Origin: Escherichia coli
Lineage (GTDB): Bacteria > Pseudomonadota > Gammaproteobacteria > Enterobacterales > Enterobacteriaceae
Reading direction: 5' to 3' (one strand)
Length of the DNA stretch: 64,000 nt
NCBI RefSeq assembly: GCF_003334305.1
Contig: NZ_QOWS01000010.1
Shown here: positions 1-64,000 of the stretch, piece by piece
How the letters are laid out: every line of letters begins with the position of its first letter
How positions within the stretch are numbered: position 1 is the first letter of the stretch
Program-made: the position numbers and the translations under genes
Notes under the pieces: model-generated
Seen by the model: only the letters and a program-made list of their open reading frames with translations
Told to the model about the DNA's origin: nothing
Databases searched by the model: none

Positions 1-2972
1 AACACCAGGCGGTGCTGGCTGTCGTAGTGGTAGTGGTGGGTCCGCTCGTCGTCCGTCCGTATCACACCCGTCGGGATACGGTCCGTCTTCTCCGTCAGTC
101 TGCCGTATTCATCATAGTGGTAAACATAGTGCGCATCCTCTGCGATGCGGTTATCCGGCCACACTGTGAGTGTACTGTCCGGGTGCAGCTCCGGGTCCGG
201 CAGCCGGTTGCCCGCCGGGTCCGTGGCATACGGGATGCGGATGTCCAGGTCTGGTGCGAGGGTGCGCACACTCTCCAGCCTGCCCGTGGCGCTGTAGCCG
301 TATTCCCGCGTCTGTCGCGGGCCGCTGATGCGCACCAGGTCGCCGTTGTCACTCCACCCGTAGTCACGGTCATATACCAGGCTGTTCAGGTGCTGGCTCT
401 GTAACTGGCCTGCGGGGGTGTATGTGCTGGTCAGTTCGTATGCGGCATTACTGCCTGCCATGCTGCCGAAGCTGCGCACCGTCTCACGGTGCAGCCTGTC
501 CCGCGTATACTCGACCAGCGGCGTCCCGCCCAGCTTCATGCCCGCCAGGTAACCGCTGCCGTAGGTCAGCCACTCCACCGGCGGCAGGCTGTCCGGCGTG
601 ACGCGGTTTGCCAGCCCCTGTTCGTTGTAGGCGTGTTTCGTCTCATGCTGCCACAGCAGTTCCCCCGTCTCCGGGTTCTCCACCGTCTGCCGTTCGCCCG
701 TCAGGCGGCCCTTATCGTCGTAGCCGTAGTGGACAGCGACACGGTGGCCTTCGCTCAGGTGGCTGATTTCTCTCAGCCAGCCGTGGCCGTCATACTGCCA
801 CTGCTCTGCCGGGTCGCCGTTCACCGTCCGGTGCGTGATGCGGTCCGACGCATCGTAGTGCCAGAGGGTGACAAGCCCCTCATCTTCACTCTGCGTGAGT
901 TTTCCGGTCAGGTCATAATGATAACGTTGCGTCCGCCCGTCAAAGCCGCCCTGCTGTACCAACCGGTCCAGCGCATCGTAGCTGAAGTCGCTGTGACTGC
1001 CGTTCTCGTTAGTCAGACTGATGACACGTCCGGCAGCATCGTATTCCATGCTGCGCGTCAGCCCGCCCTGCGTGGTGCTGACCGCCTTTCCCCACGCATC
1101 GTACTGTGTCTCGCTCCGGTTGCCGTCCGGGGTGATAACGGCAGTCAGGTCGCCTGCGGCGTTGTACTCATACTGCGTTTCACGGCCCTGTGCGTCTTTC
1201 ACCGAGGTTAACCGGCCACGGTTGTCATAGTGGCGGTAAAGGCTGATACCTTCCTCGCGGTGAACCGCCGTCATCTGGCCGAAGCGGTCGTATTCATAGC
1301 GGGTCTGGTAGCCCGAGCAGTCAGTGAACGCCAGCAACTGCCCGTAGCGGCTCCACGTCATCTGCCGGGTGCTGCCCGTCGCATCCGTTGTCGTCGCCGG
1401 TAACTCACTGTGCGCGTCATCGTAGCGGTAGCGTACTGTCTCCCCGCTGCGCGATGTCTCCGATACCAGCCTGCCCGGTTCATCATATTCCCGGCGGCTC
1501 TCCAGCCCGTCCGGGTACACCACCGCCGTCAGCTGGTTCCCGTCGTTATAGTAAAATTTCGTCTCCCGCCCGTCCGGTGTGGTGATGTCCGTGATATCGC
1601 CGGACACCACATTCAGACCGTACTCTGTCCGCCGTCCCGCCGCGTCCGTCTGCGCCGTGAGCCTTCCTGCCGCGTCATACCCGCTGTGCGTGACGCTGCC
1701 GTCCGCCAGTTCTTTTTTCACCACCCGCTTCAGCCCGGCCCCGCCTTCTGTATGCAGCACCTCACGCCGGTTCAGGCTGTCGGTGACGGTGATGCGGTCC
1801 TGCTCATACTGGTAGCGGTAACTCAGGCCTGCCGGGTTAAGTTGCTCCACCACCCGCCCCGCATCGTCGTAGCGGTAGCGCATCTCCGGCCTGCCTGCAT
1901 AACGGTGCCCCACCATCCGGCCCCGGTATTTATCATCGTAAGTAAAGTGGCGCATCTGCGTACCGCTGCGGTCATACACCGCCGCCAGCTCACCGCGTGG
2001 CGTCCAGTCGTAGCACACCAGTGGCGCGGCAGGTAAATTTTCCGGGTATTCCGGGTCGTGCATCAGCCACACCGCCGAAAGACGGATACCGCTGTCAGCG
2101 CCGTATTCCGTACCGGGCAGTGTGTCGGGGAAGGAAGGAGCTGAGAGAGGGCGGGGACTGTCAGGGGAAGATAACGAAGCGGTGTGCGGTTTACGGGCCT
2201 CTTCCGCCCGCTGTGCCTGTGTGGTCAGTACCAGACGGAACTCCCGCCCGGCACCGTCCGTCACGCCGGTGATTTCCCCGGCCAGGTCACCGGCGGCCTC
2301 ACGCCGGTACGCCAGCGTCCGTCCGAAGCGGTCCGCCATCCCGGTAAGCACCCGGTACGGCGGCAGCGGCGCTGGCAGTAAGTCCTCAGCACCCGGCACC
2401 CGCTCAGACCACCCCAGTATCCACCACGGCCCCTGTGCGCTGTTGGTCGCCAGGTAAAGATGCGGGCTTAACCGGATATCCGGCGGCAGCGCCCCCCACA
2501 GCCGCGCCAGCGTATGGCCGTCCGGCTGTGCTGCCTTACCACCGCGCACCAGCCACATTGACTCACTGCGGCTGTACACCGCCTCCCCCGGCAGCAGCGG
2601 CTCAAAGTGAATGCTCCGCCCGCCGTTGTCGTTGAGTACCAGTGCATCATCGCGTATCTGTAAGCGGATATCAGAAGGCGCTTTCCAGCCGGGGCCAAAA
2701 ATTCCCACCGGCGCAGGCGTCTTCGTCCGGTAGCTGCTGTAGGTGCGGGAGAGAATGAACAGCAGCGGGTCGGGCAGCGCAAGGTCCGTCTCGCCGGGCT
2801 GTACTTTTGCACCGAGCAGCGGGTTCACCGGGTTGCCCGAGGTCATCCCGCCCGGACACACCGAGCACGCCACGCCAGTTGGCGCGCCAATTCTTACACC
2901 TGCCGAACCCTGGACAATGGGACCGCCATACTGAGTCATATCTCCCTGACGCGCCGCTGGTTTTCCGCTCAT
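1..2972 (-). CDS. rhsD: Rhs-family polymorphic toxin core protein, N-terminal ~990 codons (partial; continues beyond window start)
   Basis: Reverse-strand translation from ATG (complement of 2970-2972) reads [57 protein letters not shown]..., the conserved Rhs N-terminus; frame stays open to position 1. Absent from ORF track because no stop codon lies in the window. Symbol inferred from K-12 synteny (downstream of ybbP). Confidence 0.9.
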
Positions 2973-3361
2973 ATAAAGTGCCCTTTTAGTTATTGTTCAT
3001 ATCCCTGTGTTAGCAACAAAAAAAATAAAATGACACACAAGACCAGCTAATGTATTTATATATTTTTCACATAAACTTATTTGTTCTCAATCAACAACAA
3101 CTGTTATTACAGGTCACTTTCAATATTTTATTAAACTAAAATTTTTAGCACAGATGAATTCATCATCAACAAATTCACTATATGGATAATATCCATTCAA
3201 CGCATATGATTTATGATTTTATTAGTCTGAGTTATTTTTGTAGGGCTATATTTAAAATTATTAAACTCCACCGATTCAGATTAATATCGCAATAGAAAGA
3301 TAGGAAATCACCAATTCAATAACATCATCAATGAAACATATTGTAGAATTAATTTAAACAA

Positions 3362-3385
3362 GGCGTTCCATTCAACCAGAACGCC
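3362..3385 (-). terminator. Probable intrinsic terminator downstream of ybbP
   Basis: Inverted repeat ggcgttc...gaacgcc immediately 3' of the ybbP stop, followed on the reverse strand by a T-rich stretch. Confidence 0.5.
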
Positions 3386-3400
3386 CCTTATTTACTCTCA

Positions 3401-5815
3401 TCACCCCGCAAACTGCCTGAACAGCGCCTTACCCTTAACCAGTCTCGCGCCCAGCCAGCCGCCGAAAAGCGACAGCAGCAGCGCACCGCTGCACGGCAGA
3501 ACAATCCACAATCGCCAGTCTGGCTCCCACGGGAAATCAAACACTTTCGCCTGCAACACTGCCAGCGCCGTTTCCGCACCAATTGCGGCTACCAGGCCAG
3601 AAACAAACCCAAGCATGGCGAACTCGCACCACAATGTCGTACGCAGCAGTTTTTTCCCCGCACCGAGTGTGCGCCACACCACCAGCTCCTGATGACGCTG
3701 ACGCATTCCCACCTGCACCTGTGCCAGCAACAGCAACATACCGCAGGCGGTGACCAGCACCACCATCACCTCCAGCGCCCGACTTACCTGCTCCAGCACC
3801 TGACCGACCTGTTTTAAAATCGCGCCAATGTCTAACAGGCTAATGGTAGGGAACTGGCGGTTGAGTTGTGTCAACATGCCGTTGCCATTCTCCCAGCGGA
3901 AACTGGTAAGCCAGCTCTGCGGTTGCCCGTCTAATGCCCCTTCAGGGAAAATAAAATAGAAATTAGGCCGCAGACTTTCCCAGTCCACTTTGCGCAGGCT
4001 GGTCACTTTAGCGCGGAACTCCTGGGTATCGCCCATAAAAGTCACGGTATCACCGAGGGCAACGTTTAAGCGTTTCGCCAGCCCCTCTTCCATCGACACT
4101 TCATCGGCTTTTGGCGGCCAGTTACCGGCGACAATCGGATTATGATCGGGTCGCGTATTTTGCCAGGTAAGATTGAGTTCGCGGTTAAGCGCCTCATCTT
4201 CATTACCTTCTGTCGGCTTATCGTTAATCGCCGTCAGCCGCGCCCGCACTACCGGATAAAATGATTCCGGGACTATCTGATGTTCCGCGAGGAACGCTTT
4301 TAGCGGTTCTACCTGTTCTGTGGCAATGTTAATTAAAAAGTAGTTCGGGCTTTCTGGAGGTAGCTGCTGCTGCCAGCGGTCAAGCAGATCGCCACGCAAT
4401 ACCAGCAACAGCGCCAGCAGCATAAAGGAGAGCGAAAATGCCGAAAGCTGGCTTAATGTTGACCACGGCTGACGTAACAGGCGGCTAACCGCCAGGCGCA
4501 GAGGTAGCGATTTCAGCGTCATGCGGCGAAGTACATTCAGCATCATCCAGCCCAGCACACCGCACAGCAAAGCCAGTACTACCGCGCCCGCCAGCACCGC
4601 CCAAAGCAGCATGCTGCCACCCATTAATCCGGCGAGCAGCAGCACAACCACCACACTGACAATCGGCAGATAAAACTTCAGCGGCCAGACGTTCGCGACC
4701 ACATCATTACGTAATACGCGTAAAGGCTGCGTTGCCAGCAACAAGCGGTACGGTCGTAGCCCCACCAGCAGCGAGATAACCGTCATGGTGCCCAGCGCCC
4801 ATAGCCACGGCCAGAGGCTGGCTGGCGGTAGTGCAGCAGGCAGAACGGGCTTGAGCAGCACCATCAACACGTTTTCGAACAACAGGCCTATCGCCCCACC
4901 GGTAACGGCTGAAAGCGCCAGCACCAGCAACCACTGACCGACGATTAGCTTACGCAGTTGCGCTCGCCCTGCCCCCAGCGTTTTGAGGATCGCCACCAGA
5001 TCGTAGCGACTGCGACAGTAATGATTCATCGCTACCGCCACTGCTGCCACTGCCAGCAGCAAGGTCAGAAGCGCCGAAAGCAGCAGGAACTGTTGCGAGC
5101 GTTCCATCGATCGCCCCAGCGCGCCTTCGTCCTGTTCCAGACCGTACCAGCGTTGTTCGGGTTTAAGCTGGGGTAACAACCATTTCTCATAGCCGTCGAG
5201 CTGGTTCTCGTTGCCGCCGAATTTATAACGCCAGGTGACCCGACTCCCCGGCTGCACGGCTCCGGTTTTATCGACATCCGCCAGATTCATCATCAGACGC
5301 GGAGCCATCTGGAAGGGGTTAAAACCGGAATCCGGTTCCTGAATCACTTCTCCGGCAATCCGCAAGGTGGCATCGCCCACGTCAATGGTGTCGCCCGTTT
5401 TCAGGTTAAGCAGCGCCATCAGGCGTGGGGCCAGCAATACGCTGCCCGCCTGCGGTTTCAGGCCAGGGGGATTAGTTTGCAGATCGCCATACATCGGGTA
5501 GATATCATCCACCGCTTTGACGTTCGCCAGCTGCGGTGTGTCGCCTGCAAATGTCATGGTGGCGAAAGTCAGCTGCTTGCCGACTTTCAGGCCGCGCTTT
5601 TGCGCTTCCTCCAGCCATGCTTGCGGCACTTCGCGCGAACTGCGCAACGCCCGATCGCCCGCCATAAACTCCCGGCTTTGTTGGCTTAAGCCCTTCTCCA
5701 TGCGATCGCTGATATTGCCCAGCGCCAGCACGCAGGCCACCGCCAGGCTTAGCGCCAGCCAGACAATTAATAGCGACGGCGAACGCCATTCGCGCCAGAA
5801 CCAACGTGCAATCAT
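3401..5815 (-). CDS. ybbP: ABC transporter permease, FtsX-like (LolE/MacB-type), 804 aa
   Basis: ORF track 3401..5815 (-), 804 aa, multi-TM; 4-nt overlap with the upstream ATPase gene ybbA. Confidence 0.95.
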   Translation of the reverse strand: MIARWFWREWRSPSLLIVWLALSLAVACVLALGNISDRMEKGLSQQSREFMAGDRALRSSREVPQAWLEEAQKRGLKVGKQLTFATMTFAGDTPQLANVKAVDDIYPMYGDLQTNPPGLKPQAGSVLLAPRLMALLNLKTGDTIDVGDATLRIAGEVIQEPDSGFNPFQMAPRLMMNLADVDKTGAVQPGSRVTWRYKFGGNENQLDGYEKWLLPQLKPEQRWYGLEQDEGALGRSMERSQQFLLLSALLTLLLAVAAVAVAMNHYCRSRYDLVAILKTLGAGRAQLRKLIVGQWLLVLALSAVTGGAIGLLFENVLMVLLKPVLPAALPPASLWPWLWALGTMTVISLLVGLRPYRLLLATQPLRVLRNDVVANVWPLKFYLPIVSVVVVLLLAGLMGGSMLLWAVLAGAVVLALLCGVLGWMMLNVLRRMTLKSLPLRLAVSRLLRQPWSTLSQLSAFSLSFMLLALLLVLRGDLLDRWQQQLPPESPNYFLINIATEQVEPLKAFLAEHQIVPESFYPVVRARLTAINDKPTEGNEDEALNRELNLTWQNTRPDHNPIVAGNWPPKADEVSMEEGLAKRLNVALGDTVTFMGDTQEFRAKVTSLRKVDWESLRPNFYFIFPEGALDGQPQSWLTSFRWENGNGMLTQLNRQFPTISLLDIGAILKQVGQVLEQVSRALEVMVVLVTACGMLLLLAQVQVGMRQRHQELVVWRTLGAGKKLLRTTLWCEFAMLGFVSGLVAAIGAETALAVLQAKVFDFPWEPDWRLWIVLPCSGALLLSLFGGWLGARLVKGKALFRQFAG

Positions 5816-6498
5816 GCTTCCTCCTGCAACTGCCCGTTCACCAGCCGTAAGCAGCGGTCGCAGCGTGCCGCCAGTTGCAGGTCGTGGGTCACCATAATCA
5901 ACGTGGTGCCATGTTCACGGTTGAGGGAAAACAGCAGGTCGGCAATTTTATCGCCCGTCTGGCGGTCAAGGTTGCCGGTGGGTTCGTCGGCAAACAGCAC
6001 ATCAGGTCGACCATTAAAGGCTCGTGCCAGCGCCACTCGTTGCTGTTCACCGCCGGAAAGCTGTGCCGGAAGATGATCCAGACGTTTACCCAGCCCTAAC
6101 TGTTCGAGCAACGCTTTCGCCCCGTTACGACTTTCCGCGCTACTCTCACCGCGCAGCAGAGCCGGAAGCTCGACGTTTTCCAGCGCGTTAAGGGTAGGAA
6201 TTAACATAAATGACTGAAAAACAAAGCCGACGTGCTTCGCGCGCAACTTTGCCCGCGCTTCTTCGTCCATATTATGTAGCGGTTGTCCCACCAGACTCAC
6301 TTCGCCACTGCTGCCGTCATCAAGCCCGGCGAGGATCGCCAGCAAGGTTGACTTACCCGATCCCGACTCGCCCACCAGTGCGATGGTCTCGCCACGTTTG
6401 ACAACCAGCTCAACTCCGGTGAGGATGGAGAGTTCATGCTCCCCCTGACCGACGGACTTCTTAAGATGATGAACTTCAACAATGTTTTCCGCTGGCAT
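5812..6498 (-). CDS. ybbA: ABC transporter ATP-binding protein, 228 aa
   Basis: ORF track; Walker A GESGSGKST, ABC signature LSGGEQQR, Walker B LFADEPTGNLD. Confidence 0.95.
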   Translation of the reverse strand: MPAENIVEVHHLKKSVGQGEHELSILTGVELVVKRGETIALVGESGSGKSTLLAILAGLDDGSSGEVSLVGQPLHNMDEEARAKLRAKHVGFVFQSFMLIPTLNALENVELPALLRGESSAESRNGAKALLEQLGLGKRLDHLPAQLSGGEQQRVALARAFNGRPDVLFADEPTGNLDRQTGDKIADLLFSLNREHGTTLIMVTHDLQLAARCDRCLRLVNGQLQEEA

Positions 6499-7092
6499 TT
6501 GCCCTTCCTGTTCCTGGTCCTGTTAACCTTCCGTGCCGCCGCAGCGGACACGTTATTGATTCTGGGTGATAGCCTGAGCGCCGGGTATCGAATGTCTGCC
6601 AGCGCGGCCTGGCCTGCCTTGTTGAATGATAAGTGGCAGAGTAAAACGTCGGTAGTTAATGCCAGCATCAGCGGCGACACCTCGCAACAAGGACTGGCAC
6701 GCCTTCCGGCTCTGCTGAAACAGCATCAGCCGCGTTGGGTGCTGGTTGAACTGGGCGGCAATGACGGTTTGCGTGGTTTTCAGCCACAGCAAACCGAGCA
6801 AACGCTGCGCCAGATTTTGCAGGATGTCAAAGCCGCCAACGCTGAACCATTGTTAATGCAAATACGTCTGCCTGCAAACTATGGTCGCCGTTATAATGAA
6901 GCCTTTAGCGCCATTTACCCCAAACTCGCCAAAGAGTTTGATGTTCCGCTGCTGCCCTTTTTTATGGAAGAGGTCTACCTCAAGCCACAATGGATGCAGG
7001 ATGACGGTATTCATCCCAACCGCGACGCCCAGCCGTTTATTGCCGACTGGATGGCGAAGCAGTTGCAGCCTTTAGTAAATCATGACTCATAA
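6466..7092 (+). CDS. tesA: Acyl-CoA thioesterase I / protease I / lysophospholipase L1 (SGNH hydrolase), 208 aa
   Basis: Track ORF 6436..7092; start placed at MMNFNNVFRW (ATG 6466); signal peptide then GDSLSAG motif. Confidence 0.93.
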   Translation: MMNFNNVFRWHLPFLFLVLLTFRAAAADTLLILGDSLSAGYRMSASAAWPALLNDKWQSKTSVVNASISGDTSQQGLARLPALLKQHQPRWVLVELGGNDGLRGFQPQQTEQTLRQILQDVKAANAEPLLMQIRLPANYGRRYNEAFSAIYPKLAKEFDVPLLPFFMEEVYLKPQWMQDDGIHPNRDAQPFIADWMAKQLQPLVNHDS

Positions 7093-7891
7093 AGCAACGG
7101 AGATCCTGACAGGTAAAGTTATGCAAAAATCGGTCTTAATTACCGGATGTTCCAGTGGAATTGGCCTGGAAAGCGCGCTCGAATTAAAACGCCAGGGTTT
7201 TCATGTGCTGGCAGGTTGCCGAAAACCGGATGATGTTGAGCGTATGAACAACATGGGATTTACCGGCGTGTTGATCGATCTGGATTCACCAGAAAGTGTT
7301 GATCGCGCAGCAGACGAGGTGATCGCCCTGACCGATAATTGTCTGTATGGGATCTTTAACAATGCCGGATTCGGCATGTATGGCCCCCTTTCCACCATCA
7401 GCCGTGCGCAGATGGAACAGCAGTTTTCCGCCAACTTTTTCGGCGCACACCAGCTCACCATGCGCCTGTTACCCGCGATGTTACCGCACGGTGAAGGGCG
7501 TATTGTGATGACATCATCGGTGATGGGATTAATCTCCACGCCGGGTCGTGGCGCTTACGCGGCCAGTAAATATGCGCTGGAGGCGTGGTCAGACGCACTG
7601 CGCATGGAGCTGCGCCACAGCGGAATTAAAGTCAGCCTGATCGAACCCGGTCCCATTCGTACTCGCTTCACCGACAACGTCAACCAGACGCAAAGTGATA
7701 AACCAGTCGAAAATCCCGGCATCGCCGCCCGCTTTACGTTGGGACCGGAAGCGGTGGTGGACAAAGTACGCCATGCTTTTATTAGCGAGAAGCCGAAGAT
7801 GCGCTATCCGGTAACGCTGGTGACCTGGGCAGTAATGGTGCTCAAGCGCCTGCTGCCGGGGCGCGTGATGGACAAAATATTGCAGGGGTGA
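7082..7891 (+). CDS. ybbO: Short-chain dehydrogenase/reductase family oxidoreductase, 269 aa
   Basis: ORF track; Rossmann motif TGCSSGIG, catalytic YAASK; start overlaps tesA stop by 11 nt (alternative start at internal ATG ~7121 possible). Confidence 0.9.
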   Translation: MTHKATEILTGKVMQKSVLITGCSSGIGLESALELKRQGFHVLAGCRKPDDVERMNNMGFTGVLIDLDSPESVDRAADEVIALTDNCLYGIFNNAGFGMYGPLSTISRAQMEQQFSANFFGAHQLTMRLLPAMLPHGEGRIVMTSSVMGLISTPGRGAYAASKYALEAWSDALRMELRHSGIKVSLIEPGPIRTRFTDNVNQTQSDKPVENPGIAARFTLGPEAVVDKVRHAFISEKPKMRYPVTLVTWAVMVLKRLLPGRVMDKILQG

Positions 7892-7909
7892 GTTGAAGCG
7901 CGCGCTTAA

Positions 7910-8806
<897 letters not shown>

Positions 8807-8836
8807 TATTCCGTTGATCGGCACATGAACCACAAC

Positions 8837-8862
8837 GCCGGATGCGATGCTGCGCATCCGGC
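8837..8862. repeat. REP-like GC-rich palindrome between convergent cnoX and fetB
   Basis: gccggatgcgatgctgcgcatccggc, inverted repeat with the gccggatg...catccggc core typical of REP units. Confidence 0.6.
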
Positions 8863-8868
8863 ATCGCA

Positions 8869-9648
8869 TCATTTCTTCTTCAATTGCGTCACCACCAACT
8901 GGTGGCGCGAATTATAAAACTTACGATAGGTTAAATAGCAGGCAATAATGGTCGACAAGCTGGCGGTTGAGAGCAGCATAAAGGTCACCATAATCTGATA
9001 TTTAATCGCCTTCACCGGATCAATCCCGGCAAATATCAGCCCGGACATCATTCCTGGTAAACTCACTAAGCCAACCGTTTTTGCTGAATCGACCGTCGGA
9101 ATTAAAGCCGCGCGAATACTGTCGCGAATCAATATCGCTGAAGCCTGCTTCGGCGTCGCACCAAGACTCAGTTTCTCCTGAATCTGTTGCTGTTCGCTAA
9201 TGACCCGTTGCCCTAAATTGTTGTAACACAACCCCACCGCTACCATGGCGTTACCGGCAATCATCCCGGCGATAGGGATCACCTGCATCGGGATAAATTC
9301 AATCGACCCAGAGAGAATCAGCACCGCCAGGGTAATTCCCGCCCCGACCGTAATGGCAATAAACGATGAGATAAAAGCTTTAGCAATATATTTACTGCGT
9401 TTTTGCGCGTTCCACGCCGCATTAAAGCAGATAAATAACACCATCAATAATGTCAGGCTGGCATCATCCACGCTGAAAATATACTTCAGCACATAGCCGA
9501 CAATAATCAGCTGAATTATCGCTCGCCCGACGCTCCAGAAAATATCTTTCTCCAGCGCCAGTTTTTCTTTATGGCTAATTAAGATTGCCACCACCACCAG
9601 CATTAATGCCAGTGCCAATGATTCGTTAGTAATATTATGCGAGTTCAT
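8869..9648 (-). CDS. fetB: Iron export ABC transporter permease (YbbM family), 259 aa
   Basis: Track ORF 8869..9675; start placed at MNSHNITNESLALAL (complement of 9646-9648); multi-TM. Confidence 0.9.
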   Translation of the reverse strand: MNSHNITNESLALALMLVVVAILISHKEKLALEKDIFWSVGRAIIQLIIVGYVLKYIFSVDDASLTLLMVLFICFNAAWNAQKRSKYIAKAFISSFIAITVGAGITLAVLILSGSIEFIPMQVIPIAGMIAGNAMVAVGLCYNNLGQRVISEQQQIQEKLSLGATPKQASAILIRDSIRAALIPTVDSAKTVGLVSLPGMMSGLIFAGIDPVKAIKYQIMVTFMLLSTASLSTIIACYLTYRKFYNSRHQLVVTQLKKK

Positions 9649-10312
9649 AGCGTGCTTCCTGCATTTCTCCGGCATGCGGTTGCAGTGTAATCACTTTATC
9701 CGCATGATTAATTTCGTCTTTATCGTGTGTCACCCACAGCACGGCAATATTTTGCTCGCGCACATAACGATGGATCATCTCATTAACGTTATGTTTATTA
9801 CTTTCATCCAGCGCACTGGTGATTTCATCCAGCAATAAAACCTTCGGCATAAATTGCAGGTTACGAATCAGTGAGATGCGTTGTTTTTCACCACCAGATA
9901 GCTCGGCGATATTTTTCGTCAAAATGCTGTCCGGCAAAGCGAAGCGTTCGAGAAAATCGAGAAAAATGGCCGGGTCAGGCTGCTGGTTACGGATCTGCCA
10001 GGGAAAGATCAGATTATCGTATACCGTATCGCCAAACAGCGTCGGCGTCTGGGCGCAGTAAGAGACTTGCTGGCGGTAGATTTCTGGCTTTAGTGTGCTG
10101 ACATCCTCACCTTCAAACAGTAACGTTCCGCTGGTTGGGCTGATCAATGAAGCAACTATTTTTAGCAGCGTACTTTTGCCACAACCGGAAGGACCGGTAA
10201 TTAACTTAAATTCGCCAGCACGCAGCGAAAAATTGATGTTATTAAGAATCTTCGCATCACCCGCCAGATATCCTACGTTTTGTAGCTGAAGCAAAGGACT
10301 ATTTTCCTGCAT
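9635..10312 (-). CDS. fetA: Iron export ABC transporter ATP-binding protein, 225 aa
   Basis: Track ORF 9635..10315; Walker A GPSGCGKST, signature LSGGEKQR; overlaps fetB start. Confidence 0.92.
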   Translation of the reverse strand: MQENSPLLQLQNVGYLAGDAKILNNINFSLRAGEFKLITGPSGCGKSTLLKIVASLISPTSGTLLFEGEDVSTLKPEIYRQQVSYCAQTPTLFGDTVYDNLIFPWQIRNQQPDPAIFLDFLERFALPDSILTKNIAELSGGEKQRISLIRNLQFMPKVLLLDEITSALDESNKHNVNEMIHRYVREQNIAVLWVTHDKDEINHADKVITLQPHAGEMQEARYELA

Positions 10313-10457
10313 CACTGTTCCCTTTTTCTGATTTTTACTAAAAACAGTTTATCCTTCGCAGGAATAAGGGGGAACTCTCTTTCAGTAATCAGGTATAATT
10401 TGTTTAATCAAGCAGCAATTTTGCTGATTATGGACGGTACAACAGGAGGTTTTTCCG

Positions 10458-11375
10458 ATGCTTATCTTTATCCCGATTCTCATTTTTGTCGCGCTGGTCA
10501 TTGTCGGCGCGGGCGTCAAAATCGTGCCGCAGGGCTATCAATGGACGGTAGAACGTTTTGGTCGCTATACCAAAACGTTACAGCCGGGGCTCAATCTGGT
10601 GGTGCCGTTTATGGATCGCATTGGTCGCAAGATCAATATGATGGAGCAAGTGCTCGATATCCCTTCCCAGGAAGTTATCTCGAAAGATAACGCCAACGTT
10701 ACCATCGACGCAGTCTGTTTTATTCAGGTGATTGACGCGCCGCGCGCGGCTTATGAAGTCAGCAATCTGGAGCTGGCGATCATCAACCTGACCATGACTA
10801 ACATCCGTACCGTGTTGGGTTCAATGGAACTTGACGAAATGCTCTCTCAGCGCGACAGCATCAACTCACGCCTGCTGCGTATTGTCGATGAAGCCACCAA
10901 CCCGTGGGGGATTAAAGTCACCCGTATTGAAATTCGCGACGTGCGCCCACCGGCAGAGCTTATCTCTTCAATGAACGCGCAGATGAAAGCGGAACGTACC
11001 AAACGCGCTTACATTCTTGAAGCGGAAGGGATCCGTCAGGCGGAAATCCTCAAAGCCGAAGGTGAAAAACAGTCGCAAATCCTGAAAGCGGAAGGCGAAC
11101 GTCAGTCGGCGTTTTTACAGGCTGAAGCGCGTGAACGTTCCGCCGAAGCAGAAGCCCGCGCCACCAAAATGGTGTCTGAAGCTATCGCCTCCGGTGATAT
11201 TCAGGCGGTGAACTACTTCGTAGCGCAGAAATACACCGAAGCGTTACAGCAGATCGGTTCCTCCAGTAACAGCAAAGTAGTGATGATGCCATTAGAGGCC
11301 AGCAGCCTGATGGGGTCGATTGCCGGGATTGCCGAGCTGGTGAAAGACAGCGCCAACAAACGGACTCAGCCATGA
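10458..11375 (+). CDS. qmcA: SPFH/band-7 (stomatin-like) membrane protein, 305 aa
   Basis: ORF track; SD aggagg 7 nt upstream of ATG; N-terminal TM then SPFH domain. Confidence 0.95.
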
Positions 11376-21332: not shown

Positions 21333-22553
21333 ATGGCAATGAGTGAACAACCCCAGCCTGTGGCGGGCGCGGCTGCGTCAACGACCAAGGCCCGAACATC
21401 GTTTGGTATTTTAGGTGCTATCAGCCTCTCACATCTGCTGAACGACATGATCCAATCGCTGATTCTGGCGATTTATCCGCTGCTTCAGTCAGAATTTTCT
21501 CTGACATTTATGCAGATTGGCATGATAACCCTCACCTTCCAGCTCGCCTCTTCGCTACTGCAACCAGTGGTCGGCTACTGGACCGATAAATATCCGATGC
21601 CGTGGTCGTTGCCAATTGGCATGTGCTTTACCTTAAGTGGTCTGGTGCTGCTTGCGCTGGCGGGCAGTTTTGGCGCAGTTCTGCTGGCGGCGGCGCTGGT
21701 CGGTACCGGTTCATCGGTCTTTCATCCGGAATCTTCTCGCGTAGCCCGTATGGCTTCCGGCGGGCGGCATGGCCTGGCGCAATCTATCTTTCAGGTCGGC
21801 GGCAACTTTGGCAGTTCCCTGGGACCCTTGCTGGCGGCGGTGATTATCGCGCCTTATGGCAAAGGCAACGTTGCCTGGTTTGTGCTTGCGGCACTGCTGG
21901 CGATCGTGGTGTTGGCGCAAATCAGCCGTTGGTACTCGGCACAGCACCGAATGAATAAAGGAAAACCCAAAGCGACGATTATCAATCCACTGCCGCGCAA
22001 CAAAGTGGTACTGGCAGTCAGCATTCTGTTAATCCTCATTTTCTCGAAATATTTCTATATGGCGAGCATCAGCAGCTATTACACCTTTTATCTGATGCAA
22101 AAATTCGGATTATCTATCCAGAATGCCCAGCTTCATCTGTTTGCCTTCCTGTTTGCCGTTGCGGCAGGTACGGTGATCGGCGGGCCTGTAGGGGATAAAA
22201 TTGGACGGAAATATGTGATTTGGGGCTCTATCCTCGGCGTTGCGCCGTTTACGCTGATTTTACCCTACGCCAGCCTGCACTGGACGGGGGTTTTAACGGT
22301 GATTATTGGATTTATCCTCGCTTCGGCATTCTCTGCCATTCTGGTCTACGCTCAGGAGCTACTTCCGGGACGTATCGGTATGGTTTCTGGACTCTTTTTC
22401 GGTTTTGCTTTTGGCATGGGAGGTCTGGGAGCGGCAGTTCTGGGGCTTATCGCCGATCACACCAGCATCGAGTTAGTCTATAAAATCTGTGCTTTCCTGC
22501 CACTATTGGGGATGTTGACCATATTCCTGCCTGATAACCGGCATAAAGACTGA
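21333..22553 (+). CDS. fsr: MFS transporter (fosmidomycin resistance), 406 aa
   Basis: ORF track; 12-TM MFS profile. Confidence 0.93.
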   Translation: MAMSEQPQPVAGAAASTTKARTSFGILGAISLSHLLNDMIQSLILAIYPLLQSEFSLTFMQIGMITLTFQLASSLLQPVVGYWTDKYPMPWSLPIGMCFTLSGLVLLALAGSFGAVLLAAALVGTGSSVFHPESSRVARMASGGRHGLAQSIFQVGGNFGSSLGPLLAAVIIAPYGKGNVAWFVLAALLAIVVLAQISRWYSAQHRMNKGKPKATIINPLPRNKVVLAVSILLILIFSKYFYMASISSYYTFYLMQKFGLSIQNAQLHLFAFLFAVAAGTVIGGPVGDKIGRKYVIWGSILGVAPFTLILPYASLHWTGVLTVIIGFILASAFSAILVYAQELLPGRIGMVSGLFFGFAFGMGGLGAAVLGLIADHTSIELVYKICAFLPLLGMLTIFLPDNRHKD

Positions 22554-22560
22554 TTTCATT

Positions 22561-22593
22561 GCAGCCAAAGGCAAACTTTGGCTGCATCGTTTT
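22561..22593 (+). terminator. Intrinsic terminator of fsr
   Basis: gcagccaaag-gcaaa-ctttggctgc hairpin followed by atcgtttt. Confidence 0.75.
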
Positions 22594-22790
22594 ACAGTCG
22601 CCATAAGCCTTTCCTCTGTTAAACCGCCTTCTGTTTTCCGATCCGTGCTTTTTTTGCAGCTAATTCCATTTTTCTGCAAAATTCAATAATTATTCATGAA
22701 CATCATCAATGAAATTGTCATAAACTATTACCTGTAATTTTGGTTTTCCCGGCCAAAAATGGACAATAACCACCAGGAAAAGGAGACGGA

Positions 22791-24467
22791 ATGCATCACG
22801 CCACCCCGCTTATCACCACCATTGTTGGCGGCCTTGTGCTCGCCTTTATCCTCGGCATGCTGGCCAATAAACTACGTATTTCTCCTCTGGTGGGATATCT
22901 GTTAGCGGGTGTGCTGGCAGGACCATTCACTCCGGGCTTTGTTGCCGATACCAAGCTTGCGCCGGAACTGGCTGAACTGGGCGTCATTCTGTTGATGTTT
23001 GGCGTCGGTTTGCACTTTTCGCTGAAGGATTTGATGGCGGTAAAGGCCATCGCCATTCCCGGTGCGATCGCCCAGATAGCCGTGGCGACGCTGCTGGGTA
23101 TGGCGCTCTCTGCCGTGCTGGGCTGGTCGTTAATGACCGGTATCGTGTTCGGTTTATGTCTTTCCACCGCCAGTACCGTGGTGTTACTGCGCGCACTTGA
23201 AGAACGGCAATTAATTGACAGTCAGCGTGGGCAAATCGCCATCGGTTGGTTGATTGTGGAAGACCTGGTAATGGTTCTGACGCTGGTGTTGCTGCCCGCA
23301 GTGGCAGGAATGATGGAACAGGGCGATGTGGGCTTTGCCACTCTTGCAGTCGATATGGGGATCACCATCGGCAAAGTGATCGCATTTATCGCCATTATGA
23401 TGCTGGTAGGTCGCCGTCTGGTGCCGTGGATTATGGCACGCAGCGCGGCAACCGGTTCTCGCGAGCTGTTTACCCTGTCGGTGCTGGCGCTGGCGTTAGG
23501 GATTGCCTTTGGTGCGGTAGAGCTGTTTGATGTCTCCTTTGCACTCGGTGCGTTCTTTGCCGGGATGGTACTGAACGAGTCTGAACTGAGTCACCGTGCC
23601 GCCCACGATACGCTGCCATTGCGCGACGCGTTTGCGGTGCTGTTTTTTGTCTCCGTCGGGATGTTGTTTGATCCGTTAATTCTGATTCAGCAACCGCTGG
23701 CAGTGCTGGCGACGCTGGCGATTATTCTGTTTGGTAAGTCGTTAGCCGCATTTTTCCTGGTGCGACTGTTTGGTCACTCCCAACGTACGGCATTAACCAT
23801 CGCCGCCAGCCTGGCGCAGATTGGTGAGTTCGCGTTTATCCTGGCGGGACTGGGAATGGCATTGAATTTACTGCCGCAGGCCGGACAAAACCTGGTACTG
23901 GCAGGGGCGATCCTGTCGATTATGCTCAACCCGGTACTGTTCGCACTACTGGAGAAATATCTGGCGAAGACCGAAACGCTGGAAGAGCAGACGCTGGAAG
24001 AGGCAATCGAAGAAGAGAAGCAGATCCCAGTGGATATTTGCAACCATGCGCTACTGGTGGGTTACGGTCGTGTAGGCAGCCTGCTGGGGGAGAAATTGCT
24101 CGCCTCTGATATTCCGCTGGTGGTGATTGAGACGTCACGAACCCGTGTTGATGAGCTGCGAGAGCGCGGGGTCCGCGCAGTATTGGGCAATGCGGCGAAC
24201 GAAGAAATTATGCAACTGGCGCATCTGGAATGTGCAAAATGGCTGATCCTGACGATTCCCAACGGTTATGAAGCGGGTGAGATTGTGGCGTCTGCCCGCG
24301 CGAAAAACCCGGATATTGAGATTATCGCCCGCGCCCATTATGACGATGAAGTGACGTATATCACCGAACGTGGCGCGAATCAGGTAGTGATGGGTGAACG
24401 TGAAATTGCCCGTACTATGCTGGAATTGCTGGAAACGCCACCGGCAGGTGAGGTGGTGACGGGGTAA
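22791..24467 (+). CDS. ybaL: CPA2-family cation/proton antiporter with C-terminal RCK/TrkA-N domain, 558 aa
   Basis: ORF track; N-terminal multi-TM domain; C-terminal Rossmann GYGRVG. Confidence 0.93.
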   Translation: MHHATPLITTIVGGLVLAFILGMLANKLRISPLVGYLLAGVLAGPFTPGFVADTKLAPELAELGVILLMFGVGLHFSLKDLMAVKAIAIPGAIAQIAVATLLGMALSAVLGWSLMTGIVFGLCLSTASTVVLLRALEERQLIDSQRGQIAIGWLIVEDLVMVLTLVLLPAVAGMMEQGDVGFATLAVDMGITIGKVIAFIAIMMLVGRRLVPWIMARSAATGSRELFTLSVLALALGIAFGAVELFDVSFALGAFFAGMVLNESELSHRAAHDTLPLRDAFAVLFFVSVGMLFDPLILIQQPLAVLATLAIILFGKSLAAFFLVRLFGHSQRTALTIAASLAQIGEFAFILAGLGMALNLLPQAGQNLVLAGAILSIMLNPVLFALLEKYLAKTETLEEQTLEEAIEEEKQIPVDICNHALLVGYGRVGSLLGEKLLASDIPLVVIETSRTRVDELRERGVRAVLGNAANEEIMQLAHLECAKWLILTIPNGYEAGEIVASARAKNPDIEIIARAHYDDEVTYITERGANQVVMGEREIARTMLELLETPPAGEVVTG

Positions 24468-24481
24468 AACAAGACGTTATT

Positions 24482-24518
24482 GCCGGATGCGATGCTAGCG
24501 CATCTTATCCGGCCTACG
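24482..24518. repeat. REP unit
   Basis: gccggatgcgatgctagcgcatcttatccggcctacg between convergent ybaL and gsk. Confidence 0.85.
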
Positions 24519-24549
24519 GATGCCATCGTCGTCCGGTCTGGTCGATAAC

Positions 24550-25854
24550 TTAACGATCCCAGTAAGACTCTTCCAGGCTGTCTTCACGCTCCGGCAAGCC
24601 GCGCGTTAAACGAGGTGAATGCTGGTTCAGTACCTGATAGCTCACACGGTTAGCATATTTACACACCTGCGCTAACGATGAATAAGTTAACCAGGTGAAT
24701 TTATGTTTGCTGGAGTTTGGTACGTTGCTACGATGGTAGCTGTTGGCGGTAATGTCATGCAGCAACGCTGCCAATGCGCCATCCCCCGCTCCATTAGTGT
24801 TCATGATTTTTTCCGTCCCGCCCATGTACGGCGCAATGTGCGAATATACACGCAGCGGATTCTGGCAATCCTTGTGGCGCATGGCGCGGCTAAACTCATA
24901 CTGGTTGAATTCCGCTATAGCGCCCGGCAGCAGCGGATGCTGGGTTTTACGTTTCGCTTCGTCTTCGGTAAAGCCCGCCATATACAAGCCGATTGGCCCG
25001 GCGGTGCACAGCACCAGATCTACCCAGTCCAGCGCCTTGTCAGATGCCAACAACGGATCGCTTTCTCCGGTCAACGCTTCGGCTTCATCTTCGTTCATCG
25101 CAAGGATAGAGACGTGGTCTTTGAGGAATTGCTGCCACCACTGCGGATTCTCGGCAATGACAAACTTAGTTCCCAGCGTCAGCACCACCGGTACGTTATA
25201 TTTCTTCGCGTACTCAATGGCTTTCATGGTTGCTTCCGGCATGGGTTCACCCGGCTTGCAACGCACCAGATAAGAGGTGAGAACCAGAGCCGAGGCTCCG
25301 GCAATCACATCTTCCGGAATACTTTCAGCCCGCAGCTGGTTCATGTGGCCAGGGCTGATAGCAAAGGTACGTTCCCCGGACTCGCCAATCAGCGTAAAGC
25401 AACGACCAATCGGGCCATCCACGCCTTGTAGATAGTTAAGATCGGTACGGCTGGAGGTGTTACACAGGTAACGATAGGCATAGCTGCCAATTTCAATATT
25501 GCTGCACATGACGCCCAGCAGCACCGAACGGTCGTCCGCGAGCACCGAGTAGTTATGCATGGTGTTACCAATGGTGCCACCCGCAAACTGATGGGTAATC
25601 AGGTTTTTCTGTTTTAGTTCCTGATAAAGCGCTTCGGCTACATCATCCTCAATCACCAGTGAATGCCCGGCGCTTAATCCATAACGCTCAATGAATTCAT
25701 CATCCACTTTCGCTTCAATATCGACCAGCGTCTGGTCAATACCTACGACCCAGGCGGCGCTGGTTTCGTTTTCTGGCTGGAATTGCTGAAGCAGCGGATC
25801 GCGTGCATTTACAGGGAAGTAATGTTTGGATTTACGTTTACCGGGAAATTTCAT
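24550..25854 (-). CDS. gsk: Inosine-guanosine kinase, 434 aa
   Basis: ORF track; PfkB-family carbohydrate kinase; recognised Gsk sequence. Confidence 0.95.
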   Translation of the reverse strand: MKFPGKRKSKHYFPVNARDPLLQQFQPENETSAAWVVGIDQTLVDIEAKVDDEFIERYGLSAGHSLVIEDDVAEALYQELKQKNLITHQFAGGTIGNTMHNYSVLADDRSVLLGVMCSNIEIGSYAYRYLCNTSSRTDLNYLQGVDGPIGRCFTLIGESGERTFAISPGHMNQLRAESIPEDVIAGASALVLTSYLVRCKPGEPMPEATMKAIEYAKKYNVPVVLTLGTKFVIAENPQWWQQFLKDHVSILAMNEDEAEALTGESDPLLASDKALDWVDLVLCTAGPIGLYMAGFTEDEAKRKTQHPLLPGAIAEFNQYEFSRAMRHKDCQNPLRVYSHIAPYMGGTEKIMNTNGAGDGALAALLHDITANSYHRSNVPNSSKHKFTWLTYSSLAQVCKYANRVSYQVLNQHSPRLTRGLPEREDSLEESYWDR

Positions 25855-26005
25855 GGTTGTTTTTACGGGTGGTTAACTGAGCGGCGAATGTTAACACAAT
25901 CTGACGGGAGCGCGCGAGACGCAGCCAGTTTCAATATCAGCAGGCGGGATCGCATTTTCATGGCAGTGGTTCCTTACAATGACGTAATTTGAAAGGAGTT
26001 TTTGT

Positions 26006-26965
26006 ATGAAGCCGGAAAACAAACTACCTGTTCTGGACCTTATTTCTGCTGAAATGAAGACCGTTGTGAATACTCTTCAGCCGGATTTACCGTCCTGGCC
26101 CGCAACGGGAACGATTGCTGAGCAACGACAGTATTACACGCTTGAGCGCCGATTCTGGAATGCGGGCGCTCCAGAAATGGCAACCAGAGCTTACATGGTT
26201 CCAACAAAATATGGGCAGGTGGAAACACGTCTCTTTTGTCCGCAGCCAGATAGCCCGGCGACGCTATTTTATTTGCATGGAGGCGGTTTTATTCTCGGCA
26301 ATCTCGATACCCACGATCGCATCATGCGCCTGCTGGCAAGCTACAGCCAATGTACGGTGATTGGTATTGATTACCCCCTTTCACCTGAAGCGCGTTTTCT
26401 GCAAGCGATAGAGGAAATTGTGGCTGCTTGTTGTTATTTCCACCAGCAGGCGGAGGATTATCAAATCAATATGTCCCGCATTGGCTTTGCCGGTGATTCC
26501 GCAGGTGCCATGCTGGCGCTCGCCAGTGCGTTGTGGTTGCGTGATAAACAGATCGATTGCGGTAAAATTGCGGGTGTTTTGCTGTGGTATGGGCTTTACG
26601 GATTACGGGATTCCGTGACTCGTCGTCTGTTGGGCGGTGTCTGGGATGGCTTAACGCAACAGGATTTGCAGATGTATGAAGAGGCGTATTTAAGCAACGA
26701 CGCGGACCGCGAGTCACCGTATTACTGTCTGTTTAATAATGATCTCACTCGCGAAGTTCCGCCCTGTTTTATTGCCGGGGCGGAGTTCGATCCGCTGCTG
26801 GATGACAGCCGTCTGCTTTACCAGACGTTAGCGGCGCATCAGCAGCCCTGTGAGTTCAAACTCTACCCAGGTACGCTGCATGCCTTTTTGCATTATTCAC
26901 GAATGATGAAAACCGCCGACGAGGCTCTTCGCGACGGCGCTCAGTTCTTTACCGCTCAGCTTTAG
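26006..26965 (+). CDS. aes: Acetyl esterase (alpha/beta hydrolase, HSL family), 319 aa
   Basis: ORF track; HGGGF oxyanion motif, GDSAG nucleophile motif. Confidence 0.95.
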
Positions 26966-27924
26966 CGATACGCGGCAACAAGATTAGCCATCATTTCGAT
27001 ATGTTCCGGCGTGGCATTAAGCGCTGGAATATATTCATATTTTTTCCCGCCGGCACCGAGGAAGACCTCACGGTTTTGCTCGGCAATCTCTTCCAGCGTC
27101 TCCAGACAATCCGCAGCAAAGCCCGGGCACATCACCTGTATATGACCTACGCCTTTTTCTCCGAGCATTTTCAGCGTTTCGTCGGTATAAGGCATCAGCC
27201 AGGGTTCCCGGCCAAAGCGCGACTGAAAGGTCATCATCACTTTTTCCGGTGCCATCCCCAGTGCGGAAGCCAGTTCGCGAGTCGTTGTGCGGCAACGTTG
27301 CGGGTAATCATCGCCTTCATCTGCATAACGCTGGGGAATGCCATGATAAGAGAGCAGCAGCAGATCCGGTTCGCCATGTTTGGCAAAAGAAGCGCGTACG
27401 CTGTTCGCCAGTGCATTAATGTAATCGTGGTTATCGGCGTAATCACGAATAAACGATATCCCCGGAATGCTACGTTTGCGCGCCAGAATGCGTGCCAGTT
27501 CATCCCATACCGCACCGACCGTAGAACAGGAGAATTGCGGATAAAGCGGCAGCACCACAATATGATCTACATGCTCTGCCAGGAGTTCATCGACGGCGCT
27601 TTCCAGTGATGGCGAGCCGTAGCTCATGCCCAGCGCTACGGGCGTATCCGGTAAACGTTGTGCCAACGCCTGCTGTTGCTGGCGGCTGTAAACCATCAGC
27701 GGCGAGCCGTCTTCCATCCAGACCGAGGCGTACAGCTTCGCCACACGCGGCGAGCGCAGCGGCAAAATCACGCCGCGCAGCAACGGCCACCATAACAACC
27801 GTGAGGTATCAACCACGCGTCTGTCGCTTAAAAATTGTTTCAGATAGCGTTTTACCGCTTCAGGTGTGGGGGCATCGGGCGTACCCAGGTTTGCCAGCAG
27901 GATACCGGTTTTAGTCTGACGCAT
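26962..27924 (-). CDS. hemH: Ferrochelatase, 320 aa
   Basis: ORF track; recognised HemH sequence; 3' end overlaps aes 3' end by 4 nt. Confidence 0.96.
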
Positions 27925-28040
27925 TACCGCCTCTTATCGATTCAACTTGTTGATAATTGTAGCGGAAAAGTGAGGAAGAAGAACTAATTGCTGTGAGAGG
28001 TCAAATCAGAAAAAGGAATAGCGCAGATTGAGGTTTTTGT

Positions 28041-28066
28041 AAAAGGCCGAATGAATATCCGGCCTG
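28041..28066 (-). terminator. Probable adk intrinsic terminator
   Basis: Reverse strand AGGCCGG-atattcat-TCGGCCT followed by TTT; about 95 nt downstream of the adk stop. Confidence 0.5.
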
Positions 28067-28088
28067 AGATTGCTGATAAGTTTGCTTG

Positions 28089-28150
28089 TGCGGGCCTGTT
28101 CCCCTCACCCTAACCCTCTCCCCGAGGGGGCGAGGGGACTGTCCGTGCGC
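28089..28150. repeat. GC-rich imperfect palindromic intergenic element (BoxC-like)
   Basis: gcgggcctgttcccctcaccctaaccctctccccgagggggcgaggggactgtccgtgcgcgc; ccctctcccc / ggggcgaggg form a 10-bp inverted repeat with one mismatch; directly 3' of the adk stop. Confidence 0.5.
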
Positions 28151-28159
28151 GCTTTCGAA

Positions 28160-28876
<717 letters not shown>

Positions 28877-28952
28877 TCAAGAAAGGCACCTGAGGCTGAA
28901 ACGGTTAATGGCGAGATAATTTGCGGAAAGTGCAGATGATGAAAAGAAAAAT

Positions 28953-28978
28953 GCCGGATGACACAAAGGTCATCCGGC
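28953..28978 (-). terminator. Intrinsic terminator of htpG
   Basis: Reverse strand gccggatgac-ctttgt-gtcatccggc followed by ATTTTTCTTTTC. Confidence 0.8.
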
Positions 28979-28984
28979 ATGACA

Positions 28985-30859
28985 TCAGGAAACCAGCAGC
29001 TGGTTCATACGACGAATAAACAGGTTCGGATCTTCCAGCGTGCCGCGTTCTGCCAGCAGCGCCTGATCCAGCAGCAGTTCTACCCACTCGCTGAACTTCG
29101 CTTCATCTTCAGTATCTGCCGCACGTTTCACCAGTACGTGATCCGGGTTCAGTTCGAAGATGTATTTCACTTCTGGCACTTTCTGGCCCGCCGCAGCGAA
29201 CAGTTTCGCCATCTGAGTGCTCATTTCGTCCGCGTCGGTCGAAACGATCGCTGGCGTATCGGTCAGACGGTGAGTCAGACGGACATCTTTCACGCGCTCG
29301 CCGAGCAGGGCTTTCACACGGTCGATGAACGGAGTCAGTGCTTTCTCCGCTTCTTTCGCGCTCTCATCAACTTCGTCAGCCAGTTTTTCCAGCGACTCGT
29401 CAACTTTAGACACCGACTGGAACGGTTTACCGTCGAACTCAGTCAGATAGTTCATCATCCACTCATCGATGCGGTCGGAAAGCAGCAGAACTTCGATGCC
29501 TTTCTTACGCAGCAGTTCCAGGTGTGGGCTGCTCTTCGCTGCCGCATAGCTGTCTGCAGTGATGTAGTAGATTTTCTCCTGCCCTTCTTTCATGCGGGAA
29601 ACGTAGTCTTCCAGAGACACGGTCTGCGCAGAAGAATCGGTATAAGTAGAAGCAAAACGCAGCAGTTTGGCGATCGCTTCCTGGTTAGCGAAATCTTCCG
29701 CCGGACCTTCTTTCAGTACCAGGCCAAACTGTTGCCAGAAGGTCTGGTATTTTTCCGCGTCGTCTTTCGCCAGTTTTTCCAGCATTTGCAGCACACGCTT
29801 GGTCAGCGCATTGCGCAGGTTACGCGTTACCGTGCTGTCCTGGAGGATTTCACGGGAAACGTTCAGCGGCAGATCGCTGGAGTCAATCAGACCACGCACG
29901 AAGCGCAGATAGTTCGGCATGAACTGTTCTGCGTCGTCCATGATGAACACACGCTGGACGTACAGTTTCAGGCCGTGTTTATGATCACGGTTCCACATAT
30001 CCCACGGAGCCTGGGACGGGATGTACAGCAGGCTGGTGTACTCCTGCTTACCTTCAACGCGGTTGTGGCTCCAGGTCAGCGGATCATTAAAGTCGTGGGC
30101 GATGTGTTTGTAGAACTCTTTGTACTCTTCATCGGTGATTTCCGACTTGTTACGAGTCCACAGCGCCTGCGCTTTGTTGATTTTCTCCCAGGAGATAACG
30201 GTTTCGCCGTCTTTCTCTTCGCGTTTTTCGATCTCTACCGGCAGCGCGATATGGTCGGAGTATTTGCTGATGATGGAACGCACGCGCCAGTCATCGAGGA
30301 ACTCGTCTTCGCCTTCACGCAGATGCAGGGTGATTTCAGTACCACGATCTTCTTTGGTGATGTCGGCAACGGTATATTCACCTTCGCCAGCCGATTCCCA
30401 GAAGACGCCGTTTTCTGGTTTTTCGCCTGCCGCGCGAGTACGCACGGTCACTTTGTCGGCCACGATAAACGCAGAGTAGAAACCAACACCAAACTGACCG
30501 ATCAGCTGGCTGTCTTTCGCCTGGTCAGAACCCAGGGATTCGAGGAATGATTTGGTACCGGATTTAGCGATAGTCCCCAGATGGTCAATCACTTCGTCGC
30601 GGGTCATCCCCACGCCGTTATCGGAGATGGTCAGCGTGCGCTTGTCTTTATCGAAAGAGACACGAACGCGCAGTTCGCCATCACCTTCGTACAGGTCCGG
30701 GTTAGATAGCGCACGGAAACGCAGCTTGTCCGCCGCATCGGAGGCGTTAGAGATAAGCTCACGCAGGAAGATTTCTTTATTGGAATAGAGAGAATGGATC
30801 ATCAGGTGCAGAAGCTGTTTCACTTCTGACTGAAAACCACGAGTTTCTTGTCCTTTCAT
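28985..30859 (-). CDS. htpG: Hsp90-family molecular chaperone, 624 aa
   Basis: ORF track; GHKL ATPase N-domain (ELISNASDA); recognised HtpG sequence. Confidence 0.98.
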
Positions 30860-30910
30860 GTAGGTCTACCTCAATAATGCCATTTTAAGGTTAAAAACAG
30901 GATGAGGGAG

Positions 30911-30939
30911 AGATGGGGACAAGGGAGAATAATTTCAAG
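30911..30939 (-). promoter_or_regulatory. sigma-32 heat-shock promoter of htpG
   Basis: Reverse strand CTTGAAA (30933-30939) - 14 nt - CCCCATCT (30911-30918), matching the sigma-32 consensus CTTGAAA/CCCCATnT. Confidence 0.8.
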
Positions 30940-30963
30940 CGAGAGCAGGTGATCCTGCTCTCG
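30939..30963 (-). terminator. Probable recR terminator
   Basis: gcgagagcagg-tgatc-ctgctctcg hairpin immediately 3' of the recR stop, followed on the reverse strand by TTGAAATTATT. Confidence 0.6.
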
Positions 30964-30968
30964 TTTGC

Positions 30969-31573
30969 TTAAAAACGAATCTTATGACGCCCGGCAAGGG
31001 AGTGTGACAGCGTGGTGCCATCGACCATTTCCAGTTCGCCGCCAACCGGTACGCCATGAGCGATTCGGCTGGCTTCCACGTCATATTGCGCGCAAAGCTC
31101 GGCAATGTAGTTAGCGGTAGCTTCACCTTCAACCGTGGGATTGGTGGCGAGGATCACTTCAGTGATTTTTTCCTCTGCCAGACGCTGTTCCAGACGATCA
31201 AGGCCGATATCATCCGGACCGATGCCGTCCAGCGGTGACAGGTGCCCCATCAACACAAAATAACGGCCTGAAAACTGCCCCGTCTGCTCAATGGCGTAGA
31301 TGTCCGCCGGACTCTCCACCACACAGATTTGACCGTTTTCCTGACGACGCGGATTCGAACAGATGTTACAGACTTCCTGTTCGGTGAAAGTGCGGCAATC
31401 GGCGCAGTGGCCGATTTCCGACATCGCCCGGGTGAGCGCCTGCGCCAGACGCATCCCGCCGCTACGATCGCGCTGAAGCAGCGTGAACGCCATACGCTGC
31501 GCCGACTTCGGGCCAACGCCCGGCAGACAGCGCAGTGCTTCCATAAGCTGTGTTAACAGCGGGCTGGTTTGCA

Positions 31574-31574
<1 letters not shown>
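30969..31574 (-). CDS. recR: Recombination protein RecR, 201 aa
   Basis: ORF track; C4 zinc finger (CxxC...CxxC), Toprim domain. Confidence 0.97.
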
Positions 31575-31918
<344 letters not shown>

Positions 31919-31955
31919 TCACGTTAAGGATGACGAACGTAAGCTGTGCTTACGT

Positions 31956-33887
31956 TCAAATGGGGCGGATACTTTCTTCATCCAGCTCCGCATCGAAGAA
32001 CCGACGCAGGGTCTGAATATTATTATCCGCAATAATGGACTCGCGCGCCTGCGCAAGTTTTTCTTCGTATATCGCCTGACGCCACTCCAGCGGCGTACGC
32101 ACCGCGGGATTATCATCTTCAACGATAGTCAGTTCAACCGTTGAACCTTTTAACGTGCTCAACGCTTCAGCCAGTTTTTGCTGTGCACCGCGGTTGTTCA
32201 AATGCCGCTGAGAGGAGCGCAAATGCAGACATACTGCGTTGTCGCTCTCCTCTTTCCAGGCATTTAAGGCCACCTGTTCGACCAGTTTTGGTAGCGAAAG
32301 TTGACTCACCTGTGCCGCCCACGCGTCGCGCTCAATGGCTTCTGCCGCCAGCTTCGCCGCCAGTTCCGGCGTTTTTTCATGTTCCAGCGCTTTTTTCAGC
32401 GCCTTCGGCGTGGCGACCACTTCTTTTTGCTGCATCACTGGAGTGGTAGCCTTCCAGCGATACGCTTCTTTTTTGGCTGGCGCTTTTTCCAGCGCCGATG
32501 GCACCGGACGCGCCTGAACGCGATCGGTGACCGAAGCCAGTCTTTCCAGCGCAGCGTTATTCACCGGCCGCGCGCGGGTAGCGGCTGCCGGTTCACTCTT
32601 TTTTGCTTTGGTTGCTCCCTGCACGCGCTGCAACTGCTGGCGCGCCGCCAGCACCTGGCTGGTGGTTTCCGGGAGCGGTACAGTCGGTGCCTGCTGCGGC
32701 GCTGATTGCGGTTGCGGCGGCACCTGGGTTGGCGTCATTACTGCCGTTGGCGCGACGGGCGCAAAGGACTGGCGTGGCACTTCTGGCTCAGGCAGAGGCA
32801 TACGTGGATGGAACGCCAGCGCGCGCAGCAGCGTCATCTCAACGCCCATGCGGCGGTCCGGCGCATACGGTAATTCTTTGCGACCAATCAACAGCGTCTG
32901 ATAGTAAAGCTGAATATCCGTCGGCGGTATGGTGCGCGCCAGTTCACGCATCCGCAGCTCAATGGCGGCCATGTCGTTGCCAAGTGCAGCAGGCGAAAGT
33001 TGTACCATCGCAATACGATGCAACAGGCCGAGCATTTCCACCAGCAACGCTTCCCACTCGATACCACGGGCAGCGGCTTCATTAATCAGCGCCATTACGC
33101 GCTCGCCGTTGGCCTCGACCATCGCTTCAACCAGCGACAGCGCCTGATCGTCGTCAAGCGTACCCAGCATCGCACTGACTGCCTGGGTTGAAACCTGGCC
33201 GTCACCGCTGGCAATCGCCTGGTCGGTCAGACTTAAGGCATCTCGCAGGCTGCCTTCAGCGGCGCGCGCCAGCAATTGCAACGCCCGCGGCTCGTGAGCG
33301 ATATGTTCTTCGTTGAGGATGTGCTCAAGTTGATGGCGAATTTGCTCGACATCCAGCGCCTTGAGATGAAATTGCAAACAGCGCGACAAAATCGTCACCG
33401 GCAATTTCTGTGGATCGGTCGTCGCCAGCAGAAACTTAACGTGCTCCGGCGGCTCTTCAAGGGTTTTTAACAGTGCGTTAAAGCTGTGGCGCGACAGCAT
33501 ATGCACTTCGTCGATCAGATAAACTTTGAAACGACCACGCGCCGGAGCGTACTGGACGTTATCCAGCAGGTCGCGGGTATCTTCAACTTTGGTGCGCGAG
33601 GCGGCGTCGATTTCAATCAGATCGACAAAGCGCCCCTGCTCGATTTCACGACAGTTATCGCACACGCCGCACGGCGTCGCGGTAATGCCGGTTTCGCAGT
33701 TTAGCCCCTTCGCCAGCAGTCGGGCGATAGAGGTTTTTCCGACGCCACGGGTACCGGAAAAAAGATAAGCATGATGAATACGCCCTAACGACAAGCCGTT
33801 CGCCAGTGCGGTCAGCACATGTTCCTGGCCGACGACGTCAGCAAAGGTTTGTGGGCGCCATTTTCGGGCTAAGACCTGATAACTCAT
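31956..33887 (-). CDS. dnaX: DNA polymerase III tau subunit (gamma by frameshift), 643 aa
   Basis: ORF track; AAA+ Walker A GTRGVGKT; recognised DnaX sequence. Confidence 0.98.
   Translation of the reverse strand: MSYQVLARKWRPQTFADVVGQEHVLTALANGLSLGRIHHAYLFSGTRGVGKTSIARLLAKGLNCETGITATPCGVCDNCREIEQGRFVDLIEIDAASRTKVEDTRDLLDNVQYAPARGRFKVYLIDEVHMLSRHSFNALLKTLEEPPEHVKFLLATTDPQKLPVTILSRCLQFHLKALDVEQIRHQLEHILNEEHIAHEPRALQLLARAAEGSLRDALSLTDQAIASGDGQVSTQAVSAMLGTLDDDQALSLVEAMVEANGERVMALINEAAARGIEWEALLVEMLGLLHRIAMVQLSPAALGNDMAAIELRMRELARTIPPTDIQLYYQTLLIGRKELPYAPDRRMGVEMTLLRALAFHPRMPLPEPEVPRQSFAPVAPTAVMTPTQVPPQPQSAPQQAPTVPLPETTSQVLAARQQLQRVQGATKAKKSEPAAATRARPVNNAALERLASVTDRVQARPVPSALEKAPAKKEAYRWKATTPVMQQKEVVATPKALKKALEHEKTPELAAKLAAEAIERDAWAAQVSQLSLPKLVEQVALNAWKEESDNAVCLHLRSSQRHLNNRGAQQKLAEALSTLKGSTVELTIVEDDNPAVRTPLEWRQAIYEEKLAQARESIIADNNIQTLRRFFDAELDEESIRPI
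32598..32604 (-). other. dnaX: Programmed -1 frameshift heptamer A_AAA_AAG in dnaX (gamma subunit)
   Basis: Reverse strand ...GCA AAA AAG AGT GAA...; -1 frame reads AAA AAA GAG TGA, giving ...KKE-stop (stop at complement of 32593-32595). Confidence 0.9.
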
Positions 33888-34015
33888 TGGCAGGCTCTGA
33901 AACGCTGGAAGGTGGATTCACGAAGGGGTAATGCTAACACAGCCCCGTCAGAACGGCGAGGCTGAATGCACATCTTGTGCTGTCCGTAGCGTGGGCAGCA
34001 CAAGACTGGCGATAA

Positions 34016-34567
34016 TTAATGGCCCGGGAACGGGACAAGGCTGTAGCTGGTAATGCCCTGTTTTTCGAGACGCTGTTCGCCGCCGAGATCGAACAGGTTG
34101 ATAATGAACGCAGCGTCAGCCACTTCACCACCCAGACGACGGATCAGTTTAACGGTCGCTTCGATAGTGCCGCCGGTTGCCAGCAGATCGTCCACCACCA
34201 GAACTTTGTCGCCCGGTTTGATGGCATCAACGTGGATCTCCAGCTGATCGGTGCCGTATTCCAGGTCGTAAGTTTCACTGATGGTTTCACGCGGCAGTTT
34301 GCCCGGTTTACGGACCGGTACAAAGCCAACGCCCAGACCCAGAGCTACCGGAGCGCCAAACAAGAAGCCACGCGCTTCGGTGCCGACAACTTTGGTAATG
34401 CCCGCATTTTTGTAACGCTCAACCAGCAAGTCGATGCTGAGAGCGTAAGCTTTCGGGTCTTCCAGTAAGCTGGTGACATCGCGGAAAAGAATGCCGGGTT
34501 TTGGGTAGTCCTGAATGCTTTTGATGCTATTTTTGAGATACTCAAGCTGCTGTGCAGTCGCGGTCAT
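34016..34567 (-). CDS. apt: Adenine phosphoribosyltransferase, 183 aa
   Basis: Track ORF 34016..34621; start placed at [16 protein letters not shown]; PRPP-binding motif [13 protein letters not shown]. Confidence 0.96.
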
Positions 34568-34719
34568 AAGTGTATGCCTGCTTGTTACGGTGGTACTCAC
34601 GGCGCGTTTTAAACGTATCAAAAGTAACAGTTGTTTAACCTTTGACCGCCTGCGCCTGTGCTCGAAAACGCCAGAATGTACTGGCTGTACGCAATAATTG
34701 CAACTGCGATTGTTGTGCT

Positions 34720-35097
34720 TCAGTGCTTTTCTTGCTTTTCATCAATCACCGGAATTCGCCACATATAGAAAAGCAAACAGGCGAGAATTACCAGCAACAT
34801 GATGCGCACCCATGGCATCTGGACGAACCACAGAGAAATGGCAAACGTGAGCAAAATAAGCAAAATCGCCCGCGGTTTGACGCCGCGCGGCATCGCATGA
34901 TGTTTCTGCCAGAAACGTAGATAGCTGCCAAACCATGAGCGGTACAGCAACCAGGCGTGAAAGCGCGGGGAAGAACGGGCAAAGCACCAGGCCGCCAGCA
35001 GGATAAACGGCGTCGTCGGTAATACCGGTAATACCACGCCCAGCGTACCCAGCACTACCGCCAGCCAGCCAATGATGATTAAAATGATTCGTTGCAT
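34720..35097 (-). CDS. ybaN: DUF454 inner membrane protein, 125 aa
   Basis: ORF track; hydrophobic, recognised YbaN sequence. Confidence 0.9.
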
Positions 35098-35166
35098 ATT
35101 GAGTGTTGTCAGCTTACAGAGTGGCTACTTTAGCATAACAATTATCATTTTCATTGAGGTCTTATC

Positions 35167-35694
35167 GTGAAAACCGCCCTGCTGCTGGAAAAACTGGAAG
35201 GACAGCTCGCTACGCTGCGTCAGCGTTGTGCCCCGGTAGCGCAATTTGCCACGCTAAGTGCCCGTTTTGACAGACACCTTTTTCAAACCCGTGCGACAAC
35301 ACTGCAGGCTTGTCTCGATGAGGCGGGCGATAATCTGGCTGCGCTTCGTCATGCAGTTGAGCAGCAACAGCTGCCGCAAGTGGCCTGGCTGGCGGAACAT
35401 CTGGCGGCACAACTGGAAGCCATCGCGCGTGAAGCCTCCGCCTGGTCATTGCGCGAGTGGGACAGTGCGCCACCGAAAATTGCCCGCTGGCAGCGTAAAC
35501 GTATTCAGCATCAGGATTTTGAGCGGCGGCTACGTGAGATGGTTGCCGAACGCAGAGCCCGCCTGGCGCGGGTGACCGATCTCGTGGAACAGCAAACGCT
35601 GCATCGTGAAGTGGAAGCCTATGAAGCGCGCCTGGCACGCTGCCGCCATGCGCTGGAAAAAATCGAAAACAGGCTAGCGCGCTTAACCCGCTAG
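35167..35694 (+). CDS. priC: Primosomal replication protein N'' (PriC), 175 aa
   Basis: ORF track (GTG start); recognised PriC sequence. Confidence 0.93.
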
Positions 35695-35707
35695 CAATGG
35701 AGAGAGT

Positions 35708-35869
35708 ATGTCACTGGAAAATGCCCCTGACGATGTCAAACTGGCTGTCGATTTGATTGTGCTGCTGGAAGAAAATCAGATCCCAGCCCGCACCGTGCTG
35801 CGCGCGCTGGATATTGTAAAACGCGATTATGAAAAGAAATTAACGCGCGATGATGAGGCGGAAAAGTGA
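35708..35869 (+). CDS. ybaM: Small protein YbaM (DUF2496), 53 aa
   Basis: Not in ORF track (<60 aa); ATG 35708 preceded by SD ggagag; translation [53 protein letters not shown]; 13 nt after the priC stop. Confidence 0.85.
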
Positions 35870-35922
35870 GAAATAAATGGGGCCGCTAAATGTCCCCTAA
35901 GATTGTGGGCAAACGCAAAACT

Positions 35923-36020
35923 GCCTGATGCGCTACGCTTATCAGGCCTACACCGCTCCTGCAATACATTGAATTCTTGCGGTTTCGTAGGCCGGATAAG
36001 GCGGTCACGCCGCATCCGGC
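35923..36020. repeat. BIME: two inverted REP units
   Basis: gcctgatgcgctacgcttatcaggcctac (35923-35951) and gtaggccggataaggcggtcacgccgcatccggc (35987-36020), between ybaM and the 3' end of mscK. Confidence 0.85.
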
Positions 36021-36080
36021 ATGAACAACGCGCACTTTGTCAGTAATCTCGGGGCAACTAAATGTCGCCCCCTTTGGTTA

Positions 36081-39000
36081 TTACCCTACCGCTGGCGTCG
36101 GGTCATCGCCTTTGTAGTCGCGTTTGACTTCCGTCACCTCATCGCCCTTCTCGTTGTGCAGATGCACTTCAAGCTGGTTAAAGGCAATGTTGATGTCGTT
36201 TTCACGGCACAGCTGATCGATAGTACGGTTCAGCTCATCGACAGTACGACTACGGTCACGCAGTTCACGCACATACAGACGCAGCTCATGATCCAACGTG
36301 CTGGCACCAAACGCCGTAAAGAAGACTTCCGGCATTGGTTCGTGCATCACCCTTGGGTGCTCAGTCGCCGCCTTCAGTAACACTTTACGCACTTTTTCCA
36401 GATCGGAGCCATAGGCCACGCCGAGACGGATCACCAGACGCGTAGTAGTGTCAGTCAACGACCAGTTGATCAGACGCTCGGTAACAAACGCTTTGTTCGG
36501 GATGATCACTTCTTTGCGATCGAAATCGGTAATCGTTGTCGCACGAATACGGATCTTACTTACCGTCCCCGAGAAGCTACCAATGGTTACCGTATCGCCA
36601 ATACGCACCGGACGTTCGAACAGAATGATCAAACCGGAGACGAAGTTACCGAAAATTTCTTGTAAACCAAAACCAAGACCTACGGATAATGCTGCGGCCA
36701 GCCACTGGAGTTTATCCCAAGAGACGCCCAGCGATCCGAACACCGTCATCGCACCAACGGCAATAATGATGTAGTTAAGGATGGTAGTAATGGCATACGA
36801 CGCGCCCTGACGCATATTCAGTCGCGAGAGCACCAGCACTTCCAGTAAACCAGGCAGGTTGCGAATCAACGCCCAGGCCACCATTGAGGCGATAATCGCA
36901 AACAACAGACTGCCCATGGTGACGTTTTTCACCACCGCAGCGCCAGCTTCAGTGCCGTTGTAATGCCAGAGCGTGATGCTGTCGAGATAGCTGAACACGG
37001 TGATCAAATCGGACCAAATTGCCCAGAACATGACACCGAACAGCGCAAACATCAGCAACATGGTAATACGCAGCGTCTGCTGGTTAACTTGCTCCAGTGC
37101 AATGGTGGGTTCTTCCGGCGGTTCGGCACCTTCTGCGCCCTCTTTCACCAGATTCTGCCGACGCGCCAGCGCACGACGCCAGGCGATACGCCGCGCCGCT
37201 ACGCTTAAGCCGCGCAATACCGTCTGGTAGAGCAAGTTCCAGATGATCACCAGATAAACGGTTTCAATCCAACGCCCGGAGAGGCGCAGCGTGGTGTAGA
37301 AATAACCCGTGGCAGTCAGCACCATCAATGCAATCGGGATAATCGACAGCACGGTAATGGTGACCAGTCGCATGGTGTGCGACTCTTTATCACGCCAGCT
37401 TTCGCGGCACATTGGCCATACCAGGAAGGCAATCAGCAGCAGGTTGAAGAAAATCATCGCCTGCCCCAGCACATCATCCATCAGATGCAGCGGGGAAAGT
37501 TCTGCCACCACAGACCAGAAATGGATAGGCAGCAACGCGAGACTGATGCGGACAATTTGCCGACGCCAGTGGCTGGTCTGCTGCTCCGGCATGCCGAAGT
37601 GACGCACGGCAACGCCATTTTTCTCCAGTACCTTCCAGCACAGGCCAAACACCAGCCAGAAAATCGCCAGTTTTTTACTGAACGACCATAGCAGTTCGCT
37701 GATGTTGAGCTGCATGGTCAACAGAATCAGGCCAACCGCGAGAATAATCAGGCACACCGGCAGCGCGCGGATCAGGTCGATAAGGATCGCTTTTGGTGTG
37801 TTGAGCTGGCTATCGTTACGCAGGGAACCCACAGCGGAAGCCAGTTTCTGTTGATACGCTTTCAGCCAGCCCAGACGCCAGTGGATCAGCCCGGCAATCA
37901 ACAGCAGCGGCAAACCGGCGAGGAAAGCGATAAAAACGGCAGGCCAGGCTTTTTCCCAGTTCACCGTGATTTTCATCGACTTAAATTCATCTTTCAGGCT
38001 TTGCGGGAACGCTTTGATCCAGTCCCAGTCCATTGGACGGTTACTGTTCACCCAAAAGATTTGCTGAGTCAGGATGGATTTCAGGTTTTTCGATACGCTC
38101 ATTAACTGCTGCTGGTTGATTTGCAGGTTAATGGCCATCATCAGCTGGTTACCCAACTGTTTGTTGAGTTGATCCAGCAATTCGCGACGCATATCAACCA
38201 CTTGCAATAACGCATCGTGAACTTCGCTGTTGACTTCGTTGGTGTGACCTTCTTCCAGTTTGTTGACGAACGCATCGCTCTGGAAGAGTGCATCACGCTG
38301 CTGGTTAACTTCAAACTGTTCGAGACGCAAATCCGCGATGCGGTTGGTCATGTTTTCCAGTTCATCCGCCGAGGGCAGCGTTTGTTGTTGCTGGTAAAGG
38401 ATACGAGACAACAGCAGGCTACCCTTCAGGACGGCAATCTGCTCTTTAATATTGCGTTCCGATTGCAGCGCCCGCTCCAGCCAGTTTTTGACTTTAATGT
38501 TTTGCTGCATCAACTGATTACCGTTTTCAGTCGCGGTAATCAGACGCTGACTTAACTGCTGGTTAATTTCCAGTTCCTGCTTCACCAGCGGATTAGCCTG
38601 AATACGCGCGGCTTCATCCGGGGAGACGGCTTCCTGCGCCGTTTTTTCGGTTAAAGTCAGGCGCTTGCTGTTTACCGCTTCTTGCAACAGTTGTAACTGG
38701 TGCTCCAGACGAGCGCTGTTCGCCGTCACGTAATCACGTTGCTTTTGCAAGGTATCCTGCAAGACGGTGTTCCCTTCCAGGCTTTTACGCTGCTGGTCAA
38801 TCTCCGCATTCAGCAACGCCTGCTGGGCCTGCATTAACACTTTCTGGCTGGGACGTAAGGCTGTCTCGCCGACATCAGTCCCATCCAGACGACTGCGAAT
38901 TTGTTGCAGCTGCTGCGAAGCGTTATACATCGCATTTTGCACGCGTTCGGGCTGCGTCTGTAACGAAACCAGCTGGCTGTTATAAGACGCCAGATCGTTT

Positions 39001-39443
39001 TGTGCGTTTTGCAAATCGTCCAGCGCCTGGGCAACGCGAGTTTCCAGCTGGCGCAACGAAAGCGTGCTCAGAATTTTGCGCGTTTCTTCGTCGTTATCGA
39101 CATCGCTAAGTGCTGTTAACGCCGCGGTCGCCTGGCGCATTTTTTCCGGCGCTTCAGCGACTTTTTGCCGTAGCTGAACTGTCTCTTCTTTTATGCGATC
39201 GATTTTATCGAGGGTGGCTAATGTATCTGTCAGATCCTGCTGCACCAGTTTGTCCTGAGCAGAAAGATCTTTTTGTTTATTTAGTGAGTCAAGTTGCGCC
39301 TGCAGGTCCGCTTTTGTCGGCAGATCACCATTCGATGACGCCCGCGCAAACGCCGTGTTCTGGCATAACAAGACAAAAACAAAAGCAATAAATGCTGAAA
39401 AAACAAAATGCCGTGATCGTTTGTAATACTGGAACATAGTCAT
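36081..39443 (-). CDS. mscK: Potassium-dependent mechanosensitive channel MscK, 1120 aa
   Basis: ORF track; signal peptide, long periplasmic coiled-coil region, C-terminal multi-TM MscS-like channel domain. Confidence 0.97.
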   Translation of the reverse strand: MTMFQYYKRSRHFVFSAFIAFVFVLLCQNTAFARASSNGDLPTKADLQAQLDSLNKQKDLSAQDKLVQQDLTDTLATLDKIDRIKEETVQLRQKVAEAPEKMRQATAALTALSDVDNDEETRKILSTLSLRQLETRVAQALDDLQNAQNDLASYNSQLVSLQTQPERVQNAMYNASQQLQQIRSRLDGTDVGETALRPSQKVLMQAQQALLNAEIDQQRKSLEGNTVLQDTLQKQRDYVTANSARLEHQLQLLQEAVNSKRLTLTEKTAQEAVSPDEAARIQANPLVKQELEINQQLSQRLITATENGNQLMQQNIKVKNWLERALQSERNIKEQIAVLKGSLLLSRILYQQQQTLPSADELENMTNRIADLRLEQFEVNQQRDALFQSDAFVNKLEEGHTNEVNSEVHDALLQVVDMRRELLDQLNKQLGNQLMMAINLQINQQQLMSVSKNLKSILTQQIFWVNSNRPMDWDWIKAFPQSLKDEFKSMKITVNWEKAWPAVFIAFLAGLPLLLIAGLIHWRLGWLKAYQQKLASAVGSLRNDSQLNTPKAILIDLIRALPVCLIILAVGLILLTMQLNISELLWSFSKKLAIFWLVFGLCWKVLEKNGVAVRHFGMPEQQTSHWRRQIVRISLALLPIHFWSVVAELSPLHLMDDVLGQAMIFFNLLLIAFLVWPMCRESWRDKESHTMRLVTITVLSIIPIALMVLTATGYFYTTLRLSGRWIETVYLVIIWNLLYQTVLRGLSVAARRIAWRRALARRQNLVKEGAEGAEPPEEPTIALEQVNQQTLRITMLLMFALFGVMFWAIWSDLITVFSYLDSITLWHYNGTEAGAAVVKNVTMGSLLFAIIASMVAWALIRNLPGLLEVLVLSRLNMRQGASYAITTILNYIIIAVGAMTVFGSLGVSWDKLQWLAAALSVGLGFGLQEIFGNFVSGLIILFERPVRIGDTVTIGSFSGTVSKIRIRATTITDFDRKEVIIPNKAFVTERLINWSLTDTTTRLVIRLGVAYGSDLEKVRKVLLKAATEHPRVMHEPMPEVFFTAFGASTLDHELRLYVRELRDRSRTVDELNRTIDQLCRENDINIAFNQLEVHLHNEKGDEVTEVKRDYKGDDPTPAVG

Positions 39444-39570
39444 GATGAATGAAGGTTTCTGAACCTGAAGAACGACCTGAAAAAGTCAAACCGCAAGAAT
39501 ATCACGACGCAGTGAACCAGAATAGCAACGACGAAAATGTCCAGGAAAAATCCTGGAGTCAGATTCAGGG

Positions 39571-40218
39571 TTATTCGTTAGTGGCAGGATTACGAAGCGT
39601 GGGGCACAGGAGATACATCTCCAGTAAGATGGCGACGTAATCGCGGGCTTCTTTTTTAAGATCAAAAGATTGCGGGGCAAAGAGCCAGTTTTCCATCAGG
39701 CCGGAAATATAGCCGCGCATAATAATTGCTGCCCGACGCGTCATTAAATCCGCAGGCAACATTTTCGCTTCAATACAATGTTTTAACGTTTGTTCTATAC
39801 GGTCATAACTTTCCAGACAGAGATTACGTTGTGCCTGTTGCACAACAGCCATTTCTCCGACAAATTCGCATTTGTGGAATATAATCTCCATCAATAATCG
39901 ACGTCGTTCTTCTGTCACCGTGGATTCAAGAACATGAATTAATATCTCTCTTAATACTGAGAGTGGATCGCCAGGGAATTTTGCCTGATACTCAAGCTCT
40001 AGTTCACCAATATTGGATTCTGACAGTTCCCAGATCTCACTGAACAAATCCGACTTGTCTTTAAAATGCCAGTAGATTGCACCGCGCGTAACGCCAGCTG
40101 CTTTTGCAATCTCGCCCAGCGAGGTGGATGATACCCCCTGCTGTGAGAAAAGACGTAGAGCCACATCGAGGATGTGTTGGCGCGTTTCTTGCGCTTCTTG
40201 TTTGGTTTTTCGTGCCAT
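39571..40218 (-). CDS. acrR: TetR-family repressor of acrAB, 215 aa
   Basis: ORF track; N-terminal TetR HTH; divergent from acrA. Confidence 0.97.
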
Positions 40219-40246
40219 ATGTTCGTGAATTTACAGGCGTTAGATT

Positions 40247-40270
40247 TACATACATTTGTGAATGTATGTA
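40247..40270. promoter_or_regulatory. AcrR operator (24-bp palindrome) in the acrR-acrA divergent promoter region
   Basis: TACATACATTTGTGAATGTATGTA; outer arms TACATACA / TGTATGTA are exact reverse complements. Confidence 0.85.
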
Positions 40271-40359
40271 CCATAGCACGACGATAATATAAACGCAGCA
40301 ATGGGTTTATTAACTTTTGACCATTGACCAATTTGAAATCGGACACTCGAGGTTTACAT

Positions 40360-41553
40360 ATGAACAAAAACAGAGGGTTTACGCCTCTGGCGGTCGTTCT
40401 GATGCTCTCAGGCAGCTTAGCCCTAACAGGATGTGACGACAAACAGGCCCAACAAGGTGGCCAGCAGATGCCCGCCGTTGGCGTAGTAACAGTCAAAACT
40501 GAACCTCTGCAGATCACAACCGAGCTTCCGGGTCGCACCAGTGCCTACCGGATCGCAGAAGTTCGTCCTCAAGTTAGCGGGATTATCCTGAAGCGTAATT
40601 TCAAAGAAGGTAGCGACATCGAAGCAGGTGTCTCTCTCTATCAGATTGATCCTGCGACCTATCAGGCGACATACGACAGTGCGAAAGGTGATCTGGCGAA
40701 AGCCCAGGCTGCAGCCAATATCGCGCAATTGACGGTGAATCGTTATCAGAAACTGCTCGGTACTCAGTACATCAGTAAGCAAGAGTACGATCAGGCTCTG
40801 GCTGATGCGCAACAGGCGAATGCTGCGGTAACTGCGGCGAAAGCTGCCGTTGAAACTGCGCGGATCAATCTGGCTTACACCAAAGTCACCTCTCCGATTA
40901 GCGGTCGCATTGGTAAGTCGAACGTGACGGAAGGCGCATTGGTACAGAACGGTCAGGCGACTGCGCTGGCAACCGTGCAGCAACTTGATCCGATCTACGT
41001 TGATGTGACCCAGTCCAGCAACGACTTCCTGCGCCTGAAACAGGAACTGGCGAATGGCACGCTGAAACAAGAGAACGGCAAAGCCAAAGTGTCGCTGATC
41101 ACCAGTGACGGCATTAAGTTCCCGCAGGACGGTACGCTGGAATTCTCTGACGTTACCGTTGATCAGACCACTGGGTCTATCACCCTACGCGCTATCTTCC
41201 CGAACCCGGATCACACTCTGCTGCCGGGTATGTTCGTGCGCGCACGTCTGGAAGAAGGGCTTAATCCAAACGCTATTTTAGTCCCGCAACAGGGCGTAAC
41301 CCGTACGCCGCGTGGTGATGCCACCGTACTGGTAGTTGGCGCGGATGACAAAGTGGAAACCCGTCCGATCGTTGCAAGCCAGGCTATTGGCGATAAGTGG
41401 CTGGTGACAGAAGGTCTGAAAGCAGGCGATCGCGTAGTAATAAGTGGGCTGCAGAAAGTGCGTCCTGGTGTCCAGGTAAAAGCACAAGAAGTTACCGCTG
41501 ATAATAACCAGCAAGCCGCAAGCGGTGCTCAGCCTGAACAGTCCAAGTCTTAA
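40360..41553 (+). CDS. acrA: RND efflux membrane fusion lipoprotein AcrA, 397 aa
   Basis: Track ORF 40324..41553 (TTG start); start placed at MNKNRGFTPLAVVLMLSGSLALTGC (lipobox). Confidence 0.97.
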   Translation: MNKNRGFTPLAVVLMLSGSLALTGCDDKQAQQGGQQMPAVGVVTVKTEPLQITTELPGRTSAYRIAEVRPQVSGIILKRNFKEGSDIEAGVSLYQIDPATYQATYDSAKGDLAKAQAAANIAQLTVNRYQKLLGTQYISKQEYDQALADAQQANAAVTAAKAAVETARINLAYTKVTSPISGRIGKSNVTEGALVQNGQATALATVQQLDPIYVDVTQSSNDFLRLKQELANGTLKQENGKAKVSLITSDGIKFPQDGTLEFSDVTVDQTTGSITLRAIFPNPDHTLLPGMFVRARLEEGLNPNAILVPQQGVTRTPRGDATVLVVGADDKVETRPIVASQAIGDKWLVTEGLKAGDRVVISGLQKVRPGVQVKAQEVTADNNQQAASGAQPEQSKS

Positions 41554-41572
41554 CTTAAACAGGAGCCGTTAA

Positions 41573-44725
<3,153 letters not shown>

Positions 44726-44742
44726 TACAACGTGTAATCACT

Positions 44743-44768
44743 AAGGCCGCGCAAGCGGCCTTTTTTAT
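44743..44768 (+). terminator. Intrinsic terminator of acrAB
   Basis: aaggccgc-gcaa-gcggcctt hairpin followed by TTTTTTAT, 18 nt after the acrB stop. Confidence 0.85.
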
Positions 44769-45270
44769 GCATAACCTACGAACATTAAGGAGTAATTGAA
44801 CCACCAACTCAGGATCTCATACGAAAACCAGTATTAACCACGGATAAAATTCATAAAAAATACTGATTGTTAGTTAATTTATATTAAGTAGCGCTAATAG
44901 ATTTAATAATCCATAATCATTTAGAGGCTATTCTTAATTATTTGCGGTAATTCTTTATTCATTCCTCGGTTATTACGTCATATTCAGAGCAATCCTGGTA
45001 TTAGTGTCACCAATTTCATCTGGCGATAATCCTGAAATGTTATGAACAGTTCGAGCAGACTGCTTTTACCTGCTGCGGGTTAGTGCTAGTATGAAAAAGT
45101 GAGTCCTGTCCCGATTCCTTCCTAATTGTAATTTTTCGTAATAATGCGATGAAAACCTGCAAAGAGTGGCTTATAGTTAAGCTAACAAACGAGAGGGCAA
45201 GTCCAGGTCAGTAAGTTTTTTCCATCCCGAAAGGTGTCCGTTAGTTCAACCGCTAAGAAGGGGACGCGTT

Positions 45271-45645
45271 ATGGATGAATACTCACCCAAAAGACATGAT
45301 ATCGCACAGCTTAAGTTTCTCTGTGAAACCCTGTATCATGACTGCCTTGCAAACCTTGAAGAAAGCAATCATGGCTGGGTTAACGACCCAACCTCGGCGA
45401 TCAACCTCCAGTTGAATGAACTGATTGAGCATATTGCGACCTTCGCACTTAATTACAAAATTAAGTATAATGAAGACAATAAGCTCATTGAGCAGATCGA
45501 CGAATATCTGGATGACACCTTTATGTTGTTCAGTAGTTATGGTATTAATATGCAGGATCTTCAGAAATGGCGGAAGTCAGGTAATCGACTATTCCGTTGT
45601 TTTGTCAATGCGACGAAAGAGAATCCTGCGAGTTTATCTTGTTAG
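45271..45645 (+). CDS. tomB: Hha toxicity modulator TomB (YbaJ), 124 aa
   Basis: ORF track; SD aagaagggga; recognised TomB sequence. Confidence 0.93.
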
Positions 45646-45670
45646 AATTATTACAACCATGGGTAGAAGT

Positions 45671-45889
45671 ATGTCCGAAAAACCTTTAACGAAAACCGAT
45701 TATTTAATGCGTTTACGTCGTTGCCAGACAATTGACACGCTGGAGCGTGTTATCGAGAAAAATAAATACGAATTATCAGATAATGAACTGGCGGTATTTT
45801 ACTCAGCCGCAGATCACCGCCTCGCCGAATTGACCATGAATAAACTATACGACAAGATCCCTTCCTCAGTATGGAAATTTATTCGCTAA
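45671..45889 (+). CDS. hha: Hha (haemolysin expression modulator; H-NS co-regulator), 72 aa
   Basis: Inside track ORF 45425..45889; start at [27 protein letters not shown] (ATG 45671), 25 nt after the tomB stop. Confidence 0.93.
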
Positions 45890-46059
45890 TAAATAATTCG
45901 CTTTCGGAGCTATAACCGGCTGTTTATTAAGAATTTTATACTTTTCACCATGAAGACATACCCTATGTGATCTTTATCACACAGATGTAATGGGAACGTT
46001 CTCTTCACTGACTTTTCGTCTTACTGTGTTGCCGCATTTTCAGCAACCGGAGGTCAGTA

Positions 46060-46611
46060 ATGAGCACAGAAAAAGAAAAGATGATTGCTGGTGAGTTGTA
46101 TCGCTCGGCAGATGAGACGTTATCTCGCGATCGCCTGCGCGCTCGTCAGCTTATTCACCGATACAATCATTCCCTGGCGGAAGAGCACACATTACGCCAG
46201 CAAATTCTCGCTGATCTATTCGGTCAGGTGACAGAGGCTTATATTGAGCCAACGTTTCGCTGTGACTATGGCTATAACATTTTTCTCGGTAATAATTTTT
46301 TCGCCAACTTCGATTGCGTGATGCTTGATGTCTGCCCTATTCGCATCGGTGATAACTGTATGTTGGCACCAGGCGTTCATATCTACACGGCAACACATCC
46401 CATCGACCCTGTAGCACGTAATAGCGGTGCTGAACTGGGGAAACCCGTCACCATCGGTAATAACGTCTGGATTGGCGGACGCGCGGTCATTAACCCTGGT
46501 GTGACCATTGGTGATAACGTCGTGGTAGCCTCAGGTGCAGTTGTCACAAAAGATGTCCCGGACAACGTTGTCGTGGGCGGTAATCCAGCCAGAATAATTA
46601 AAAAATTGTAA
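46060..46611 (+). CDS. maa: Maltose O-acetyltransferase (hexapeptide-repeat), 183 aa
   Basis: ORF track; left-handed beta-helix hexapeptide repeats ([25 protein letters not shown]). Confidence 0.95.
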
Positions 46612-46726
46612 TCGGTTTTTCGCAACTGTTATGCAAAATTGTGGTAAATCTGTTACTTCCTCTCTACTATTCCCACGTTAAAATAGGGTGTTCCCTGGAA
46701 AGTTGCAGATACCACGAAGGCAAACG

Positions 46727-47197
46727 ATGACCGAAATACAACGCCTGCTGACCGAAACGATTGAGTCTCTGAATACCCGCGAAAAACGCGACAACAAACC
46801 CCGCTTTAGTATCAGTTTTATCCGTAAACATCCGGGGCTGTTTATCGGTATGTACGTTGCTTTTTTTGCCACCCTGGCGGTGATGTTGCAGTCCGAAACG
46901 CTGTCAGGCTCTGTCTGGCTACTGGTTGTATTATTTATCCTGCTTAATGGTTTCTTCTTTTTCGATGTCTACCCACGCTACCGCTATGAAGATATCGACG
47001 TGCTGGATTTCCGCGTTTGCTATAACGGCGAATGGTACAACACGCGCTTTGTACCTGCCGCGCTGGTTGAAGCCATCTTGAACTCTCCGCGTGTCGCGGA
47101 TGTTCATAAGGAACAACTGCAAAAAATGATCGTCCGTAAAGGTGAACTGTCTTTTTACGATATTTTTACCCTCGCTCGCGCCGAATCAACATCTTAA
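46727..47197 (+). CDS. ylaC: Inner membrane protein YlaC (DUF1449), 156 aa
   Basis: Track ORF 46688..47197; start placed at [14 protein letters not shown] (ATG 46727, SD gaagg). Confidence 0.88.
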
Positions 47198-47354
47198 GTT
47201 AGGGTTACATACCAGGCGTAAAGCTCTGCGCCTGGTCAAATGACAATGATCGTTTCCACCCATCACTTCATGAAATACCAGCTCTACCTCCTTATCTCCT
47301 GCCAGCCTTTTTCCACAATCAGATATACTTTCCCTACACTGTGTTAATAAGGAT

Positions 47355-48911
47355 ATGCTGGTGAGAACACGACATCTGGTCGGCCTTATTTCGGGAGTAC
47401 TGATTCTTTCAGTATTGCTGCCTGTCGGCTTAAGCATCTGGCTGGCCCATCAGCAGGTAGAAACATCGTTTATTGAAGAGCTGGATACCTATTCCTCCCG
47501 CGTCGCTATTCGGGCCAATAAGGTGGCGACACAAGGGAAAGATGCGCTGCAAGAGCTGGAAAGATGGCAAGGCGCTGCCTGTAGCGAAGCCCATCTCATG
47601 GAAATGCGTCGGGTATCTTACAGTTATCGCTATATTCAGGAAGTGGTTTATATCGATAACAACGTTCCCCAGTGTTCGTCTCTGGAGCATGAAAGTCCGC
47701 CCGATACCTTCCCCGAGCCAGGTAAAATTTCGAAAGATGGTTATCGTGTCTGGTTAACATCGCATAACGATTTAGGCATTATCCGTTACATGGTCGCCAT
47801 GGGAACGGCACATTATGTCGTCATGATCGACCCCGCTTCCTTTATTGATGTCATTCCCTATAGCTCATGGCAAATTGATGCCGCCATTATTGGCAATGCC
47901 CATAACGTTGTCATAACCAGCAGCGATGAAATTGCTCAGGGAATTATTACCAGGCTACAAAAAACACCCGGTGAGCATATCGAAAATAATGGAATCATTT
48001 ACGATATCCTGCCCTTCCCGGAGATGAATATTTCGATCATCACCTGGGCTTCAACGAAAATGTTGCAGAAAGGCTGGCATCGGCAAGTCTTTATTTGGTT
48101 ACCGCTCGGGTTGGTGATTGGCCTGCTGGCAGCGATGTTTGTGCTGCGTATTTTGCGCCGTATCCAGTCACCGCATCATCGGCTGCAGGATGCTATCGAA
48201 AATCGTGATATTTGCGTGCACTATCAGCCGATTGTCTCCTTAGCCAATGGCAAAATTGTCGGTGCTGAGGCACTGGCGCGCTGGCCGCAGACAGACGGTA
48301 GTTGGTTGTCACCAGATAGTTTTATTCCGCTGGCACAGCAAACGGGCCTTTCTGAGCCATTGACGCTACTGATTATAAGAAGCGTCTTTGAAGATATGGG
48401 CGACTGGCTGCGTCAGCATCCACAGCAGCATATTTCGATCAATCTTGAATCCACCGTGCTCACCTCGGAAAAAATCCCGCAATTGCTGCGTGAAATGATC
48501 AATCACTATCAGGTTAATCCCAGACAGATCGCGCTTGAACTCACTGAACGCGAGTTTGCCGATCCGAAAACCAGCGCCCCGATAATTTCTCGCTACCGGG
48601 AGGCGGGCCATGAAATTTATCTTGATGATTTTGGTACGGGATATTCAAGTTTAAGTTATTTACAGGATCTGGATGTCGACATTCTGAAGATCGATAAATC
48701 TTTCGTTGATGCGCTGGAATATAAAAATGTCACGCCGCATATCATCGAAATGGCAAAAACACTGAAACTGAAAATGGTAGCGGAGGGAATCGAAACCAGT
48801 AAACAAGAAGAGTGGCTACGCCAGCATGGCGTGCACTACGGTCAGGGCTGGCTCTACAGCAAGGCATTACCGAAAGAAGATTTCTTACGCTGGGCCGAGC
48901 AACATTTGTGA
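47355..48911 (+). CDS. pdeB: c-di-GMP phosphodiesterase, CSS-motif sensor plus EAL domain, about 516 aa
   Basis: ORF track 518 aa (annotated start may be the GTG at 47361); N-terminal TM/periplasmic domain, C-terminal EAL domain. Confidence 0.92.
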   Translation: MLVRTRHLVGLISGVLILSVLLPVGLSIWLAHQQVETSFIEELDTYSSRVAIRANKVATQGKDALQELERWQGAACSEAHLMEMRRVSYSYRYIQEVVYIDNNVPQCSSLEHESPPDTFPEPGKISKDGYRVWLTSHNDLGIIRYMVAMGTAHYVVMIDPASFIDVIPYSSWQIDAAIIGNAHNVVITSSDEIAQGIITRLQKTPGEHIENNGIIYDILPFPEMNISIITWASTKMLQKGWHRQVFIWLPLGLVIGLLAAMFVLRILRRIQSPHHRLQDAIENRDICVHYQPIVSLANGKIVGAEALARWPQTDGSWLSPDSFIPLAQQTGLSEPLTLLIIRSVFEDMGDWLRQHPQQHISINLESTVLTSEKIPQLLREMINHYQVNPRQIALELTEREFADPKTSAPIISRYREAGHEIYLDDFGTGYSSLSYLQDLDVDILKIDKSFVDALEYKNVTPHIIEMAKTLKLKMVAEGIETSKQEEWLRQHGVHYGQGWLYSKALPKEDFLRWAEQHL

Positions 48912-48952
48912 ATTTTTGGGCTGACGGCACGCCGCACAGCCCGTCACGCTAC

Positions 48953-49306
48953 CTATTCGTCGATGATTGACTCGAATCCGCCATAGATCATTCGCTTGCC
49001 GTCAAACGGCATGGACTCGCCGAACTCTTTCATCCGTGGGTCCGACATCATCTTTTGAGTAGCAGCGTCGCGGACCTCTTTTGAAGGGTATTCAATCCAG
49101 CTAAAGACAACCTCTTCATTCTCTTCCGCTTTCACCGCCATACGAAAATCGGTCACTTTGCCATCCGGTACATCGCTGGCCCAGCATTCGACAATACGAA
49201 GCGCGCCAAACTCTTTAAACAATGGCGCAGCCTTAGCGGCCATTTCCCGATAGGCATCCTTTTTATCGGCAGGAACGGCAACCACAAAACCATCAACATA
49301 CTTCAT
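48953..49306 (-). CDS. ybaA: DUF1428 protein YbaA, 117 aa
   Basis: ORF track; SD ggagg upstream of ATG; recognised YbaA sequence. Confidence 0.9.
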   Translation of the reverse strand: MKYVDGFVVAVPADKKDAYREMAAKAAPLFKEFGALRIVECWASDVPDGKVTDFRMAVKAEENEEVVFSWIEYPSKEVRDAATQKMMSDPRMKEFGESMPFDGKRMIYGGFESIIDE

Positions 49307-49416
49307 CAGACATACCTCCGAAGCGTACTGCGCAGCCAGACAATTCTTGCGACGTCAGTTGTGGTTAAAGTTTAGCCATGTTGGGGTTTTTTGACGAAAC
49401 GGTGGGAGGCAGAAAT

Positions 49417-49530
49417 GGGTGGGGGCCCTGCCAGCTACATCCCGGCACACGCGTCATCTGCCTTGGCTGCTTCCTTCCGGACCTGACCTGGTAAACAGAG
49501 TAGCGTTGCGGGAGAACCAACAGAGCCCCC
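49417..49530 (-). ncRNA. ffs: 4.5S RNA (signal recognition particle RNA), 114 nt
   Basis: Reverse complement reads GGGGGCTCTGTTGGTTCTCCCGCAACGCTACTCTGTTTACCAGGTCAGGTCCGGAAGGAAGCAGCCAAGGCAGATGACGCGTGTGCCGGGATGTAGCTGGCAGGGCCCCCACCC. Confidence 0.97.
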
Positions 49531-49562
49531 ATTGAGAGCGTTGAGAACCAACGCGCAGGCGC

Positions 49563-49591
49563 ATTATCACTGCTGCCCCGGCTAATTGCAA
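49563..49591 (-). promoter_or_regulatory. ffs promoter (sigma-70)
   Basis: Reverse strand TTGCAA (49586-49591) - 17 bp - GATAAT (49563-49568); spacing to the mature 5' end fits the known ~24-nt RNase P-processed leader. Confidence 0.7.
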
Positions 49592-49606
49592 CCCATCGCG
49601 TGCCAG

Positions 49607-49996
49607 ATGCTGGTTTCTTGCGCAATGCGACTTCACTCGGGCGTTTTTCCAGATTATGCTGAAAAATTACCTCAGGAAGAAAAGATGGAAAAAGAAGATT
49701 CATTTCCCCAACGCGTCTGGCAAATCGTCGCCGCTATTCCCGAAGGCTATGTCACCACTTACGGTGATGTGGCGAAACTGGCGGGATCGCCCCGCGCCGC
49801 GCGCCAGGTGGGCGGTGTGTTAAAGCGTCTCCCTGAAGGCAGCACCTTACCCTGGCACCGGGTGGTTAATCGCCACGGCACAATTTCGCTAACCGGACCG
49901 GATTTACAGCGTCAGCGACAGGCATTACTGGCAGAAGGTGTGATGGTATCGGGAAGCGGGCAAATCGACTTGCAGCGTTATCGCTGGAACTACTAA
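49607..49996 (+). CDS. atl: Alkyltransferase-like protein (MGMT-fold DNA alkylation damage sensor), 129 aa
   Basis: Track ORF 49586..49996; start placed at MLVSCAMRLHSG (ATG 49607). Confidence 0.88.
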   Translation: MLVSCAMRLHSGVFPDYAEKLPQEEKMEKEDSFPQRVWQIVAAIPEGYVTTYGDVAKLAGSPRAARQVGGVLKRLPEGSTLPWHRVVNRHGTISLTGPDLQRQRQALLAEGVMVSGSGQIDLQRYRWNY

Positions 49997-50018
49997 CCCT
50001 CTCCGGGCGGAGAGGGTT
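49995..50018. terminator. Bidirectional terminator between convergent atl and ybaY
   Basis: Perfect inverted repeat aaccctctccg-g-cggagagggtt between the two stop codons. Confidence 0.7.
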
Positions 50019-50026
50019 AACGTCGC

Positions 50027-50599
50027 TTAATATTGCGTAGGAGCTGGAACTGCCGAAGACGGATTCACCTGAGTTGGTGAAGTCGAAGGTACGGTAGTCG
50101 TTGCACCACCGCTGGCCTGAACCGGCACGGCGGTTTGCTGCACCGGCACCAATGTCAGGTCGGCTTTAGTTCCGCCCTTGTTGATCACCGGCTGAACGGT
50201 ATCGGTAATAAATACCAGTTTGTCATTCACGGTAATCGCCGCACTCAACAGAATACGCGCGTTCGGCTGAACATCTGCCGGGTTAAATGGCAGAACAAAG
50301 CTGAATGGTGACTGTTTACCTTCAGTACGCACCGCTTTCTGCGCCAGCACTTTTGACGGTGCATCGGCTAACGACGCGTCAGAAAGTGTCACGGTCAGCA
50401 CAGCATCAGGCGGCAGTGCGACTTTCTGACGGATCCAGACGGTACCGGAGACATTCGGTTGCTGGATAGCAGGTTGTTGTGTTGCTGAAATAGACGTATT
50501 TGCAGCCGGGGCTGGCGTCTGAATATCCGCGCTTTTATCTGCGCAAGCCGCCAACGCAATCGCAACCGCTAAACCACTGGCCATGTGCACGAGTTTCAT
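50027..50599 (-). CDS. ybaY: Outer membrane lipoprotein YbaY, 190 aa
   Basis: ORF track; signal peptide with lipobox (LAAC). Confidence 0.92.
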   Translation of the reverse strand: MKLVHMASGLAVAIALAACADKSADIQTPAPAANTSISATQQPAIQQPNVSGTVWIRQKVALPPDAVLTVTLSDASLADAPSKVLAQKAVRTEGKQSPFSFVLPFNPADVQPNARILLSAAITVNDKLVFITDTVQPVINKGGTKADLTLVPVQQTAVPVQASGGATTTVPSTSPTQVNPSSAVPAPTQY

Positions 50600-50816
50600 T
50601 CATTTCTCCTTATTATCAATGCACCAGCGGGCTAACTTTCCTCGCCGGAAGAGTGGTTAACAAAATAGTAACGTCAACAAGTGTGGCACACATCACGCAT
50701 TTCTGCCTGTAATTAGCCCGTAATTCAGACCATTGCACCCATCGGACCAGTAGCAAATTTGCGTTATACTCAACTCACTTTGGCTTGCTGCGGCAGCTTT
50801 GTTACTGGAGAGTTAT

Positions 50817-51677
50817 ATGAGTCAGGCGCTAAAAAATTTACTGACATTGTTAAATCTGGAAAAAATTGAGGAAGGACTCTTTCGCGGCCAGAGTGAAGAT
50901 TTAGGTTTACGCCAGGTGTTTGGCGGCCAGGTCGTGGGTCAGGCCTTGTATGCTGCAAAAGAGACCGTCCCTGAAGAGCGGCTGGTACATTCGTTTCACA
51001 GCTACTTTCTTCGCCCTGGCGATAGTAAGAAGCCGATTATTTATGATGTCGAAACGCTGCGTGACGGTAACAGCTTCAGCGCCCGCCGGGTTGCTGCTAT
51101 TCAAAACGGCAAACCGATTTTTTATATGACGGCCTCTTTCCAGGCACCAGAAGCGGGTTTCGAACATCAAAAAACAATGCCGTCCGCGCCAGCGCCTGAT
51201 GGCCTGCCTTCGGAAACGCAAATCGCCCAATCGCTGGCGCACCTGCTGCCGCCAGTGCTTAAAGATAAATTCATCTGCGATCGTCCGCTGGAAGTCCGTC
51301 CGGTGGAGTTTCATAACCCACTGAAAGGTCACGTCGCAGAACCACATCGTCAGGTGTGGATCCGCGCAAATGGTAGCGTGCCGGATGACCTGCGCGTTCA
51401 TCAGTATCTGCTCGGTTACGCTTCTGATCTTAACTTCCTGCCGGTAGCTCTACAGCCGCACGGCATCGGTTTTCTCGAACCGGGGATTCAGATTGCCACC
51501 ATTGACCATTCCATGTGGTTCCATCGCCCGTTTAATTTGAATGAATGGCTGCTGTATAGCGTGGAGAGCACCTCGGCGTCCAGCGCACGCGGCTTTGTGC
51601 GCGGTGAGTTTTATACCCAGGACGGCGTGCTGGTTGCCTCGACCGTTCAGGAAGGGGTGATGCGTAATCACAATTAA
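50817..51677 (+). CDS. tesB: Acyl-CoA thioesterase II, 286 aa
   Basis: Track ORF 50799..51677 (TTG); start placed at [20 protein letters not shown] (ATG 50817). Confidence 0.96.
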
Positions 51678-51681
51678 AAAA

Positions 51682-51714
51682 ATAGCCGGAGGTAAAACCG
51701 TCCGGCTATTTTTT
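51682..51714. terminator. Bidirectional terminator between convergent tesB and amtB
   Basis: A7-atagccgga-ggtaaaaccg-tccggctat-T6: hairpin flanked by A-run and T-run. Confidence 0.85.
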
Positions 51715-51724
51715 GCAGTGCTTG

Positions 51725-53011
51725 TTACGCGTTATAGGCATTCTCGCCGTGACTGTTGACATCCAGCCCTTCTCGCTCCTGCTCTTCCGGTACACGCAGA
51801 CCAACCGTCAGATCCGCCAGTTTGTAGCCAATAAATGCCACCACACCGGACCAGACGATCGTAATGGCGATGCTTTCCAGCTGTACCAGCAACTGATGGC
51901 CCATCGTCACACCTTCAGCGAAGCCCACGCCACCCAGCGAACTGGCGGCAAAAATCCCAGTCATGATACAGCCGACAATGCCACAAACGCCGTGCACACC
52001 GAAGACATCGCAGGGATCATCCACCCGCAGCAAGCGTTTGAGCATAGTAACGCCCCACAAGCCCGCCAGACCAGCTACCACGCCGATAATCAACGCGCCG
52101 CCAACCCCAATGTAGCCACACGCTGGCGTCACGCCGACCAGACCGGCAATCGCGCCAGAACACGCTCCCAGCAGAGAAGGCTTACCACGCAGCGCCCATT
52201 CACCGAAGATCCAGCCAAGAATTGCCGCCGCCGTTGCGACCACAGTATTCACAAATGCCAGTGCCGCGATTTCATTCGCCGTGCCCGCTGACCCGGCGTT
52301 AAAGCCAAACCAACCAATATAGAGAATGGCAGTACCGGTGAAGACCATTGGCAGGTTGTGCGGTTTAAACGCCTCTTTGCCGAAGCCCACGCGTTTGCCT
52401 ATCAGATACGCGCCCACCAGACCGGCGATTGCGGCGTTAATATGCACCACCGTGCCACCCGCGAAATCCAGCGCACCGTGAGAAGCCAGCAAACCACCGC
52501 CCCACACCATATGCGCAATCGGAATGTAAGAGAGCGTCAGCCATACCACCACGAAAATCAACACAGCTGAGAAGCGGATTCGTTCCGCCAGCGCCCCAAC
52601 GATCAAGCCGACGGTAATGCAGGCAAACGAGCCCTGAAACGCCACGTGGATATACTGATAAATGCTGCCCATCACCGCCGTCAGTTCGATGTTTTTTAGC
52701 ATCAACCAGTTAATGTTGCCGAAGAAGTTGTTGCCCTCACCAAACGCCAGCGAGTAACCGTAAACCACCCAGAGAATACAGACCAGTGCAAACGTCACCG
52801 TCACCTGCGTCAGCATCGACAGCACGTTTTTGCCGCGAATCAACCCACCGTAAAACAGGGCAATCCCCGGAATAGTCATAAACAGCACCAGCGCAGTACA
52901 AATCATCATAAACGCATTGTCGGCTTTATCGGCCACCGCAGGTGCAGCCATTACCAGTCCCGGCAGCATCGCCAGTGAAGCAAGCCCAGTTTTTATCGTC
53001 GCTATCTTCAT
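51725..53011 (-). CDS. amtB: Ammonium channel AmtB, 428 aa
   Basis: ORF track; signal peptide plus 11-TM Amt/MEP profile. Confidence 0.98.
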   Translation of the reverse strand: MKIATIKTGLASLAMLPGLVMAAPAVADKADNAFMMICTALVLFMTIPGIALFYGGLIRGKNVLSMLTQVTVTFALVCILWVVYGYSLAFGEGNNFFGNINWLMLKNIELTAVMGSIYQYIHVAFQGSFACITVGLIVGALAERIRFSAVLIFVVVWLTLSYIPIAHMVWGGGLLASHGALDFAGGTVVHINAAIAGLVGAYLIGKRVGFGKEAFKPHNLPMVFTGTAILYIGWFGFNAGSAGTANEIAALAFVNTVVATAAAILGWIFGEWALRGKPSLLGACSGAIAGLVGVTPACGYIGVGGALIIGVVAGLAGLWGVTMLKRLLRVDDPCDVFGVHGVCGIVGCIMTGIFAASSLGGVGFAEGVTMGHQLLVQLESIAITIVWSGVVAFIGYKLADLTVGLRVPEEQEREGLDVNSHGENAYNA

Positions 53012-53040
53012 TTTTCGTTCCTGTTGCTGTGTGCCAGAGA

Positions 53041-53379
53041 TTACAGCGCCGCTTCGTCGGCTTCGCCGGTACGAATACGAATGACGCGTTGCAATTCAGC
53101 GACGAAGATTTTGCCGTCGCCAATTTTTCCGGTGTAAGCCGCCTTACTGACGATATCGATCACTTCATCGAGTTGGTCATCAGCAATCGCCACATCAATT
53201 TTTACTTTTGGCAGGAAGTTGACGCTGTATTCCGCCCCCCGGTACAGCTCGGCATGCCCTTTCTGACGCCCGAAACCTTTCACTTCGGTGACGGTCAGGC
53301 CCTGAATACCAATGGAAGATAACGCTTCACGAACGTCTTCCAGCTTGAATGGTTTGATTATCACGGTCACCAGCTTCAT
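53041..53379 (-). CDS. glnK: PII nitrogen regulatory protein GlnK, 112 aa
   Basis: Track ORF 53041..53517; start placed at MKLVTVIIKPFKLEDVREAL; T-loop RGAEY; 29 nt upstream of amtB. Confidence 0.97.
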   Translation of the reverse strand: MKLVTVIIKPFKLEDVREALSSIGIQGLTVTEVKGFGRQKGHAELYRGAEYSVNFLPKVKIDVAIADDQLDEVIDIVSKAAYTGKIGDGKIFVAELQRVIRIRTGEADEAAL

Positions 53380-53431
53380 AGATCCCCTCCGGTCAGAATT
53401 CGGTAATGGTTCTGCTACACGAAGAAGGTAT

Positions 53432-53447
53432 TGCAAGCGGTGTGCCA
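53432..53447 (-). promoter_or_regulatory. sigma-54 (-24/-12) promoter of glnK-amtB
   Basis: Reverse strand TGGCAC-ACCGC-TTGCA (consensus TGGCAC-N5-TTGCA), about 53 nt upstream of the glnK ATG. Confidence 0.85.
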
Positions 53448-53500
53448 GAAATGAAAAACGAGAAAGAGAGCAGGAAGTTAAGAAGATTGAAAATGAAAAC

Positions 53501-53515
53501 GCACTATGACAGTGC
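53501..53515. promoter_or_regulatory. Candidate NtrC enhancer site upstream of PglnK
   Basis: Palindrome GCACT-ATGAC-AGTGC about 60 bp upstream of the sigma-54 element, followed by TTGCACCAAC; resembles NtrC half-sites (TGCACC). Confidence 0.5.
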
Positions 53516-53559
53516 ACAGTGCGTTACATTTTTGCACCAACGATGAAATATTGCGCTAT

Positions 53560-57106
<3,547 letters not shown>

Positions 57107-57135
57107 GCGTTGTGTCCTGACCTGATTCTGGATAT

Positions 57136-57594
57136 TTATTCGATGGGTAAAGAAGTGGTGTATTTAATCTGTTCCATCGCGAAGCTGGAAGTGACGTCCG
57201 ACAGCCCCGGCACGCTGTTTACCAGACGCTTATAAAACTCGTCGTAGCGTTTCATGTCGGCAACCTGGACGCGCATCAGATAATCGTATTCACCAGCCAT
57301 GCGCCAGAACCCCAGCACTTCTGGCATTTCGGTAACCACCGTGACAAAGCGGCAATACCATTCGCTGCTGTGATGTTGCGTTTTTATCAGCACAAAGGCG
57401 GTCAGGCCGAGGCCTATTTTTTCCGGATCCAGCAGGGCGACTTTGCCGATAAGGATACCGTCGTCCTCCAGCCGTTTCAGGCGCTTCCAGCAAGGGGTGG
57501 TTGTCAGATTAACGGCTTCAGCCAGTGCCTGCAAAGAGAGGGTGCAATCCTGCTGCAGTAAGGCCAGCAGCTTACGGTCAATTTTATCTAACAT
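57136..57594 (-). CDS. decR: Lrp/AsnC-family transcriptional regulator, 152 aa
   Basis: Track ORF 57136..57822; start placed at [16 protein letters not shown] (HTH). Confidence 0.9.
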
Positions 57595-57705
57595 AGCTCT
57601 TCCACGGAGAATTTTTTTCTCTTTTAATTCTATTTTAAAGGTGAAATCGCGACAATTTATTCTGTGCGGTTTAAACACCACGGCACAAAATGACAAATTC
57701 AACGC

Positions 57706-57729
57706 AAAAAAAACCGGGCAATTGCCCGG
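57706..57729 (-). terminator. Intrinsic terminator of cof
   Basis: Reverse strand ccgggcaattgcccgg (perfect palindrome) followed by TTTTTTTT, 18 nt after the cof stop. Confidence 0.85.
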
Positions 57730-57746
57730 TGCTGGAAGGGATCTCG

Positions 57747-58565
57747 TTATTCGGGGGAATAAGGTAGATGTGGATAGTCCAGCCAGTGCGTCAAATAGTG
57801 AGAGACAGCCTGATTTCGGCAATGTCCAATCACCGGTAAATGCGGGAGCTCCGCGCGCAGTTGCGGCATCGCATTGCCCATAATAAACCCGCTACCGACG
57901 CTGCCTAACATTTCGCGATCGTTCATCGCATCACCAAAGGCCATGCAATCGCGCAACGATAAACCTAAATGTTGGGTCAGCACCGTCAATGCAGCGCCTT
58001 TATTGCAGCCCACCGGCAGCACTTCGAGGCAATCCGTGGCGGAAAAACACAAATGTGCACGCTCGCCTAATGCTTCGTATAGCTGGATCTGCAAGCGTGT
58101 AAGATCGTCGTGATCGCCACAGAAGCAGATCTTGGTGACGCTGCCGAGTGGCATTTTTTTGACATCGATTATCTGATAACGAAAACCGCTATAGACAAAT
58201 GCCTGCAACAACGCAGGGATCTCTTTCCCGGTAAACCAACCGTCGTCATTGAAGATATGCATGCTGGCTCGGGTATCCCATTGCTGATACAGCACCAGCT
58301 CCGCGACATCCGCAGGTAAATCATCACGATGTAAAAGTTCACCTTCCAGAGAATGCACGCGCGTTCCGTTGCCGGTAATCAAATATGCATCCAGCGATAG
58401 CGCCCCGAGAATATGCTGCATCTCCAGCGCATGACGCCCCGTGGCAAAAGTGAGGGTAATGTCGCGTTCACGCAGTCGCGCCAAAGTAGAGAGGGTTTTC
58501 TCACCTAAATGATGGTCAGGCATCAATAAAGTGCCATCCATATCAAATGCTGCCAGACGAGCCAT
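57747..58565 (-). CDS. cof: HAD-family HMP-PP phosphatase, 272 aa
   Basis: Track ORF 57747..58577; start placed at [14 protein letters not shown] (HAD motif I DxDGT). Confidence 0.93.
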
Positions 58566-58664
58566 TTCTTTCTCCACTCTGTGACACGGTTAATGGTGAT
58601 TGAGTATCACCTGATATATACGGAAGTAATAGTGAATAGTTAAATAATATTGTTCCGGGTTTAT

Positions 58665-64000: not shown

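Follow-up and report, generated by a model that had tools for sequence, protein, structure and literature searches.

The left edge of the window, by which is meant the whole 64,000-nucleotide stretch of Escherichia coli DNA that was analysed, is entered by a gene with the features of an Rhs protein preceded by a markedly AT-rich region, and the locus thus raises the question of which element these two segments belong to, where it begins on the chromosome, and what has become of the toxin that such a gene would be expected to carry. The best explanation, and one considered highly probable, is that the window opens on the left end of an RhsD element in which the effector has likely decayed while its immunity gene has been retained. 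The RhsD element, the juxtaposition of a G+C-rich core and AT-rich flanks, tip displacement, and binding of H-NS to the ybbP/rhsD spacer have all been published, and the reading matters little beyond annotation.

The Rhs core gene

Translation of the reverse strand from position 2972 to position 1 yielded 990 stop-free codons, in agreement with the initial annotation, which had placed some 990 Rhs codons on this strand from an ATG at 2972. Of the three registers translated, those starting at 2974 and 2973 contained many stops, leaving that from 2972 as the only open one. The start codon (2972-2970) lies 8 nt downstream of a Shine-Dalgarno-like AAGGG read directly from the reverse strand (2981-2985). 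As had also been proposed, the gene is missing from the list of open reading frames because its frame runs on beyond the left edge of the window, and it is GC-rich: positions 1-2972 have a G+C content of 63.7%, the highest of all 2972-bp stretches in a window averaging 52.8%.

Searches with the 990 residues encoded within the window returned 2124.7 bits for NCBIfam NF041261 (RHS_core) over model positions 1-990 of 1261, this model being an equivalog ('RHS element core protein') with a curated whole-protein cut-off of 2000 bits. The same residues include YD repeats (TIGR01643, E = 1e-50, seven stretches; Pfam RHS_repeat, nine matches at E ≤ 0.001), preceded by DUF6531 (aa 46-123) and an N-terminal PAAR-like motif. 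Amino-acid identity to K-12 RhsD was 95% over the 990 residues, the K-12 gene occupying the same site downstream of ybbA-ybbP, and the corresponding gene of E. coli strain A7 is annotated 'RHS element core protein'. Neither outcome named beforehand as counting against the assignment (a stop in this frame, no alignment to Rhs proteins) occurred, and the gene is the Rhs-core ortholog of K-12 rhsD.

The orthology is interrupted by a divergent mosaic patch of 441 bp (positions 1780-2220, reverse strand, approximately codons 250-400), which a difference profile together with blastn of patch and flanks showed to be 82% identical to K-12 rhsD, as against approximately 98-99% for the sequence on either side. 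The patch was matched at 99% or better in just 293 genomes, while in 3523 the best match was 80-90%; two paralogs from A7 compared as possible donors were each only 75% identical, and the donor was not found. Antisense open reading frames within the core (up to 240 aa) gave no family match above noise and were set aside as the usual artefact of DNA with 76% GC3.

The AT-rich spacer and the left boundary of the element

Immediately upstream of the rhs gene, with nothing in between, lies ybbP (804 aa; 3401-5815, reverse strand), a flanking core-genome gene identified from the open reading frame list and the A7 and K-12 annotations and found in 5418 of 5426 complete genomes. The annotation tables of both strains give the order ybbA-ybbP-rhs...ylbG-mnmH, and the position is that of locus 3 in the published set of conserved rhs loci of E. 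coli (Jackson et al. 2009; PMC2935791). Alignment of four site variants showed that homology with Rhs-less genomes is lost 2-3 nt past the ybbP stop codon (TGA, 3403-3401), and megablast matches with such genomes ended at 3391-3398, so that the junction between core genome and RhsD element lies at 3396-3400. The AT-rich spacer is therefore part of the accessory element, and this sequence, bound by H-NS in K-12 (see below), came with it; consistent with that placement, the spacer was absent from approximately 2534 genomes that possess ybbP. Window positions 1-3398 are the left end of the E. coli RhsD element, situated between ybbA-ybbP and selU/mnmH.

Other strains have alternative T6SS cargo at the ybbP/selU site. 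Strain AL.H8 was considered as a possible empty site and rejected, since its configuration reflects an IS1-associated deletion rather than the ancestral state.

The composition of the spacer was as initially described, strongly AT-rich and devoid of open reading frames of 60 aa or more: the G+C content of 2973-3400 is 28.0%, the minimum of all 428-bp stretches in the window (the next lowest being 34.1%), and the longest open reading frame wholly inside it has 37 aa, two others, of 60 and 64 aa, extending only into its margins from rhs and ybbP. Composition, genome survey and literature together define 2973-3398 as the single-copy, non-coding left end of the element. It was present in 2907 of the 5426 complete E. 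coli genomes (~54%), at 95% identity or better in all but one and without an annotated feature, and is approximately 98.8% identical to its K-12 ortholog.

A sigma-70 promoter is predicted on the reverse strand at 3106-3134 (TTAATA-17-TGTAAT; -35 at 3134-3129, -10 at 3111-3106). The string has one exact match in the window and none in 100 shuffles, and the same hexamers are given, with an H-NS mark, for the K-12 ybbP>rhsD spacer, which contains a SELEX-derived RNA polymerase sigma-70 site that overlaps a site for H-NS (PMC3946193). From the transcription start expected for such a promoter, some 7 nt downstream of TGTAAT and thus near position 3099, a leader of approximately 125 nt would be produced. 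The spacer's K-12 ortholog also appears as promoter island 522099_304 (ybbP/rhsD), with H-NS bound in every ChIP-chip data set and an association with foreign genes (Panyukov and Ozoline 2013, Table 1; PMC3661553); the spacer described here would belong to the same class by orthology only. A generic promoter consensus scan returned promoter-like sites no more numerous than in shuffles and hence lent the promoter-island assignment no independent support, and the single two-mismatch site for the high-affinity H-NS motif TCGATAAATT is neither an enrichment nor informative. The suggestion in the initial annotation of an H-NS-silenced Rhs promoter accordingly draws on binding reported for the K-12 ortholog (PMC3661553, PMC3946193), and silencing of the spacer here is a prediction transferred from K-12 through the ~98.8% identity. 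By analogy with the family, H-NS polymerising on the AT-rich spacer would normally hold transcription low. In the best explanation the left end of the element consists of a promoter and leader region, AT-rich and horizontally acquired, ahead of the G+C-rich Rhs core gene.

It might be supposed that the 428-bp stretch conceals an independent feature, for instance an sRNA, a small protein or a type I toxin, given that it is well conserved yet unannotated and that in strain LD39-1 the alternative DNA filling this site includes a dinQ-like type I toxin. However, spacer conservation does not exceed that of the flanking genes and thus does not by itself indicate constraint, Rfam returned no match at E ≤ 1 over positions 1-8000, the 37-aa internal frame has the look of random AT-rich sequence, the presumed 5' leader folded no better than shuffles (z = 0.16), and repeats within the spacer were confined to chance-level matches of 10-14 nt, with no terminal inverted or direct repeats that would mark an insertion. 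A hidden feature of this kind is accordingly regarded as extremely improbable. A terminator-like hairpin with a T-tract (3360-3387, reverse strand; consensus scan, 11-pair stem) lies just past ybbP within the variable segment, and other occupants of the site have different hairpins at that same position.

The core/tip junction, toxin tip and presumed immunity gene

Alignment of the window with strain A7 (assembly GCF_022493755.1) gave no mismatch over 64,000 bases, and the part of the element to the left of the window could therefore be read in that genome. The core there ends in PLQGRYITQDPIGLEGG, with the PxxxxDPxGL motif that closes Rhs cores present beyond the window. Approximately 750 bp past the window edge, a run of six G residues (G6) is replaced by seven (G7), as a result of which the A7 core frame stops 19 codons after DPIGLEGG and the toxin tip is out of frame, rather than being fused to the core as it is in the G6 version found in other strains. 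The gene is flagged 'frameshifted' by PGAP in both A7 and E2865, the allele of this genome being annotated as a pseudogene, whereas the G6 allele of 2014C-3599 is annotated as an intact protein of 1396 aa.

As predicted by the initial annotation, the toxin tip and immunity gene lie beyond position 1, and extension past PxxxxDPxGL by way of A7 revealed a ylbH-type tip followed by an open reading frame of the YbbD family. The tip is of the K-12 ylbH/O157 RhsD type, being identical to the orphan ylbH tip of K-12; a likeness to the tip of K-12 RhsD itself was considered and rejected, the C-terminus of that protein having no similarity. Its frame runs uninterrupted for 151 aa from a GTG start and overlaps the final part of the core frame. 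An NCBIfam search with the tip gave zero matches, and its homologs form a narrow family restricted to E. coli, Hafnia and Rahnella. A weak Pfam SAA match (E = 4e-4) agrees with the serum-amyloid-A-like model reported for the tip of the EDL933 protein z0651 (PMC7216683), while an AlphaFold2 model built from a 10-sequence alignment had a pLDDT of 51.5. PADLOC defence models returned no match for core, tip or immunity protein. Downstream of the tip is an intact 163-aa open reading frame that scored 379.6 bits with NF011298 (cut-off 326) and is annotated 'YbbD family protein'; from its position it is presumed to be the immunity gene. The A7 annotation lacks ybbC.

Whether the extra G is real bears directly on the state of the effector. 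If it were an assembly or homopolymer error, the gene would be an intact, working T6SS Rhs effector, a proposition consistent with a one-base difference within a G run (the type of site at which long-read assemblies err), with the intact G6 form of closely related alleles, and with the complete T6SS, including VgrG, that A7 carries approximately 300 kb from the locus. However, the exact 87-mer spanning the G7 junction occurs in at least 411 independently assembled complete genomes, which identifies it as an inherited allele rather than an error. It is moreover tightly linked to a synonymous C/T variant 19 nt away: exact junction counts among complete genomes were 411 for G7 with C and 2126 for G6 with T, as against 4-6 for G6 with C and 6-7 for G7 with T, an association that random homopolymer errors would not produce. 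A working effector obscured by such an error is thus judged very unlikely.

Slightly less remote, though still improbable, is that the frameshifted G7 allele is functional in some other way, either because the tip and YbbD may be produced independently from internal signals and act within the cell as a pair analogous to a toxin and antitoxin, the arrangement reported for Salmonella Rhs-CT, or because occasional slippage of the G-tract may restore the full effector. G7 would in that event represent a maintained split arrangement, and slippage would re-arm the T6SS effector in a subpopulation. Consistent with this, the tip frame is open and overlaps the core frame's final part, the gene for the presumed immunity protein is intact, the rare G6+C and G7+T genomes indicate that tract length changes occasionally, and Rhs-CT/RhsI expression in Salmonella is driven by internal promoters that precede the region coding for PxxxxDPxGL (PMC7043789). 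On the other hand, near-complete linkage of G7 to one haplotype argues against frequent switching, and neither a promoter nor a ribosome-binding site has been demonstrated for the tip frame. The G7 alleles of A7 and E2865 are mutually identical and therefore provide no power to test for purifying selection. Different lesions at the locus in other strains, namely an internal stop in A31 and an IS1 insertion or deletion in 98192 and AL.H8, fit a pattern of general decay.

The state of the locus in this genome is most likely that of a decayed effector, comprising a toxin-less Rhs shell gene of 1256 aa with its immunity gene kept. The frameshift is both common and inherited, and the strains in which it cuts the toxin off from the core form a sizeable group that includes O26, O103 and O111 STEC; Rhs toxin repertoires inferred from genomes should consequently allow for it. 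All coordinates given in the initial annotation were exact; the junction frameshift, the presence of a ylbH-type tip rather than that of K-12 RhsD, and the accessory nature of the AT-rich spacer were three things that could not be seen from the window by itself.

Delivery and comparison with related Rhs systems

On the strength of family knowledge, the YD repeats of an intact allele would fold so as to enclose the C-terminal toxin in a shell, self-cleavage would occur at the DPxGL motif, and the T6SS would deliver the protein, mounted on a VgrG spike, into neighbouring bacteria, while YbbD would guard the producer cell. Attachment to VgrG is assumed: the literal motif PAARQGD is present in the N-terminal translation, but the Pfam PAAR_motif match is weak (E = 0.22, residues 3-20, covering just the final 18 of the model's 70 positions). 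Neither vgrG nor an Eag-type (DUF1795) chaperone gene was found linked to the locus in the A7 annotation or the open reading frame list. Structure matches of the YD-repeat shell region had E values from 1e-114 to 1e-34, the closest solved relatives being Tse5 of P. aeruginosa (8cp6, E = 1.4e-114) and RhsA of P. protegens (7q97, E = 7e-80), while for the first ~290 residues sequence comparison gave no homolog of known structure. With these two proteins and Tre23 (7pq5) the gene shares the shell region and the DPxGL self-cleavage motif closing the core, but it differs from them in lacking both a clear, complete PAAR domain and a linked gene for VgrG or a chaperone.

Comparison with the K-12 RhsD element (rhsD b0497, ybbC, ylbH, ybbD) showed a common site and predicted promoter and closely similar core and spacer. 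However, whereas K-12 has its own RhsD tip together with ybbC, and beyond these an orphan ylbH tip and a ybbD that is broken, the A7 core leads straight into the ylbH-type tip through a frameshifted junction, with an intact ybbD and neither ybbC nor the K-12 tip. The RhsD proteins of EHEC O157:H7 EDL933 (z0651) and 2014C-3599 (the 1396-aa allele) likewise have a full-length core joined straight to this same tip and followed by a YbbD-family gene, but both are G6 and in frame, unlike the G7 pseudogene described here; O157:H7 genomes match the tip-immunity segment at 98.9%. The rhs main/orphan locus of Salmonella Typhimurium SPI-6 similarly has a main gene accompanied by orphan tips that have been displaced, is silenced by H-NS, and exchanges its tips through recombination between core repeats (PMC7043789, PMC2935791), but lies within a T6SS island, whereas the RhsD locus is unlinked to a T6SS.

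Identity of the locus and its Rhs core gene

Alignment of the 64,000-base window with NZ_CP028767.1 (1214493-1278492, reverse complement) returned zero mismatches, and over window 1-3400 the match to E. coli A7, a strain from orangutan faeces, reaches 100% identity; given this identity, the continuation past the left edge was read in A7. By gene order (ybbA-ybbP-rhs on one side, ylbG-mnmH(selU)-allS on the other), this is the RhsD locus of K-12, which Jackson et al. 2009 (PMC2935791) list as locus 3 among the rhs loci conserved in E. coli. What the window holds is the left end of an already known, textbook element: an acquired AT-rich promoter/leader region, then the Rhs core gene.

Translation of the minus strand from position 2972 gave 990 stop-free codons, the two adjacent registers being full of stops, and a Shine-Dalgarno-like AAGGG lies 8 nt upstream of the ATG (2972-2970, minus strand). 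The initial annotation, which proved correct on every testable point and had placed some 990 N-terminal Rhs codons behind an ATG at 2972, was therefore exact in its coordinates, and correct in stating that the ORF track misses the frame because it runs off the window before its stop. Its assignment to the Rhs (YD-repeat) proteins was likewise upheld: the NCBIfam equivalog NF041261 "RHS element core protein" scored 2124.7 bits for the 990 residues (cut-off 2000 bits; model positions 1-990 of 1261), with no in-frame stop inside the window and seven YD-repeat stretches. Pfam placed DUF6531 at residues 46-123 and nine RHS_repeat matches at E <= 0.001, together with a marginal PAAR_motif match at the N-terminus (E = 0.22, residues 3-20). 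Comparison with K-12 RhsD, encoded at the same locus, gave 95% amino acid identity across the whole 990 residues, and the nearest solved structures were the T6SS Rhs effectors Tse5 (8cp6, E = 1.4e-114) and RhsA (7q97, E = 7e-80).

The G+C content of window 1-2972 (63.7%) is the highest of all window stretches of that length, the window mean being 52.8%. The core also contains antisense ORFs reaching 240 aa; none matched a family, and they were rejected as genes because such frames are to be expected at 76% GC3. Within the core, a 441-bp patch (window 1780-2220) shares 82% identity with K-12 rhsD, as against about 98-99% in its flanks, and is found at 95% identity or more in only about 7% of genomes; no donor was found, the two A7 paralogs compared showing 75% identity.

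The AT-rich spacer and the boundary of the element

The spacer at 2973-3400 has a G+C content of 28.0%, the minimum among all 428-bp stretches in the window, and its longest ORF is 37 aa, so that the earlier description of a GC-rich gene beside an AT-rich 428-bp region lacking ORFs of at least 60 aa holds. As a single-copy sequence it occurs in 2907 of 5426 genomes, at 95% identity or more in all but one, and carries no annotated feature in any of the 2907. Rfam returned no match to it and folding indicated that the presumed leader of the rhs transcript is not structured; that the spacer hides a small gene or RNA is unsupported and scarcely credible.

Alignment of four site variants (this window, K-12, GN04204 and LD39-1) demonstrated that identity stops 2-3 nt past the ybbP TGA; the whole spacer, including a terminator-like hairpin located by consensus scan at 3387-3360 (minus strand), therefore belongs to the accessory element. 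All ybbP/selU site variants part ways at this same distance from the stop codon, and in about 2534 genomes ybbP is present with homology lost at window 3391-3398. The ybbP/selU(mnmH) intergenic site (window 3396-3400; L004 4839-8841 and L005 8295-9006 in other strains) is a hotspot whose cargo varies by strain. In one alternative, three DUF2931 genes accompany an Hcp-fusion protein of 667 aa, annotated as TssD (Hcp) but of a size that implies an extension at the C-terminus; in another, the site holds a short segment bearing a dinQ-like type I toxin together with a REP-like hairpin.

The K-12 ortholog of the spacer has been described as a 304-bp "promoter island", foreign-gene-associated and H-NS-bound in all ChIP-chip data sets (PMC3661553), which by our own conversion of coordinates spans roughly window 3055-3356. 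In the same ortholog an RNA polymerase sigma-70 SELEX site overlaps an H-NS site, with a predicted promoter TTAATA-17-TGTAAT (PMC3946193); an exact copy of this 29-mer stands at 3134-3106 (minus strand), the only one in the window, and 0 of 100 shuffles contain it. An H-NS consensus motif search and a generic promoter scan gave no independent support. H-NS probably holds rhs transcription low. The second- and third-lowest G+C values (34-38%) fall at window 44726-45947, in the acrB-tomB spacer and the tomB-hha operon, the former likewise marked as an H-NS site (PMC3946193).

A toxin tip cut off by a frameshift

In this genome the toxin is cut off by a stable frameshift and the presumed immunity gene is kept. 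The A7 core ends in PLQGRYITQDPIGLEGG, the PxxxxDPxGL boundary, and its frame meets a stop 19 codons later, for a total of 1256 aa; the toxin tip (…NGIDPLGLSPADVALIRRK…AGYLK) is a 151-aa ORF in a different frame, followed by a 163-aa ORF coding for a YbbD-family protein (NF011298, 379.6 bits; cut-off 326 bits). Leftward extension thus located the boundary, a frameshifted tip and a small YbbD-family ORF in succession, the tip and immunity gene lying beyond position 1 as anticipated.

PGAP labels the A7 gene as frameshifted. Junction alignment against intact alleles (2014C-3599, annotated intact at 1396 aa; A31; the K-12 orphan ylbH) established that the tip is out of frame because the G run numbers seven in A7 and E2865 rather than six; in A7 it occupies L001 8247-8253, which lies 747-753 nt to the left of the window's first position. 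A census of exact 86/87-nt junction sequences across 5426 complete genomes found the seven-G run with a synonymous C variant 19 nt away in 411 genomes and the six-G run with T in 2126, mixed types being rare (six G with C, 4-6; seven G with T, 6-7). By this linkage the frameshift is an inherited haplotype, neither an assembly error nor a fast-switching tract. That the extra G is an assembly error in an intact effector gene is contradicted by these counts and highly improbable; a split or switchable arrangement of core and tip is also improbable. Carriers of the inherited haplotype include O26, O103 and O111 STEC, and other strains have other lesions at the locus: A31 has an internal stop, and 98192 and AL.H8 show an IS1 insertion or deletion.

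The A7 tip matches that of the K-12 orphan ylbH exactly and bears no relation to the tip of K-12 RhsD. In K-12-type strains the ylbH-type tip is a displaced orphan behind rhsD-ybbC, whereas A7, O157:H7 and others have it attached directly to a full-length core; this is the pattern of C-terminal displacement and recombination known for rhs loci (PMC2935791). The ybbD gene is intact in A7 but broken in K-12, a reciprocal decay (L001 7288-7779 versus K-12 L002 9141-9631) in which K-12 retains the tip in frame. The tip matched nothing in NCBIfam or PADLOC and Pfam serum-amyloid-A weakly (E = 4e-4), a likeness similar to that reported in silico for the EDL933 RhsD tip (PMC7216683). Its homologs came from E. 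coli, Hafnia and Rahnella only, and its AlphaFold2 model (pLDDT 51.5) was too poor for use.

Delivery

In an intact allele the YD-repeat shell would enclose the tip, with cleavage at DPxGL and firing by the T6SS; YbbD probably guards against the tip, and the kept immunity gene would still shield the cell from neighbours with an intact toxin. The A7 annotation links no vgrG or chaperone gene to the RhsD locus, and places a complete T6SS (tssA-M, two Hcp genes, a VgrG and an intact Rhs) at the aspV island; an intact RhsD would presumably use this system. Across L011 1-9412 and L012 13524-41272 of A7, about 300 kb from the window, the T6SS is succeeded by the intact vgrG-linked Rhs, by a further Rhs that is frameshifted and accompanied by a ydcD-type gene, and by three ISAs1 copies in decay. 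Elsewhere in the window, the interval between ybaT and cueR contains a short pseudogene fragment (12235-12332) whose A7 annotation reads 'hypothetical protein, frameshifted, missing N-terminus'; at this position GN04204 has a longer frameshifted ORF.

Follow-up and report, generated by a model that had tools for sequence, protein, structure and literature searches.

The divergent tesA and ybbA genes of Escherichia coli overlap head to head at their 5' coding ends

Do two divergently oriented genes of E. coli truly begin inside one another, and, if so, what does such an arrangement mean for their expression? These questions are raised by tesA and ybbA, whose coding regions had been predicted, in a sequence-only reading of a 64,000-nucleotide stretch of DNA (contig NZ_QOWS01000010.1; the window), to overlap by 33 nt at their 5' ends, with the promoter of each gene inside the coding sequence of the other. 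The window originates from an E. coli chromosome, and many chromosomes of this species match it with 100% identity. Inspection of the sequence and of its open reading frames bore out the gene identities, the coordinates and the length of the overlap given in that reading. In our assessment, the locus is best explained, with a probability of about 0.8, as a genuine head-to-head overlap of genes for partners of one membrane-bound machine, the YbbAP-TesA complex of a type VII ABC transporter and a lipid hydrolase. We are highly confident of the architecture described below (Table 1), and we advance a regulatory role for the overlap only tentatively, with the odds somewhat against it.

Table 1. 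Features of the tesA/ybbA locus (positions are those of the window)
Feature	Position	Strand	Remarks
ybbP, permease	3401..5815	-	ATGA overlap (4 nt) with the ybbA stop
ybbA CDS, MacB/LolD-type ABC ATPase	5812..6498	-	228 aa; ATG at complement of 6496-6498
tesA promoter, -35 TTGACA	6398..6403	+	in ybbA codons 32-34; within 50 nt upstream of the TSS of Kim et al. (2012)
tesA promoter, -10 GAGGAT	6421..6426	+	17-bp spacer; weak match (3/6), A2 and T6 kept
tesA TSS	6434	+	45 reads (Kim et al., 2012, Table S1); inside ybbA codon 22
tesA 5' UTR	6434..6465	+	32 nt; antisense to ybbA codons 12-22
tesA CDS	6466..7092	+	208 aa from ATG 6466; 207 aa from ATG 6469 (RefSeq)
Head-to-head CDS overlap	6466..6498	both	33 nt, or 30 nt with tesA start 6469; codons in register
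TesA signal peptide coding region	6466..6543	+	residues 1-26; mature protein from 6544 (Ala27)
ybbA Shine-Dalgarno AGGAAGGG	6502..6509	-	antisense to TesA signal-peptide codons Pro-Phe-Leu
Candidate ybbA TSS	6653	-	2 reads only; weak TTGCGA-17-TGGCAT upstream (6687-6659)
Second candidate ybbA TSS	6885	-	2 reads only
ybbO	7082..7891	+	same direction, 3' of tesA; 11-nt overlap

Start codons and extent of the overlap

Both open reading frames are genuine protein-coding genes, since their products are identical to proteins of solved structure (TesA to PDB chains 1IVN and 9GE8_T, YbbA to the YbbA of PDB entries 9GE6-9GE8), and both are annotated across 5,4xx E. coli genomes. TesA possesses a GDSL motif and a signal peptide, YbbA the Walker A motif GESGSGKST, and the locus as a whole combines the components of a type VII ABC transporter locus: a MacB/LolD-type ATPase, a translationally coupled permease and a divergently encoded, secreted SGNH hydrolase. 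With the K-12-style tesA start, the overlap has the sequence ATGATGAACTTCAACAATGTTTTCCGCTGGCAT; RefSeq/PGAP places the tesA start at 6469, which reduces it to 30 nt. The codons for Met1-Met2 of TesA lie antisense to those for His10-His11 of YbbA, and the TesA His11 codon lies antisense to the ybbA ATG. Among the nine divergent junctions in 50 kb of the window, that of tesA and ybbA is the sole overlap, and the other eight gene pairs are spaced by 69-261 nt. Divergent overlaps are rare in general; they account for 2 of the 663 overlapping pairs counted in the reference genome of E. coli (PMC4161906) and for 1% of well-characterised prokaryotic overlaps (PMC2478687). An Rfam scan of positions 5700-7300 on both strands (E<=1) found no RNA families. 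The tesA/ybbA overlap is confirmed as real, beyond chance or annotation noise.

The start of ybbA can only be at 6498. Between the in-frame stop codon at 6525-6523 and the Walker A motif, the ATG at 6498-6496 is the only ATG, GTG or TTG; the next in-frame candidate, a GTG that directly precedes the codon of the Walker A glycine, could not act as a start. The notion that ybbA might instead initiate at an internal methionine, through which the sequence-only reading would have given up the overlap, is thus untenable. This ATG is kept in all 15 aligned Enterobacterales orthologues, and the alignments of LolD and of the nucleotide-binding domain of MacB, the closest solved relatives of YbbA, begin at YbbA residues 5-9. 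The Shine-Dalgarno sequence of ybbA has a predicted anti-SD pairing energy of -7.0 kcal/mol, and the motif cc(c/g)ttcct of this region is retained in most Enterobacterales.

The tesA frame, which is closed by the stop at 7092, offers in-frame ATG codons at 6436, 6466 and 6469. Our analysis shows that, for a functional Sec signal peptide cut before Ala27, tesA has to start at 6466 or 6469, and the overlap therefore measures 33 or 30 nt. Mature TesA comprises residues 27-208 in the PDB chains 1IVN and 9GE8_T, and only 15 codons separate the ybbA ATG from the cleavage site. At least one of the two ATG codons is present in each of the 16 Enterobacterales loci compared, with neither one being universal, and TesA orthologues retain the n-region M(M)NF..F R.H. 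In C. werkmanii, Rahnella, Acerihabitans, Photorhabdus, Providencia and Pectobacterium, the only tesA starts available fall within the hydrophobic core (N<=19) or bring an overlap of at least 30 nt. The tesA Shine-Dalgarno sequence is weak, with a computed pairing energy of -3.2 kcal/mol for both 6466 and 6469. The TRAINSPOTTER and TetRP supplements make no mention of tesA or ybbA.

Two other start codons were considered for tesA, and both were rejected. The ATG at 6436..6438, which would yield a 218-aa precursor and enlarge the overlap to 63 nt, has the best Shine-Dalgarno sequence of all tesA candidates (-8.4 kcal/mol, as against the value given above for the two downstream ATG codons), is found in most Enterobacteriaceae and corresponds to existing 218-aa database entries. 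However, with transcription starting at 6434 (see below), this codon begins at +3; its leader would be only 2 nt long, and its SD-like GGAG/AGGA (6422-6432) falls outside the transcript. Moreover, it is the antisense of YbbA His21, Citrobacter L003, Rahnella L012 and Photorhabdus L013 lack it, and in Rahnella a TAG stands directly before the conserved ATGATG. Initiation at 6436 is very improbable.

Slightly more improbable still is an annotation artefact in which tesA would truly start at the TTG at 6499..6501, directly after the ybbA start codon, so that no coding overlap would exist. Many database entries of 197 aa, the annotation of K. pneumoniae KPN_00472 as 594 nt and the finding by Palleja et al. 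that the divergent overlaps of more than 60 nt which they examined were all 5'-extension errors (PMC2478687) are in keeping with this reading. The TTG, however, has no Shine-Dalgarno sequence (-1.5 kcal/mol), and in 7 of the 16 Enterobacterales orthologues the codon is a non-start codon (TGG, CTC, TTT, TTA or GTT), with no other start before the hydrophobic core. It would leave a 15-residue signal peptide devoid of any charged n-region, which is at odds with the export of TesA and its cleavage at Ala27; furthermore, at least one upstream ATG is always present and lies within the mapped tesA mRNA. The sequence-only reading had allowed for a smaller overlap through a downstream tesA start, and these data speak against it.

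Probable facing promoters and constraint on shared DNA

The transcription start site (TSS) of tesA was taken from Kim et al. (2012), where it is listed at position 519021(-) of NC_000913.2 with a 32-nt 5' UTR, and the accompanying 51-nt sequence maps to positions 6384-6434 of the window. This start, which rests on one dataset and whose mapped base is a U, is located 64 nt inside ybbA. A strict consensus promoter scan of positions 6100-6900 found nothing; a position-weight scan revealed TTGACA-17-GAGGAT, with its perfect -35 box, as the best plus-strand match in positions 6250-6950, just upstream of the TSS. These data show that a sigma-70-type promoter lying within ybbA codons 25-34 drives tesA, in agreement with the placement of the tesA promoter inside ybbA by the sequence-only reading.

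A motif of the form TTGACA-17-nAGGAT occurs in the same register in 33 of 80 gammaproteobacterial loci. We rejected its interpretation as a conserved gammaproteobacterial promoter, since shuffling of synonymous codons demonstrated that the YbbA peptide alone yields the motif (p=0.25 in E. coli; p<0.05 in 0 of the 80 loci). The motif is largely forced by the peptide IL.GV.L.VK, and its presence in distant taxa is therefore uninformative with respect to function. The E. coli promoter motif could itself be a by-product of the YbbA peptide that happens to fire.

For ybbA, the location of the promoter follows from geometry: since the 594 nt upstream of the ybbA ATG are all tesA coding sequence, the ybbAP promoter must lie inside or beyond tesA. 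The sequence-only reading had placed it inside tesA, and the two weak candidate TSSs of two reads each (Table 1) are consistent with this. A search of tesA for a conserved ybbA promoter found none; the sites that fit these TSSs are weak and vary among species, the TTGCGA-17-TGGCAT element not being conserved in other Enterobacteriaceae, and past codon ~18 tesA shows background synonymous diversity. Since the tesA TSS (6434) has a lower coordinate than the ybbA start (6498), above which any ybbA TSS must lie, the two promoters would face each other. Bidirectional promoters are common in E. coli. A single shared promoter with a symmetric -10 element, which would drive back-to-back transcription and might be expected where divergent genes without a spacer share promoter DNA, can be discarded as extremely improbable here, given that these TSSs do not point apart from overlapping -10 elements.

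The DNA of the junction is strongly constrained at synonymous sites. Synonymous diversity amounts to 0.08 in ybbA codons 1-11 and 0.09 in tesA codons 1-10, compared to gene-wide values of ~0.5; in ybbA codons 12-35 it is 0.29, a level not reached in any of 165 background windows, all of which score at least 0.48. It drops to 0.00 for the ybbA codons V32, V33 and K34 underneath the -35 box. The suppression in ybbA spans exactly the region from the start codon to the -35 box, past which diversity returns to ~0.57; in tesA, which serves as an internal control, it ends ~25 nt beyond the ybbA ATG. Positions 6394-6522 are at least 99% identical in 5417 of 5418 E. coli genomes, compared to 2746 of 5419 and 4331 of 5418 genomes for two control segments. 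In this multi-use DNA, synonymous change is strongly reduced from genus to genus, and E. coli genomes show almost no polymorphism. At the protein level, TesA His11 is invariant in 15 of 15 orthologues, and YbbA His10/His11 are confined to Enterobacterales.

The first ~35 codons of ybbA therefore also hold the tesA promoter, the tesA 5' UTR and the first 11 tesA codons, and codons 11-15 of the TesA signal peptide likewise hold the ybbA start codon and Shine-Dalgarno sequence on the opposite strand. About 130 nt of DNA encode the N-termini of two proteins and act at the same time as promoter, 5' UTR and ribosome-binding regions of both genes, which freezes the sequence.

The junction across Gammaproteobacteria

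We surveyed the junction in the 80 gammaproteobacterial genome loci already mentioned; the comparison of start codons within Enterobacterales drew on 16 loci. The divergent arrangement of tesA and ybbA-ybbP is found in 79 of the 80. Seventeen junctions, all from Enterobacterales, overlap by at least 30 nt, 18 are of the CATG type, 9 abut and 36 are gapped, mostly by less than 100 nt. A CATG junction corresponds to a 2-nt overlap, and the CATG is present with an in-frame tesA ATG in 36 of the 80 loci. In 44 loci the spacer is within +/-2 nt or the genes overlap. Expressed as junction lengths, values range from -100 to +2 nt outside Enterobacterales; within this order, an overlap of 30/33 nt is present in 16 of 16 loci, with larger overlaps in Pectobacterium (51-78 nt) and in one MAG. 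Across these loci, the two genes thus remain divergent neighbours with hardly any spacer between them, and the overlap of 30-33 nt is specific to Enterobacterales. A near-zero spacer, often as a shared CATG, would then be ancestral in Gammaproteobacteria; in Enterobacterales, the tesA start would have shifted by ~10 codons into ybbA, where the His codons (CAT) of YbbA provide antisense ATG codons.

Regulatory meaning and comparison with known systems

Transcription of ybbAP from inside or beyond tesA would bring the two promoters face to face. The tesA and ybbA mRNAs would share a complementary stretch of at least 65 nt (6434-6498), probably of ~220 nt, in which both ribosome-binding regions are included. 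Such complementarity, together with facing promoters, would permit collision or occlusion of RNA polymerases and antisense pairing of the transcripts, as in an 'excludon'. The ratio of TesA to YbbAP could be set by such interference, with the stronger tesA promoter damping ybbAP. Transcriptional interference or co-regulation of the two genes, which the sequence-only reading had also proposed, is what we infer from this geometry, and it agrees with the ExcludonFinder catalogue (see below).

How much of this is regulation? The overlap may be real and yet free of regulation, a reading to which we give only slightly less than even odds. It would have arisen as a neutral by-product of start-codon migration in a spacer-less pair; the conservation would reflect DNA used two or three times over, which encodes two proteins and also contains a promoter and two ribosome-binding sites, with the two operons expressed effectively independently. 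Junction lengths that vary from lineage to lineage suggest drifting starts more than a fixed device, the YbbA peptide yields the promoter motif as a by-product, and the reads for the ybbA TSSs scarcely rise above the limit of detection, so that collisions may be rare; moreover, partners of one complex are not expected to exclude each other. Against it stand the persistence of a near-zero spacer over a very wide phylogenetic range (the 44 of 80 loci mentioned above), the spacing of 69-261 nt in the eight neighbouring divergent pairs in the window and the overlapping transcription that was seen by RNA-seq in half or more of the 58 datasets analysed (PMC12288877).

A stronger proposal is that the spacer-less junction is an ancient, selected antisense device, with CATG or abutting junctions in many Gammaproteobacteria and the 30-33-nt overlap in Enterobacterales. 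Because each mRNA complements the ribosome-binding region of the other and each promoter is overrun by the polymerase of the other, reciprocal interference would set the ratio of soluble TesA to the membrane transporter YbbAP, or switch TesA between 'free' and 'docked' states. We regard this proposal as unlikely. Should the ratio of TesA to YbbAP indeed be controlled at the junction, the locus would represent a tractable excludon acting on a protein complex.

The genuine head-to-head overlap of genes for complex partners has practical consequences. The tesA gene is among the most engineered genes for fatty-acid production, where it is used in the leaderless form 'TesA. Deletions of the tesA 5' end or promoter swaps necessarily hit the ybbA start codon and its ribosome-binding site, and deletion of the first ~35 ybbA codons removes the tesA promoter. 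Knocking out either gene alone is thus likely to have polar effects on the other.

The overlap has been annotated before, and both it and the overlapping transcription were already published in two papers from 2025. YbbAP and TesA form a 2:1:1 complex whose operons were said to 'partially overlap' (PLoS Biol 2025, PMC12646458), and tesA-ybbA is among the 16 divergent excludons of strain MG1655 reported with ExcludonFinder (NAR 2025, PMC12288877). The K-12 locus tesA-ybbO/ybbA-ybbP (b0494/b0495; PMC12646458) has the same genes, start codons and overlap, and the object itself does not differ from the one studied here. What the present analysis adds is the argument that no re-annotation of start codons removes the overlap, the location of the tesA promoter and TSS within ybbA, the synonymous-site constraint and the survey of CATG versus 30/33-nt junctions.

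In its TSS geometry, the locus fits the definition of a divergent excludon, in which neighbouring divergent genes have overlapping 5' transcription (PMC12288877), with the tesA TSS located in ybbA and the ybbA TSS necessarily in tesA; antisense overlap of the transcripts is evident from the TSS at 6434 and from the RNA-seq coverage in at least 50% of the 58 datasets. In classical excludons, the overlap resides in untranslated regions and the functions are opposing, whereas tesA and ybbA share coding sequence and encode partners of one complex. Mutual exclusion would be an odd design for such partners.

A second comparison is offered by the pR and pL promoters of phage 186, which reportedly interfere with each other as convergent, face-to-face promoters. 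The tesA/ybbA junction would resemble this system in its facing promoters separated by a short interval, ~220 bp if the TSS at 6653 is real. By analogy, the weaker promoter would be expected to lose activity to the stronger one through collision, occlusion or 'sitting duck' removal. Unlike in phage 186, the position of the ybbA promoter is uncertain, and interference at tesA/ybbA is an expectation.

Finally, the junction recalls the misannotated divergent overlaps described by Palleja et al. (2008; PMC2478687), in which an upstream start codon had been chosen. In contrast to these, the tesA/ybbA overlap is below their 60-nt cut-off, and the pattern of their group i artefacts, shorter orthologues with a conserved downstream start, is not what we observe, given that the orthologues have the same long N-terminus and that 7 of the 16 loci lack the downstream start. 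Long divergent overlaps are usually dismissed as annotation errors; tesA/ybbA provides a clean and well-supported counter-example in a model organism.

Start codons of the overlapping genes

The raw sequence and the ORF list bear out the gene coordinates of the sequence-only reading, which had described a head-to-head overlap between tesA and ybbA; it measures 33 nt with the K-12-style tesA start and 30 nt with the RefSeq start. Codons of the two reading frames lie in register: YbbA His10-His11 (CAT CAT) is the antisense of TesA Met1-Met2 (ATG ATG), and the YbbA start codon that of TesA His11 (CAT). The window is E. coli chromosomal DNA: the 1.5 kb around the overlap are 100% identical to many complete E. 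coli genomes and were found in 5,419 of 5,426. The junction (6394-6522) is missing from seven or eight of these 5,426 genomes, and copies of it also occur on two plasmid records of the collection.

Features around the tesA/ybbA junction (window positions)
Feature	Position	Strand	Basis
ybbP	3401-5815	minus	RefSeq
ybbA	5812-6498	minus	RefSeq; ATG is the complement of 6496-6498
tesA	6469-7092	plus	RefSeq start; K-12-style start 6466
ybbO	7082-7891	plus	RefSeq
tesA -35 (TTGACA)	6398-6403	plus	Position-weight scan of 6250-6950
tesA -10 (GAGGAT)	6421-6426	plus	Position-weight scan; 17-bp spacer from -35

Among the neighboring genes, the ybbA stop and the ybbP start share an ATGA (5812-5815) preceded by AGGAGG, the usual layout of translational coupling, and the rhsD Rhs element occupies the left end of the window (1-2971), directly downstream of ybbP. 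tesA and ybbO overlap in the same direction by 11 nt (7082-7092; TAAATCATGACTCAT). The ybbO start may merit checking, an internal Met14 lying just ahead of the TGxxxGIG dinucleotide-binding motif; the longest ORF of cnoX (ybbN) begins at ATG 7916, 12 codons from the RefSeq start at 7952.

The choice of the ybbA start cannot remove the overlap. An in-frame TAA (6525-6523) stands nine codons upstream of the ATG, and from this stop to the Walker A motif (GESGSGKST, residues 43-51) the frame offers, besides ATG 6498, a single ATG, GTG or TTG, namely a GTG one codon ahead of Walker A, so that initiation of ybbA at an internal methionine, envisaged in the sequence-only reading, falls away. Ahead of the ATG stands AGGAAGGG-CAA, with a predicted -7.0 kcal/mol against the anti-Shine-Dalgarno (anti-SD) sequence. 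Since the alignment of the LolD and MacB nucleotide-binding domains begins at YbbA residues 5-9, the YbbA N-terminus holds no superfluous residues.

For tesA, the mature N-terminus serves as the fixed point: solved TesA structures, among them the TesA chain of the YbbAP-TesA cryo-EM complex, comprise residues 27-208 (ADTLLILGDS...). From the ybbA ATG to this cleavage site there are only 15 codons, and the single start codon among them is TTG 6499. This codon lacks an SD (-1.5 kcal/mol), would yield M-PFLFLVLLTFRAAA without a charged n-region, and is replaced by a non-start codon in 7 of 16 Enterobacterales orthologues (TGG, CTC, TTT, TTA in three, GTT); these properties speak against the earlier proviso that tesA might start downstream and the overlap shrink. 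In those seven species the only other tesA starts lie inside the hydrophobic core or are the conserved upstream ATG(s), so that the two genes must overlap by 30 nt or more. In-frame tesA ATGs are present at 6436, 6466 and 6469. ATG 6436 possesses the best SD match (-8.4 kcal/mol) but is disfavored on two grounds: it is missing in three orthologues, and the mapped mRNA 5' end lies only 2 nt away, so that its SD is untranscribed. Neither ATG 6466 nor ATG 6469 is universal in the Enterobacterales set; at least one of them is found in every orthologue (ACG-ATG in three genera, ATG-CTG in Photorhabdus). The overlap cannot be an annotation artefact, and this demonstration is an addition of the present analysis.

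Promoters facing each other across the overlap

A tesA transcription start site (TSS) with 45 reads and a 32-nt 5' UTR has been mapped to NC_000913.2 519021(-) (Kim et al., 2012; PMC3415461, Table S1). Its 51-nt sequence maps exactly to 6384-6434, which places the TSS at 6434, within ybbA codon 22; TTGACA-17-GAGGAT, the best plus-strand match in 6250-6950, lies just upstream. For ybbA, the 594 nt upstream of the ATG are tesA coding sequence throughout, and its promoter must therefore lie within or beyond tesA. The claim that each promoter is located inside the partner gene thus holds for tesA by mapped TSS and -35/-10 elements, and for ybbA by geometry, with candidate sites only. There are two such candidates in the table of Kim et al. 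(2012; PMC3415461), at 6653 and 6885 (minus, 2 reads each); the motifs at both are weak, and their conservation was not found in other Enterobacteriaceae. A further 3-read internal TSS at 5965 (minus), assigned to ybbP by Kim et al. (2012), sits within ybbA and precedes the start of ybbP by 150 nt. A shared bidirectional promoter is ruled out, the tesA and ybbA promoters necessarily facing each other. On one strand, approximately 6398-6510 contains the promoter, the 5' UTR and the first 11 codons of tesA; the opposite strand holds codons 1-34 of YbbA together with the SD of ybbA. To this architecture we assign a probability of about 0.9.

Constraint and evolution of the junction

Synonymous-codon diversity among 15 Enterobacterales orthologues was 0.08 in ybbA codons 1-11 (the coding overlap), 0.29 in codons 12-35 (tesA 5' UTR and promoter) and about 0.57 from about codon 38 on; all 165 background windows of 24 ybbA codons gave at least 0.48. 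The three ybbA codons spelling the -35 box show zero synonymous diversity. In tesA, diversity was 0.09 in codons 1-10 and reached background from about 25 nt beyond the ybbA ATG, which speaks against a generic 5'-end effect as the cause of the long low-diversity tract in ybbA. Among 5,418 E. coli genomes, 5,417 match 6394-6522 with at least 99% identity, against 2,746 of 5,419 and 4,331 of 5,418 for equal-length controls inside ybbA and tesA, respectively. Reciprocal coding marks both proteins, as judged from their sequences: TesA His11 is invariant among the Enterobacterales orthologues because the ybbA ATG forces it, the next residues, Pro-Phe-Leu, are encoded antisense to the ybbA SD, and YbbA His at positions 10/11, whose codons supply the tesA ATGs, is confined to Enterobacterales.

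A TesA profile scan of one genome per species yielded 80 loci, mostly from Gammaproteobacteria, whose junctions were anchored on the Walker A and GDSL motifs, with the tesA start chosen by a simple signal-peptide rule. ybbA, usually with ybbP, divergently adjoins tesA in 79 of them. Overlaps of at least 30 nt occur in 17 loci, all Enterobacterales; 18 share a 2-nt overlap in which CATG is common to both start codons, nine abut (0 to -2 nt), 20 have gaps of 3-30 nt (including 14 Pseudomonas), and 16 have larger gaps, mostly <100 nt. An in-frame tesA ATG at a CATG junction is present in 36/80 loci; such an in-frame CATG start is likewise present in 13 of the 14 Pseudomonas loci (-10 nt) and missing from the other, L041 (-11 nt). 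Eight other divergent junctions in the window are spaced by 69-261 nt, and the near-absent spacer with partner-embedded promoters is therefore an old property of the pair. The Enterobacterales junction differs from the others in reading-frame phase and, from the aligned sequences, looks like a tesA start relocated about 10 codons into ybbA.

In Salinicola tamaricis (L054) about 526 nt separate the divergent starts, the only clear departure from the tight spacing. Pectobacterium zantedeschiae (L011:2880-3100) carries a 48-nt insertion inside the overlap; YbbA, for which a single ATG is available, has 57 residues ahead of Walker A versus 42, and 16 extra codons lengthen the TesA n-region. Its divergent overlap of 75-78 nt (51 nt if a GTG is used) exceeds the 60-nt limit above which such overlaps are said always to be artefacts. 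In Candidatus Pantoea persica (L016) only short fragments of ybbA and ybbP lie beside a tesA match that is broken too, a state suggestive of genes being eroded in a symbiont.

TTGACA-17-nAGGAT is the top promoter-like match, in the same register, in 33 of the 80 loci, including Vibrio, Shewanella and Alteromonas. In the window it occupies 6397-6426, opposite minus-strand YbbA codons 25-34. Synonymous-codon shuffling revealed that the YbbA peptide IL.GV.L.VK yields the motif with nearly any set of synonymous codons (p=0.25 in E. coli; none of the 80 loci with p<0.05). Since this peptide alone generates it, the motif in distant taxa was rejected as evidence of a conserved promoter, and the evidence for selection is confined to the between-genus and within-species diversity measures. 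A conserved ABC-ATPase peptide motif thereby makes a promoter-like site on the opposite strand.

Possible regulation and relation to known overlaps

The tesA and ybbA mRNAs would be complementary over at least 65 nt (about 220 nt should the TSS at 6653 prove genuine), a stretch that would cover both ribosome-binding regions, and each polymerase would have to cross the promoter of the partner. Such an arrangement could permit collision or occlusion as well as antisense pairing; given 45 versus 2 reads in the data of Kim et al. (2012), the stronger tesA signal would be expected to damp ybbAP. We propose any regulatory role of the overlap tentatively, rating its chances somewhat below even; the main rival explanation holds that start codons drifted in a gene pair lacking a spacer, with the overlap as a neutral consequence.

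The overlap is already contained in the K-12 and RefSeq annotations, and the tesA and ybbA operons have been described as "partially overlap[ping]" in the paper on the YbbAP-TesA structure, their linkage being taken as evidence of protein interaction (PMC12646458). ExcludonFinder independently lists tesA-ybbA among the 16 divergent excludons of MG1655, on the basis of RNA-seq coverage in half or more of 58 datasets (PMC12288877). Divergent overlaps are rare: of 663 overlapping gene pairs in E. coli, 2 are of this kind (PMC4161906), as are 1% of prokaryotic overlaps, all those >60 nt having been judged artefacts (PMC2478687). The tesA/ybbA overlap is therefore an unusual yet documented feature. 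The initial observation is confirmed and its interpretation supported; our analysis also locates the tesA promoter within ybbA, profiles the constraint and adds an evolutionary picture leading from CATG to a 33-nt overlap.

Follow-up and report, generated by a model that had tools for sequence, protein, structure and literature searches.

Gene organization at the aes–hemH junction

The window, which is the whole stretch of 64,000 nucleotides of Escherichia coli DNA analysed here, contains the convergent genes aes and hemH, which meet tail to tail (Table 1). Direct reading of positions 26960-26967 gives CTT TAG CG, and the stop codons TAG on the plus strand and TAA on the minus strand share bases within a tetranucleotide that fits the 4-nt convergent motif [T/C]TA[A/G]. 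The NCBIfam equivalog NF007547 covers residues 1-319 of Aes with a score of 623 bits, and the equivalog TIGR00109 covers residues 1-319 of HemH with a score of 446 bits. Since both equivalog matches are full-length, the ends of the two genes are real rather than products of annotation. The entire window corresponds to the reverse complement of positions 1214493-1278492 of E. coli A7 (NZ_CP028767.1) with 0 mismatches, and the RefSeq annotations of strain A7 and of MG1655 show the same 4-nt overlap. In MG1655 (NC_000913.3), hemH is annotated at 498055-499017 (+) and aes at 499014-499973 (-). A 61-nt query spanning the junction is found in 4,855 of the 5,426 complete E. coli genomes at a threshold of at least 99% over 61 nt, which means that these junctions are identical. 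The original prediction that the 3' ends of aes and hemH overlap by 4 nt is thus borne out by the sequence, the open reading frames, the equivalog matches and the RefSeq annotation.

Table 1. Features of the aes–hemH region, in window coordinates
Feature	Position	Strand	Remarks	Basis
C-rich, G-poor (rut-like) stretch of hemH-sense RNA	26500..26704	-	C/G 1.8-2.6	sliding 78-nt counts
aes (acetyl esterase), 319 aa	26006..26965	+	stop TAG 26963-26965	ORF list, NCBIfam, RefSeq
Tail-to-tail overlap TTAG with interlocked stop codons	26962..26965		4 nt	direct sequence reading
hemH (ferrochelatase), 320 aa	26962..27924	-	stop TAA = complement of 26962-26964	ORF list, NCBIfam, RefSeq
Candidate aes terminator or 3' stem-loop	26998..27045	+	hemH codons 294-309	predicted from terminator scan
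C-rich, G-poor stretch of aes-sense RNA behind the hairpin	27028..27184	+	C/G 1.6-2.0	sliding 78-nt counts

Many long overlaps in databases have turned out to be misannotations (PMC2478687), and an annotation or sequencing error that places one of the two stop codons wrongly would mean that the genes do not overlap at all. However, stop codons are unambiguous, unlike start codons, and the equivalog matches extend to the last residue. Thousands of genomes sequenced independently share the identical junction, and the C-termini of the orthologous proteins agree. On the strength of the orthologous C-termini, the equivalog matches and the identity of the junction, the artefact explanation is rejected, its probability being negligible. 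The overlap itself is already known, because it is present in every reference annotation, belongs to a class that has been counted and appears in a catalogue of transcript overlaps.

Origin of the four-base overlap

The hemH gene ends in ...TAT CGC TAA, and the aes strand therefore reads TTA GCG ATA at this place, with TAG lying one base out of register. The overlap is 4 nt long because the complement of hemH CGC TAA (TTAGCG) supplies TAG in the aes reading frame. Since TAG is present in that phase, the aes frame cannot extend more than 4 nt into hemH, so that the length of 4 nt marks a limit rather than the result of tuning. In agreement with this, the modal length of convergent overlaps is 4 nt, which has been attributed to the matching of stop codons on complementary strands, and 58 convergent overlaps have been counted in E. 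coli (PMC2174442). Among well-characterised genes of 338 genomes, 3,035 overlaps (7%) are convergent (PMC2478687). The annotation of the 64-kb window contains 11 convergent gene pairs, namely one overlap (hemH/aes, 4 nt), one pair with zero gap (cueR/ybbJ) and nine pairs separated by gaps of 30-211 nt.

Placed by its own sequence features, the aes/hemH pair shares with the short convergent stop-stop overlaps described previously (PMC2174442; PMC2478687) the opposite strands, the length of 4 nt, the motif and the location of terminators within the coding sequence of the partner, and it differs from them in nothing essential. These observations lead to the interpretation, to which we assign a probability of about 0.75, that aes/hemH is an ordinary stop-against-stop overlap between two genes of housekeeping or accessory type that are unrelated to each other, a by-product of the way stop codons are read on opposite strands, and not a dedicated regulatory device. 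As a member of the commonest class of convergent overlaps, it matters little. What is added here to this known class is the comparative picture only, in which the end of HemH stays in place, that of Aes moves and the junction varies.

Variation of the junction among related genera

The overlap of 4 nt is found in E. coli, three further Escherichia lineages, E. whittamii, Salmonella enterica, C. sedlakii and C. freundii. The overlap is 26 nt long in E. marmotae, 23 nt in Shimwellia and 15 nt in Pseudocitrobacter. The two genes abut (0 nt) in a Citrobacter MAG and are separated by a gap of 1 nt in Trabulsiella and of 2 nt in C. amalonaticus. The comparative sample combines 8 loci from a contig scan with HemH homologue searches that were dominated by Citrobacter clusters. 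The end of the 320-residue HemH protein is fixed, with ...AAYR* in nearly all orthologues examined and ...YR* in most taxa. A comparison of the Aes orthologues has shown that the Aes C-terminus varies, giving proteins of 319 to 327 residues with unrelated tails. Since the HemH end is fixed and the Aes end is variable, the tight junction is old, the exact overlap is not conserved, and the junction shifts through the position of the aes stop codon. Relatives in which aes enters in another phase or meets an earlier stop codon would thereby arrive at other overlap or gap lengths. The recurrence of the 4-nt form in Escherichia, Salmonella and two Citrobacter species could also reflect conservation rather than a boundary that has been reached repeatedly.

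The association of aes with hemH is not universal. The locus lacks aes in Raoultella/Klebsiella electrica, Scandinavium and a related isolate, where gsk follows hemH co-directionally at a distance of 63-75 nt. In Pluralibacter, Edwardsiella and Proteus, aes is located at other loci. In Proteus hauseri, aes overlaps a different convergent gene, which is NUDIX/NrtR-like, again by 4 nt, indicating that the 4-nt state arises readily. In the assembly of the E. albertii type strain, the aes reading frame is broken and hemH is intact.

Probable termination of hemH transcripts within aes

Since there is no intergenic DNA, a terminator of either gene can only be placed within the other gene, into which the transcript runs antisense. 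More generally, the Rho-independent terminators of convergently overlapping genes must sit in the coding sequence of the partner, and intrinsic terminators have been predicted for 23 of the 116 genes that form the convergent overlaps of E. coli (PMC2174442). The expectation that the transcripts of both genes extend antisense into the partner is supported by the missing spacer, by the listing of the pair as an excludon (PMC12288877) and by a Rho termination region antisense to aes (PMC7815308). The accompanying statement that there is no room for a terminator stands in part: intergenic DNA is indeed absent, but a terminator-like hairpin for aes lies within the hemH coding sequence, as described in the next section.

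DirectRNA-seq with and without bicyclomycin, evaluated in 800-nt comparison windows and hence at coarse resolution, has mapped Rho-dependent termination to a region at MG1655 499332 (+) that is classed as antisense to aes, with a Rho score of 4.07 and a p value of 6.2e-10 (Adams et al. 2021; PMC7815308, supplementary file 2). The read counts upstream and downstream of this position are 79 and 24, respectively, without bicyclomycin, and 422 and 522 with bicyclomycin (PMC7815308). A window position equals 525979 minus the MG1655 position, and a check has shown that this map is ungapped over 24579-30479. MG1655 499332 therefore corresponds to window position ~26647, some 315 nt beyond the stop codon of hemH. 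The rut-like stretch of the hemH-sense RNA (Table 1) lies 260-470 nt past the hemH stop codon, is antisense to aes and encloses the published Rho peak. A C-rich, G-poor composition is expected of a Rho loading site.

Neither fold tests nor cross-genus comparison reveals a conserved hairpin downstream of the hemH stop codon that could act as an intrinsic terminator. A hairpin at 26912-26938 on the minus strand, followed by GGUUUUCAUCAUU, was considered as a hemH terminator and rejected, as its z score relative to shuffled sequences is -1.3 and its structure is not kept across genera. The 3' end of aes shows no synonymous constraint, with an observed/expected ratio of about 1.0-1.1. Both negative findings agree with a factor-dependent mode of hemH termination, and an intrinsic hemH terminator inside aes is rejected in favour of Rho. 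It is likely that transcription from hemH continues antisense through ~300 nt of aes before Rho stops it at the C-rich, G-poor stretch. Peters et al. (2012) reportedly described how Rho ends read-through or antisense transcripts in E. coli. The hemH read-through into aes resembles the Rho-dependent antisense termination analysed by Adams et al. (2021; PMC7815308) in that it is likewise bicyclomycin-sensitive and in that its site lies on a C-rich, G-poor stretch; it differs in that no discrete processed 3' end is reported for hemH in the same work.

A candidate aes terminator within hemH

A terminator scan identifies a hairpin on the plus strand, 33-80 nt past the aes stop codon. Its stem consists of 15 bp, including 5 G-C pairs, in which 26998-27012 pairs with 27021-27035 around an 8-nt loop, and it is followed by CATATTTTTT. 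The T-run occupies 27040-27045, so that the U-run of the RNA begins 4 nt after the stem, which makes the match to a terminator imperfect. A stem-loop and a U-run are thus both present downstream of the aes stop codon, as expected from the sequence of an intrinsic terminator, with the imperfection just described. The folding energy of the hairpin is -21.1 kcal/mol, which gives a z score of -4.1 relative to dinucleotide shuffles. Across the 64 kb, 7.4% of the 61-nt windows fold at least as stably, and hence the hairpin is remarkable only when its own A+T-rich composition is taken into account.

Comparison among taxa shows a strong hairpin with aes and a weak one without it. Its folding energy is -19 to -25 kcal/mol in 14 aes-bearing taxa of five genera and only -10 to -12 kcal/mol in three aes-less taxa. 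The HemH proteins of the aes-less taxa contain NAEH or DSAH instead of TPEH, and the CCGG core of the stem is consequently missing there. The aes-less controls are these three taxa only, all from one neighbouring clade, so that whether a taxon has the hairpin is confounded with its phylogenetic position. In all cases, the hairpin is more stable on the aes-sense strand (-21.1 versus -8.3 kcal/mol here and -23.3 versus -14.5 kcal/mol in MG1655), because several of its pairs are G.U. When the codons of 14 taxa are aligned, synonymous variation reaches its minimum for the whole hemH gene at codons 294-311. After correction for amino-acid composition, the synonymous observed/expected ratio of codons 294-309 is 0.62, with a p value of 0.004 when these codons are treated as a pre-specified set; as a minimum of the whole scan, the dip has a p value of 0.18 and does not reach significance.

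The hairpin could also arise by chance from the HemH residues EYIPA.../...PEHIE, encoded by codons 297-309, in which case aes transcripts would end deeper in hemH by Rho or by collision. The mean folding energy of synonymous HemH recodings is already -13.7 kcal/mol, with 3-4% as low as -21.1 kcal/mol (p about 0.035). In a covariation analysis, the hairpin contains no compensatory double-sided change and is indistinguishable from column shuffles. C. freundii, Pseudocitrobacter and C. sedlakii have a degraded U-run, and a comparison of the stems shows that the hairpin is missing in Shimwellia. Term-seq under three growth conditions has given no curated 3' end for either gene within MG1655 498800-499399 (PMC7815308, supplementary file 1), and the C-rich stretch of the aes-sense RNA at 27028-27184 behind the hairpin could offer Rho an alternative site. 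However, an accidental origin does not readily account for the conservation of the stem in the 14 aes-bearing taxa, where the changes are one-sided and pair-preserving and 96.7% of the cells are paired, nor for its systematically higher stability on the aes-sense strand and its loss in the three aes-less taxa. In addition, synonymous variation in hemH is lowest at the hairpin, and no bicyclomycin-sensitive region antisense to hemH, that is, on the aes strand, has been called (PMC7815308). Taken together, these observations make the accidental origin a possible but rather doubtful explanation.

The hairpin is accordingly a plausible terminator of aes or a plausible protective 3' stem-loop, for which we see about even odds. 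The aes transcripts may end at the 15-bp hairpin and its U-run in hemH, or may be trimmed back to it, and the C-rich, G-poor stretch behind it (Table 1), judged by its base composition, is a possible back-up Rho entry site for aes transcripts. The aes end predicted at the U-run corresponds to MG1655 498,933-498,939 (-). The missing aes 3' end in the Term-seq data may reflect a low level of aes expression. The supplements of SMRT-Cappable-seq mention neither aes nor hemH, and a permissive Rfam search of 25500-29000 finds no known RNA family.

Because the hairpin lies inside hemH and upstream of the hemH stop codon, it cannot terminate hemH transcription and could act in one direction only. A bidirectional terminator was considered and rejected, since the hairpin precedes the hemH stop codon by 33-73 nt and since the hemH-sense RNA forms it far less stably and lacks a U-run after it. 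Bidirectional intrinsic terminators between convergent genes were reportedly described by Ju et al. in 2019. The aes/hemH pair resembles the systems with such terminators, or with collision-assisted termination, in that it is likewise convergent and has a stem-loop near the gene boundary. It differs from bidirectional terminators in that the hairpin of the hemH-sense RNA is followed by GAAAUGAUGGC and not by a U-run, and in that its folding energy is -8 to -14 kcal/mol versus -21 to -23 kcal/mol on the aes-sense strand.

The only mildly new element at this locus is therefore a candidate segment of hemH with a dual use in coding and termination. A tentative hypothesis, which we regard as less probable than the terminator or stem-loop function itself, is that the hairpin has been selected as a dual-use element that encodes a conserved segment of HemH on one strand and serves as the aes terminator or 3' stem-loop on the other. 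If this were true, the aes signal would have shaped the codon choice of HemH as well as its TPEH motif, which contains the CCGG core, in place of the NAEH or DSAH found without aes. The locus would then be a clear case of a protein sequence that is constrained by a transcription signal of its neighbour.

Overlapping transcription and its possible consequences

The hemH–aes pair is listed among the 165 convergent excludons that occur in 50% or more of 58 RNA-seq samples from MG1655 (PMC12288877, Table 1). The pair shares with the other members of this ExcludonFinder map of E. coli the convergent arrangement and the complementary 3' regions. Mutually exclusive expression through transcriptional interference or RNase III is the defining feature of excludons; unlike this, hemH–aes is listed from RNA-seq coverage alone, and hemH and aes have no known functional relation. 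Because the listing criterion is that coverage crosses a threshold of 50%, any spacer-less pair passes as an excludon (PMC12288877).

The original prediction also raised mutual antisense regulation of the esterase and the ferrochelatase. In such a functional excludon, the overlap would be maintained for mutual repression of hemH and aes by collision of RNA polymerases and/or by RNase III cleavage of the duplex, and the two genes would be expressed inversely. Apart from the listing itself, this explanation is favoured by the presence of tight junctions in every genus with the gene order gsk-aes-hemH-adk, which makes the overlapping transcription old, and by experiments documenting that E. coli RNA polymerases collide head-on where genes converge (Wang et al. 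2022; bioRxiv 10.1101/2022.10.23.513370). However, the listing has the coverage threshold as its sole basis, and validation of double-stranded RNA with p19 is not feasible for convergent pairs (PMC12288877). Moreover, ferrochelatase and the esterase are functionally unlinked, and aes is missing beside hemH in Raoultella and Scandinavium, has other loci or partners in Proteus, Edwardsiella and Pluralibacter, and is disrupted beside an intact hemH in the E. albertii assembly. The 79 DirectRNA-seq reads on the hemH strand in the 800 nt upstream of the Rho site without bicyclomycin (PMC7815308) imply that collisions should be rare. A search of the literature has found no reciprocal expression, RNase III cleavage or phenotype specific to the hemH–aes pair. 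We thus consider maintenance of the overlap for mutual repression improbable.

The low number of reads on the hemH strand and the lack of a called aes 3' end suggest that both genes are transcribed at a low level, and any regulatory consequence of the overlap is therefore taken to be weak. The picture that emerges for the ordinary stop-against-stop overlap is that of a spacer-less pair in which one transcript end is probably set by the embedded hairpin and the other by Rho, with a possible contribution of polymerase collisions. The 3' ends of the aes and hemH mRNAs would then be complementary over roughly 80-300 nt.

The aes/hemH pair is a convenient and well-conserved test case for the question of whether, in a convergent pair that has no spacer, one transcript ends at an intrinsic hairpin within the coding sequence of the partner and the opposing one through Rho, and also for the question of whether such embedded signals constrain the codons of the partner gene. 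For engineering of the locus, such as deletion of aes or addition of a C-terminal tag to HemH, it is relevant that the last ~30 codons of hemH carry the candidate aes 3' end signal and that transcription of hemH reaches ~300 nt into aes.

Transcription entering hemH

The adk intrinsic terminator ends exactly at window position 28040, which corresponds to MG1655 coordinate 497939, where a Term-seq 3' end has been mapped on the (+) strand of that genome (Adams et al., PMC7815308). Since this mapped end lies on the upstream side of hemH, 116 nt from the gene, adk and hemH are largely separate transcription units. A second Rho termination region has been reported at MG1655 498060 (+), corresponding to window position ~27919 (-) at the very start of hemH, and treatment with bicyclomycin raises the reads downstream of it from 51 to 535 (Rho score 4.0, p 1e-17) (PMC7815308). 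This increase suggests that Rho itself attenuates transcription entering hemH, within the hemH leader or first codons.

The 2.4-kb query finds a median of 4 matching places per E. coli genome. These multiple matches are probably caused by the palindromic repeat downstream of the adk stop, which appears to be similar to the boxC-type repeats dispersed through E. coli genomes.

Features of the window, with coordinates and strands
Feature	Sequence	Window position	Strand	Remark
adk intrinsic terminator	AGGCCGGAUAUUCAUUCGGCCUUUUA	28040-28066	(-)	end coincides with published Term-seq 3' end
G+C-rich palindromic repeat	CCCCTCGCCCCCTCGGGGAGAGGGTTAGGGTGAGGGG	28098-28140	(-)	between adk stop and adk terminator
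ybbJ/cueR junction		11830/11831	ybbJ (+), cueR (-)	ybbJ ends at 11830 and cueR at 11831; abutting, zero gap
tesA/ybbA junction		6469-6498	divergent	30-nt overlap of 5' ends

Variation at and around the aes/hemH junction

The present strain differs from MG1655 at window position 27025 by a synonymous change in hemH, where a proline codon reads CCA in place of the CCG of MG1655. In the aes-sense hairpin, a candidate aes terminator or 3' stem-loop inside hemH, this change converts a G-C pair to G.U, which is still paired, and dG goes from -23.3 in MG1655 to -21.1. On the hemH-sense strand the same change produces a new C.A mismatch, with dG going from -14.5 in MG1655 to -8.3.

In the aes gene of Escherichia albertii NBRC 107761 (L010 2501-3461), a single inserted T at alignment column 638 leads to a premature TGA after 224 codons, and hemH of this strain is intact. 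The broken aes is either a pseudogene or a draft-assembly error. At the loci of Raoultella/Klebsiella electrica (L019), Scandinavium (L020) and Enterobacteriaceae C34A (L021), adk, hemH and gsk are co-directional, with hemH-gsk spacing of only 63-75 nt, and aes is absent. Therefore, either the Escherichia/Salmonella/Citrobacter lineage gained aes through an insertion that placed it tail-to-tail with hemH, or the taxa lacking aes have lost it. In Proteus hauseri, aes lies at an unrelated locus, where it again shows a 4-nt overlap with a convergent gene (NUDIX/NrtR-like, 237 aa; L018 3466-3469).

Other gene pairs of the window

The published list of overlapping transcription between neighbouring opposite-strand genes in MG1655 also includes the ybbJ/cueR and tesA/ybbA pairs, and likewise ybaY-ybaZ and ybaA-pdeB (PMC12288877).

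Follow-up and report, generated by a model that had tools for sequence, protein, structure and literature searches.

What is the short GC-rich palindrome that follows the adenylate kinase gene adk in Escherichia coli, and what, if anything, does it do there? The window, a stretch of 64,000 nucleotides of E. coli DNA, contains one such element: an earlier note had quoted it at 28089-28150, and its sequence is found at these coordinates. Judged by its letters, the palindrome is an ordinary and already catalogued copy of the repeat family known as BoxC, PIT or TMECO: it is real, and it is not new. Copy no. 6 of that family is, very probably, a passive passenger of the adk 3' UTR, neutral or selfish, with a possible part in local slippage. 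The following paragraphs give the evidence for both statements, together with the other explanations that can be proposed.

The segment concerned is E. coli htpG-adk-hemH-aes, in an orientation reversed relative to K-12. Its genes, and the part of the spacer next to hemH, are the following.

26006-26965, plus strand: aes (list of open reading frames).
26962-27924, minus strand: hemH coding sequence, ferrochelatase, with 176 nt between its start and the BoxC core upstream (open reading frame and RefSeq annotation).
27925-28001, minus strand: hemH-proximal part of the spacer, with the hemH promoter and 5' leader, outside the repeat (alignment of the spacer alleles and cross-genus conservation).
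28160-28804, minus strand: adk coding sequence, adenylate kinase, with BoxC in its 3' UTR (open reading frame; adk in the matching RefSeq records).
28985-30859, minus strand: htpG (list of open reading frames).

The adk stop codon occupies 28160-28162 and hemH starts at 27924. Over 341 bp that span the spacer, the sequence has 100% identity with K-12 MG1655 and with many other strains. The element had been described as too rich in GC for its AT-rich surroundings, and composition bears this out: the GC fraction is 0.70 in 28087-28157, against 0.40 in the remaining spacer and 0.53 in the entire window. At the other end of hemH, the convergent frames of aes (plus strand) and hemH (minus strand) share 4 bases at their 3' ends, at 26962-26965.

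The element itself can be divided into a core of three blocks, separated by two loops, and two flanks.

28087-28157, minus strand (the sense strand of adk): whole BoxC/PIT/TMECO unit, about 70 bp (conservation of the flanks, plus-strand fold, identity to K-12 copies).
28101-28136, minus strand: the 36-nt core, CCCTCGCCCCCTCGGGGAGAGGGTTAGGGTGAGGGG, a TMECO of type A with one mismatch (same letters as copy no. 6 of the published table).
28127-28136, minus strand: block 1, the pyrimidine strand, CCCTCGCCCC (read from the sequence).
28114-28123, minus strand: block 2, the purine strand, GGGGAGAGGG (Watson-Crick pairing with block 1, one A:G mismatch).
28111-28113, minus strand: TTA loop between blocks 2 and 3, which defines type A.
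28101-28110, minus strand: block 3, GGGTGAGGGG, the candidate third strand, which mirrors block 2 (triad geometry).

Read along the sense strand, the core is thus block 1 (CCCTCGCCCC), loop CTC, block 2 (GGGGAGAGGG), loop TTA and block 3 (GGGTGAGGGG); along the plus strand, it is CCCCTCACCC (28101-28110), TAA, CCCTCTCCCC (28114-28123), GAG and GGGGCGAGGG (28127-28136). The earlier note saw an imperfect palindrome with arms ccctctcccc and ggggcgaggg, and a direct reading confirms that these pair with exactly one mismatch. The pairing stands, but the two-arm design does not, since the core has three blocks: a C block, a G block and a mirror G block. The distal block, taken as 28100-28110, can also pair with 28128-28138, over 11 nt that are 91% complementary.

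On either side of the 36-nt core, the unit has flanks of about 21 nt (5', conserved) and about 14 nt (3'). Among 11 type-A copies of K-12, conservation reaches about 21 nt in the 5' direction (consensus ..GCACGGACGGTC) and about 5-14 nt in the 3' direction (GAACAG..GCAC). This conservation sets the limits of the unit at about 28087-28157, which agrees with the limits proposed earlier and is consistent with the published size of BoxC, 50-56 bp. The flanks pair with one another in the fold. As a single strand, the 76-nt unit has a folding energy of -34.7 kcal/mol on the minus strand (z = -2.5) and of -36.6 kcal/mol on the plus strand (z = -2.7), and the plus-strand fold pairs 28087-28149, nearly the interval first noted. 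RNA folding was a check suggested at the time; as adk-sense RNA, the 76-nt unit folds stably, with the value given for the minus strand. As G-rich DNA, a 48-nt segment that contains the core gives an ordinary hairpin of -13.7 kcal/mol (z = -2.9). Folding programs do not model triplexes, and all these energies are for ordinary hairpins. When block 3 is laid antiparallel on block 2, canonical purine-motif triads (G.G:C and T.A:T) occur at 9 of the 10 positions, and the remaining one falls over the A:G mismatch. The copy at adk is compatible with an intrastrand purine-motif triplex on the G-rich strand.

The family to which this design belongs has been described under several names. In Holder et al. 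2015 (NAR 43:10126, PMC4666352), TMECO is presented as the family "earlier described as BoxC" (Bergler 1992; Bachellier 1999) and later called PIT (Hoyne & Maher 2000). Its consensus in PMC4666352 is CCCTCNCCC-N3-6-GGGNGAGGG-N3-GGGNGAGGG[G/T/C/-], and a pattern match shows that the minus strand, read from 28136 to 28101, fits CCCTCNCCC-N3-6-GGGNGAGGG-N3-GGGNGAGGG. The correspondence goes further than the pattern: the reverse complement of 28101-28136 is identical, in 36 of 36 positions, to TMECO no. 6, type A mm (Table 1 of PMC4666352), which is located on the sense strand at NC_000913 497843-497878. Supplementary Table S2 of the same paper gives the arrangement "adk - 23 nt - TMECO 6 - 176 nt - hemH" in K-12, and the spacing in the window, 23 nt from adk to the core and 176 nt from the core to hemH, is the same. 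Since adk occupies 497175-497819 in NC_000913.3, and thus ends at 497819, the coordinates of the core map one-to-one onto K-12. The guess that the element was of BoxC type was therefore right, and the comparison with the published family that was to decide the matter ends in an exact match to a catalogued copy. The finding is already known, because this exact copy stands in the literature.

Eleven other TMECO loci of K-12 were also compared, including fabI (envM), the site of the first description of BoxC; this founding copy served as the BoxC reference, in place of the published 56-bp consensus. Against the ten other type-A copies of K-12, cores are 92-97% identical and 70-nt units 75-84% identical; against the founding copy, the values are 95% for the core and 78% for the 70-nt unit. 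The copy in the window is intergenic, between the adk stop at 28160 and the hemH start at 27924, and so are the eleven others, as is the rule in this family. RefSeq records, including NC_000913.3, carry no feature at BoxC, which is why the copy at adk keeps being "rediscovered". It can now be annotated as BoxC/PIT/TMECO.

The earlier note proposed a count of copies in the genome. A query of 71 bp (28085-28155) has matches in all 5426 complete E. coli genomes, at a median of 19 and a maximum of 35 places per genome, so that the element is a multi-copy repeat. One record of K-12 MG1655 has 21 places, and between 23 and 32 copies have been reported for K-12. The places total 96,054, of which 95,980 are chromosomal and 74 are on plasmids, in keeping with a family that has no ties to plasmids, phages or transposons. 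No mobile-element gene adjoins the copy between adk and hemH, which is the only one in the 64-kb window: each half of BoxC occurs once there, compared to 0 matches in 100 dinucleotide-preserving shuffles.

These counts bear on the suggestion that the element is a member of a family other than BoxC, namely REP/BIME, ERIC/IRU or RSA, or simply a GC-rich palindrome due to chance. Its short, palindromic and intergenic character is indeed common to such families. REP sequences, however, can be recognised by the signature of the standard REP primers, GCC(G/T)GATG.G(G/A)CG ... CG(C/T)CTTATC(C/A)(G/T)GCCTAC, and ERIC/IRU elements by the central inverted repeat signatures of the ERIC1R/ERIC2 primers, GTGAATCCCCAGGAGC ... 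TGACTGGGGTGAGCG. The REP signature GCCGGATG...CTTATCCGGCCTAC has no match in the spacer of the window, while the same pattern matches the adk-hemH spacers of Citrobacter Res13 and S. enterica diarizonae; likewise, GTGAATCCCCAGGAGC and TGACTGGGGTGAGCG have no match in the spacer of the window, and both match in a spacer labelled "Chryseobacterium sp. 18061" (locus L045). A search with Rfam covariance models over 26900-29100 (E up to 10) returned chance hits only, none reaching threshold; the best overlap, Antizyme_FSE, scores 19 bits for a gathering score of 40, with E = 0.87. Copy number and shuffle controls exclude a chance palindrome, and an assignment to another family is contradicted by the identity of the core to a BoxC/TMECO copy already catalogued. 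We thus give this explanation practically no credence.

A second palindrome, at 49995-50018, had been presented as a relative of the first. It exists: TAACCCTCTCCG-GG-CGGAGAGGGTTA has perfect 12-nt arms at 49994-50005 and 50008-50019, with folding energies of -19.7 and -21.7 kcal/mol for the two strands. The genes on its two sides, atl (ybaZ, MGMT family) and ybaY, converge, and it occupies the space between their stop codons, overlapping the TAA of atl. The relationship to BoxC, on the other hand, did not hold: the locus is single-copy, is conserved (5394 of 5426 E. coli genomes), and has a single 11-mer, GGAGAGGGTTA, in common with BoxC. By our own estimate, chance alone would give about 0.8 such 11-mer matches in 64 kb. 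In an O157:H7 strain, an extra C in one arm is accompanied by an extra G in the other, and the stem is preserved. A derivation of this palindrome from a collapsed pair of BoxC copies was considered and finds no support, on the same grounds: a single conserved copy and a change that preserves structure. We read it, from sequence features, as a locus-specific hairpin between convergent genes and not as a relative of BoxC. It resembles a bidirectional hairpin of the terminator type, with no U tract on either side.

We now return to adk and to the transcript that crosses the element. One more feature is needed.

28040-28065, minus strand: intrinsic terminator of adk, GGCCGGAU-AUUC-AUUCGGCC (28045-28064) followed by UUUU (28041-28044) (fold and Term-seq).

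This hairpin, folded on the minus strand over 28045-28065, has an energy of -13.2 kcal/mol (z = -4.3) and is followed by UUUUA. Adams et al. 2021 (PMC7815308, supplementary files 1 and 3) report a curated Term-seq 3' end at NC_000913.3 497939/497940, plus strand, in all three growth conditions; its context, ...CAGGCCGGATATTCATTCGGCCTTTTA, corresponds to 28040/28039 in the window. The terminator that had been proposed at 28041-28066 is thus real, and the palindrome does lie between the adk stop and the terminator hairpin, with the mapped end directly after the latter. The RNA ends 120 nt past the adk stop and 61 nt beyond BoxC, and the tables of curated 3' ends in PMC7815308 have none at 4978xx, where BoxC is. 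Because the 3' end follows the next hairpin, BoxC is no terminator but lies within the adk 3' UTR, which is 120 nt long in K-12-type strains, BoxC included. Adams et al. 2021 (PMC7815308) class the 3' end at 497939 as "orphan". It is best read as the adk terminator, and the label probably arose only because BoxC lengthens the adk 3' UTR. A little further downstream, supplementary file 2 of PMC7815308 lists a region of Rho termination at NC_000913.3 498060 (window about 27919), just within hemH, which hints at Rho-dependent attenuation at the 5' end of that gene.

A GC-rich hairpin 23 nt past a stop codon naturally suggests that the palindrome is itself the adk terminator, or part of one. However, it is followed by GAACAGGCCCGC, with no U tract, and Term-seq maps no end at BoxC itself; the one that it does map is 61 nt downstream, behind a canonical hairpin and UUUU. 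A promoter and terminator consensus scan over 27850-28250 called nothing, at BoxC or elsewhere; it also overlooked the real adk terminator, because the T run of the latter has only 4 T. In addition, PIT elements reportedly showed no terminator activity (Hoyne & Maher 2002). A terminator role for the palindrome is, on these data, extremely unlikely.

If the repeat has no part in ending the transcript, is it at least a fixed feature of the locus? Among E. coli genomes, the adk-hemH spacer has two alleles: a long one of 235 bp, found in K-12-type strains, and a short one of 131 bp without BoxC. Four short-allele strains, an O157:H7 strain, Nissle 1917, CT265 and 1218KP (loci L001-L004), were aligned with the window, which delimits the following feature.

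28002-28159, minus strand: part of the spacer specific to the long allele, 158 bp, with BoxC, linker and terminator (alignment with short-allele strains).

The two alleles are identical from hemH to 28001, the breakpoint is at 28001/28002, and beyond it 158 bp in one allele face an unrelated 54 bp in the other. The 54-bp segment holds a different hairpin, GCAGATCTGC-TTTCGG-GCAGGTCTGC, without a U tract. The unique 85-bp part of the long allele (28002-28086) is found once each in 2914 of 5426 genomes, and the short-allele segment once each in 2507 of them, so that the two alleles together cover 5421 genomes. The repeat is therefore present in the orthologous spacer in about 54% of E. coli genomes and is dispensable at this site, the 2507 genomes with the short allele being without it. 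The two observations that were to refute the BoxC reading, a single copy in the genome and absence from orthologous spacers, are not what is seen. The long allele is nearly invariant, with 2901 of the 2914 genomes at 99% identity or more to the window; the short one is more diverse, with 410 at 99% or more, 1629 at 95-99% and 468 at 90-95%. The hemH-proximal part, 27925-28001, is almost unchanged in both. A clean insertion of the repeat, with target-site duplication, can be ruled out as the origin of the difference, since the alleles differ by the replacement of 158 bp with 54 bp and not by the repeat alone. A repetitive nature of the rest of the long-specific part was likewise ruled out, as it is single-copy; so is the short-allele segment, which is not a repeat either.

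The uniformity of the long allele could reflect recent common descent, and selection is also compatible with it. One may propose that the two spacer alleles are an old polymorphism, maintained or repeatedly exchanged, in which adk 3' ends behave differently and BoxC contributes as an RNA structure. The polymorphism does reach past E. coli proper, with a degenerate long allele in the lineages E69 and E1V33 and a short one in Escherichia sp. MOD1-EC7003; we nevertheless regard the proposal as decidedly unlikely. Whatever the origin of the alleles, adk is a standard MLST gene, and the presence of two unrelated sequences next to it calls for care in primer design and in alignments that run past its stop codon.

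Orthologous spacers of other species give a wider view of the site. With a degenerate DNA pattern of the start of hemH, 38 loci were identified in species-representative genomes, 37 of them with adk upstream. In these 37 adk-hemH spacers, the strict three-block motif has 0 matches. Thirty of the 37 come from genera other than Escherichia, if one includes "Chryseobacterium sp. 18061", whose label is doubtful, and in these no BoxC-like sequence is found (blastn matches of 8-13 nt, E at least 1.2). Within Escherichia, E. coli E69 (L032) and Escherichia sp. E1V33 (L049) share the long allele, in which BoxC has a degenerate form with two blocks, detected by blastn only: both show the same 6-nt gap where blocks 2 and 3 meet, plus point changes, and a plain hairpin remains. 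The short allele is found in Escherichia sp. MOD1-EC7003 and E. coli SCPM-O-B-8794. In E. whittamii (L040), whose spacer is 700 bp long, the adk terminator hairpin directly follows the adk stop, without BoxC. That spacer also holds an open reading frame of 167 amino acids (L040 4590-5093, minus strand), with an N-terminus resembling a lipoprotein signal (MRYLCLLPTGILLLSSLLTGC...), which is absent from the other loci examined.

Other repeats are found at the equivalent place in other lineages: REP-type sequences in Salmonella enterica subsp. diarizonae and several Citrobacter (L024, L033, L038, L050), and an ERIC/IRU-type element, with both ERIC signatures, in L045. Three enterobacterial repeat families thus occupy the same site after adk in different lineages. 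Locus L045 (CACSKA010000001.1) has the enterobacterial adk-hemH arrangement, and its last 57 Adk residues are 89% identical to those of E. coli; probably the contig carries the wrong organism label or comes from a contaminated assembly. The 77 bp next to hemH are conserved across genera, and still recognisable in the spacers of Salmonella and Citrobacter. The adk-proximal half of the spacer may be a permissive site, filled by different repeats in different lineages. Since the spacer is variable also in genera that lack BoxC, its variability does not need BoxC.

This last point matters for an adaptive explanation, on which Holder et al. speculate: the repeat would be an "evolvability" element, whose triplex, formed during replication, is selected for generating local variation. 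TMECO loci do vary more between strains than control intergenic sites, in a comparison of 56 strains (PMC4666352), and the adk-hemH spacer shows both the replacement of one allele by another and the 6-nt deletion within the G blocks. Yet the triplex was looked for in vivo and none was detected, according to the literature, variation at this site is also found in genera where REP or ERIC sequences stand in place of BoxC, and selecting variability in the 3' UTR of a housekeeping gene has no evident benefit. We consider selection of this kind very unlikely.

The main alternative to a passive passenger is a role of the repeat in RNA. As a stem-loop in the adk 3' UTR, BoxC might guard the mRNA against 3'-to-5' exonucleases or adjust its rate of decay, as has been shown for some REP sequences. 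It is transcribed within the 120-nt 3' UTR, its RNA fold is stable (the -34.7 kcal/mol and z = -2.5 given above), and the E69 and E1V33 variants keep the hairpin though the third block is gone. Against this, the hairpin of the downstream terminator already makes the 3' end, BoxC being internal and not terminal; 46% of E. coli genomes do without BoxC at the site; and the copies of the family are found in both orientations with respect to genes, upstream more often than downstream, with no link to a class of genes (PMC4666352). An RNA-stabilising role at adk is, in our analysis, unlikely.

The account that we prefer is thus that of a passive repeat, with a potential for triplex formation that is known in vitro. 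In oligonucleotides of type A mm, the isolated G-rich strand folds back twice into an intrastrand purine-motif triplex, as observed by CD and NMR (Holder et al. 2015, PMC4666352); according to the literature, the duplex form gives no triplex, and DMS footprinting in vivo was negative. PIT elements reportedly showed neither promoter nor terminator activity, and no effect on replication in vivo. In the literature searched, no functional work on TMECO follows Holder et al. 2015.

The published Term-seq, read with the sequence, shows that transcripts cross BoxC and stop at the following hairpin, 120 nt beyond the adk stop; the repeat is thus carried passively in the 3' UTR, and as RNA it would form a stable stem-loop and nothing more. 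The element would be a dispersed repeat, neutral or selfish, that serves no dedicated function between adk and hemH; here "no function" is an argument from absence. The G-rich strand is the non-template strand of adk and presumably, from the K-12 map, the lagging-strand template (direction of replication at 497 kb). When single-stranded, it could fold transiently and give rise to slippage and small rearrangements. Such transient folding and slippage would fit the marked structural polymorphism of the spacer. What connects BoxC with local instability is a correlation, however, both in the literature and at this locus, and the adk-hemH copy gives no special handle on the spread of the family or on the triplex in cells.

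How does this repeat compare with known systems? Like REP/PU sequences (BIMEs), it belongs to the short palindromes, rich in GC and repeated between enterobacterial genes, that often lie in 3' UTRs. The consensus is different, and REP sequences have two arms whereas BoxC has three blocks. REP sequences have gyrase, IHF, Pol I and RAYT transposases as partners, and their stabilising effect on mRNA has been shown; we know of no such protein partners, and of no mRNA-stabilising effect, for BoxC.

The likeness to H-DNA and other mirror-repeat triplex sequences, which are associated with polymerase pausing and instability, lies in the homopurine mirror repeat GGGGAGAGGG TTA GGGTGAGGGG and its G.G:C triads. 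The difference lies in the strands involved: the BoxC triplex is proposed to form within a single strand, from a hairpin and a third block, and not from a duplex and a strand. It also lies in the setting, the BoxC triplex having been obtained from oligonucleotides in vitro, with a negative footprint in vivo.

The closest comparison is with the BoxC family itself. The adk-hemH copy has the core, the three blocks, the TTA of the second loop, the flanks and the intergenic site of the family, whose members number about 20 dispersed chromosomal copies per E. coli genome, and no family-level difference sets it apart. What is particular to this locus is its position: the copy is placed inside the adk 3' UTR, upstream of a mapped terminator, and it is tied to one of two alleles of the spacer.

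Follow-up and report, generated by a model that had tools for sequence, protein, structure and literature searches.

A 64,000-nt stretch of an Escherichia coli genome (hereafter the window, meaning that stretch at its full length) contains four canonical REP units: a solo y unit, a solo y-like unit, and a z1 unit with an inverted y unit, the last two together making up a BIME-1 between rsmS (ybaM) and mscK. Very probably, these units are members of the standard REP/BIME repeats found on the Escherichia coli chromosome. REP and BIME elements have been known in E. coli since 1984. The finding as such is already known, the window adds four ordinary copies to it, and it matters only as correct annotation. 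Only one part may be new: a terminator hairpin that is duplicated at the two ends of the BIME-1 and that recurs as a difference between strains and species carrying or lacking the element.

Aligned over its whole length, the window corresponds to K-12 MG1655 at ~462-526 kb (ppiD to rhsD), reversed, with 98-99% identity, and for a 3-kb piece around the BIME-1 many E. coli chromosomes show 100% identity. Gene names were taken over from the K-12 annotation and verified against the open reading frames of the window. All four canonical units lie outside annotated genes (Table 1). A first-pass annotation of this DNA had placed most of its five REP or REP-like sites between convergent genes or at operon ends; all five are in fact at convergent-gene junctions (cnoX/fetB, copA/ybaQ, ybaL/gsk, rsmS/mscK and queC/fadM), and ybaK/ushA, which carries one of the additional hairpins described below, is a convergent junction too. 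About 60% of E. coli REPs are found between convergent genes, and ~30% of convergent intergenic regions in this species contain a REP (bioRxiv 10.64898/2026.03.23.713779). The K-12 RefSeq record holds no REP repeat_region features over this stretch, and Rfam gave no family match at any REP site of the window.

Table 1 Repeat units, BIME-1 parts and 3′-end hairpins located in the window
Feature	Position	Strand	Evidence and remarks
Perfect palindrome GCCGGATGCG..CGCATCCGGC	8837..8862	.	REP HMM E = 0.7-3.3, not significant
Solo y REP	17413..17447	+	35/35 positions of published REP; E = 3.8e-14; -21.3 kcal/mol, internal mismatch
Short perfect hairpin, GCCGGATG stem	19434..19453	.	-19 kcal/mol, z = -5.9
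Solo y-like REP, odd inner stem/loop (GCGATGCTAGCGCATC)	24481..24517	+	E = 1.8e-6; exact TTATCCGGCCTAC tail; -23.3 kcal/mol
htpG intrinsic terminator, hairpin ATGCCGGATGAcc..ggTCATCCGGCAT then TTTTCTTTTC	28951..28980	-	terminator scan; -21.3 kcal/mol, z = -6.0
Left hairpin copy GGGGCCGCTAAATGTCCCC	35880..35898	.	direct repeat with 36052-36072; weak, -6.7 kcal/mol (+ strand); adjoins left arm
BIME-1 left arm TAAGATTGTGGGCAAACGCAAAA	35899..35921	+	37-copy alignment; family consensus TGAGACTGATGACAAACGCAAAA; inverted repeat of right arm
z1-type REP	35922..35951	+	E = 8.6e-13; 29/30 positions of published z1
35-nt L linker	35952..35986	.	35-nt length class, conserved core
y-type REP, inverted, tail to tail with z1	35987..36021	-	33/35 positions of published REP; E = 1.1e-12
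BIME-1 right arm TGAACAACGCGCACTTTGTCAGTAATCTC	36022..36051	+	37-copy alignment; family consensus TGAACAAAGCGCACTTTGTCAGCAATCTGA (~30 nt)
Right hairpin copy GGGGCAACTAAATGTCGCCCC	36052..36072	.	-12.6 kcal/mol (+), -17.7 kcal/mol (-)
Perfect hairpin, GCCGGATGC stem	61140..61164	.	REP HMM E = 0.033, 10.6 bits; -21.9 kcal/mol

Several independent comparisons identify the canonical units. The solo y unit and the inverted y unit match the published REP TGCCGGATGCGGCGTAAACGCCTTATCCGGCCTAC (Durrant et al. 2024) as listed in Table 1, and shuffled versions of the window gave zero matches to it; the published z1 REP was aligned to 35923-35952. We built y and z1 profile HMMs from 37 independent BIME-1 copies, nearly all of them from other genomes and mostly from E. 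albertii and Pseudocitrobacter, and nhmmer searches with these models recovered all four units. The tail TTATCMGGCCTAC has exactly four exact occurrences in the window, one per canonical unit; with up to two mismatches allowed, it has 7 matches in the window, compared with 1.6 expected by chance. In a self-BLAST of the window, 17413-17449 aligned with 35985-36021 in inverted orientation at 95% identity (E = 7e-9), and no other significant repeat between different sites appeared. Short megablast queries containing a unit had matches in 5,426 of 5,426 complete E. coli genomes, the median number of places per genome being 18-39. Two outcomes that would speak against REP identity, namely no match to REP models drawn from independent genomes and a single copy in E. 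coli, were tested for and neither was seen. A REP pattern of fixed spacing found no match in the window because loop lengths vary between the units.

These comparisons include both checks that the first-pass annotation had proposed for itself. Its pattern search, extended over the window and the genomes, came out in its favour, with the tail at all four units and the units multi-copy genome-wide, and the similarity that it expected in a self-alignment is present. Its REP units at 17414-17448 and 24482-24518 are confirmed by sequence matches, an exact tail and HMM E-values, and its description of these repeats as the only repetitive DNA that it could find in the window holds at the BLAST level for repeats between different sites.

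In structure, the four units are imperfect palindromes of 30-37 nt with a GTAG/CTAC tail, and all four have an internal stem mismatch, that is, an internal loop between an outer and an inner stem. Their folds lie between -20 and -23 kcal/mol (z-scores -3.3 to -4.2), and either strand can form the hairpin. By definition, a REP is an imperfect palindrome of 30-40 nt that can fold as a hairpin, with a conserved GTAG on the 5′ side of the hairpin's foot, read as CTAC on the opposite strand, and the GTAG and the stem mismatch are both needed for recognition by TnpA-REP (Ton-Hoang 2012). The definition further asks for a y, z1 or z2 consensus sequence, an extragenic position and many copies per genome, all of which the four units show. 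Judged by sequence, the four units possess all the features predicted to permit binding and cleavage by TnpA-REP, the RAYT Y1 transposase.

Four further palindromes in the window are of another kind. Two of them had been annotated as REP-like palindromes at 8837-8862 and 61135-61169; both are present and give stable folds (-21 to -22 kcal/mol for 8837-8862 and 61140-61164), but their tails, stems and HMM scores are not those of canonical REPs. A search with the stem sequence GCCGGATG, which has 14 matches in the window against 3.05 expected, led to the hairpins 19434-19453 and 28953-28978, both absent from the first-pass annotation. The palindrome 8837-8862 is framed by the stop codons of cnoX (+, ending at 8806) and fetB (-, at 8869), 19434-19453 by those of ybaK (+, ending at 19426) and ushA (-, at 19463), and 61140-61164, which has no U-tract, by those of queC (+, ending at 61125) and fadM (-, at 61177). 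The htpG terminator, whose palindrome is 28953-28978, begins 4 nt past the htpG stop (28985-28987), upstream of adk. The GTAG/CTAC tail is missing at all four, their stems are continuous over 9-12 bp with no mismatch, and they have only the GCCGGATG stem in common with REPs. We considered these four perfect palindromes as REPs and rejected them, given the lack of tail and mismatch and, for 8837-8862 and 61140-61164, HMM scores ranging from nonsignificant to marginal. The 61140-61164 hairpin is, from its sequence, at best a marginal REP relative.

The same palindromes raise the question of whether all seven GC-rich palindromes could be intrinsic (Rho-independent) terminators that resemble one another through convergence of their stems. 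All of them sit at 3′ ends, a terminator scan passes 28951-28980 and 8841-8870 (+), the latter overlapping the palindrome 8837-8862, and plain terminators elsewhere can have the GCCGGATG stem as well. The four canonical units, however, have no U-tract and fail the scan, recur at dozens of places per genome, and have 30-35 nt in common that include the loop, the mismatch and the non-stem CTAC tail, which stem convergence cannot explain. As an account of the whole set, terminator convergence is highly improbable: it is refuted for the four canonical units because their identity runs over the full length, outside the stem, and for the four perfect palindromes it is the preferred reading. The scan also returned nothing at 19434-19453 and 61140-61164. 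We read the palindromes at 8837, 19434, 28953 and 61140 as ordinary 3′-end hairpins, the one at 28953 being a clear intrinsic terminator, and perfect hairpins with the GCCGGATG stem are not to be counted as REPs.

The solo y unit is flanked by the stop codons of copA (+, ending at 17356) and ybaQ (-, at 17470). K-12 carries five REPs at this junction in the order y-z2-y-z2-y, a BIME-2; the window has one y unit, and we read it as a one-unit allele of the BIME-2 because its flanks are identical to those of the K-12 locus. Across E. coli, the copA-ybaQ region occurs in length alleles of 257, 313, 414 and ~515 nt, which fit 0, 1, 3 and 5 REPs. Neither a z2 unit nor a tandem array, by which a BIME-2 is recognized, is present anywhere in the window. 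The solo y-like unit begins 14 nt past the stop of ybaL (24467), and its end lies 31 nt short of the stop of gsk (24550). Its single-REP allele is found in only ~588 of 5,426 E. coli genomes, and K-12 has a different pair of REPs at ybaL-gsk, indicating allele turnover. REPs less than 16 nt from a stop codon have been reported to lower translation of the upstream gene; by its sequence position, the y-like unit would fall inside this range with respect to ybaL.

At rsmS-mscK, the two-unit BIME annotated at 35923-36020 was borne out as a z1 unit plus an inverted y unit, and it is specifically a BIME-1, which had not been stated. The element occupies 35899-36051 (153 nt) and consists of a left arm, z1, a 35-nt L linker, inverted y and a right arm; as a whole it forms a long imperfect palindrome. 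Its span fits the published BIME-1 size of ~140 bp. The 211-nt rsmS-mscK intergenic region contains one such z1-L-y unit, in single copy and with no tandem array. In the alignment of the 37 BIME-1 copies, conservation reaches past the REPs into the arms, whose outer portions form inverted repeats with one another. The left arm of the window agrees with the 23-nt family consensus at 18 of 23 positions. We equate the left and right arms with the external motifs that Gilson and Bachellier call 'B' and 'A'. BIME-1, the IHF-binding class, is also named RIP or RIB.

The linker places the rsmS-mscK element in a defined class. BIME-1s have been characterized as a z1 and an inverse y joined by a long conserved L linker, often with an IHF site (Ton-Hoang 2012). 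We scanned genome contigs, one genome per species, with the pattern TTATCAGGCCTAC - 10-40 nt - GTAGGCCGGATAAGG; among 152 Z-Y pairs in other genomes, linker lengths were bimodal, at 13-16 nt and at 35 nt (n = 31). The 35-nt class has a common core, CTGCAATATATTGAATTTGCA, to which CTGCAATACATTGAATTCTTGC corresponds in the window. Within the linker, an IHF-like site at 35962-35974 reads ATTCAATGTATTG on the bottom strand; the IHF consensus WATCAANNNNTTR specifies 9 positions, and 8 of them agree. Taken alone, a degenerate motif of this kind is weak evidence for a putative IHF site. A BLAST search with a 37-nt linker query against all E. coli genomes matched only the orthologous copy, because short relatives of ~80% identity miss the E-value limit in a 28-Gb database.

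These features bear on the idea that the rsmS-mscK element works primarily at the DNA level, as an IHF architectural site or a gyrase/topological barrier, and not as an RNA 3′-end element. The L linker is its most conserved non-REP part and carries the IHF-type motif, and BIME-1 linkers have been reported to bind IHF. Gyrase cleavage, however, has been published as enriched at the y REPs of BIME-2s, the same paper containing no such report for BIME-1, so gyrase binding is not to be assumed for the rsmS-mscK element. In addition, a 2026 study of a model REP saw neither long-range REP-REP contacts nor nucleoid compaction. We regard a primarily DNA-level role as unlikely.

Comparison across strains showed that the BIME-1 is either present or absent. 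Complete E. coli genomes carry the filled rsmS-mscK allele in 3,881 of 5,426 cases, while ~1,545 (~28%), including ST131 and O157:H7, have an allele that is 170 nt shorter and contains no BIME-1. In the empty allele, the intergenic region is 38 nt long and is one strong bidirectional terminator, AAAAAATAAAGGGCGGCATCACTGTCGCCCTTTATTGT, which folds with -21 and -17 kcal/mol on the two strands. E. albertii has an orthologous BIME-1 at the same junction. In Salmonella, Citrobacter and Klebsiella, an rpn (Transposase_31) gene lies between rsmS and mscK, so these outgroups do not tell whether the filled or the empty state is ancestral. The hairpin of the empty allele has diverged from both corresponding copies in the window, which indicates that both alleles are old and that neither arose from the other by recent insertion or excision.

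Insertion sequences add a further layer of variation. The z1 tail ATCAGGCCTAC, present in the z1 unit at 35941-35951, is a documented natural target of IS621, and in strain SCU-152 IS621 has inserted in the rsmS-mscK z1 unit after ...ATCAGGCCT and before AC. As Bachellier 1997 is cited in PMC1187871, BIME-1s are present or absent among isolates and BIME-2s vary in length; the variation that we observed matches this rule. The window's REPs behave as non-autonomous mobile or recombinogenic DNA, because they occur in many copies, are found exclusively outside genes, and differ between strains in presence or number. Given this variable presence, function is not to be assumed at each site, and because so many genomes are without the BIME-1, any function that it has at rsmS-mscK is dispensable. 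Intergenic differences between strains (BIME-1 present or absent; 0, 1, 3 or 5 REPs; IS621) are expected here and are no sign of novel rearrangements.

The empty allele draws attention to what lies directly outside the two arms of the BIME-1 in the window, an imperfect direct repeat in which each copy corresponds to the terminator hairpin (Table 1). From the end of the right copy it is 8 nt to the stop codon of mscK (36081). With regard to the context of the empty-allele terminator, the left copy retains the A-rich upstream side and the right copy the T-rich downstream side, and the copy nearer each gene is without a U-tract on that gene's strand. We extended the comparison to 27 independent BIME-1 loci, scoring the local alignment of each locus's own left and right flanks against pairs formed between loci. 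The own-flank score exceeded the 95th percentile at 12 loci (1.35 expected) and the 99th percentile at 9 (0.27 expected). At loci with a repeat, the left copy ends 22-24 nt before z1 in most cases and the right copy starts 29-33 nt after y, with two loci at +39, so that the copies lie where the arms end or close by. With lengths of 12-34 nt, the repeats are GC hairpins that differ between loci, and on the y side a T-tract usually comes next. A strong hairpin adjoins at least one arm at 18 of 24 loci, a figure that partly reflects 3′-end location, since the controls are mostly coding sequence.

Filled and empty alleles were paired at five loci, and at all five the empty allele has one hairpin and the filled allele two, one on each side of the element. 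These are rsmS-mscK (filled in the window and K-12; empty in ST131 and O157:H7), metE-ysgA (filled in E. albertii; empty in E. coli J53), glmS-pstS (filled in E. albertii; empty in two E. coli alleles), fbaA-mscS (filled in E. albertii and most E. coli; empty in a minority of E. coli) and ecnB-sugE (filled in E. albertii; empty in E. coli O16:H48). At fbaA-mscS, the duplicated segment is ~33 nt with the T-tract included, the left arm is missing, and the junction falls within a short arm-like stretch (CAAAAGCAA); this sequence hints at a homology-assisted or template-switch event, as opposed to a fixed-stagger cut. We also considered the flanking repeats as part of the mobile unit, and rejected this because they vary by locus and are single in empty sites.

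In aggregate, the duplicated terminator hairpin looks like an insertion footprint of BIME-1. We tentatively suggest that BIME-1 may be a ~150-nt MITE-like unit that integrates at intrinsic-terminator hairpins and duplicates the whole hairpin (12-34 nt), with rsmS-mscK as one such event, a proposal for which our confidence is low. Such a footprint would point to a structure-directed mechanism in preference to semi-random insertion or a fixed-stagger transposase. Two candidate routes would be an extruded palindrome receiving staggered cuts at both its feet, and a template switch across the hairpin in the course of replication. In recent work, the in vivo insertion mechanism of REP/BIME elements is called 'not established' and is described as 'semi-random insertion'. 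A full-text literature search contained no statement of hairpin duplication at BIMEs, the 1990s papers on BIME-1 'excisions' lying outside its reach; that the duplication is both a true insertion footprint and unreported seems to us doubtful, if possible. If true, it would offer a testable handle on how REP/BIME elements spread and would explain the clean presence or absence of BIME-1 between strains, and a reproducible footprint of one versus two hairpins would constrain the insertion mechanism.

Much of this evidence would also suit a more general view, in which REPs and BIME-1s are mainly selfish, non-autonomous, MITE-like mobile DNA that is inserted or tolerated at terminator hairpins, any functions being incidental. 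The polymorphism in presence and copy number among strains agrees with it, as do the inverted-repeat arms of BIME-1, the excess of loci with locus-specific direct repeats at both arms, the single hairpin in every empty site compared, and the frequency with which a strong hairpin adjoins an arm; the literature, too, sees REPs as domesticated transposon derivatives whose insertion mechanism is unresolved. This evidence is, however, compatible with function as well. E. coli and E. albertii both retain the same BIME-1, at 1-3 substitutions per motif; the core of the L linker is conserved across genera, and published experiments show effects of REPs on adjacent genes. We find the case for mainly selfish DNA evenly balanced.

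With respect to function, the first-pass annotation had proposed roles in mRNA 3′-end stabilization or termination. This is the established, context-dependent view of REPs, and the anatomy of the window is compatible with it, because the units form stable hairpins and the terminator scan found no canonical intrinsic terminator at the three REP-bearing junctions. Following the literature, REP hairpins (-20 kcal/mol) in the 3′ UTRs of converging genes would block 3′ exonucleases and, depending on context, would act as partial, Rho-assisted attenuators of read-through. The L linker of the BIME-1 would bring IHF to the DNA, and the z1 tail would serve as a target for IS621. In the window, the single bidirectional terminator of the empty allele would have been split into two diverged and weaker copies. 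Because the copies are weaker and the near ones have no U-tract, the rsmS and mscK transcripts probably run into or across the BIME before ending, as far as anatomy indicates. This functional account draws on family-level literature, which is itself mixed. Overall, the first-pass interpretation is partly supported; it had missed the linker with its IHF motif and the variable, mobile-like nature of the insertion.

Set beside known systems, the units at 17413-17447, 35922-35951 and 35987-36021 have all features in common with the y, z1 and z2 REPs (Stern 1984; Gilson; Bachellier; Ton-Hoang 2012) and show no difference from them, whereas 24481-24517 differs from the family by its unusual inner stem and loop. 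The rsmS-mscK element agrees with the BIME-1 family in its z1/y layout, 35-nt core, IHF-type motif, single occurrence and presence/absence variation, and differs from it only by point substitutions, in the linker (TACATTGAATTC versus the consensus TATATTGAATTT) and in the left arm. BIME-2s, which are tandem y/z2 arrays with short linkers, have their counterpart in the one-unit allele at 17413-17447. Intrinsic terminators are represented by 28951-28980 (-) and 8841-8870 (+), both with the pattern of a hairpin and a T-tract, and the empty rsmS-mscK allele is a textbook bidirectional case; canonical REPs are likewise GC-rich 3′-end hairpins but have no T-tracts. The Y1 HUH transposase associated with BIMEs is a kind of enzyme that normally produces no target duplication. 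Like MITEs, BIME-1 has terminal inverted-repeat arms, no coding capacity, a length of ~150 nt and direct repeats of the target at both ends; MITEs, however, carry a fixed 2-10-bp duplication made by a DDE transposase, whereas the repeats flanking BIME-1 measure 12-34 nt and comprise the whole local hairpin.

The BIME-1 between rsmS (ybaM) and mscK is flanked in the window by a locus-specific direct repeat (35880-35898 and 36052-36072) that is itself a terminator hairpin. Such terminator-hairpin direct repeats, 12-34 nt long, also flank BIME-1 copies at comparison loci from other genomes (L014, L021, L031, L036, L110, L111 and L120), and the empty alleles, which are without BIME-1, have a single hairpin copy at the five loci compared. 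From these alignments, the flanking repeats look like a target duplication of hairpin size.

Beyond the intergenic region, the C-terminus of RsmS differs between the two alleles in its last 8-9 residues, reading …LTRDDEAEK in the BIME-1 allele versus …LQSDETSQSE in the empty allele (window 35708-35869 compared with 229-393 of empty-allele locus L124). The BIME-1 and empty haplotypes thus reach into the coding end, and both are old. Between the same two genes, Salmonella, Citrobacter and Klebsiella (L127-L130) have an rpn-type gene, a member of the recombination-promoting nuclease family (Pfam Transposase_31); Escherichia is without an rpn-type gene there.

REP content also varies by strain at two other junctions. 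At copA-ybaQ, the intergenic region of the window (17357-17469) has one y REP versus five (y z2 y z2 y) in the K-12 region L002 (13560-13874), and locus lengths among E. coli of 257, 313, 414 and about 515 nt fit a locus that gains or loses y-z2 units step by step. At ybaL-gsk (window 24468-24549 versus L002 6430-6561), K-12 has a z2 and y-like REP pair; the window allele, a single REP with an unusual loop, occurs in ~11% of complete genomes, its REP starting 14 nt past the ybaL stop codon, inside the distance range reported for translational effects. E. coli-type Z-Y REP pairs were further found in short contigs of unrelated organisms' assemblies, namely a 262-nt contig of Desulfosporosinus sp. 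OT (L056) and a Bacteroidales MAG contig (L100), the likely cause being enterobacterial DNA contaminating these assemblies.

Two more self-complementary palindromes, unrelated in sequence to REPs, lie at the convergent junctions ybaY/ybaZ (49994-50019) and amtB/tesB (51677-51714) and are presumably bidirectional terminators. An identical hairpin stem begins 6 nt past the stop codon of the unrelated genes fetB and htpG, whose ends both read TGA-TG-NN-AT-GCCGGATG… (family D16).

Stop-codon hairpins and Rfam matches (gathering threshold) in the window
Feature	Position	Strand	Source
fetB stop + hairpin	8869-8871/8837-8862	-	
htpG stop + hairpin	28985-28987/28953-28978	-	
dnaX programmed-frameshift element	32559-32623	-	Rfam
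sRNA ChiX (sroB)	18742-18825	-	Rfam
4.5S SRP RNA	49426-49522	-	Rfam

The z1 REP of the rsmS-mscK BIME-1 is itself occupied by insertion sequences in some strains. An O111:H8 strain (L126) has fragments of IS110-family elements and one IS3 element at this place. In E. coli SCU-152, exactly this z1 REP carries an IS621 insertion (L003 1920-3230; window 35941-35951), the insertion point falling between ...ATCAGGCCT and AC, with a CT core at either side. IS621 belongs to the IS110 family and is the element of the bridge-RNA recombinase.

Follow-up and report, generated by a model that had tools for sequence, protein, structure and literature searches.

What does the long AT-rich stretch in front of the tomB-hha gene pair of Escherichia coli do? 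Some 500 bp without an obvious gene separate this pair from the end of acrB, and such DNA could be a transcribed leader, a binding platform for H-NS or for other regulators, the site of an overlooked gene, or a spacer of no consequence. Because the level of Hha sets the strength with which H-NS silences virulence and foreign genes, the control of that level is of real interest. We addressed the question in a window of 64,000 nt of E. coli DNA (the whole stretch analysed), using promoter, terminator and RNA-family scans, published regulatory data and a comparison set in which the locus was taken from 80 Enterobacteriaceae species and the spacer was aligned from 73 of them.

The locus and the constraint on its spacer

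The locus is the chromosomal tomB-hha operon of E. coli, and as such is ordinary and already known. The genes run in the order acrB, spacer, tomB, hha and then maa (Table 1), and the RefSeq gene names for tomB and hha agree with this assignment. A stretch of 1251 bp around the locus is present, at 95-100% identity and with acrB, tomB and hha annotated, in 5425 of 5426 complete E. coli genomes, and the sequence is 100% identical to that of strain 165. The coordinates, the gene sizes and the 25-nt distance between tomB and hha given in the original prediction are all borne out by the list of open reading frames and by the terminator scan. The acrB-tomB spacer measures 545 bp, 502 bp of which (44769-45270) lie after the acrB terminator; in the scan, the terminator hairpin occupies 44743-44762 and is followed by TTTTTTAT.

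Table 1. Features of the acrB-tomB-hha locus, in window coordinates
Feature	Position	Strand	Remarks
acrB ORF	41576-44725		gene upstream of the spacer
acrB terminator	44743-44768	+	intrinsic; 8-bp GC-rich stem, 4-nt loop, T run; from terminator scan
Escherichia-only segment	44769-44845		~77 bp; single-copy, no conserved position
AT-rich core	44846-44983		~24% GC; candidate H-NS-coated DNA
RcsB/RcsAB-box-like site TCAGAGCAATCCTG	44984-44997		GA-N4-TC core
Conserved island	45035-45045		~250 nt upstream of tomB
Invariant TTGTAATTTTTCGTAATA	45126-45143	+	holds GTAAT-N5-GTAAT at 45128-45142; CpxR-box-like
Core promoter ATGAAA-17-TATAGT	45149-45177	+	-35 at 45149-45154, -10 at 45172-45177; from promoter scan
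Predicted 5' UTR	45184-45270	+	~87 nt; start placed 7 nt after the -10
Invariant CCATCCC	45223-45229	+	within the predicted 5' UTR
Shine-Dalgarno AAGGGGA	45258-45264	+	within the predicted 5' UTR
tomB (ybaJ)	45271-45645	+	124 aa; modulator of Hha toxicity
tomB-hha gap	45646-45670		25 nt
hha	45671-45889	+	72 aa; H-NS-binding co-silencer

Two observations concern the edges of the operon. In NZ_CP182371.1 (E. coli strain Br_112_kylling; locus 4007-4040), a deletion has removed the 3' end of acrB, the spacer, tomB and the first hha codons, and a 60-aa hha ORF is retained without its tomB partner; the deletion may be genuine or an assembly artefact. At the other end, the terminator scan of the hha-maa region found no clear plus-strand terminator for hha, and a 10-bp palindromic hairpin between hha and maa (CCTATGTGATCTTTATCACACAGA; 45962-45985) scored as terminator-like on the minus strand only.

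That about 500 bp of AT-rich DNA devoid of long reading frames precedes tomB, as first noticed from the letters of the window, is real. The GC content of 44769-45270 is 37.5%, against 52.8% for the window, which places it among the lowest 0.66% of 502-bp windows; expressed as AT, it amounts to 62.5% over the 502 bp and 76% over a 140-bp core. The density of TpA steps in the AT-rich core is 0.157, compared with 0.042 for the window. The genes themselves are also AT-rich, at 40.5% GC for tomB and 40.2% for hha. No ORF of at least 60 aa occurs in the spacer: the minus strand reaches 40 aa at most and the plus strand 21 aa. Little can be read into this lack of a long ORF, since stop codons are frequent in AT-rich DNA. 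Elsewhere in the window, a single 502-bp stretch exceeds the tomB upstream region in AT content, namely 2911-3412, the most AT-rich of all (32% GC).

The spacer is long throughout the relatives of E. coli (435-559 bp in 73 species), and 87 of its 545 positions are at least 95% conserved across those species. By this criterion, the acrB terminator has 17 conserved positions out of 26, the block 45126-45183 has 33 out of 58, the predicted 5' UTR has 19 out of 87 and the RcsB-like site has five out of 14; the rest of the spacer contributes just eight of 343, and the AT-rich core has two conserved positions out of 138. The adjoining hha-maa spacer, which served as a control, has none among its 170 positions and varies in length from 65 to 214 bp. 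As judged from this alignment, constraint is concentrated in the terminator, the CpxR-box-like repeat, the core promoter and the predicted 5' UTR, plus a small RcsB-box-like island.

The proximal promoter and its CpxR-box-like repeat

The hexamers ATGAAA-17-TATAGT have been described as the constitutive sigma-70 promoter of tomB-hha (Shimada 2014, PMC3946193), and our promoter scan chose the same hexamers independently. The -10 element TATAGT is invariant in all 73 species at a fixed distance from the tomB ATG, and the -35 hexamer reads either ATGAAA or GTGAAA in every one of them. After coordinate conversion with a 776-bp offset, a sigma-S RNA polymerase ChIP peak assigned to tomB spans this promoter. 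A reporter fragment spanning -198 to -1 relative to the start codon, the forward primer of which maps to 45071-45090, drives GFP and is repressed by Hha (Garcia-Contreras 2008, PMC2408971). In Salmonella, only the proximal one of three predicted tomB promoters is active, and TomB shifted the proximal promoter fragment in EMSA.

Since a limited literature search retrieved no start site mapped by experiment for tomB in E. coli, the start near 45184 is a prediction, placed by the position of the -10 element. A second line of reasoning comes from Yersinia pseudotuberculosis, where the ymoBA promoter has a binding site for CpxR~P that lies 56 bp upstream of a mapped start, TSS2. The distance from 45128, where the CpxR-box-like repeat begins, to 45184 is also 56 bp, and this match in offset likewise puts the predicted start near 45184, with about 87 nt of 5' UTR. 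Among all species aligned, the predicted 5' UTR is 81-101 nt long.

Taken with the activity of the -198 to -1 fragment, the position of the promoter leaves only about 87 nt as predicted transcript. The original prediction had called the whole 500 bp a leader, and that term is wrong: the promoter lies 94-122 nt from the ATG, and the remaining ~350 bp are upstream DNA. The finding named in advance as contradicting it was a promoter directly beside the ATG, with silent and unbound DNA above it; the promoter is indeed near the ATG, but the DNA upstream is not unbound in vitro.

The midpoint of the CpxR-box-like repeat precedes the predicted start by about 49 nt, and the core of the repeat, TGTAATTTTTC, is found in 73 of 73 species at a fixed distance from the tomB ATG. 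Compared with GTAAA-N5-GTAAA, the CpxR box consensus, GTAAT-N5-GTAAT has two mismatches, a count that alone is not above chance in the window. The CpxR regulon of RegulonDB includes both tomB and hha and the CpxR iModulon includes tomB; tomB is not among the direct targets identified by CpxR ChIP-exo (Choudhary 2020). When lipoprotein transport is blocked by a LolCDE inhibitor, tomB rises 6- to 11-fold, and the same table lists cpxP, other Cpx-linked genes, rcsA and colanic-acid genes as induced too. Envelope-stress control of tomB-hha and its membership of the CpxR regulon are already published. The sole perfect match to GTAAA-N5-GTAAA in the window lies far from this locus, on the minus strand of the divergent glsA-copA spacer (14747-14761; GTAAAAGTCCGTAAA).

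The 25-nt gap between tomB and hha holds no terminator-like site, which is consistent with an operon, and the two genes were called one operon in PMC2408971. A promoter-like site inside tomB could nevertheless serve hha alone. This site, TTCGCA-18-TATAAT (45442-45471, plus strand; 10 of 12 matches), is the best promoter-like site of the region and lies about 200 nt upstream of hha, which it could transcribe without tomB. Published lists of RNA polymerase binding also have entries for hha and for the interior of tomB (Shimada 2014, PMC3946193, and 2017).

The predicted 5' UTR gave little sign of structure. RNAalifold, applied to 74 sequences, returned four invariant pairs, in which CCC pairs with the GGGG of the Shine-Dalgarno sequence, at -2.4 kcal/mol, and detected no covariation; the E. 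coli 5' UTR folds no better than its shuffles (z = -0.12). A paired change between Escherichia (GTCC/GGAC) and other genera (GTTC/GGAT) was dropped as a single event. The invariant CCATCCC is complementary to the Shine-Dalgarno region, which reads GGGGAT in most genera and GGGGAC in E. coli; this pairing is beyond the reach of a covariation test because both of its sides are invariant. A permissive Rfam search of 44000-46500 gave only a sub-threshold Trp_leader match on the acrB terminator. Neither an sRNA nor a conserved small ORF or RNA structure was detected in the spacer.

The distal spacer and its possible roles

Low GC content is a shared property of the distal spacer, with a median of 34% and a range of 30-39.5% in 73 of 73 species, against ~56% for the 3' end of acrB. 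Such conserved composition fits selection on composition itself, as for H-NS-coated or curved DNA, without proving it. The table of H-NS sites that bears on this region was reportedly obtained by in vitro genomic SELEX. It assigns an H-NS site to the tomB-acrB spacer (Shimada 2014, PMC3946193), and the chromosomal binding of Hha depends on H-NS/StpA (Ueda 2013). A limited literature search found no in vivo H-NS ChIP record for the spacer. At two mismatches or fewer, 44769-45125 contains no match to TCGATAAATT, the consensus of the high-affinity H-NS nucleation motif; the only match within the spacer overlaps the CpxR-like box. Phasing of A-tracts at 10-11 bp is also absent from the distal spacer, which has too few A or T tracts. 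The suggestion that the pair is itself under H-NS control, made on the grounds of AT content, therefore stands in part: an H-NS site in the spacer is published, but the high-affinity motif is missing from the AT-rich part. The AT-rich core is also missing from the Hha-responsive -198 to -1 fragment, so autoregulation needs no distal DNA. Control of the spacer by PdhR was considered and rejected, as the 2020 gSELEX peak is weak, lies inside the 3' end of acrB and has an 8-of-14 box.

The first segment after the terminator, 44769-44845, falls opposite gaps in the alignment for about 90% of the other genera. It is more polymorphic within E. coli than the remaining locus, with 785 genomes just 90-95% identical, and an origin as a mobile element was rejected, the segment being single-copy in every genome. 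The plus strand of this Escherichia-only segment also has, at 44787-44837, an AAGGAG that strongly resembles a Shine-Dalgarno sequence and, after another 3 nt, a TTG ORF of 13 codons (44796-44837); the combination is probably a chance match.

Beyond the AT-rich core lies the RcsB-like site, the GA-N4-TC core of which does not vary in any of the 73 species, E. coli among them. Most genera read TAAGAATATTCCTGG or TTAGGAATATTCCTAA, always 306-334 nt upstream of the tomB ATG. At two mismatches or fewer, TAAGAATATTCCTA, the RcsAB box consensus, a string that also occurs in a paper using the term RcsAB box, is matched in 50 of 73 species, against 0.8% of shuffled spacers; this palindrome is near-perfect in most other genera, and the E. 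coli site has five mismatches to it, which equals the chance level. The island at 45035-45045 reads TAA-N4-6-ATGA in most genera, followed by AAGG, and E. coli keeps ATGA only. About half of the genera have a perfect TATAAT at a distance of 380-409 nt upstream of the tomB ATG, and this element is degenerate in Escherichia.

These elements raise a possibility that we regard as doubtful: the distal spacer may be what is left of a second regulatory module found across the Enterobacteriaceae, centred on an RcsB/RcsAB-type site that precedes the tomB start by about 190 bp and is partly decayed in Escherichia, and with Rcs acting on tomB-hha in most genera. Rcs signalling would then either counter H-NS silencing or drive a distal promoter, and the dosage of the H-NS partner Hha would be under both Cpx and Rcs control. 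A limited literature search, which did not extend to Rcs regulon studies, found no binding or expression data tying Rcs specifically to tomB, and a limited search on dual Cpx and Rcs control of tomB-hha found no paper reporting an Rcs link.

Our preferred reading, to which we give a probability of roughly 0.7, is that tomB-hha is transcribed from one compact proximal promoter and that the ~350 bp above it are AT-rich upstream DNA, a probable H-NS-coated feedback region. Transcription would begin at a single start near 45184, from the promoter close to tomB, with a 5' UTR of about 87 nt, and the CpxR-box-like repeat would tie the operon to envelope stress. The ~350 bp of AT-rich DNA would probably bear a nucleoprotein of H-NS (plus Hha/StpA) that damps the promoter, and such damping of tomB-hha would close a negative feedback loop via Hha. 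The short conserved islands, the RcsB-box-like site included, may be further regulator sites. Our data or published work establish which genes these are, where the promoter lies, that the proximal 198 bp are active and respond to Hha, that H-NS binds the spacer in vitro, and how conservation is distributed. The exact start, the occupancy by H-NS in vivo and the roles of the distal AT-rich DNA and of the RcsB-like site are what we infer.

It is also conceivable, though unlikely, that the distal ~350 bp are functionless in E. coli, a tolerated AT-rich spacer with all regulation confined to the proximal 150 bp. They would perhaps be what an earlier regulatory region left behind, or a trace of how an AT-rich tomB-hha module was acquired. 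An idle spacer would account for the mere 13 of 357 distal positions that are at least 95% conserved, for first 77 bp that are polymorphic and restricted to Escherichia, and for the degeneracy in E. coli, relative to other genera, of the RcsB-like box, the distal TATAAT and the 45035-45045 island; it also agrees with the sufficiency of the 198-bp fragment for activity and for Hha repression (PMC2408971). It does not explain why a length of 435-559 bp and a low GC content are kept in 73 of 73 species, unlike in the hha-maa spacer, nor why the GA-N4-TC core is invariant even in E. coli, and both an H-NS site and RNA polymerase binding in vitro have been reported for the spacer. Less probable again is a second, distal promoter producing a 5' UTR of 230-360 nt with control at the RNA level, which would make part of the region a true leader. 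The scan shows no plus-strand promoter-like site in the E. coli spacer upstream of 45149, the distal TATAAT is missing in Escherichia and Enterobacter, the spacer has no Rfam match, and the two upstream predicted promoters are inactive in Salmonella. Pointing the other way are a sigma-S holoenzyme SELEX peak at the distal (acrB) end of the spacer, the perfect TATAAT of about half of the genera, a GATAAT in E. coli at 45025-45030, downstream of the RcsB-like box, and the second, more distal, of two mapped start sites in Yersinia ymoBA.

We consider it very improbable that the spacer conceals an unannotated small protein gene or small RNA. Its length would leave room for one, and two short frames could be put forward, the 21-aa ORF at 45149-45214 and the 13-aa ORF preceded by AAGGAG. 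The former was rejected as a candidate, since it begins within the -35 hexamer and shrinks to about six codons in other genera; the latter sits in the Escherichia-only segment. No terminator-like site follows. The K-12 RefSeq annotation places no feature in the spacer, and Rfam is empty apart from the sub-threshold match on the acrB terminator.

The locus offers nothing new for E. coli: the proposals first made for it are already in the literature, and the toxin-antitoxin-like pair, Hha autorepression, the H-NS site in the spacer and CpxR regulon membership are all published. One useful outcome of our analysis is a correction, that the region is mostly upstream DNA rather than leader. The other is the comparative constraint map together with the RcsB-box-like island, both of which are modest additions.

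TomB, Hha and comparison with known systems

The identity of the two proteins is clear. TomB matches the Pfam family YbaJ (PF10757; E = 1.1e-65, residues 1-117) and also a solved structure of YmoB, and tomB lies directly upstream of hha in related loci as well. Hha matches the Pfam family HHA (PF05321; E = 9.5e-40, residues 13-69 of 72), and its full length matches chain 1jw2 and the 2mw2 deposit (E = 1.2e-44), the latter of which is a complex of Hha with H-NS. Judging by its identity to K-12 Hha, the Hha encoded here presumably binds H-NS at the N-terminal domain of the latter; it also has Cys18.

Pairs of the tomB-hha type are classed in reviews as type VII toxin-antitoxin systems. A toxin-antitoxin-like pairing of hha with tomB (then ybaJ) was argued for by Garcia-Contreras 2008 (PMC2408971) on the grounds of a single operon, the 25-bp spacing, the small size of the proteins, the toxicity of Hha and the repression by Hha of its own promoter; the same behaviour, proposed anew from the present sequence, had thus already been published on identical grounds. 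In Marimon 2016 (PMC5155140), TomB and YmoB are reported to promote the oxidation of a conserved Hha cysteine.

The closest known counterpart is the tomB-hha (ybaJ-hha) locus of E. coli K-12 MG1655, b0461-b0460. It likewise has the order acrB, tomB, hha, maa, its 545-bp acrB-tomB spacer and 25-nt tomB-hha gap equal those described here, and its TomB and Hha proteins are 100% identical to ours (Hha by tblastn). Apart from the strain and the orientation, which is reversed in the window, there is no substantive difference. A K-12 v3 coordinate is obtained by subtracting the window coordinate from 525,979, on the assumption that there are no indels, and the spacer then corresponds to K-12 480,709-481,253. 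The ymoB-ymoA locus of Yersinia encodes orthologous proteins (YmoB, 2mn2; YmoA, 2k5s). Compared from the literature, ymoBA differs in having an additional mapped start at -188 and a somewhat longer UTR, of 106 nt.

With toxin-antitoxin modules at large, tomB-hha shares two small adjacent genes with the antitoxin first, a toxin that is harmful when overproduced, and an autoregulated promoter. It departs from the usual modules in that the toxin, Hha, is a transcriptional co-regulator and in that one natural genome has hha but no tomB. Unlike the toxin of a stable toxin-antitoxin complex, Hha is reported to be neutralised by promoted oxidation (Marimon 2016).

Like the H-NS-silenced bgl, proU and hly regions, tomB has AT- and TpA-rich DNA upstream, a reported H-NS site and, as its repressor, the H-NS partner Hha. 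Unlike regions of the bgl, proU and hly type, the tomB spacer lacks the high-affinity H-NS motif, and the fragment that responds to Hha does not include the AT-rich core. Whereas foreign genes silenced by H-NS are silent, tomB-hha is an expressed pair of core genes.

Follow-up and report, generated by a model that had tools for sequence, protein, structure and literature searches.

The ffs (4.5S RNA) locus of Escherichia coli: its promoter, 5' leader and 3' trailer, and its relationship to the flanking genes ybaA and atl

Knowledge of ffs, of its promoter and of the leader removed by RNase P dates from the 1970s-80s, and in the classical literature the leader of the 4.5S precursor is given as about 24 nt. 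The binding of the RNA by Ffh and its role in co-translational targeting have been described for a sequence identical to the one analysed here (for example, PMC2921155 and PMC4737761), and processing of the 4.5S precursor by RNase P at the mature 5' end is also on record (PMC7049720). The pair atl-ffs has already been listed among divergent ncRNA/mRNA pairs (PMC7967276), with start sites at MG1655 positions 476422 and 476448 for ffs and 476311 and 476487 for atl. That study keeps the 129-aa form of atl, does not remark that 476311 falls inside that ORF, and does not assign the conserved block upstream of the promoter to ffs. The gene, the promoter, the leader and the divergent arrangement are all, in short, already known.

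Two further groups of described systems are close enough for comparison. Stable-RNA (rRNA/tRNA) promoters combine a G+C-rich discriminator with upstream activator sites. In ffs, the first five bases (GCGCC) of such a discriminator are conserved, as is a block at -50 to -70; an A/T-rich UP element is, however, missing from the interval between -38 and -59. In tRNA and stable-RNA maturation in E. coli, the 5' leader is removed by RNase P, as the literature describes for 4.5S RNA. At the other end of the molecule, the 4.5S helix with its ACCC overhang resembles an acceptor stem followed by NCCA, with an A/U-containing trailer directly after it; in contrast to many tRNA operons, no canonical terminator hairpin follows the gene.

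Coordinates below are those of the window, the whole 64-kb stretch of E. coli DNA that was analysed. The window is not MG1655 itself and runs in the opposite orientation, so that positions were converted as window = 525978 - MG1655 coordinate. Transcript data were all from MG1655. The Cappable-seq comparison covered MG1655 + strand sites (ffs, ybaA), and dRNA-seq start sites were taken as reported in PMC7967276. Compared with E. coli K-12 ffs (b0455), the window has the same 114-nt RNA, promoter, leader and flanking genes, and nothing of substance differs. Over approximately 480 bases compared (49250-49750), a single base distinguished the two strains, 49386, which is C here and T in MG1655. 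This base falls in the ffs-ybaA spacer.

Taken as a whole, the locus is best explained as ffs with a sigma-70 promoter, an RNase P leader and a Rho-limited trailer, flanked by independent ybaA and atl genes; we put the probability of this reading at about 90%.

Identity and structure of the RNA

The gene analysed here is ffs, which is present in a single copy and encodes the 4.5S RNA of the bacterial signal recognition particle. Mature 4.5S RNA is encoded on the minus strand at 49417..49530, where 114 nt (49530..49417, beginning GGGGGCUCUG and ending GGCCCCCACCC) matched the textbook E. coli sequence exactly as a string. The gene is annotated as ffs in MG1655 and in other E. coli, and its 3' end coincides with a published Term-seq end. 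A scan of the 64-kb window with Rfam covariance models placed RF00169 (Bacteria_small_SRP) at 49522..49426 on the minus strand with 68.1 bits (gathering score, 40) and an E value of 5.5e-13, covering the full model from 1 to 97; it was one of three matches above gathering score in the whole window. The first-pass annotation had identified the region as the 4.5S SRP RNA gene and had proposed a scan of this kind as a check. With the exact 114-nt match and RF00169 in hand, that identification is confirmed. Of 5426 complete E. coli genomes, 5425 contain the 1151 bases surrounding ffs, and the annotated order there is pdeB, ybaA, ffs, MGMT-family protein, ybaY.

The RNA folds into one long hairpin, which is capped by a GGAA tetraloop and has ACCC overhanging at its 3' end. 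Alignment of 32 distinct Enterobacteriaceae ffs sequences gave a consensus hairpin of 41 pairs, with compensatory changes at four of them. The domain IV/GGAA tetraloop region, GGUCAGGUCCGGAAGGAAGCAGCC, was invariant in these sequences save for one G/A position.

Two ORFs are present on the same strand, 49365..49703 (112 aa) and 49454..49636 (60 aa), and their existence is what could be said for a protein encoded here instead of, or besides, the RNA. Both traverse the promoter, the leader and the RNA gene, and the conservation of ffs follows paired RNA positions, not codons. Across 79 related loci, the two frames were anywhere between 0 and 285 codons long, with differing starts and stops, and both ORFs are therefore considered spurious. 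They had been dismissed as such from the sequence of the window, and comparison across genera agrees; the probability that either encodes a protein is negligible.

The ffs promoter, its upstream element and the leader

The core sigma-70 promoter of ffs was placed at 49557..49591 on the minus strand by consensus scan and conservation. It comprises a -35 hexamer, TTGCAA (49591..49586), a spacer of 17 bp, and a -10 hexamer, GATAAT (49568..49563), which together match 9 of 12 consensus positions, followed by the G+C-rich discriminator GCGCCT (49562..49557). This was the sole sigma-70-like match returned by the consensus scan in 48800-50100. Shuffled sequences gave a mean of 0.7 matches, so that a lone match is not above chance, and the case for the promoter therefore rests on conservation and on start sites mapped in published work. 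When 62 distinct Enterobacteriaceae loci, from approximately 25 genera, were compared, the two hexamers, the discriminator bases GCGCC and the start G proved invariant or at least 90% conserved, and variation was seen in the spacer and at the last discriminator base, T49557. Cappable-seq has a single strong start for ffs, U00096.2 475646 (U00096.3 476422), which corresponds to window position 49556 and has a relative read score of 217.7. Reanalysis of dRNA-seq data gives the same start, 476422, window 49556 (PMC7967276 Table S1). The start base, G49556, is the seventh after the -10 hexamer. The promoter that had been picked out in the first-pass annotation, TTGCAA-17-GATAAT, is thus upheld by conservation over the 62 loci and by two published start-site methods, and sigma-70 RNA polymerase initiates from it at G49556.

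The published start lies 26 nt upstream of the mature 5' base, G49530, and the leader of the 4.5S precursor is therefore 26 nt long (GCGCGUUGGUUCUCAACGCUCUCAAU, 49531..49556, minus strand). A leader of about 24 nt, processed by RNase P, had been expected; its type holds, and its length is corrected to 26 nt by Cappable-seq and dRNA-seq. A hairpin at 49554..49538 (minus strand) within the leader covaries, with 93% of cells paired against at most 52% in slid controls, and clean compensatory swaps were found at two of its pairs (UA/CG and GC/AU). The seven nucleotides immediately 5' of the RNase P cleavage site, UCUCAAU, were invariant. RNase P would remove this structured leader at 49531/49530.

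Further upstream, at -50 to -70 from the ffs start, approximately 20 bp were conserved as strongly as the core hexamers. This element (49606..49626, no strand assigned) reads GATGCTGGTTTCTTGCGCAAT on the plus strand and contains the palindrome TTGCGCAA. Its assignment was made from 17 loci in which 25-1600 extra bases separate ffs and atl. A motif search found the element at a fixed distance from ffs in 16 of these, at +76/77 from the ffs 5' end or at +82/83 where the leader is longer; in the 17th (L064), a degenerate copy was seen by eye at the same place. The distance from the element to atl ranged from 105 to 1706 nt in the 17 loci. Since the distance to ffs is constant while the distance to atl varies, the element is taken to be part of the ffs promoter, and from its conservation and position it would be predicted to have a role in ffs expression.

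Candidate binding proteins were compared with the element by eye. At its four key positions, the degenerate Fis consensus agrees with the 15-mer GCTGGTTTCTTGCGC. About one block in six would fit such a pattern by chance, and Fis was regarded as a weak candidate, as only the four degenerate key positions fit. The Ada box (AAT-N6-GCAA / AAAGCGCA) did not fit, nor did the marbox, the LexA box, the PurR, CytR and Cra operators or an UP element, in each case by comparison with the consensus sequence. A Salmonella MarA/RamA/SoxS ChIP-seq peak has been assigned to ybaZ; its motif lies inside ffs, and the peak was judged likelier to be an artefact caused by very strong transcription of the gene. A literature search for Fis control of ffs returned nothing specific, and no evidence of any factor binding the upstream element.

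The start of atl and the arrangement of the two promoters

In the K-12 MG1655 annotation, atl/ybaZ (b0454) starts at ATG 49607 on the plus strand and encodes 129 aa. This ATG is present in the window, where it falls inside the upstream element of ffs. As the first-pass annotation had noted, 15 bp lie between it and the -35 hexamer of ffs. From this spacing it had been concluded that the expression signals of ffs and atl interpenetrate, a conclusion which rests on ATG 49607 and which the evidence on where atl begins does not bear out in that form.

The atl unit was re-read as 49632..49996 on the plus strand, from the start site, the PGAP CDS, conservation and the MGMT/ATL family match. Its promoter would comprise a -35 hexamer TTCACT (49632-49637), a 17-bp spacer and a -10 hexamer TATGCT (49655-49660). 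One of the two published atl starts, MG1655 476311, corresponds to window 49667 (PMC7967276); it lies 60 nt into the long ORF and 18 nt before a second ATG, at 49685. Transcripts from 49667 cannot encode the long form, because this start is downstream of ATG 49607. A Shine-Dalgarno sequence, AGGAAG (49674-49679), lies between the start site and ATG 49685, from which a short form of 103 aa runs to the stop at 49996; the PGAP annotation of other E. coli genomes gives this same CDS, 49685..49996. No Shine-Dalgarno sequence was seen before ATG 49607 when the sequence was read.

Conservation was assessed in 80 loci. The ATG at the position of 49685 is kept in 77 of them, and a Shine-Dalgarno-like motif in 71. 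The pattern TTCACA-16..18-TATGCT, with at most one mismatch per hexamer, was found in 47/80. In 39/80 loci, the 78 nt that precede the conserved ATG contain a stop in the same frame. Only 18/80 retain an ATG at the K-12 position with its frame open; these belong to Escherichia, to some Citrobacter and Kosakonia, and to S. enterica arizonae. The atl product matches the MGMT/ATL family (TIGR00589, 54 bits; cut-off, 46.4). Alignments with solved ATL structures begin only at residue 30-31 of the 129-aa protein (PDB 2KIF, E 1.8e-28; 3GVA, E 1.7e-17), and the first 26 residues of the long form have no counterpart in these structures.

The short form of atl is favoured by the start site at 49667, by the conserved promoter, Shine-Dalgarno sequence and ATG, by the upstream stops, by the missing Shine-Dalgarno sequence at 49607 and by the structure alignments. 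The true start of atl is thus probably ATG 49685, and the K-12 start would then be 78 nt too far upstream. The N-terminal extension of 26 codons in the K-12 annotation (49607..49684, plus strand), which overlaps both the ffs upstream element and the core promoter of atl, is probably not translated.

The alternative is that atl is translated from ATG 49607, with its translation and promoter signals superimposed on the -35 region of ffs and direct interference between the two genes. The MG1655 annotation and the 15-bp spacing agree with this, as does the frame from 49607 to 49685, which is open in E. coli and in the 18 relatives noted above. A second atl start, 476487, has also been published; it corresponds to window 49491, inside ffs, would include ATG 49607 in its transcript, and is the basis of a reported 65-bp overlap and possible promoter antagonism (PMC7967276). 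The transcript from 49491 is, however, described as negligible in the same study, and no -10-like hexamer was apparent by eye before 49491. ATG 49607 also lies within the block that, at loci where the two genes are separated, accompanies ffs and not atl, and each of the points favouring the short form counts against it. Translation from ATG 49607 with direct mutual interference is accordingly considered improbable, and a minor long form may arise from the rare transcript starting at 49491.

If atl is transcribed from 49667 and translated from ATG 49685, its promoter and that of ffs stand back-to-back and are not interleaved. A distance of 40 bp then separates the -35 hexamers of the core promoters, and one of 111 bp their start sites. 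Transcription of atl would proceed divergently from 49667, with translation most likely from ATG 49685.

Formation of the 3' end and the downstream gene ybaA

The downstream gene, ybaA, has its ATG at 49306 and its CDS extends to 48953 on the minus strand (117 aa), preceded by the Shine-Dalgarno sequence GGAGG. The distance from the ffs 3' end to this ATG is 110 nt. No intrinsic terminator was found in 49307-49416 by consensus scan, and the MFE fold likewise showed no such hairpin; the first-pass description of ybaA as following ffs on the same strand at 110 nt, with no obvious intrinsic terminator between, was therefore accurate. Published Term-seq data place a dominant, very strong 3' end at MG1655 476561, window 49417, and contain no other + strand (MG1655) 3' end between 49417 and ybaA. 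Two candidate structures were rejected. The only terminator-like match, at 49539..49525, straddles the leader/RNA junction and was ascribed to chance, and pairing of leader AAUGGG with trailer CCCAUU as a terminator-extending helix would compete with the 10-bp native closing stem.

Directly after the mature 3' end, a 9-nt trailer (AUUUCUGCC, 49408..49416, minus strand) was kept across the 62 loci with the consensus A(U/A)UU(C/G)UG(C/G)N, and homology stops right after it. This pattern of conservation suggests that the nine nucleotides, which would be removed in 3' maturation, may act as a pause, weak termination or endonuclease signal. The untranslated trailer as a whole (49337..49416, minus strand) is C-rich and G-poor and resembles in composition a Rho loading (rut) site. 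The 80 nt of the trailer have 31% C and 14% G, which puts C minus G in the top 2.3% of 80-nt windows. Trailers across 79 loci had a mean C of 0.27 and G of 0.15, with C exceeding G in 71/79, and their sequences were not homologous. As judged from composition, the trailer would fit a Rho loading site.

The study that supplied the Term-seq end also places, by DirectRNA-seq, a Rho termination region at MG1655 476684, window 49294, 12 nt into ybaA; the position is approximate, as 800-nt windows were used. Reads upstream and downstream of 49294 were 2288 and 31 without bicyclomycin and 2599 and 101 with it, in 800-nt windows in which ffs and ybaA transcripts are not separable. The Rho score at this position was 2.87 (p 6.7e-8), the 800-nt windows being dominated by the abundant 4.5S signal. 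Part of the bicyclomycin effect could concern ybaA's own transcript.

The 3' end of ffs would thus be formed without a canonical intrinsic terminator. Polymerase would enter the C-rich, G-poor untranslated trailer, and Rho would terminate transcription near the ybaA start. Nucleases would afterwards cleave the trailer and/or shorten it to the ACCC end at 49417. A literature search for RNase E cleavage at ffs returned nothing specific.

A different account of the same end is that the 4.5S helix together with ACCC-AUUUCU acts as a weak, non-canonical terminator or pause, with most ends lying 3-5 nt past the mature end and trimmed by exonucleases, and with Rho taking the leak. A very stable G+C-rich helix does close 4 nt before the mature 3' end, and the next nine nucleotides are conserved across genera with nothing conserved beyond them. 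Li, Pandit and Deutscher reportedly found in 1998 that 4.5S precursors need only short 3' exonucleolytic trimming, which also counts for such a terminator. The U-rich stretch is, however, short and interrupted, ACCC intervenes between the stem and the U's, and the consensus scan does not call the site; many genera have AAUUCUG, with even fewer U's, and conservation of the trailer could equally mean an endonuclease site. We consider a weak terminator at this position rather unlikely, and prefer Rho termination followed by cutting and/or trimming.

The absence of an intrinsic-terminator-like site between two genes on the same strand, 110 nt apart, also raises the question of an ffs-ybaA operon, in which most expression of ybaA would come from transcripts that begin at the strong ffs promoter and read through. 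A check of start-site and Term-seq data for such read-through had been proposed in the first-pass annotation. The published data answer it in part: some signal does pass into ybaA, increasing approximately threefold when Rho is inhibited. It is small and Rho-limited, with downstream reads amounting to approximately 1.4% of upstream reads (31 vs 2288) without bicyclomycin, in 800-nt windows centred 12 nt into ybaA. In addition, ybaA has its own Cappable-seq start at U00096.2 475842, window 49360, with a relative read score of 19.8. This start is 54 nt before the ATG, and the ybaA transcription unit was accordingly drawn as 48953..49360 (minus strand) from the 117-aa ORF, the annotation and the Cappable-seq start. 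The adjacency of ffs and ybaA is confined to Escherichia, different genes following ffs in the other 70-odd loci, and for this reason co-transcription of the two is not a conserved design. In S. enterica arizonae, an integrase-like gene follows ffs. Read-through from ffs is not supported as a likely route of ybaA expression, and an operon of the two genes is very improbable. Both ybaA and atl would instead be independent units with their own promoters. For operon calls, the missing intrinsic terminator does not on its own make ffs-ybaA an operon.

The conserved upstream element and the conserved 3' trailer can be brought into a single, more tentative proposal, to which we give a little less than an even chance. 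The sequence GATGCTGGTTT(C/A)TTG(C/T)GCAA at -50 to -70 would be an undescribed Enterobacteriaceae element that binds an activator (Fis or another) setting 4.5S output; it would cause the conservation of ATG 49607, which would in turn have misled the K-12 annotation of atl. The 9-nt trailer would be a processing or pause signal acting without a canonical terminator.

The annotation of atl affects the design of constructs and knock-outs and the reading of promoter overlap, and deleting the 'whole ORF' of atl takes out the upstream element of ffs, an essential gene. This element and the 3' trailer offer testable handles on how an essential stable RNA is expressed and how its 3' end is formed.

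Variation at the ybaA-ffs-atl locus

The region 49250-49750 was compared with that of the K-12 reference strain MG1655. Over approximately 480 compared bases the sole difference was at 49386, which is C in the window and T in MG1655; this base belongs to the spacer between ffs and ybaA and precedes the start site of ybaA. Among 5425 E. coli genomes, 67 lacked the 1151-bp ybaA-ffs-atl stretch as a single piece (at least 80% covered), and it is possible that these include insertions or rearrangements at the locus. Two matches to the stretch were located on plasmids. An Rfam scan of the whole window additionally returned the programmed frameshift element of dnaX (96.8 bits, 32559-32623, reverse strand) and the sRNA sroB/ChiX (82.1 bits, 18742-18825, reverse strand), both of which are expected in this region of the E. 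coli chromosome.

The 4.5S RNA precursor and the DNA beyond it

Within its 26-nt leader, the precursor of 4.5S RNA carries a hairpin (49538-49554, reverse strand) in which compensatory base changes were seen across genera; selection thus acts on the structure itself. The only terminator-like match from a consensus scan (49525-49539, reverse strand) spans the junction between leader and mature RNA and was discounted as a chance match. At the other end, the nine bases adjoining the mature 3' end, AUUUCUGCC (49408-49416, reverse strand), are kept across genera, with homology ending immediately beyond them. These bases may signal processing, pausing or weak termination.

In the Enterobacteriaceae set, the comparison covered 1045-2133 (reverse strand) of locus L017 and the DNA 3' of ffs in loci L007 to L082. 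This flank varies by genus, and ybaA is the next gene only in Escherichia. In the Enterobacter, Klebsiella and Kluyvera loci that were inspected, ffs is followed by an 83-aa ORF, and a related ORF of 123 aa is found downstream of ffs in Citrobacter sedlakii. In S. enterica arizonae a tyrosine-recombinase-like gene lies approximately 100 nt past ffs. These differences suggest that DNA is inserted or replaced at the 3' flank of ffs, much as happens at tRNA genes.

Signals attributed to atl that map within ffs

The motif GCCCTGCCAGCTACA of a published S. Typhimurium MarA/RamA/SoxS ChIP-seq peak, attributed to ybaZ (atl), falls within ffs at 49425-49439 (forward strand). A real marbox at this position is the less favoured reading, and the peak is likely to be an artefact that stems from the very high level of transcription here. 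A published minor 'atl' start site at 49491 (forward strand) is also within ffs, on the antisense strand. Inspection by eye showed no -10-like hexamer before this site, which may represent antisense noise or a library artefact of an abundant RNA.

The ffs upstream block and the atl start codon

A 20-bp block, GATGCTGGTTTCTTGCGCAAT (49606-49626), containing the palindrome TTGCGCAA, is kept across the Enterobacteriaceae. Its distance to ffs is constant (-50 to -70), even where atl is displaced. The conserved atl start is the ATG at 49685, giving a protein of 103 aa, and the same call is made by PGAP in other E. coli genomes. The K-12 reference start (129 aa) is probably placed 78 nt too far upstream, the extra N-terminal stretch corresponding to 49607-49684 (forward strand). 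Deletion of the K-12-annotated 'whole ORF' of atl/ybaZ would take out the conserved block upstream of ffs, which is an essential gene.

Follow-up and report, generated by a model that had tools for sequence, protein, structure and literature searches.

The glnK-amtB operon of E. coli is almost certainly transcribed from a single promoter, glnKp, at which sigma-54 RNA polymerase is activated by phosphorylated NtrC (NtrC-P) bound to an upstream DNA dyad, and this same dyad doubles as part of a hairpin. This interpretation of glnKp is already known and long established. Occupancy of the region by sigma-54 and NtrC, as well as dependence on rpoN and glnG, were demonstrated by others in strain K-12; the positions of the motifs, their conservation, their helical phasing and the covariation within the hairpin come from the present analysis. 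The promoter is in standard use as a reporter for NtrC activity and for nitrogen starvation in E. coli. The value of the locus here is that of a positive control: a real and well-validated regulatory site was recognized from sequence alone.

We analyzed the whole 64-kb stretch of DNA (hereafter the window), in which glnK, amtB and the ABC exporter gene mdlB (also called smdB) all lie on the minus strand, as do the regulatory features between them (Table 1). Gene identities were assigned by protein profile searches. GlnK matched NCBIfam model NF007946 with 236.8 bits against a cut-off of 181, with the GlnB model staying under its own cut-off, and AmtB matched NF007947 with 880.5 bits against a cut-off of 657. 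Both members of this adjacent and co-directional pair thus exceed their equivalog cut-offs. MdlB/SmdB matched NF008056 with 1185 bits. The RefSeq annotation of identical DNA names the same genes (glnK, amtB and mdlB), in agreement with the profile calls. The stop codon of mdlB and the ATG of glnK are separated by a spacer of 180 nt. Between the mdlB stop and the glnK ATG, 193 of 194 bases are identical to K-12 MG1655, with no insertions or deletions. The single difference, at window position 53486 (T here, A in K-12), is located in the spacer outside every motif. Since the spacer differs from that of K-12 by only one base, results published for K-12 apply here. The 351 bases around the site are matched in 5424 of 5426 complete E. 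coli genomes, many of them at 100% identity. Outside this region, the window is unremarkable E. coli chromosome, extending from ppiD to copA and ybaT.

Table 1. Features of the mdlB-glnK-amtB region, in window positions; distances with a minus sign are relative to the predicted transcription start unless they name a promoter element
Feature	Position	Strand	Remarks
amtB	51725..53011	-	428 aa, ammonium channel; 29-nt gap after glnK
glnK	53041..53379	-	112 aa, PII-type nitrogen regulator; ATG starts at 53379
Shine-Dalgarno sequence of glnK, GGAGGGG	53384..53390	-	GGAGGGG or a near variant kept in the species compared
Predicted transcription start	53421 +/-2 nt	-	42-nt 5' UTR; placed by rule
CT-rich heptamer CCTTCTT	53422..53428	-	-7 to -1; published anti-Shine-Dalgarno 'insulator' of glnKp
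Sigma-54 core promoter CTGGCACACCGCTTGCA	53432..53448	-	-24 element TGGCAC 53447..53442; -12 element TTGCA 53436..53432
Pyrimidine-rich spacer, NtrC site to promoter	53449..53499	-	51 nt, ~84% C+T on the sense strand by count
T-rich tail TTCATTTTCA	53488..53497	-	directly after the hairpin
Terminator-like hairpin AACGCACTGTG-CACTGT-CATAGTGCGTT	53498..53525	-	right half of the NtrC site serves as its 3' arm
NtrC (NRI) site TGCACTGTCATAGTGCG	53500..53516	.	centred at -87
Conserved NtrC half-site TGGTGCA	53533..53539	-	implied 17-mer centred 33 bp upstream of the dyad, ~-120
mdlB (smdB), ABC exporter gene	53560..55341	-	co-directional, upstream of glnK; TGA at 53562..53560

A first-pass annotation of the DNA had noted TGGCAC-N5-TTGCA on the reverse strand, about 53 nt upstream of glnK. 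Both the motif and the distance were found as described: the element occupies 53447..53432 of the minus strand with ACCGC as its five-base spacer, and the A of TTGCA lies 53 nt ahead of the ATG. The exact pattern TGGCAC-N5-TTGCW occurs only once in the window, against 0.06 occurrences expected; when one mismatch was allowed, two matches were found against 2.3 expected. A promoter scan detected no sigma-70-type promoter in the mdlB-glnK spacer. In its consensus, its orientation, its short distance to the gene and its conservation among orthologues, the element belongs to the class of sigma-54-dependent promoters. The predicted transcription start was placed 12 nt downstream of the C in the GC of the -12 element, which corresponds to 19 bp from the motif centre (rule of PMC4591121), and we infer the exact start site from this rule; a literature search found no mapped transcription start for glnK. 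In the sigma-54 ChIP-seq study from which the rule was taken, the motif CTGGCACACCGCTTGCA is reported at glnK with a start predicted 42 nt before the gene, and the glnK promoter is marked 'predicted' in the EcoCyc version used there (PMC4591121). Another study lists glnK among 18 known sigma-54 genes, with promoter tttcTGGCACACCGCTTGCAATacct at -68 to -51 from the ATG, and reports that glnK expression drops 18.8-fold without rpoN (PMC2831329).

The same annotation had described a palindrome, GCACT-N5-AGTGC, about 60 bp further upstream and had taken it for an NtrC enhancer. The palindrome is indeed present on the minus strand at 53515..53501 (GCACT at 53515..53511, then GTCAT, then AGTGC at 53505..53501). 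The distance was a fair estimate, as the gap to TGGCAC is 53 nt and the two centres are 68 bp apart. The site TGCACTGTCATAGTGCG resembles the NtrC consensus TGCACCAnnnTGGTGCA, quoted in PMC8743547; of the 12 positions specified by TGCACY-N5-RGTGCA, 11 fit. With its centre at -87, the site also falls in the range of ~80-150 bp upstream of a sigma-54 promoter that is expected of an NtrC enhancer. Reading the palindrome as an NtrC enhancer is supported by this consensus, by conservation and by the K-12 data; the reading was incomplete in that a terminator-like hairpin and an additional half-site had been missed. The pattern GCAC-N7-GTGC occurs once in the window against 2.1 occurrences expected, so that the dyad alone is not improbable. 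Its sole copy is however located ~55 nt upstream of the sole exact sigma-54 match, correctly oriented ahead of a nitrogen-regulation gene, and the joint chance of this placement of dyad and sigma-54 element is roughly estimated at ~3e-4.

Enhancers usually have two NtrC sites. In the E. coli glnK spacer we found one full site, the other candidates scoring at most 9/12, near chance level. Upstream of the dyad lies the perfect half-site TGGTGCA, and in 62 of 112 orthologous regions GGTGCA occupies the same place relative to the dyad. The implied 17-mer is centred 33 bp, about three helical turns, from the dyad centre. Because the left half of this 17-mer is degenerate in E. coli (7/12 by count), this half-site may be at most a weak second NtrC site. 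A second full site at -139 (AGCGCCTGAATAGCGCA, overlapping the mdlB stop) was considered and rejected, since a score of 9/12 is roughly what is expected by chance over 250 nt and the candidate falls within conserved coding sequence. In other species, matches were seen ~62 bp upstream of the main site; they coincide with the region of the mdlB stop codon and are therefore not independent evidence for a second site. The sequence gcCTGATGCACCAnaaTCAGGCa straddles the mdlB stop in many Enterobacteriaceae (loci L005, L013, L014, L037, L058, L113 and others). This short inverted repeat carries a perfect TGCACCA half-site within its loop and is found at one offset in 48 species. E. coli is without gcCTGATGCACCAnaaTCAGGCa, and its distance from the mdlB stop to the dyad is 43 nt instead of 62 nt.

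To place these motifs in a comparative frame, orthologues were collected from one genome per species by the GlnK N-terminus, MKLVTV[IV]IKPFKL[ED], a pattern independent of the promoter. The scan yielded 120 loci, comprising Enterobacterales, Gilliamella and two Sutterella; 119 of these loci together with the window gave 120 usable upstream regions. TGGCA[CT]-N5-TTGC is kept in 117 of the 120, mostly 64-71 nt before the ATG (counted from the T of TGGCA). A sigma-54 element together with a perfect GCAC-N7-GTGC further upstream was found in 114 of the 120 regions, and this conservation is the strongest argument against chance. In a gapless alignment of 113 orthologues anchored on the dyad, the GCAC and GTGC blocks are the only invariant columns. 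In nearly every species sampled, glnK is preceded by mdlB on the same strand; for Gilliamella, no mdlB was detected ahead of glnK.

We then measured the distance between enhancer and promoter as the position of the dyad centre relative to the predicted start. The dyad is located at -87 in 8 species (E. coli, E. albertii, Leclercia, Silvania), at -97/-98 in 11 (several Citrobacter, E. cloacae, E. hormaechei), at -107 to -109 in 10, at -117 to -119 in 10 (among them Salmonella arizonae), at -128 to -130 in 11, and at -137 to -144 in 55 (Pantoea, Erwinia, Yersinia, Atlantibacter). The spacing classes (-87, -97, -108, -118, -129 and -141) are thus separated by steps of ~10.5-11 bp. With shared ancestry ignored, the Rayleigh R peaks at 0.82 near a period of 11 bp (~10.75-11 bp strongly favoured); for unique spacings, R is 0.67, a value that none of 20,000 random sets reached, shared ancestry again being ignored. 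Spacings of 78, 99-100 and 121 nt are found within Citrobacter, and of 78, 88-90 and 120-122 nt within Enterobacter. Since single genera cover several spacing classes, changes in spacing happened repeatedly. The flanks of the dyad move with it and the spacer does not align between species, which locates the length changes in the spacer. Such whole-turn phasing is what short-range looping between NtrC and the sigma-54 polymerase would predict, and supports a functional role for the dyad: as the loop is short, the NtrC site would have to be kept on one face of the helix, so that spacer length would vary only by whole turns. The spacing would then add comparative evidence that short-range sigma-54 activation is constrained to one face of the helix and, if true, its whole-turn quantization across species would be the natural-variation counterpart of face-of-helix experiments.

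Published data on K-12 link the region to NtrC. By gSELEX, RpoN holoenzyme and NtrC were both found at the mdlB/glnK spacer in vitro, the supplement giving only the RpoN motif for glnK (PMC8743547). In NtrC ChIP-seq of nitrogen-starved cells, glnK-amtB is peak 1, and glnK mRNA, hard to detect in a glnG deletion, was restored by complementation (PMC4066584). Assuming U00096.2 coordinates, the ChIP-seq interval of that study (471741-471821) translates to window positions 53460..53380. It covers the promoter and the 5' UTR, and the dyad lies 41 bp past its edge. This offset may reflect ChIP resolution or cross-linking through a loop; the interval does not pinpoint the dyad. The literature searched contained no NtrC footprint or base-resolution NtrC site at glnK, and the exact contacts of NtrC given here are those predicted from the consensus. 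The promoter was further reported to depend exclusively on activation by NtrC, with an NtrC-specific activity ~400-fold higher under ammonium starvation (PMC3870243). In Salmonella, nitrogen limitation raised the activity of a glnKamtB promoter fusion from 1.1 to 1778 Miller units, ~1,600-fold (PMC3844500). The proposal that glnK-amtB is nitrogen-regulated is thus borne out by sigma-54 and NtrC occupancy and by rpoN and glnG dependence in K-12, and by the induction seen in Salmonella.

The dyad is also embedded in a potential RNA structure. A terminator scan identified a stem of 11 pairs (5 G-C) closed by a 6-nt loop, with AAAAA ahead of it and TTCATTTTC behind. The structure is located 35-43 nt past the mdlB stop, the hairpin beginning at 35 nt, and the NtrC dyad forms the upper stem. 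The RNA fold of this hairpin has an energy of -18.8 kcal/mol (z = -3.6), and none of 200 shuffled sequences folded as well. In most Enterobacteriaceae, 7 or 8 T are found within 8 nt at the position of the tail; in E. coli the tail is interrupted. Covariation was evaluated on 106 distinct sequences, of which 66 have a T-run, defined as 6 or more T among the 8 nt that follow the dyad. Six or more of the seven outer pairs of the stem are formed in 51 of these 66 sequences and in 2 of the 40 without a T-run (Fisher p = 7e-14, phylogeny being ignored), and mean folding energies are -15.6 and -8.9 kcal/mol, respectively. At stem pair 13-26, 43 sequences carry C-G and 11 (Escherichia, Citrobacter) carry T-A, a compensatory change. 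The A of this T-A pair accounts for the difference between the right half-site of E. coli, TAGTGC, and the NtrC consensus, TGGTGC. Across the full set of 113 sequences, pairing in the stem amounts to only 69% of cells, because a third of the taxa are without the hairpin; the analysis by subset was more informative. In most Pantoea, Yersinia, Dickeya and Gilliamella, the NtrC core is kept, and the T-run and the extended stem are absent.

A stem-loop with a U-tract after a stop codon, a compensatory change and a T-tract that co-occurs with the stem are thus all observed. As in intrinsic terminators, a looped stem containing G-C pairs follows a stop codon, with an A-tract on its 5' side and a T-rich tail on its 3' side; unlike in typical ones, the stem doubles as a protein-binding dyad. 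The hairpin looks like an intrinsic terminator of mdlB or mdlAB, an activity that we infer from these features. A literature search found nothing on an mdlB/glnK terminator or on an overlap between a terminator and an NtrC site. From the comparison of species, we conclude that the NtrC core is probably the universal feature, and that a terminator-like hairpin for mdlAB appears to have been built around this core in the Enterobacteriaceae. The more specific idea that the enhancer site was co-opted in this family as the stem of an mdlAB terminator, so that one 28-nt element serves as DNA dyad and as RNA hairpin, seems to us evenly balanced between right and wrong. Two such roles would constrain each other, as the TAGTGC of E. 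coli and several Citrobacter and the matching T in the left arm would illustrate. A dyad common to protein binding and to a terminator hairpin would represent overlapping codes within a 180-bp spacer.

The hairpin raises the question of whether the dyad could be the mdlAB intrinsic terminator only, its resemblance to an NtrC site being incidental and NtrC binding elsewhere in the spacer. The location of the dyad inside an 11-bp hairpin with a T-tract shortly after the mdlB stop, the compensatory change in the stem, and the fact that the published NtrC ChIP-seq interval excludes the dyad would all agree with this. However, GCAC-N7-GTGC is invariant in Pantoea, Yersinia, Dickeya and Gilliamella, which have neither T-run nor extended stem, the distance between dyad and promoter is helically phased, which a terminator would not need, and elsewhere in the E. 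coli spacer the match to the NtrC consensus never exceeds 9/12. This explanation fails, since the core persists in taxa without a terminator and stays in helical phase with the promoter, and we consider it very improbable.

It is also conceivable that the sigma-54 promoter is driven by another enhancer-binding protein, since E. coli has several of them and, by count, 4 of 14 positions in the dyad do not fit the NtrC consensus. Against this, glnK mRNA is lost in a glnG deletion and comes back on complementation, NtrC was found at the locus by ChIP and bound in vitro, and the conserved core is the NtrC core; a different activator is accordingly extremely unlikely. We attach just as negligible a probability to both motifs being chance matches in an AT-rich spacer. 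Although GCAC-N7-GTGC is expected about twice per 64 kb, the expectation for an exact sigma-54 match is just 0.06 per window, both motifs are kept in ~95% of 120 species chosen without reference to them, and binding was shown experimentally in published work.

Under the preferred reading, activation of glnKp by NtrC-P, sigma-54 RNA polymerase would rest on TGGCAC-N5-TTGCA as a closed complex, unable to start alone. When glutamine is low, NtrB would phosphorylate NtrC, and NtrC-P would bind the dyad TGCACTGTCATAGTGCG at ~-87, probably aided by the weak half-site TGGTGCA at ~-120, and assemble into an ATPase ring. This ring would loop across the short pyrimidine-rich spacer to the polymerase and use ATP to open the promoter, and transcription starting near 53421 would lead to GlnK and AmtB. 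In E. coli and other Enterobacteriaceae, the hairpin would end mdlAB transcripts just before the sigma-54 complex. The hairpin, and then the anti-Shine-Dalgarno motif, would keep mdlAB transcription from the waiting polymerase and from glnK expression, and would thus form two layers protecting glnK-amtB against mdlAB read-through.

The anti-Shine-Dalgarno motif corresponds to the published insulator of glnKp. In the passages of that study considered here, the key 7-nt CT-rich region is placed at -4 (Levy et al., bioRxiv 10.1101/086108); the heptamer CCTTCTT at -7 to -1 and the CT-rich upstream flank are also present in our sequence. These passages describe a 50-bp promoter fragment in synthetic constructs and do not mention a hairpin at the NtrC site. 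In read-through RNA, CCTTCTT folds onto GGAGGGG with an energy no better than that of shuffled sequences (z = 0.25), and this fold was therefore rejected as stand-alone support. The pairing of CCTTCTT with GGAGGGG is possible only in transcripts that read through from upstream.

Among known systems, glnKp of E. coli K-12 is the same locus: its 17-mer promoter is identical, and mdlB, glnK and amtB flank it there too. Like glnKp, the E. coli promoter glnAp2 depends on sigma-54 and is activated by NtrC-P, in its case bound to dyads further upstream. Its NtrC sites, centred at -108 and -140, coincide with two of the phase classes found among glnK orthologues, and the 32 bp between them are close to the 33 bp between the glnK dyad and the half-site TGGTGCA. 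Compared with glnAp2, glnK has one full site, which is closer (-87), and there is no overlapping sigma-70 promoter like glnAp1. Atkinson et al. are said to have reported in 2002 that glnK needs more NtrC-P than glnAp2. The TAGTGC half-site may weaken the NtrC site and help to set this high threshold. The glnK promoter was also called 'simpler', with activation kinetics different from those of glnAp2 (PMC3870243). The glnKamtB operon of Salmonella, strongly induced by nitrogen limitation, has the orthologous sigma-54 promoter TGGCACATCCTTTGCA, and the S. enterica arizonae locus (L065) carries a perfect NtrC dyad, TGCACCGTCATGGTGCA. The Salmonella dyad is centred at -117, about three helical turns further than the -87 of E. 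coli, and the 5' UTR is 52 nt long versus 42 nt. The shared dyad and hairpin, together with the whole-turn spacing, may help in the design of compact sigma-54/NtrC circuits and in the reuse of glnKp.

Elsewhere in the window, CTGGCACTGGTTTTGCT is located at 12909..12925 on the minus strand, in sense orientation inside ybaT (430-aa open reading frame, 12363..13655). It corresponds to the intragenic sigma-54 ChIP-seq site IS02 of PMC4591121, upstream of cueR. Rfam matches on the minus strand comprise the dnaX frameshift element (32559..32623), the small RNA sroB (18742..18825) and the small SRP RNA, ffs (49426..49522), all of which are expected for that part of the E. coli chromosome.
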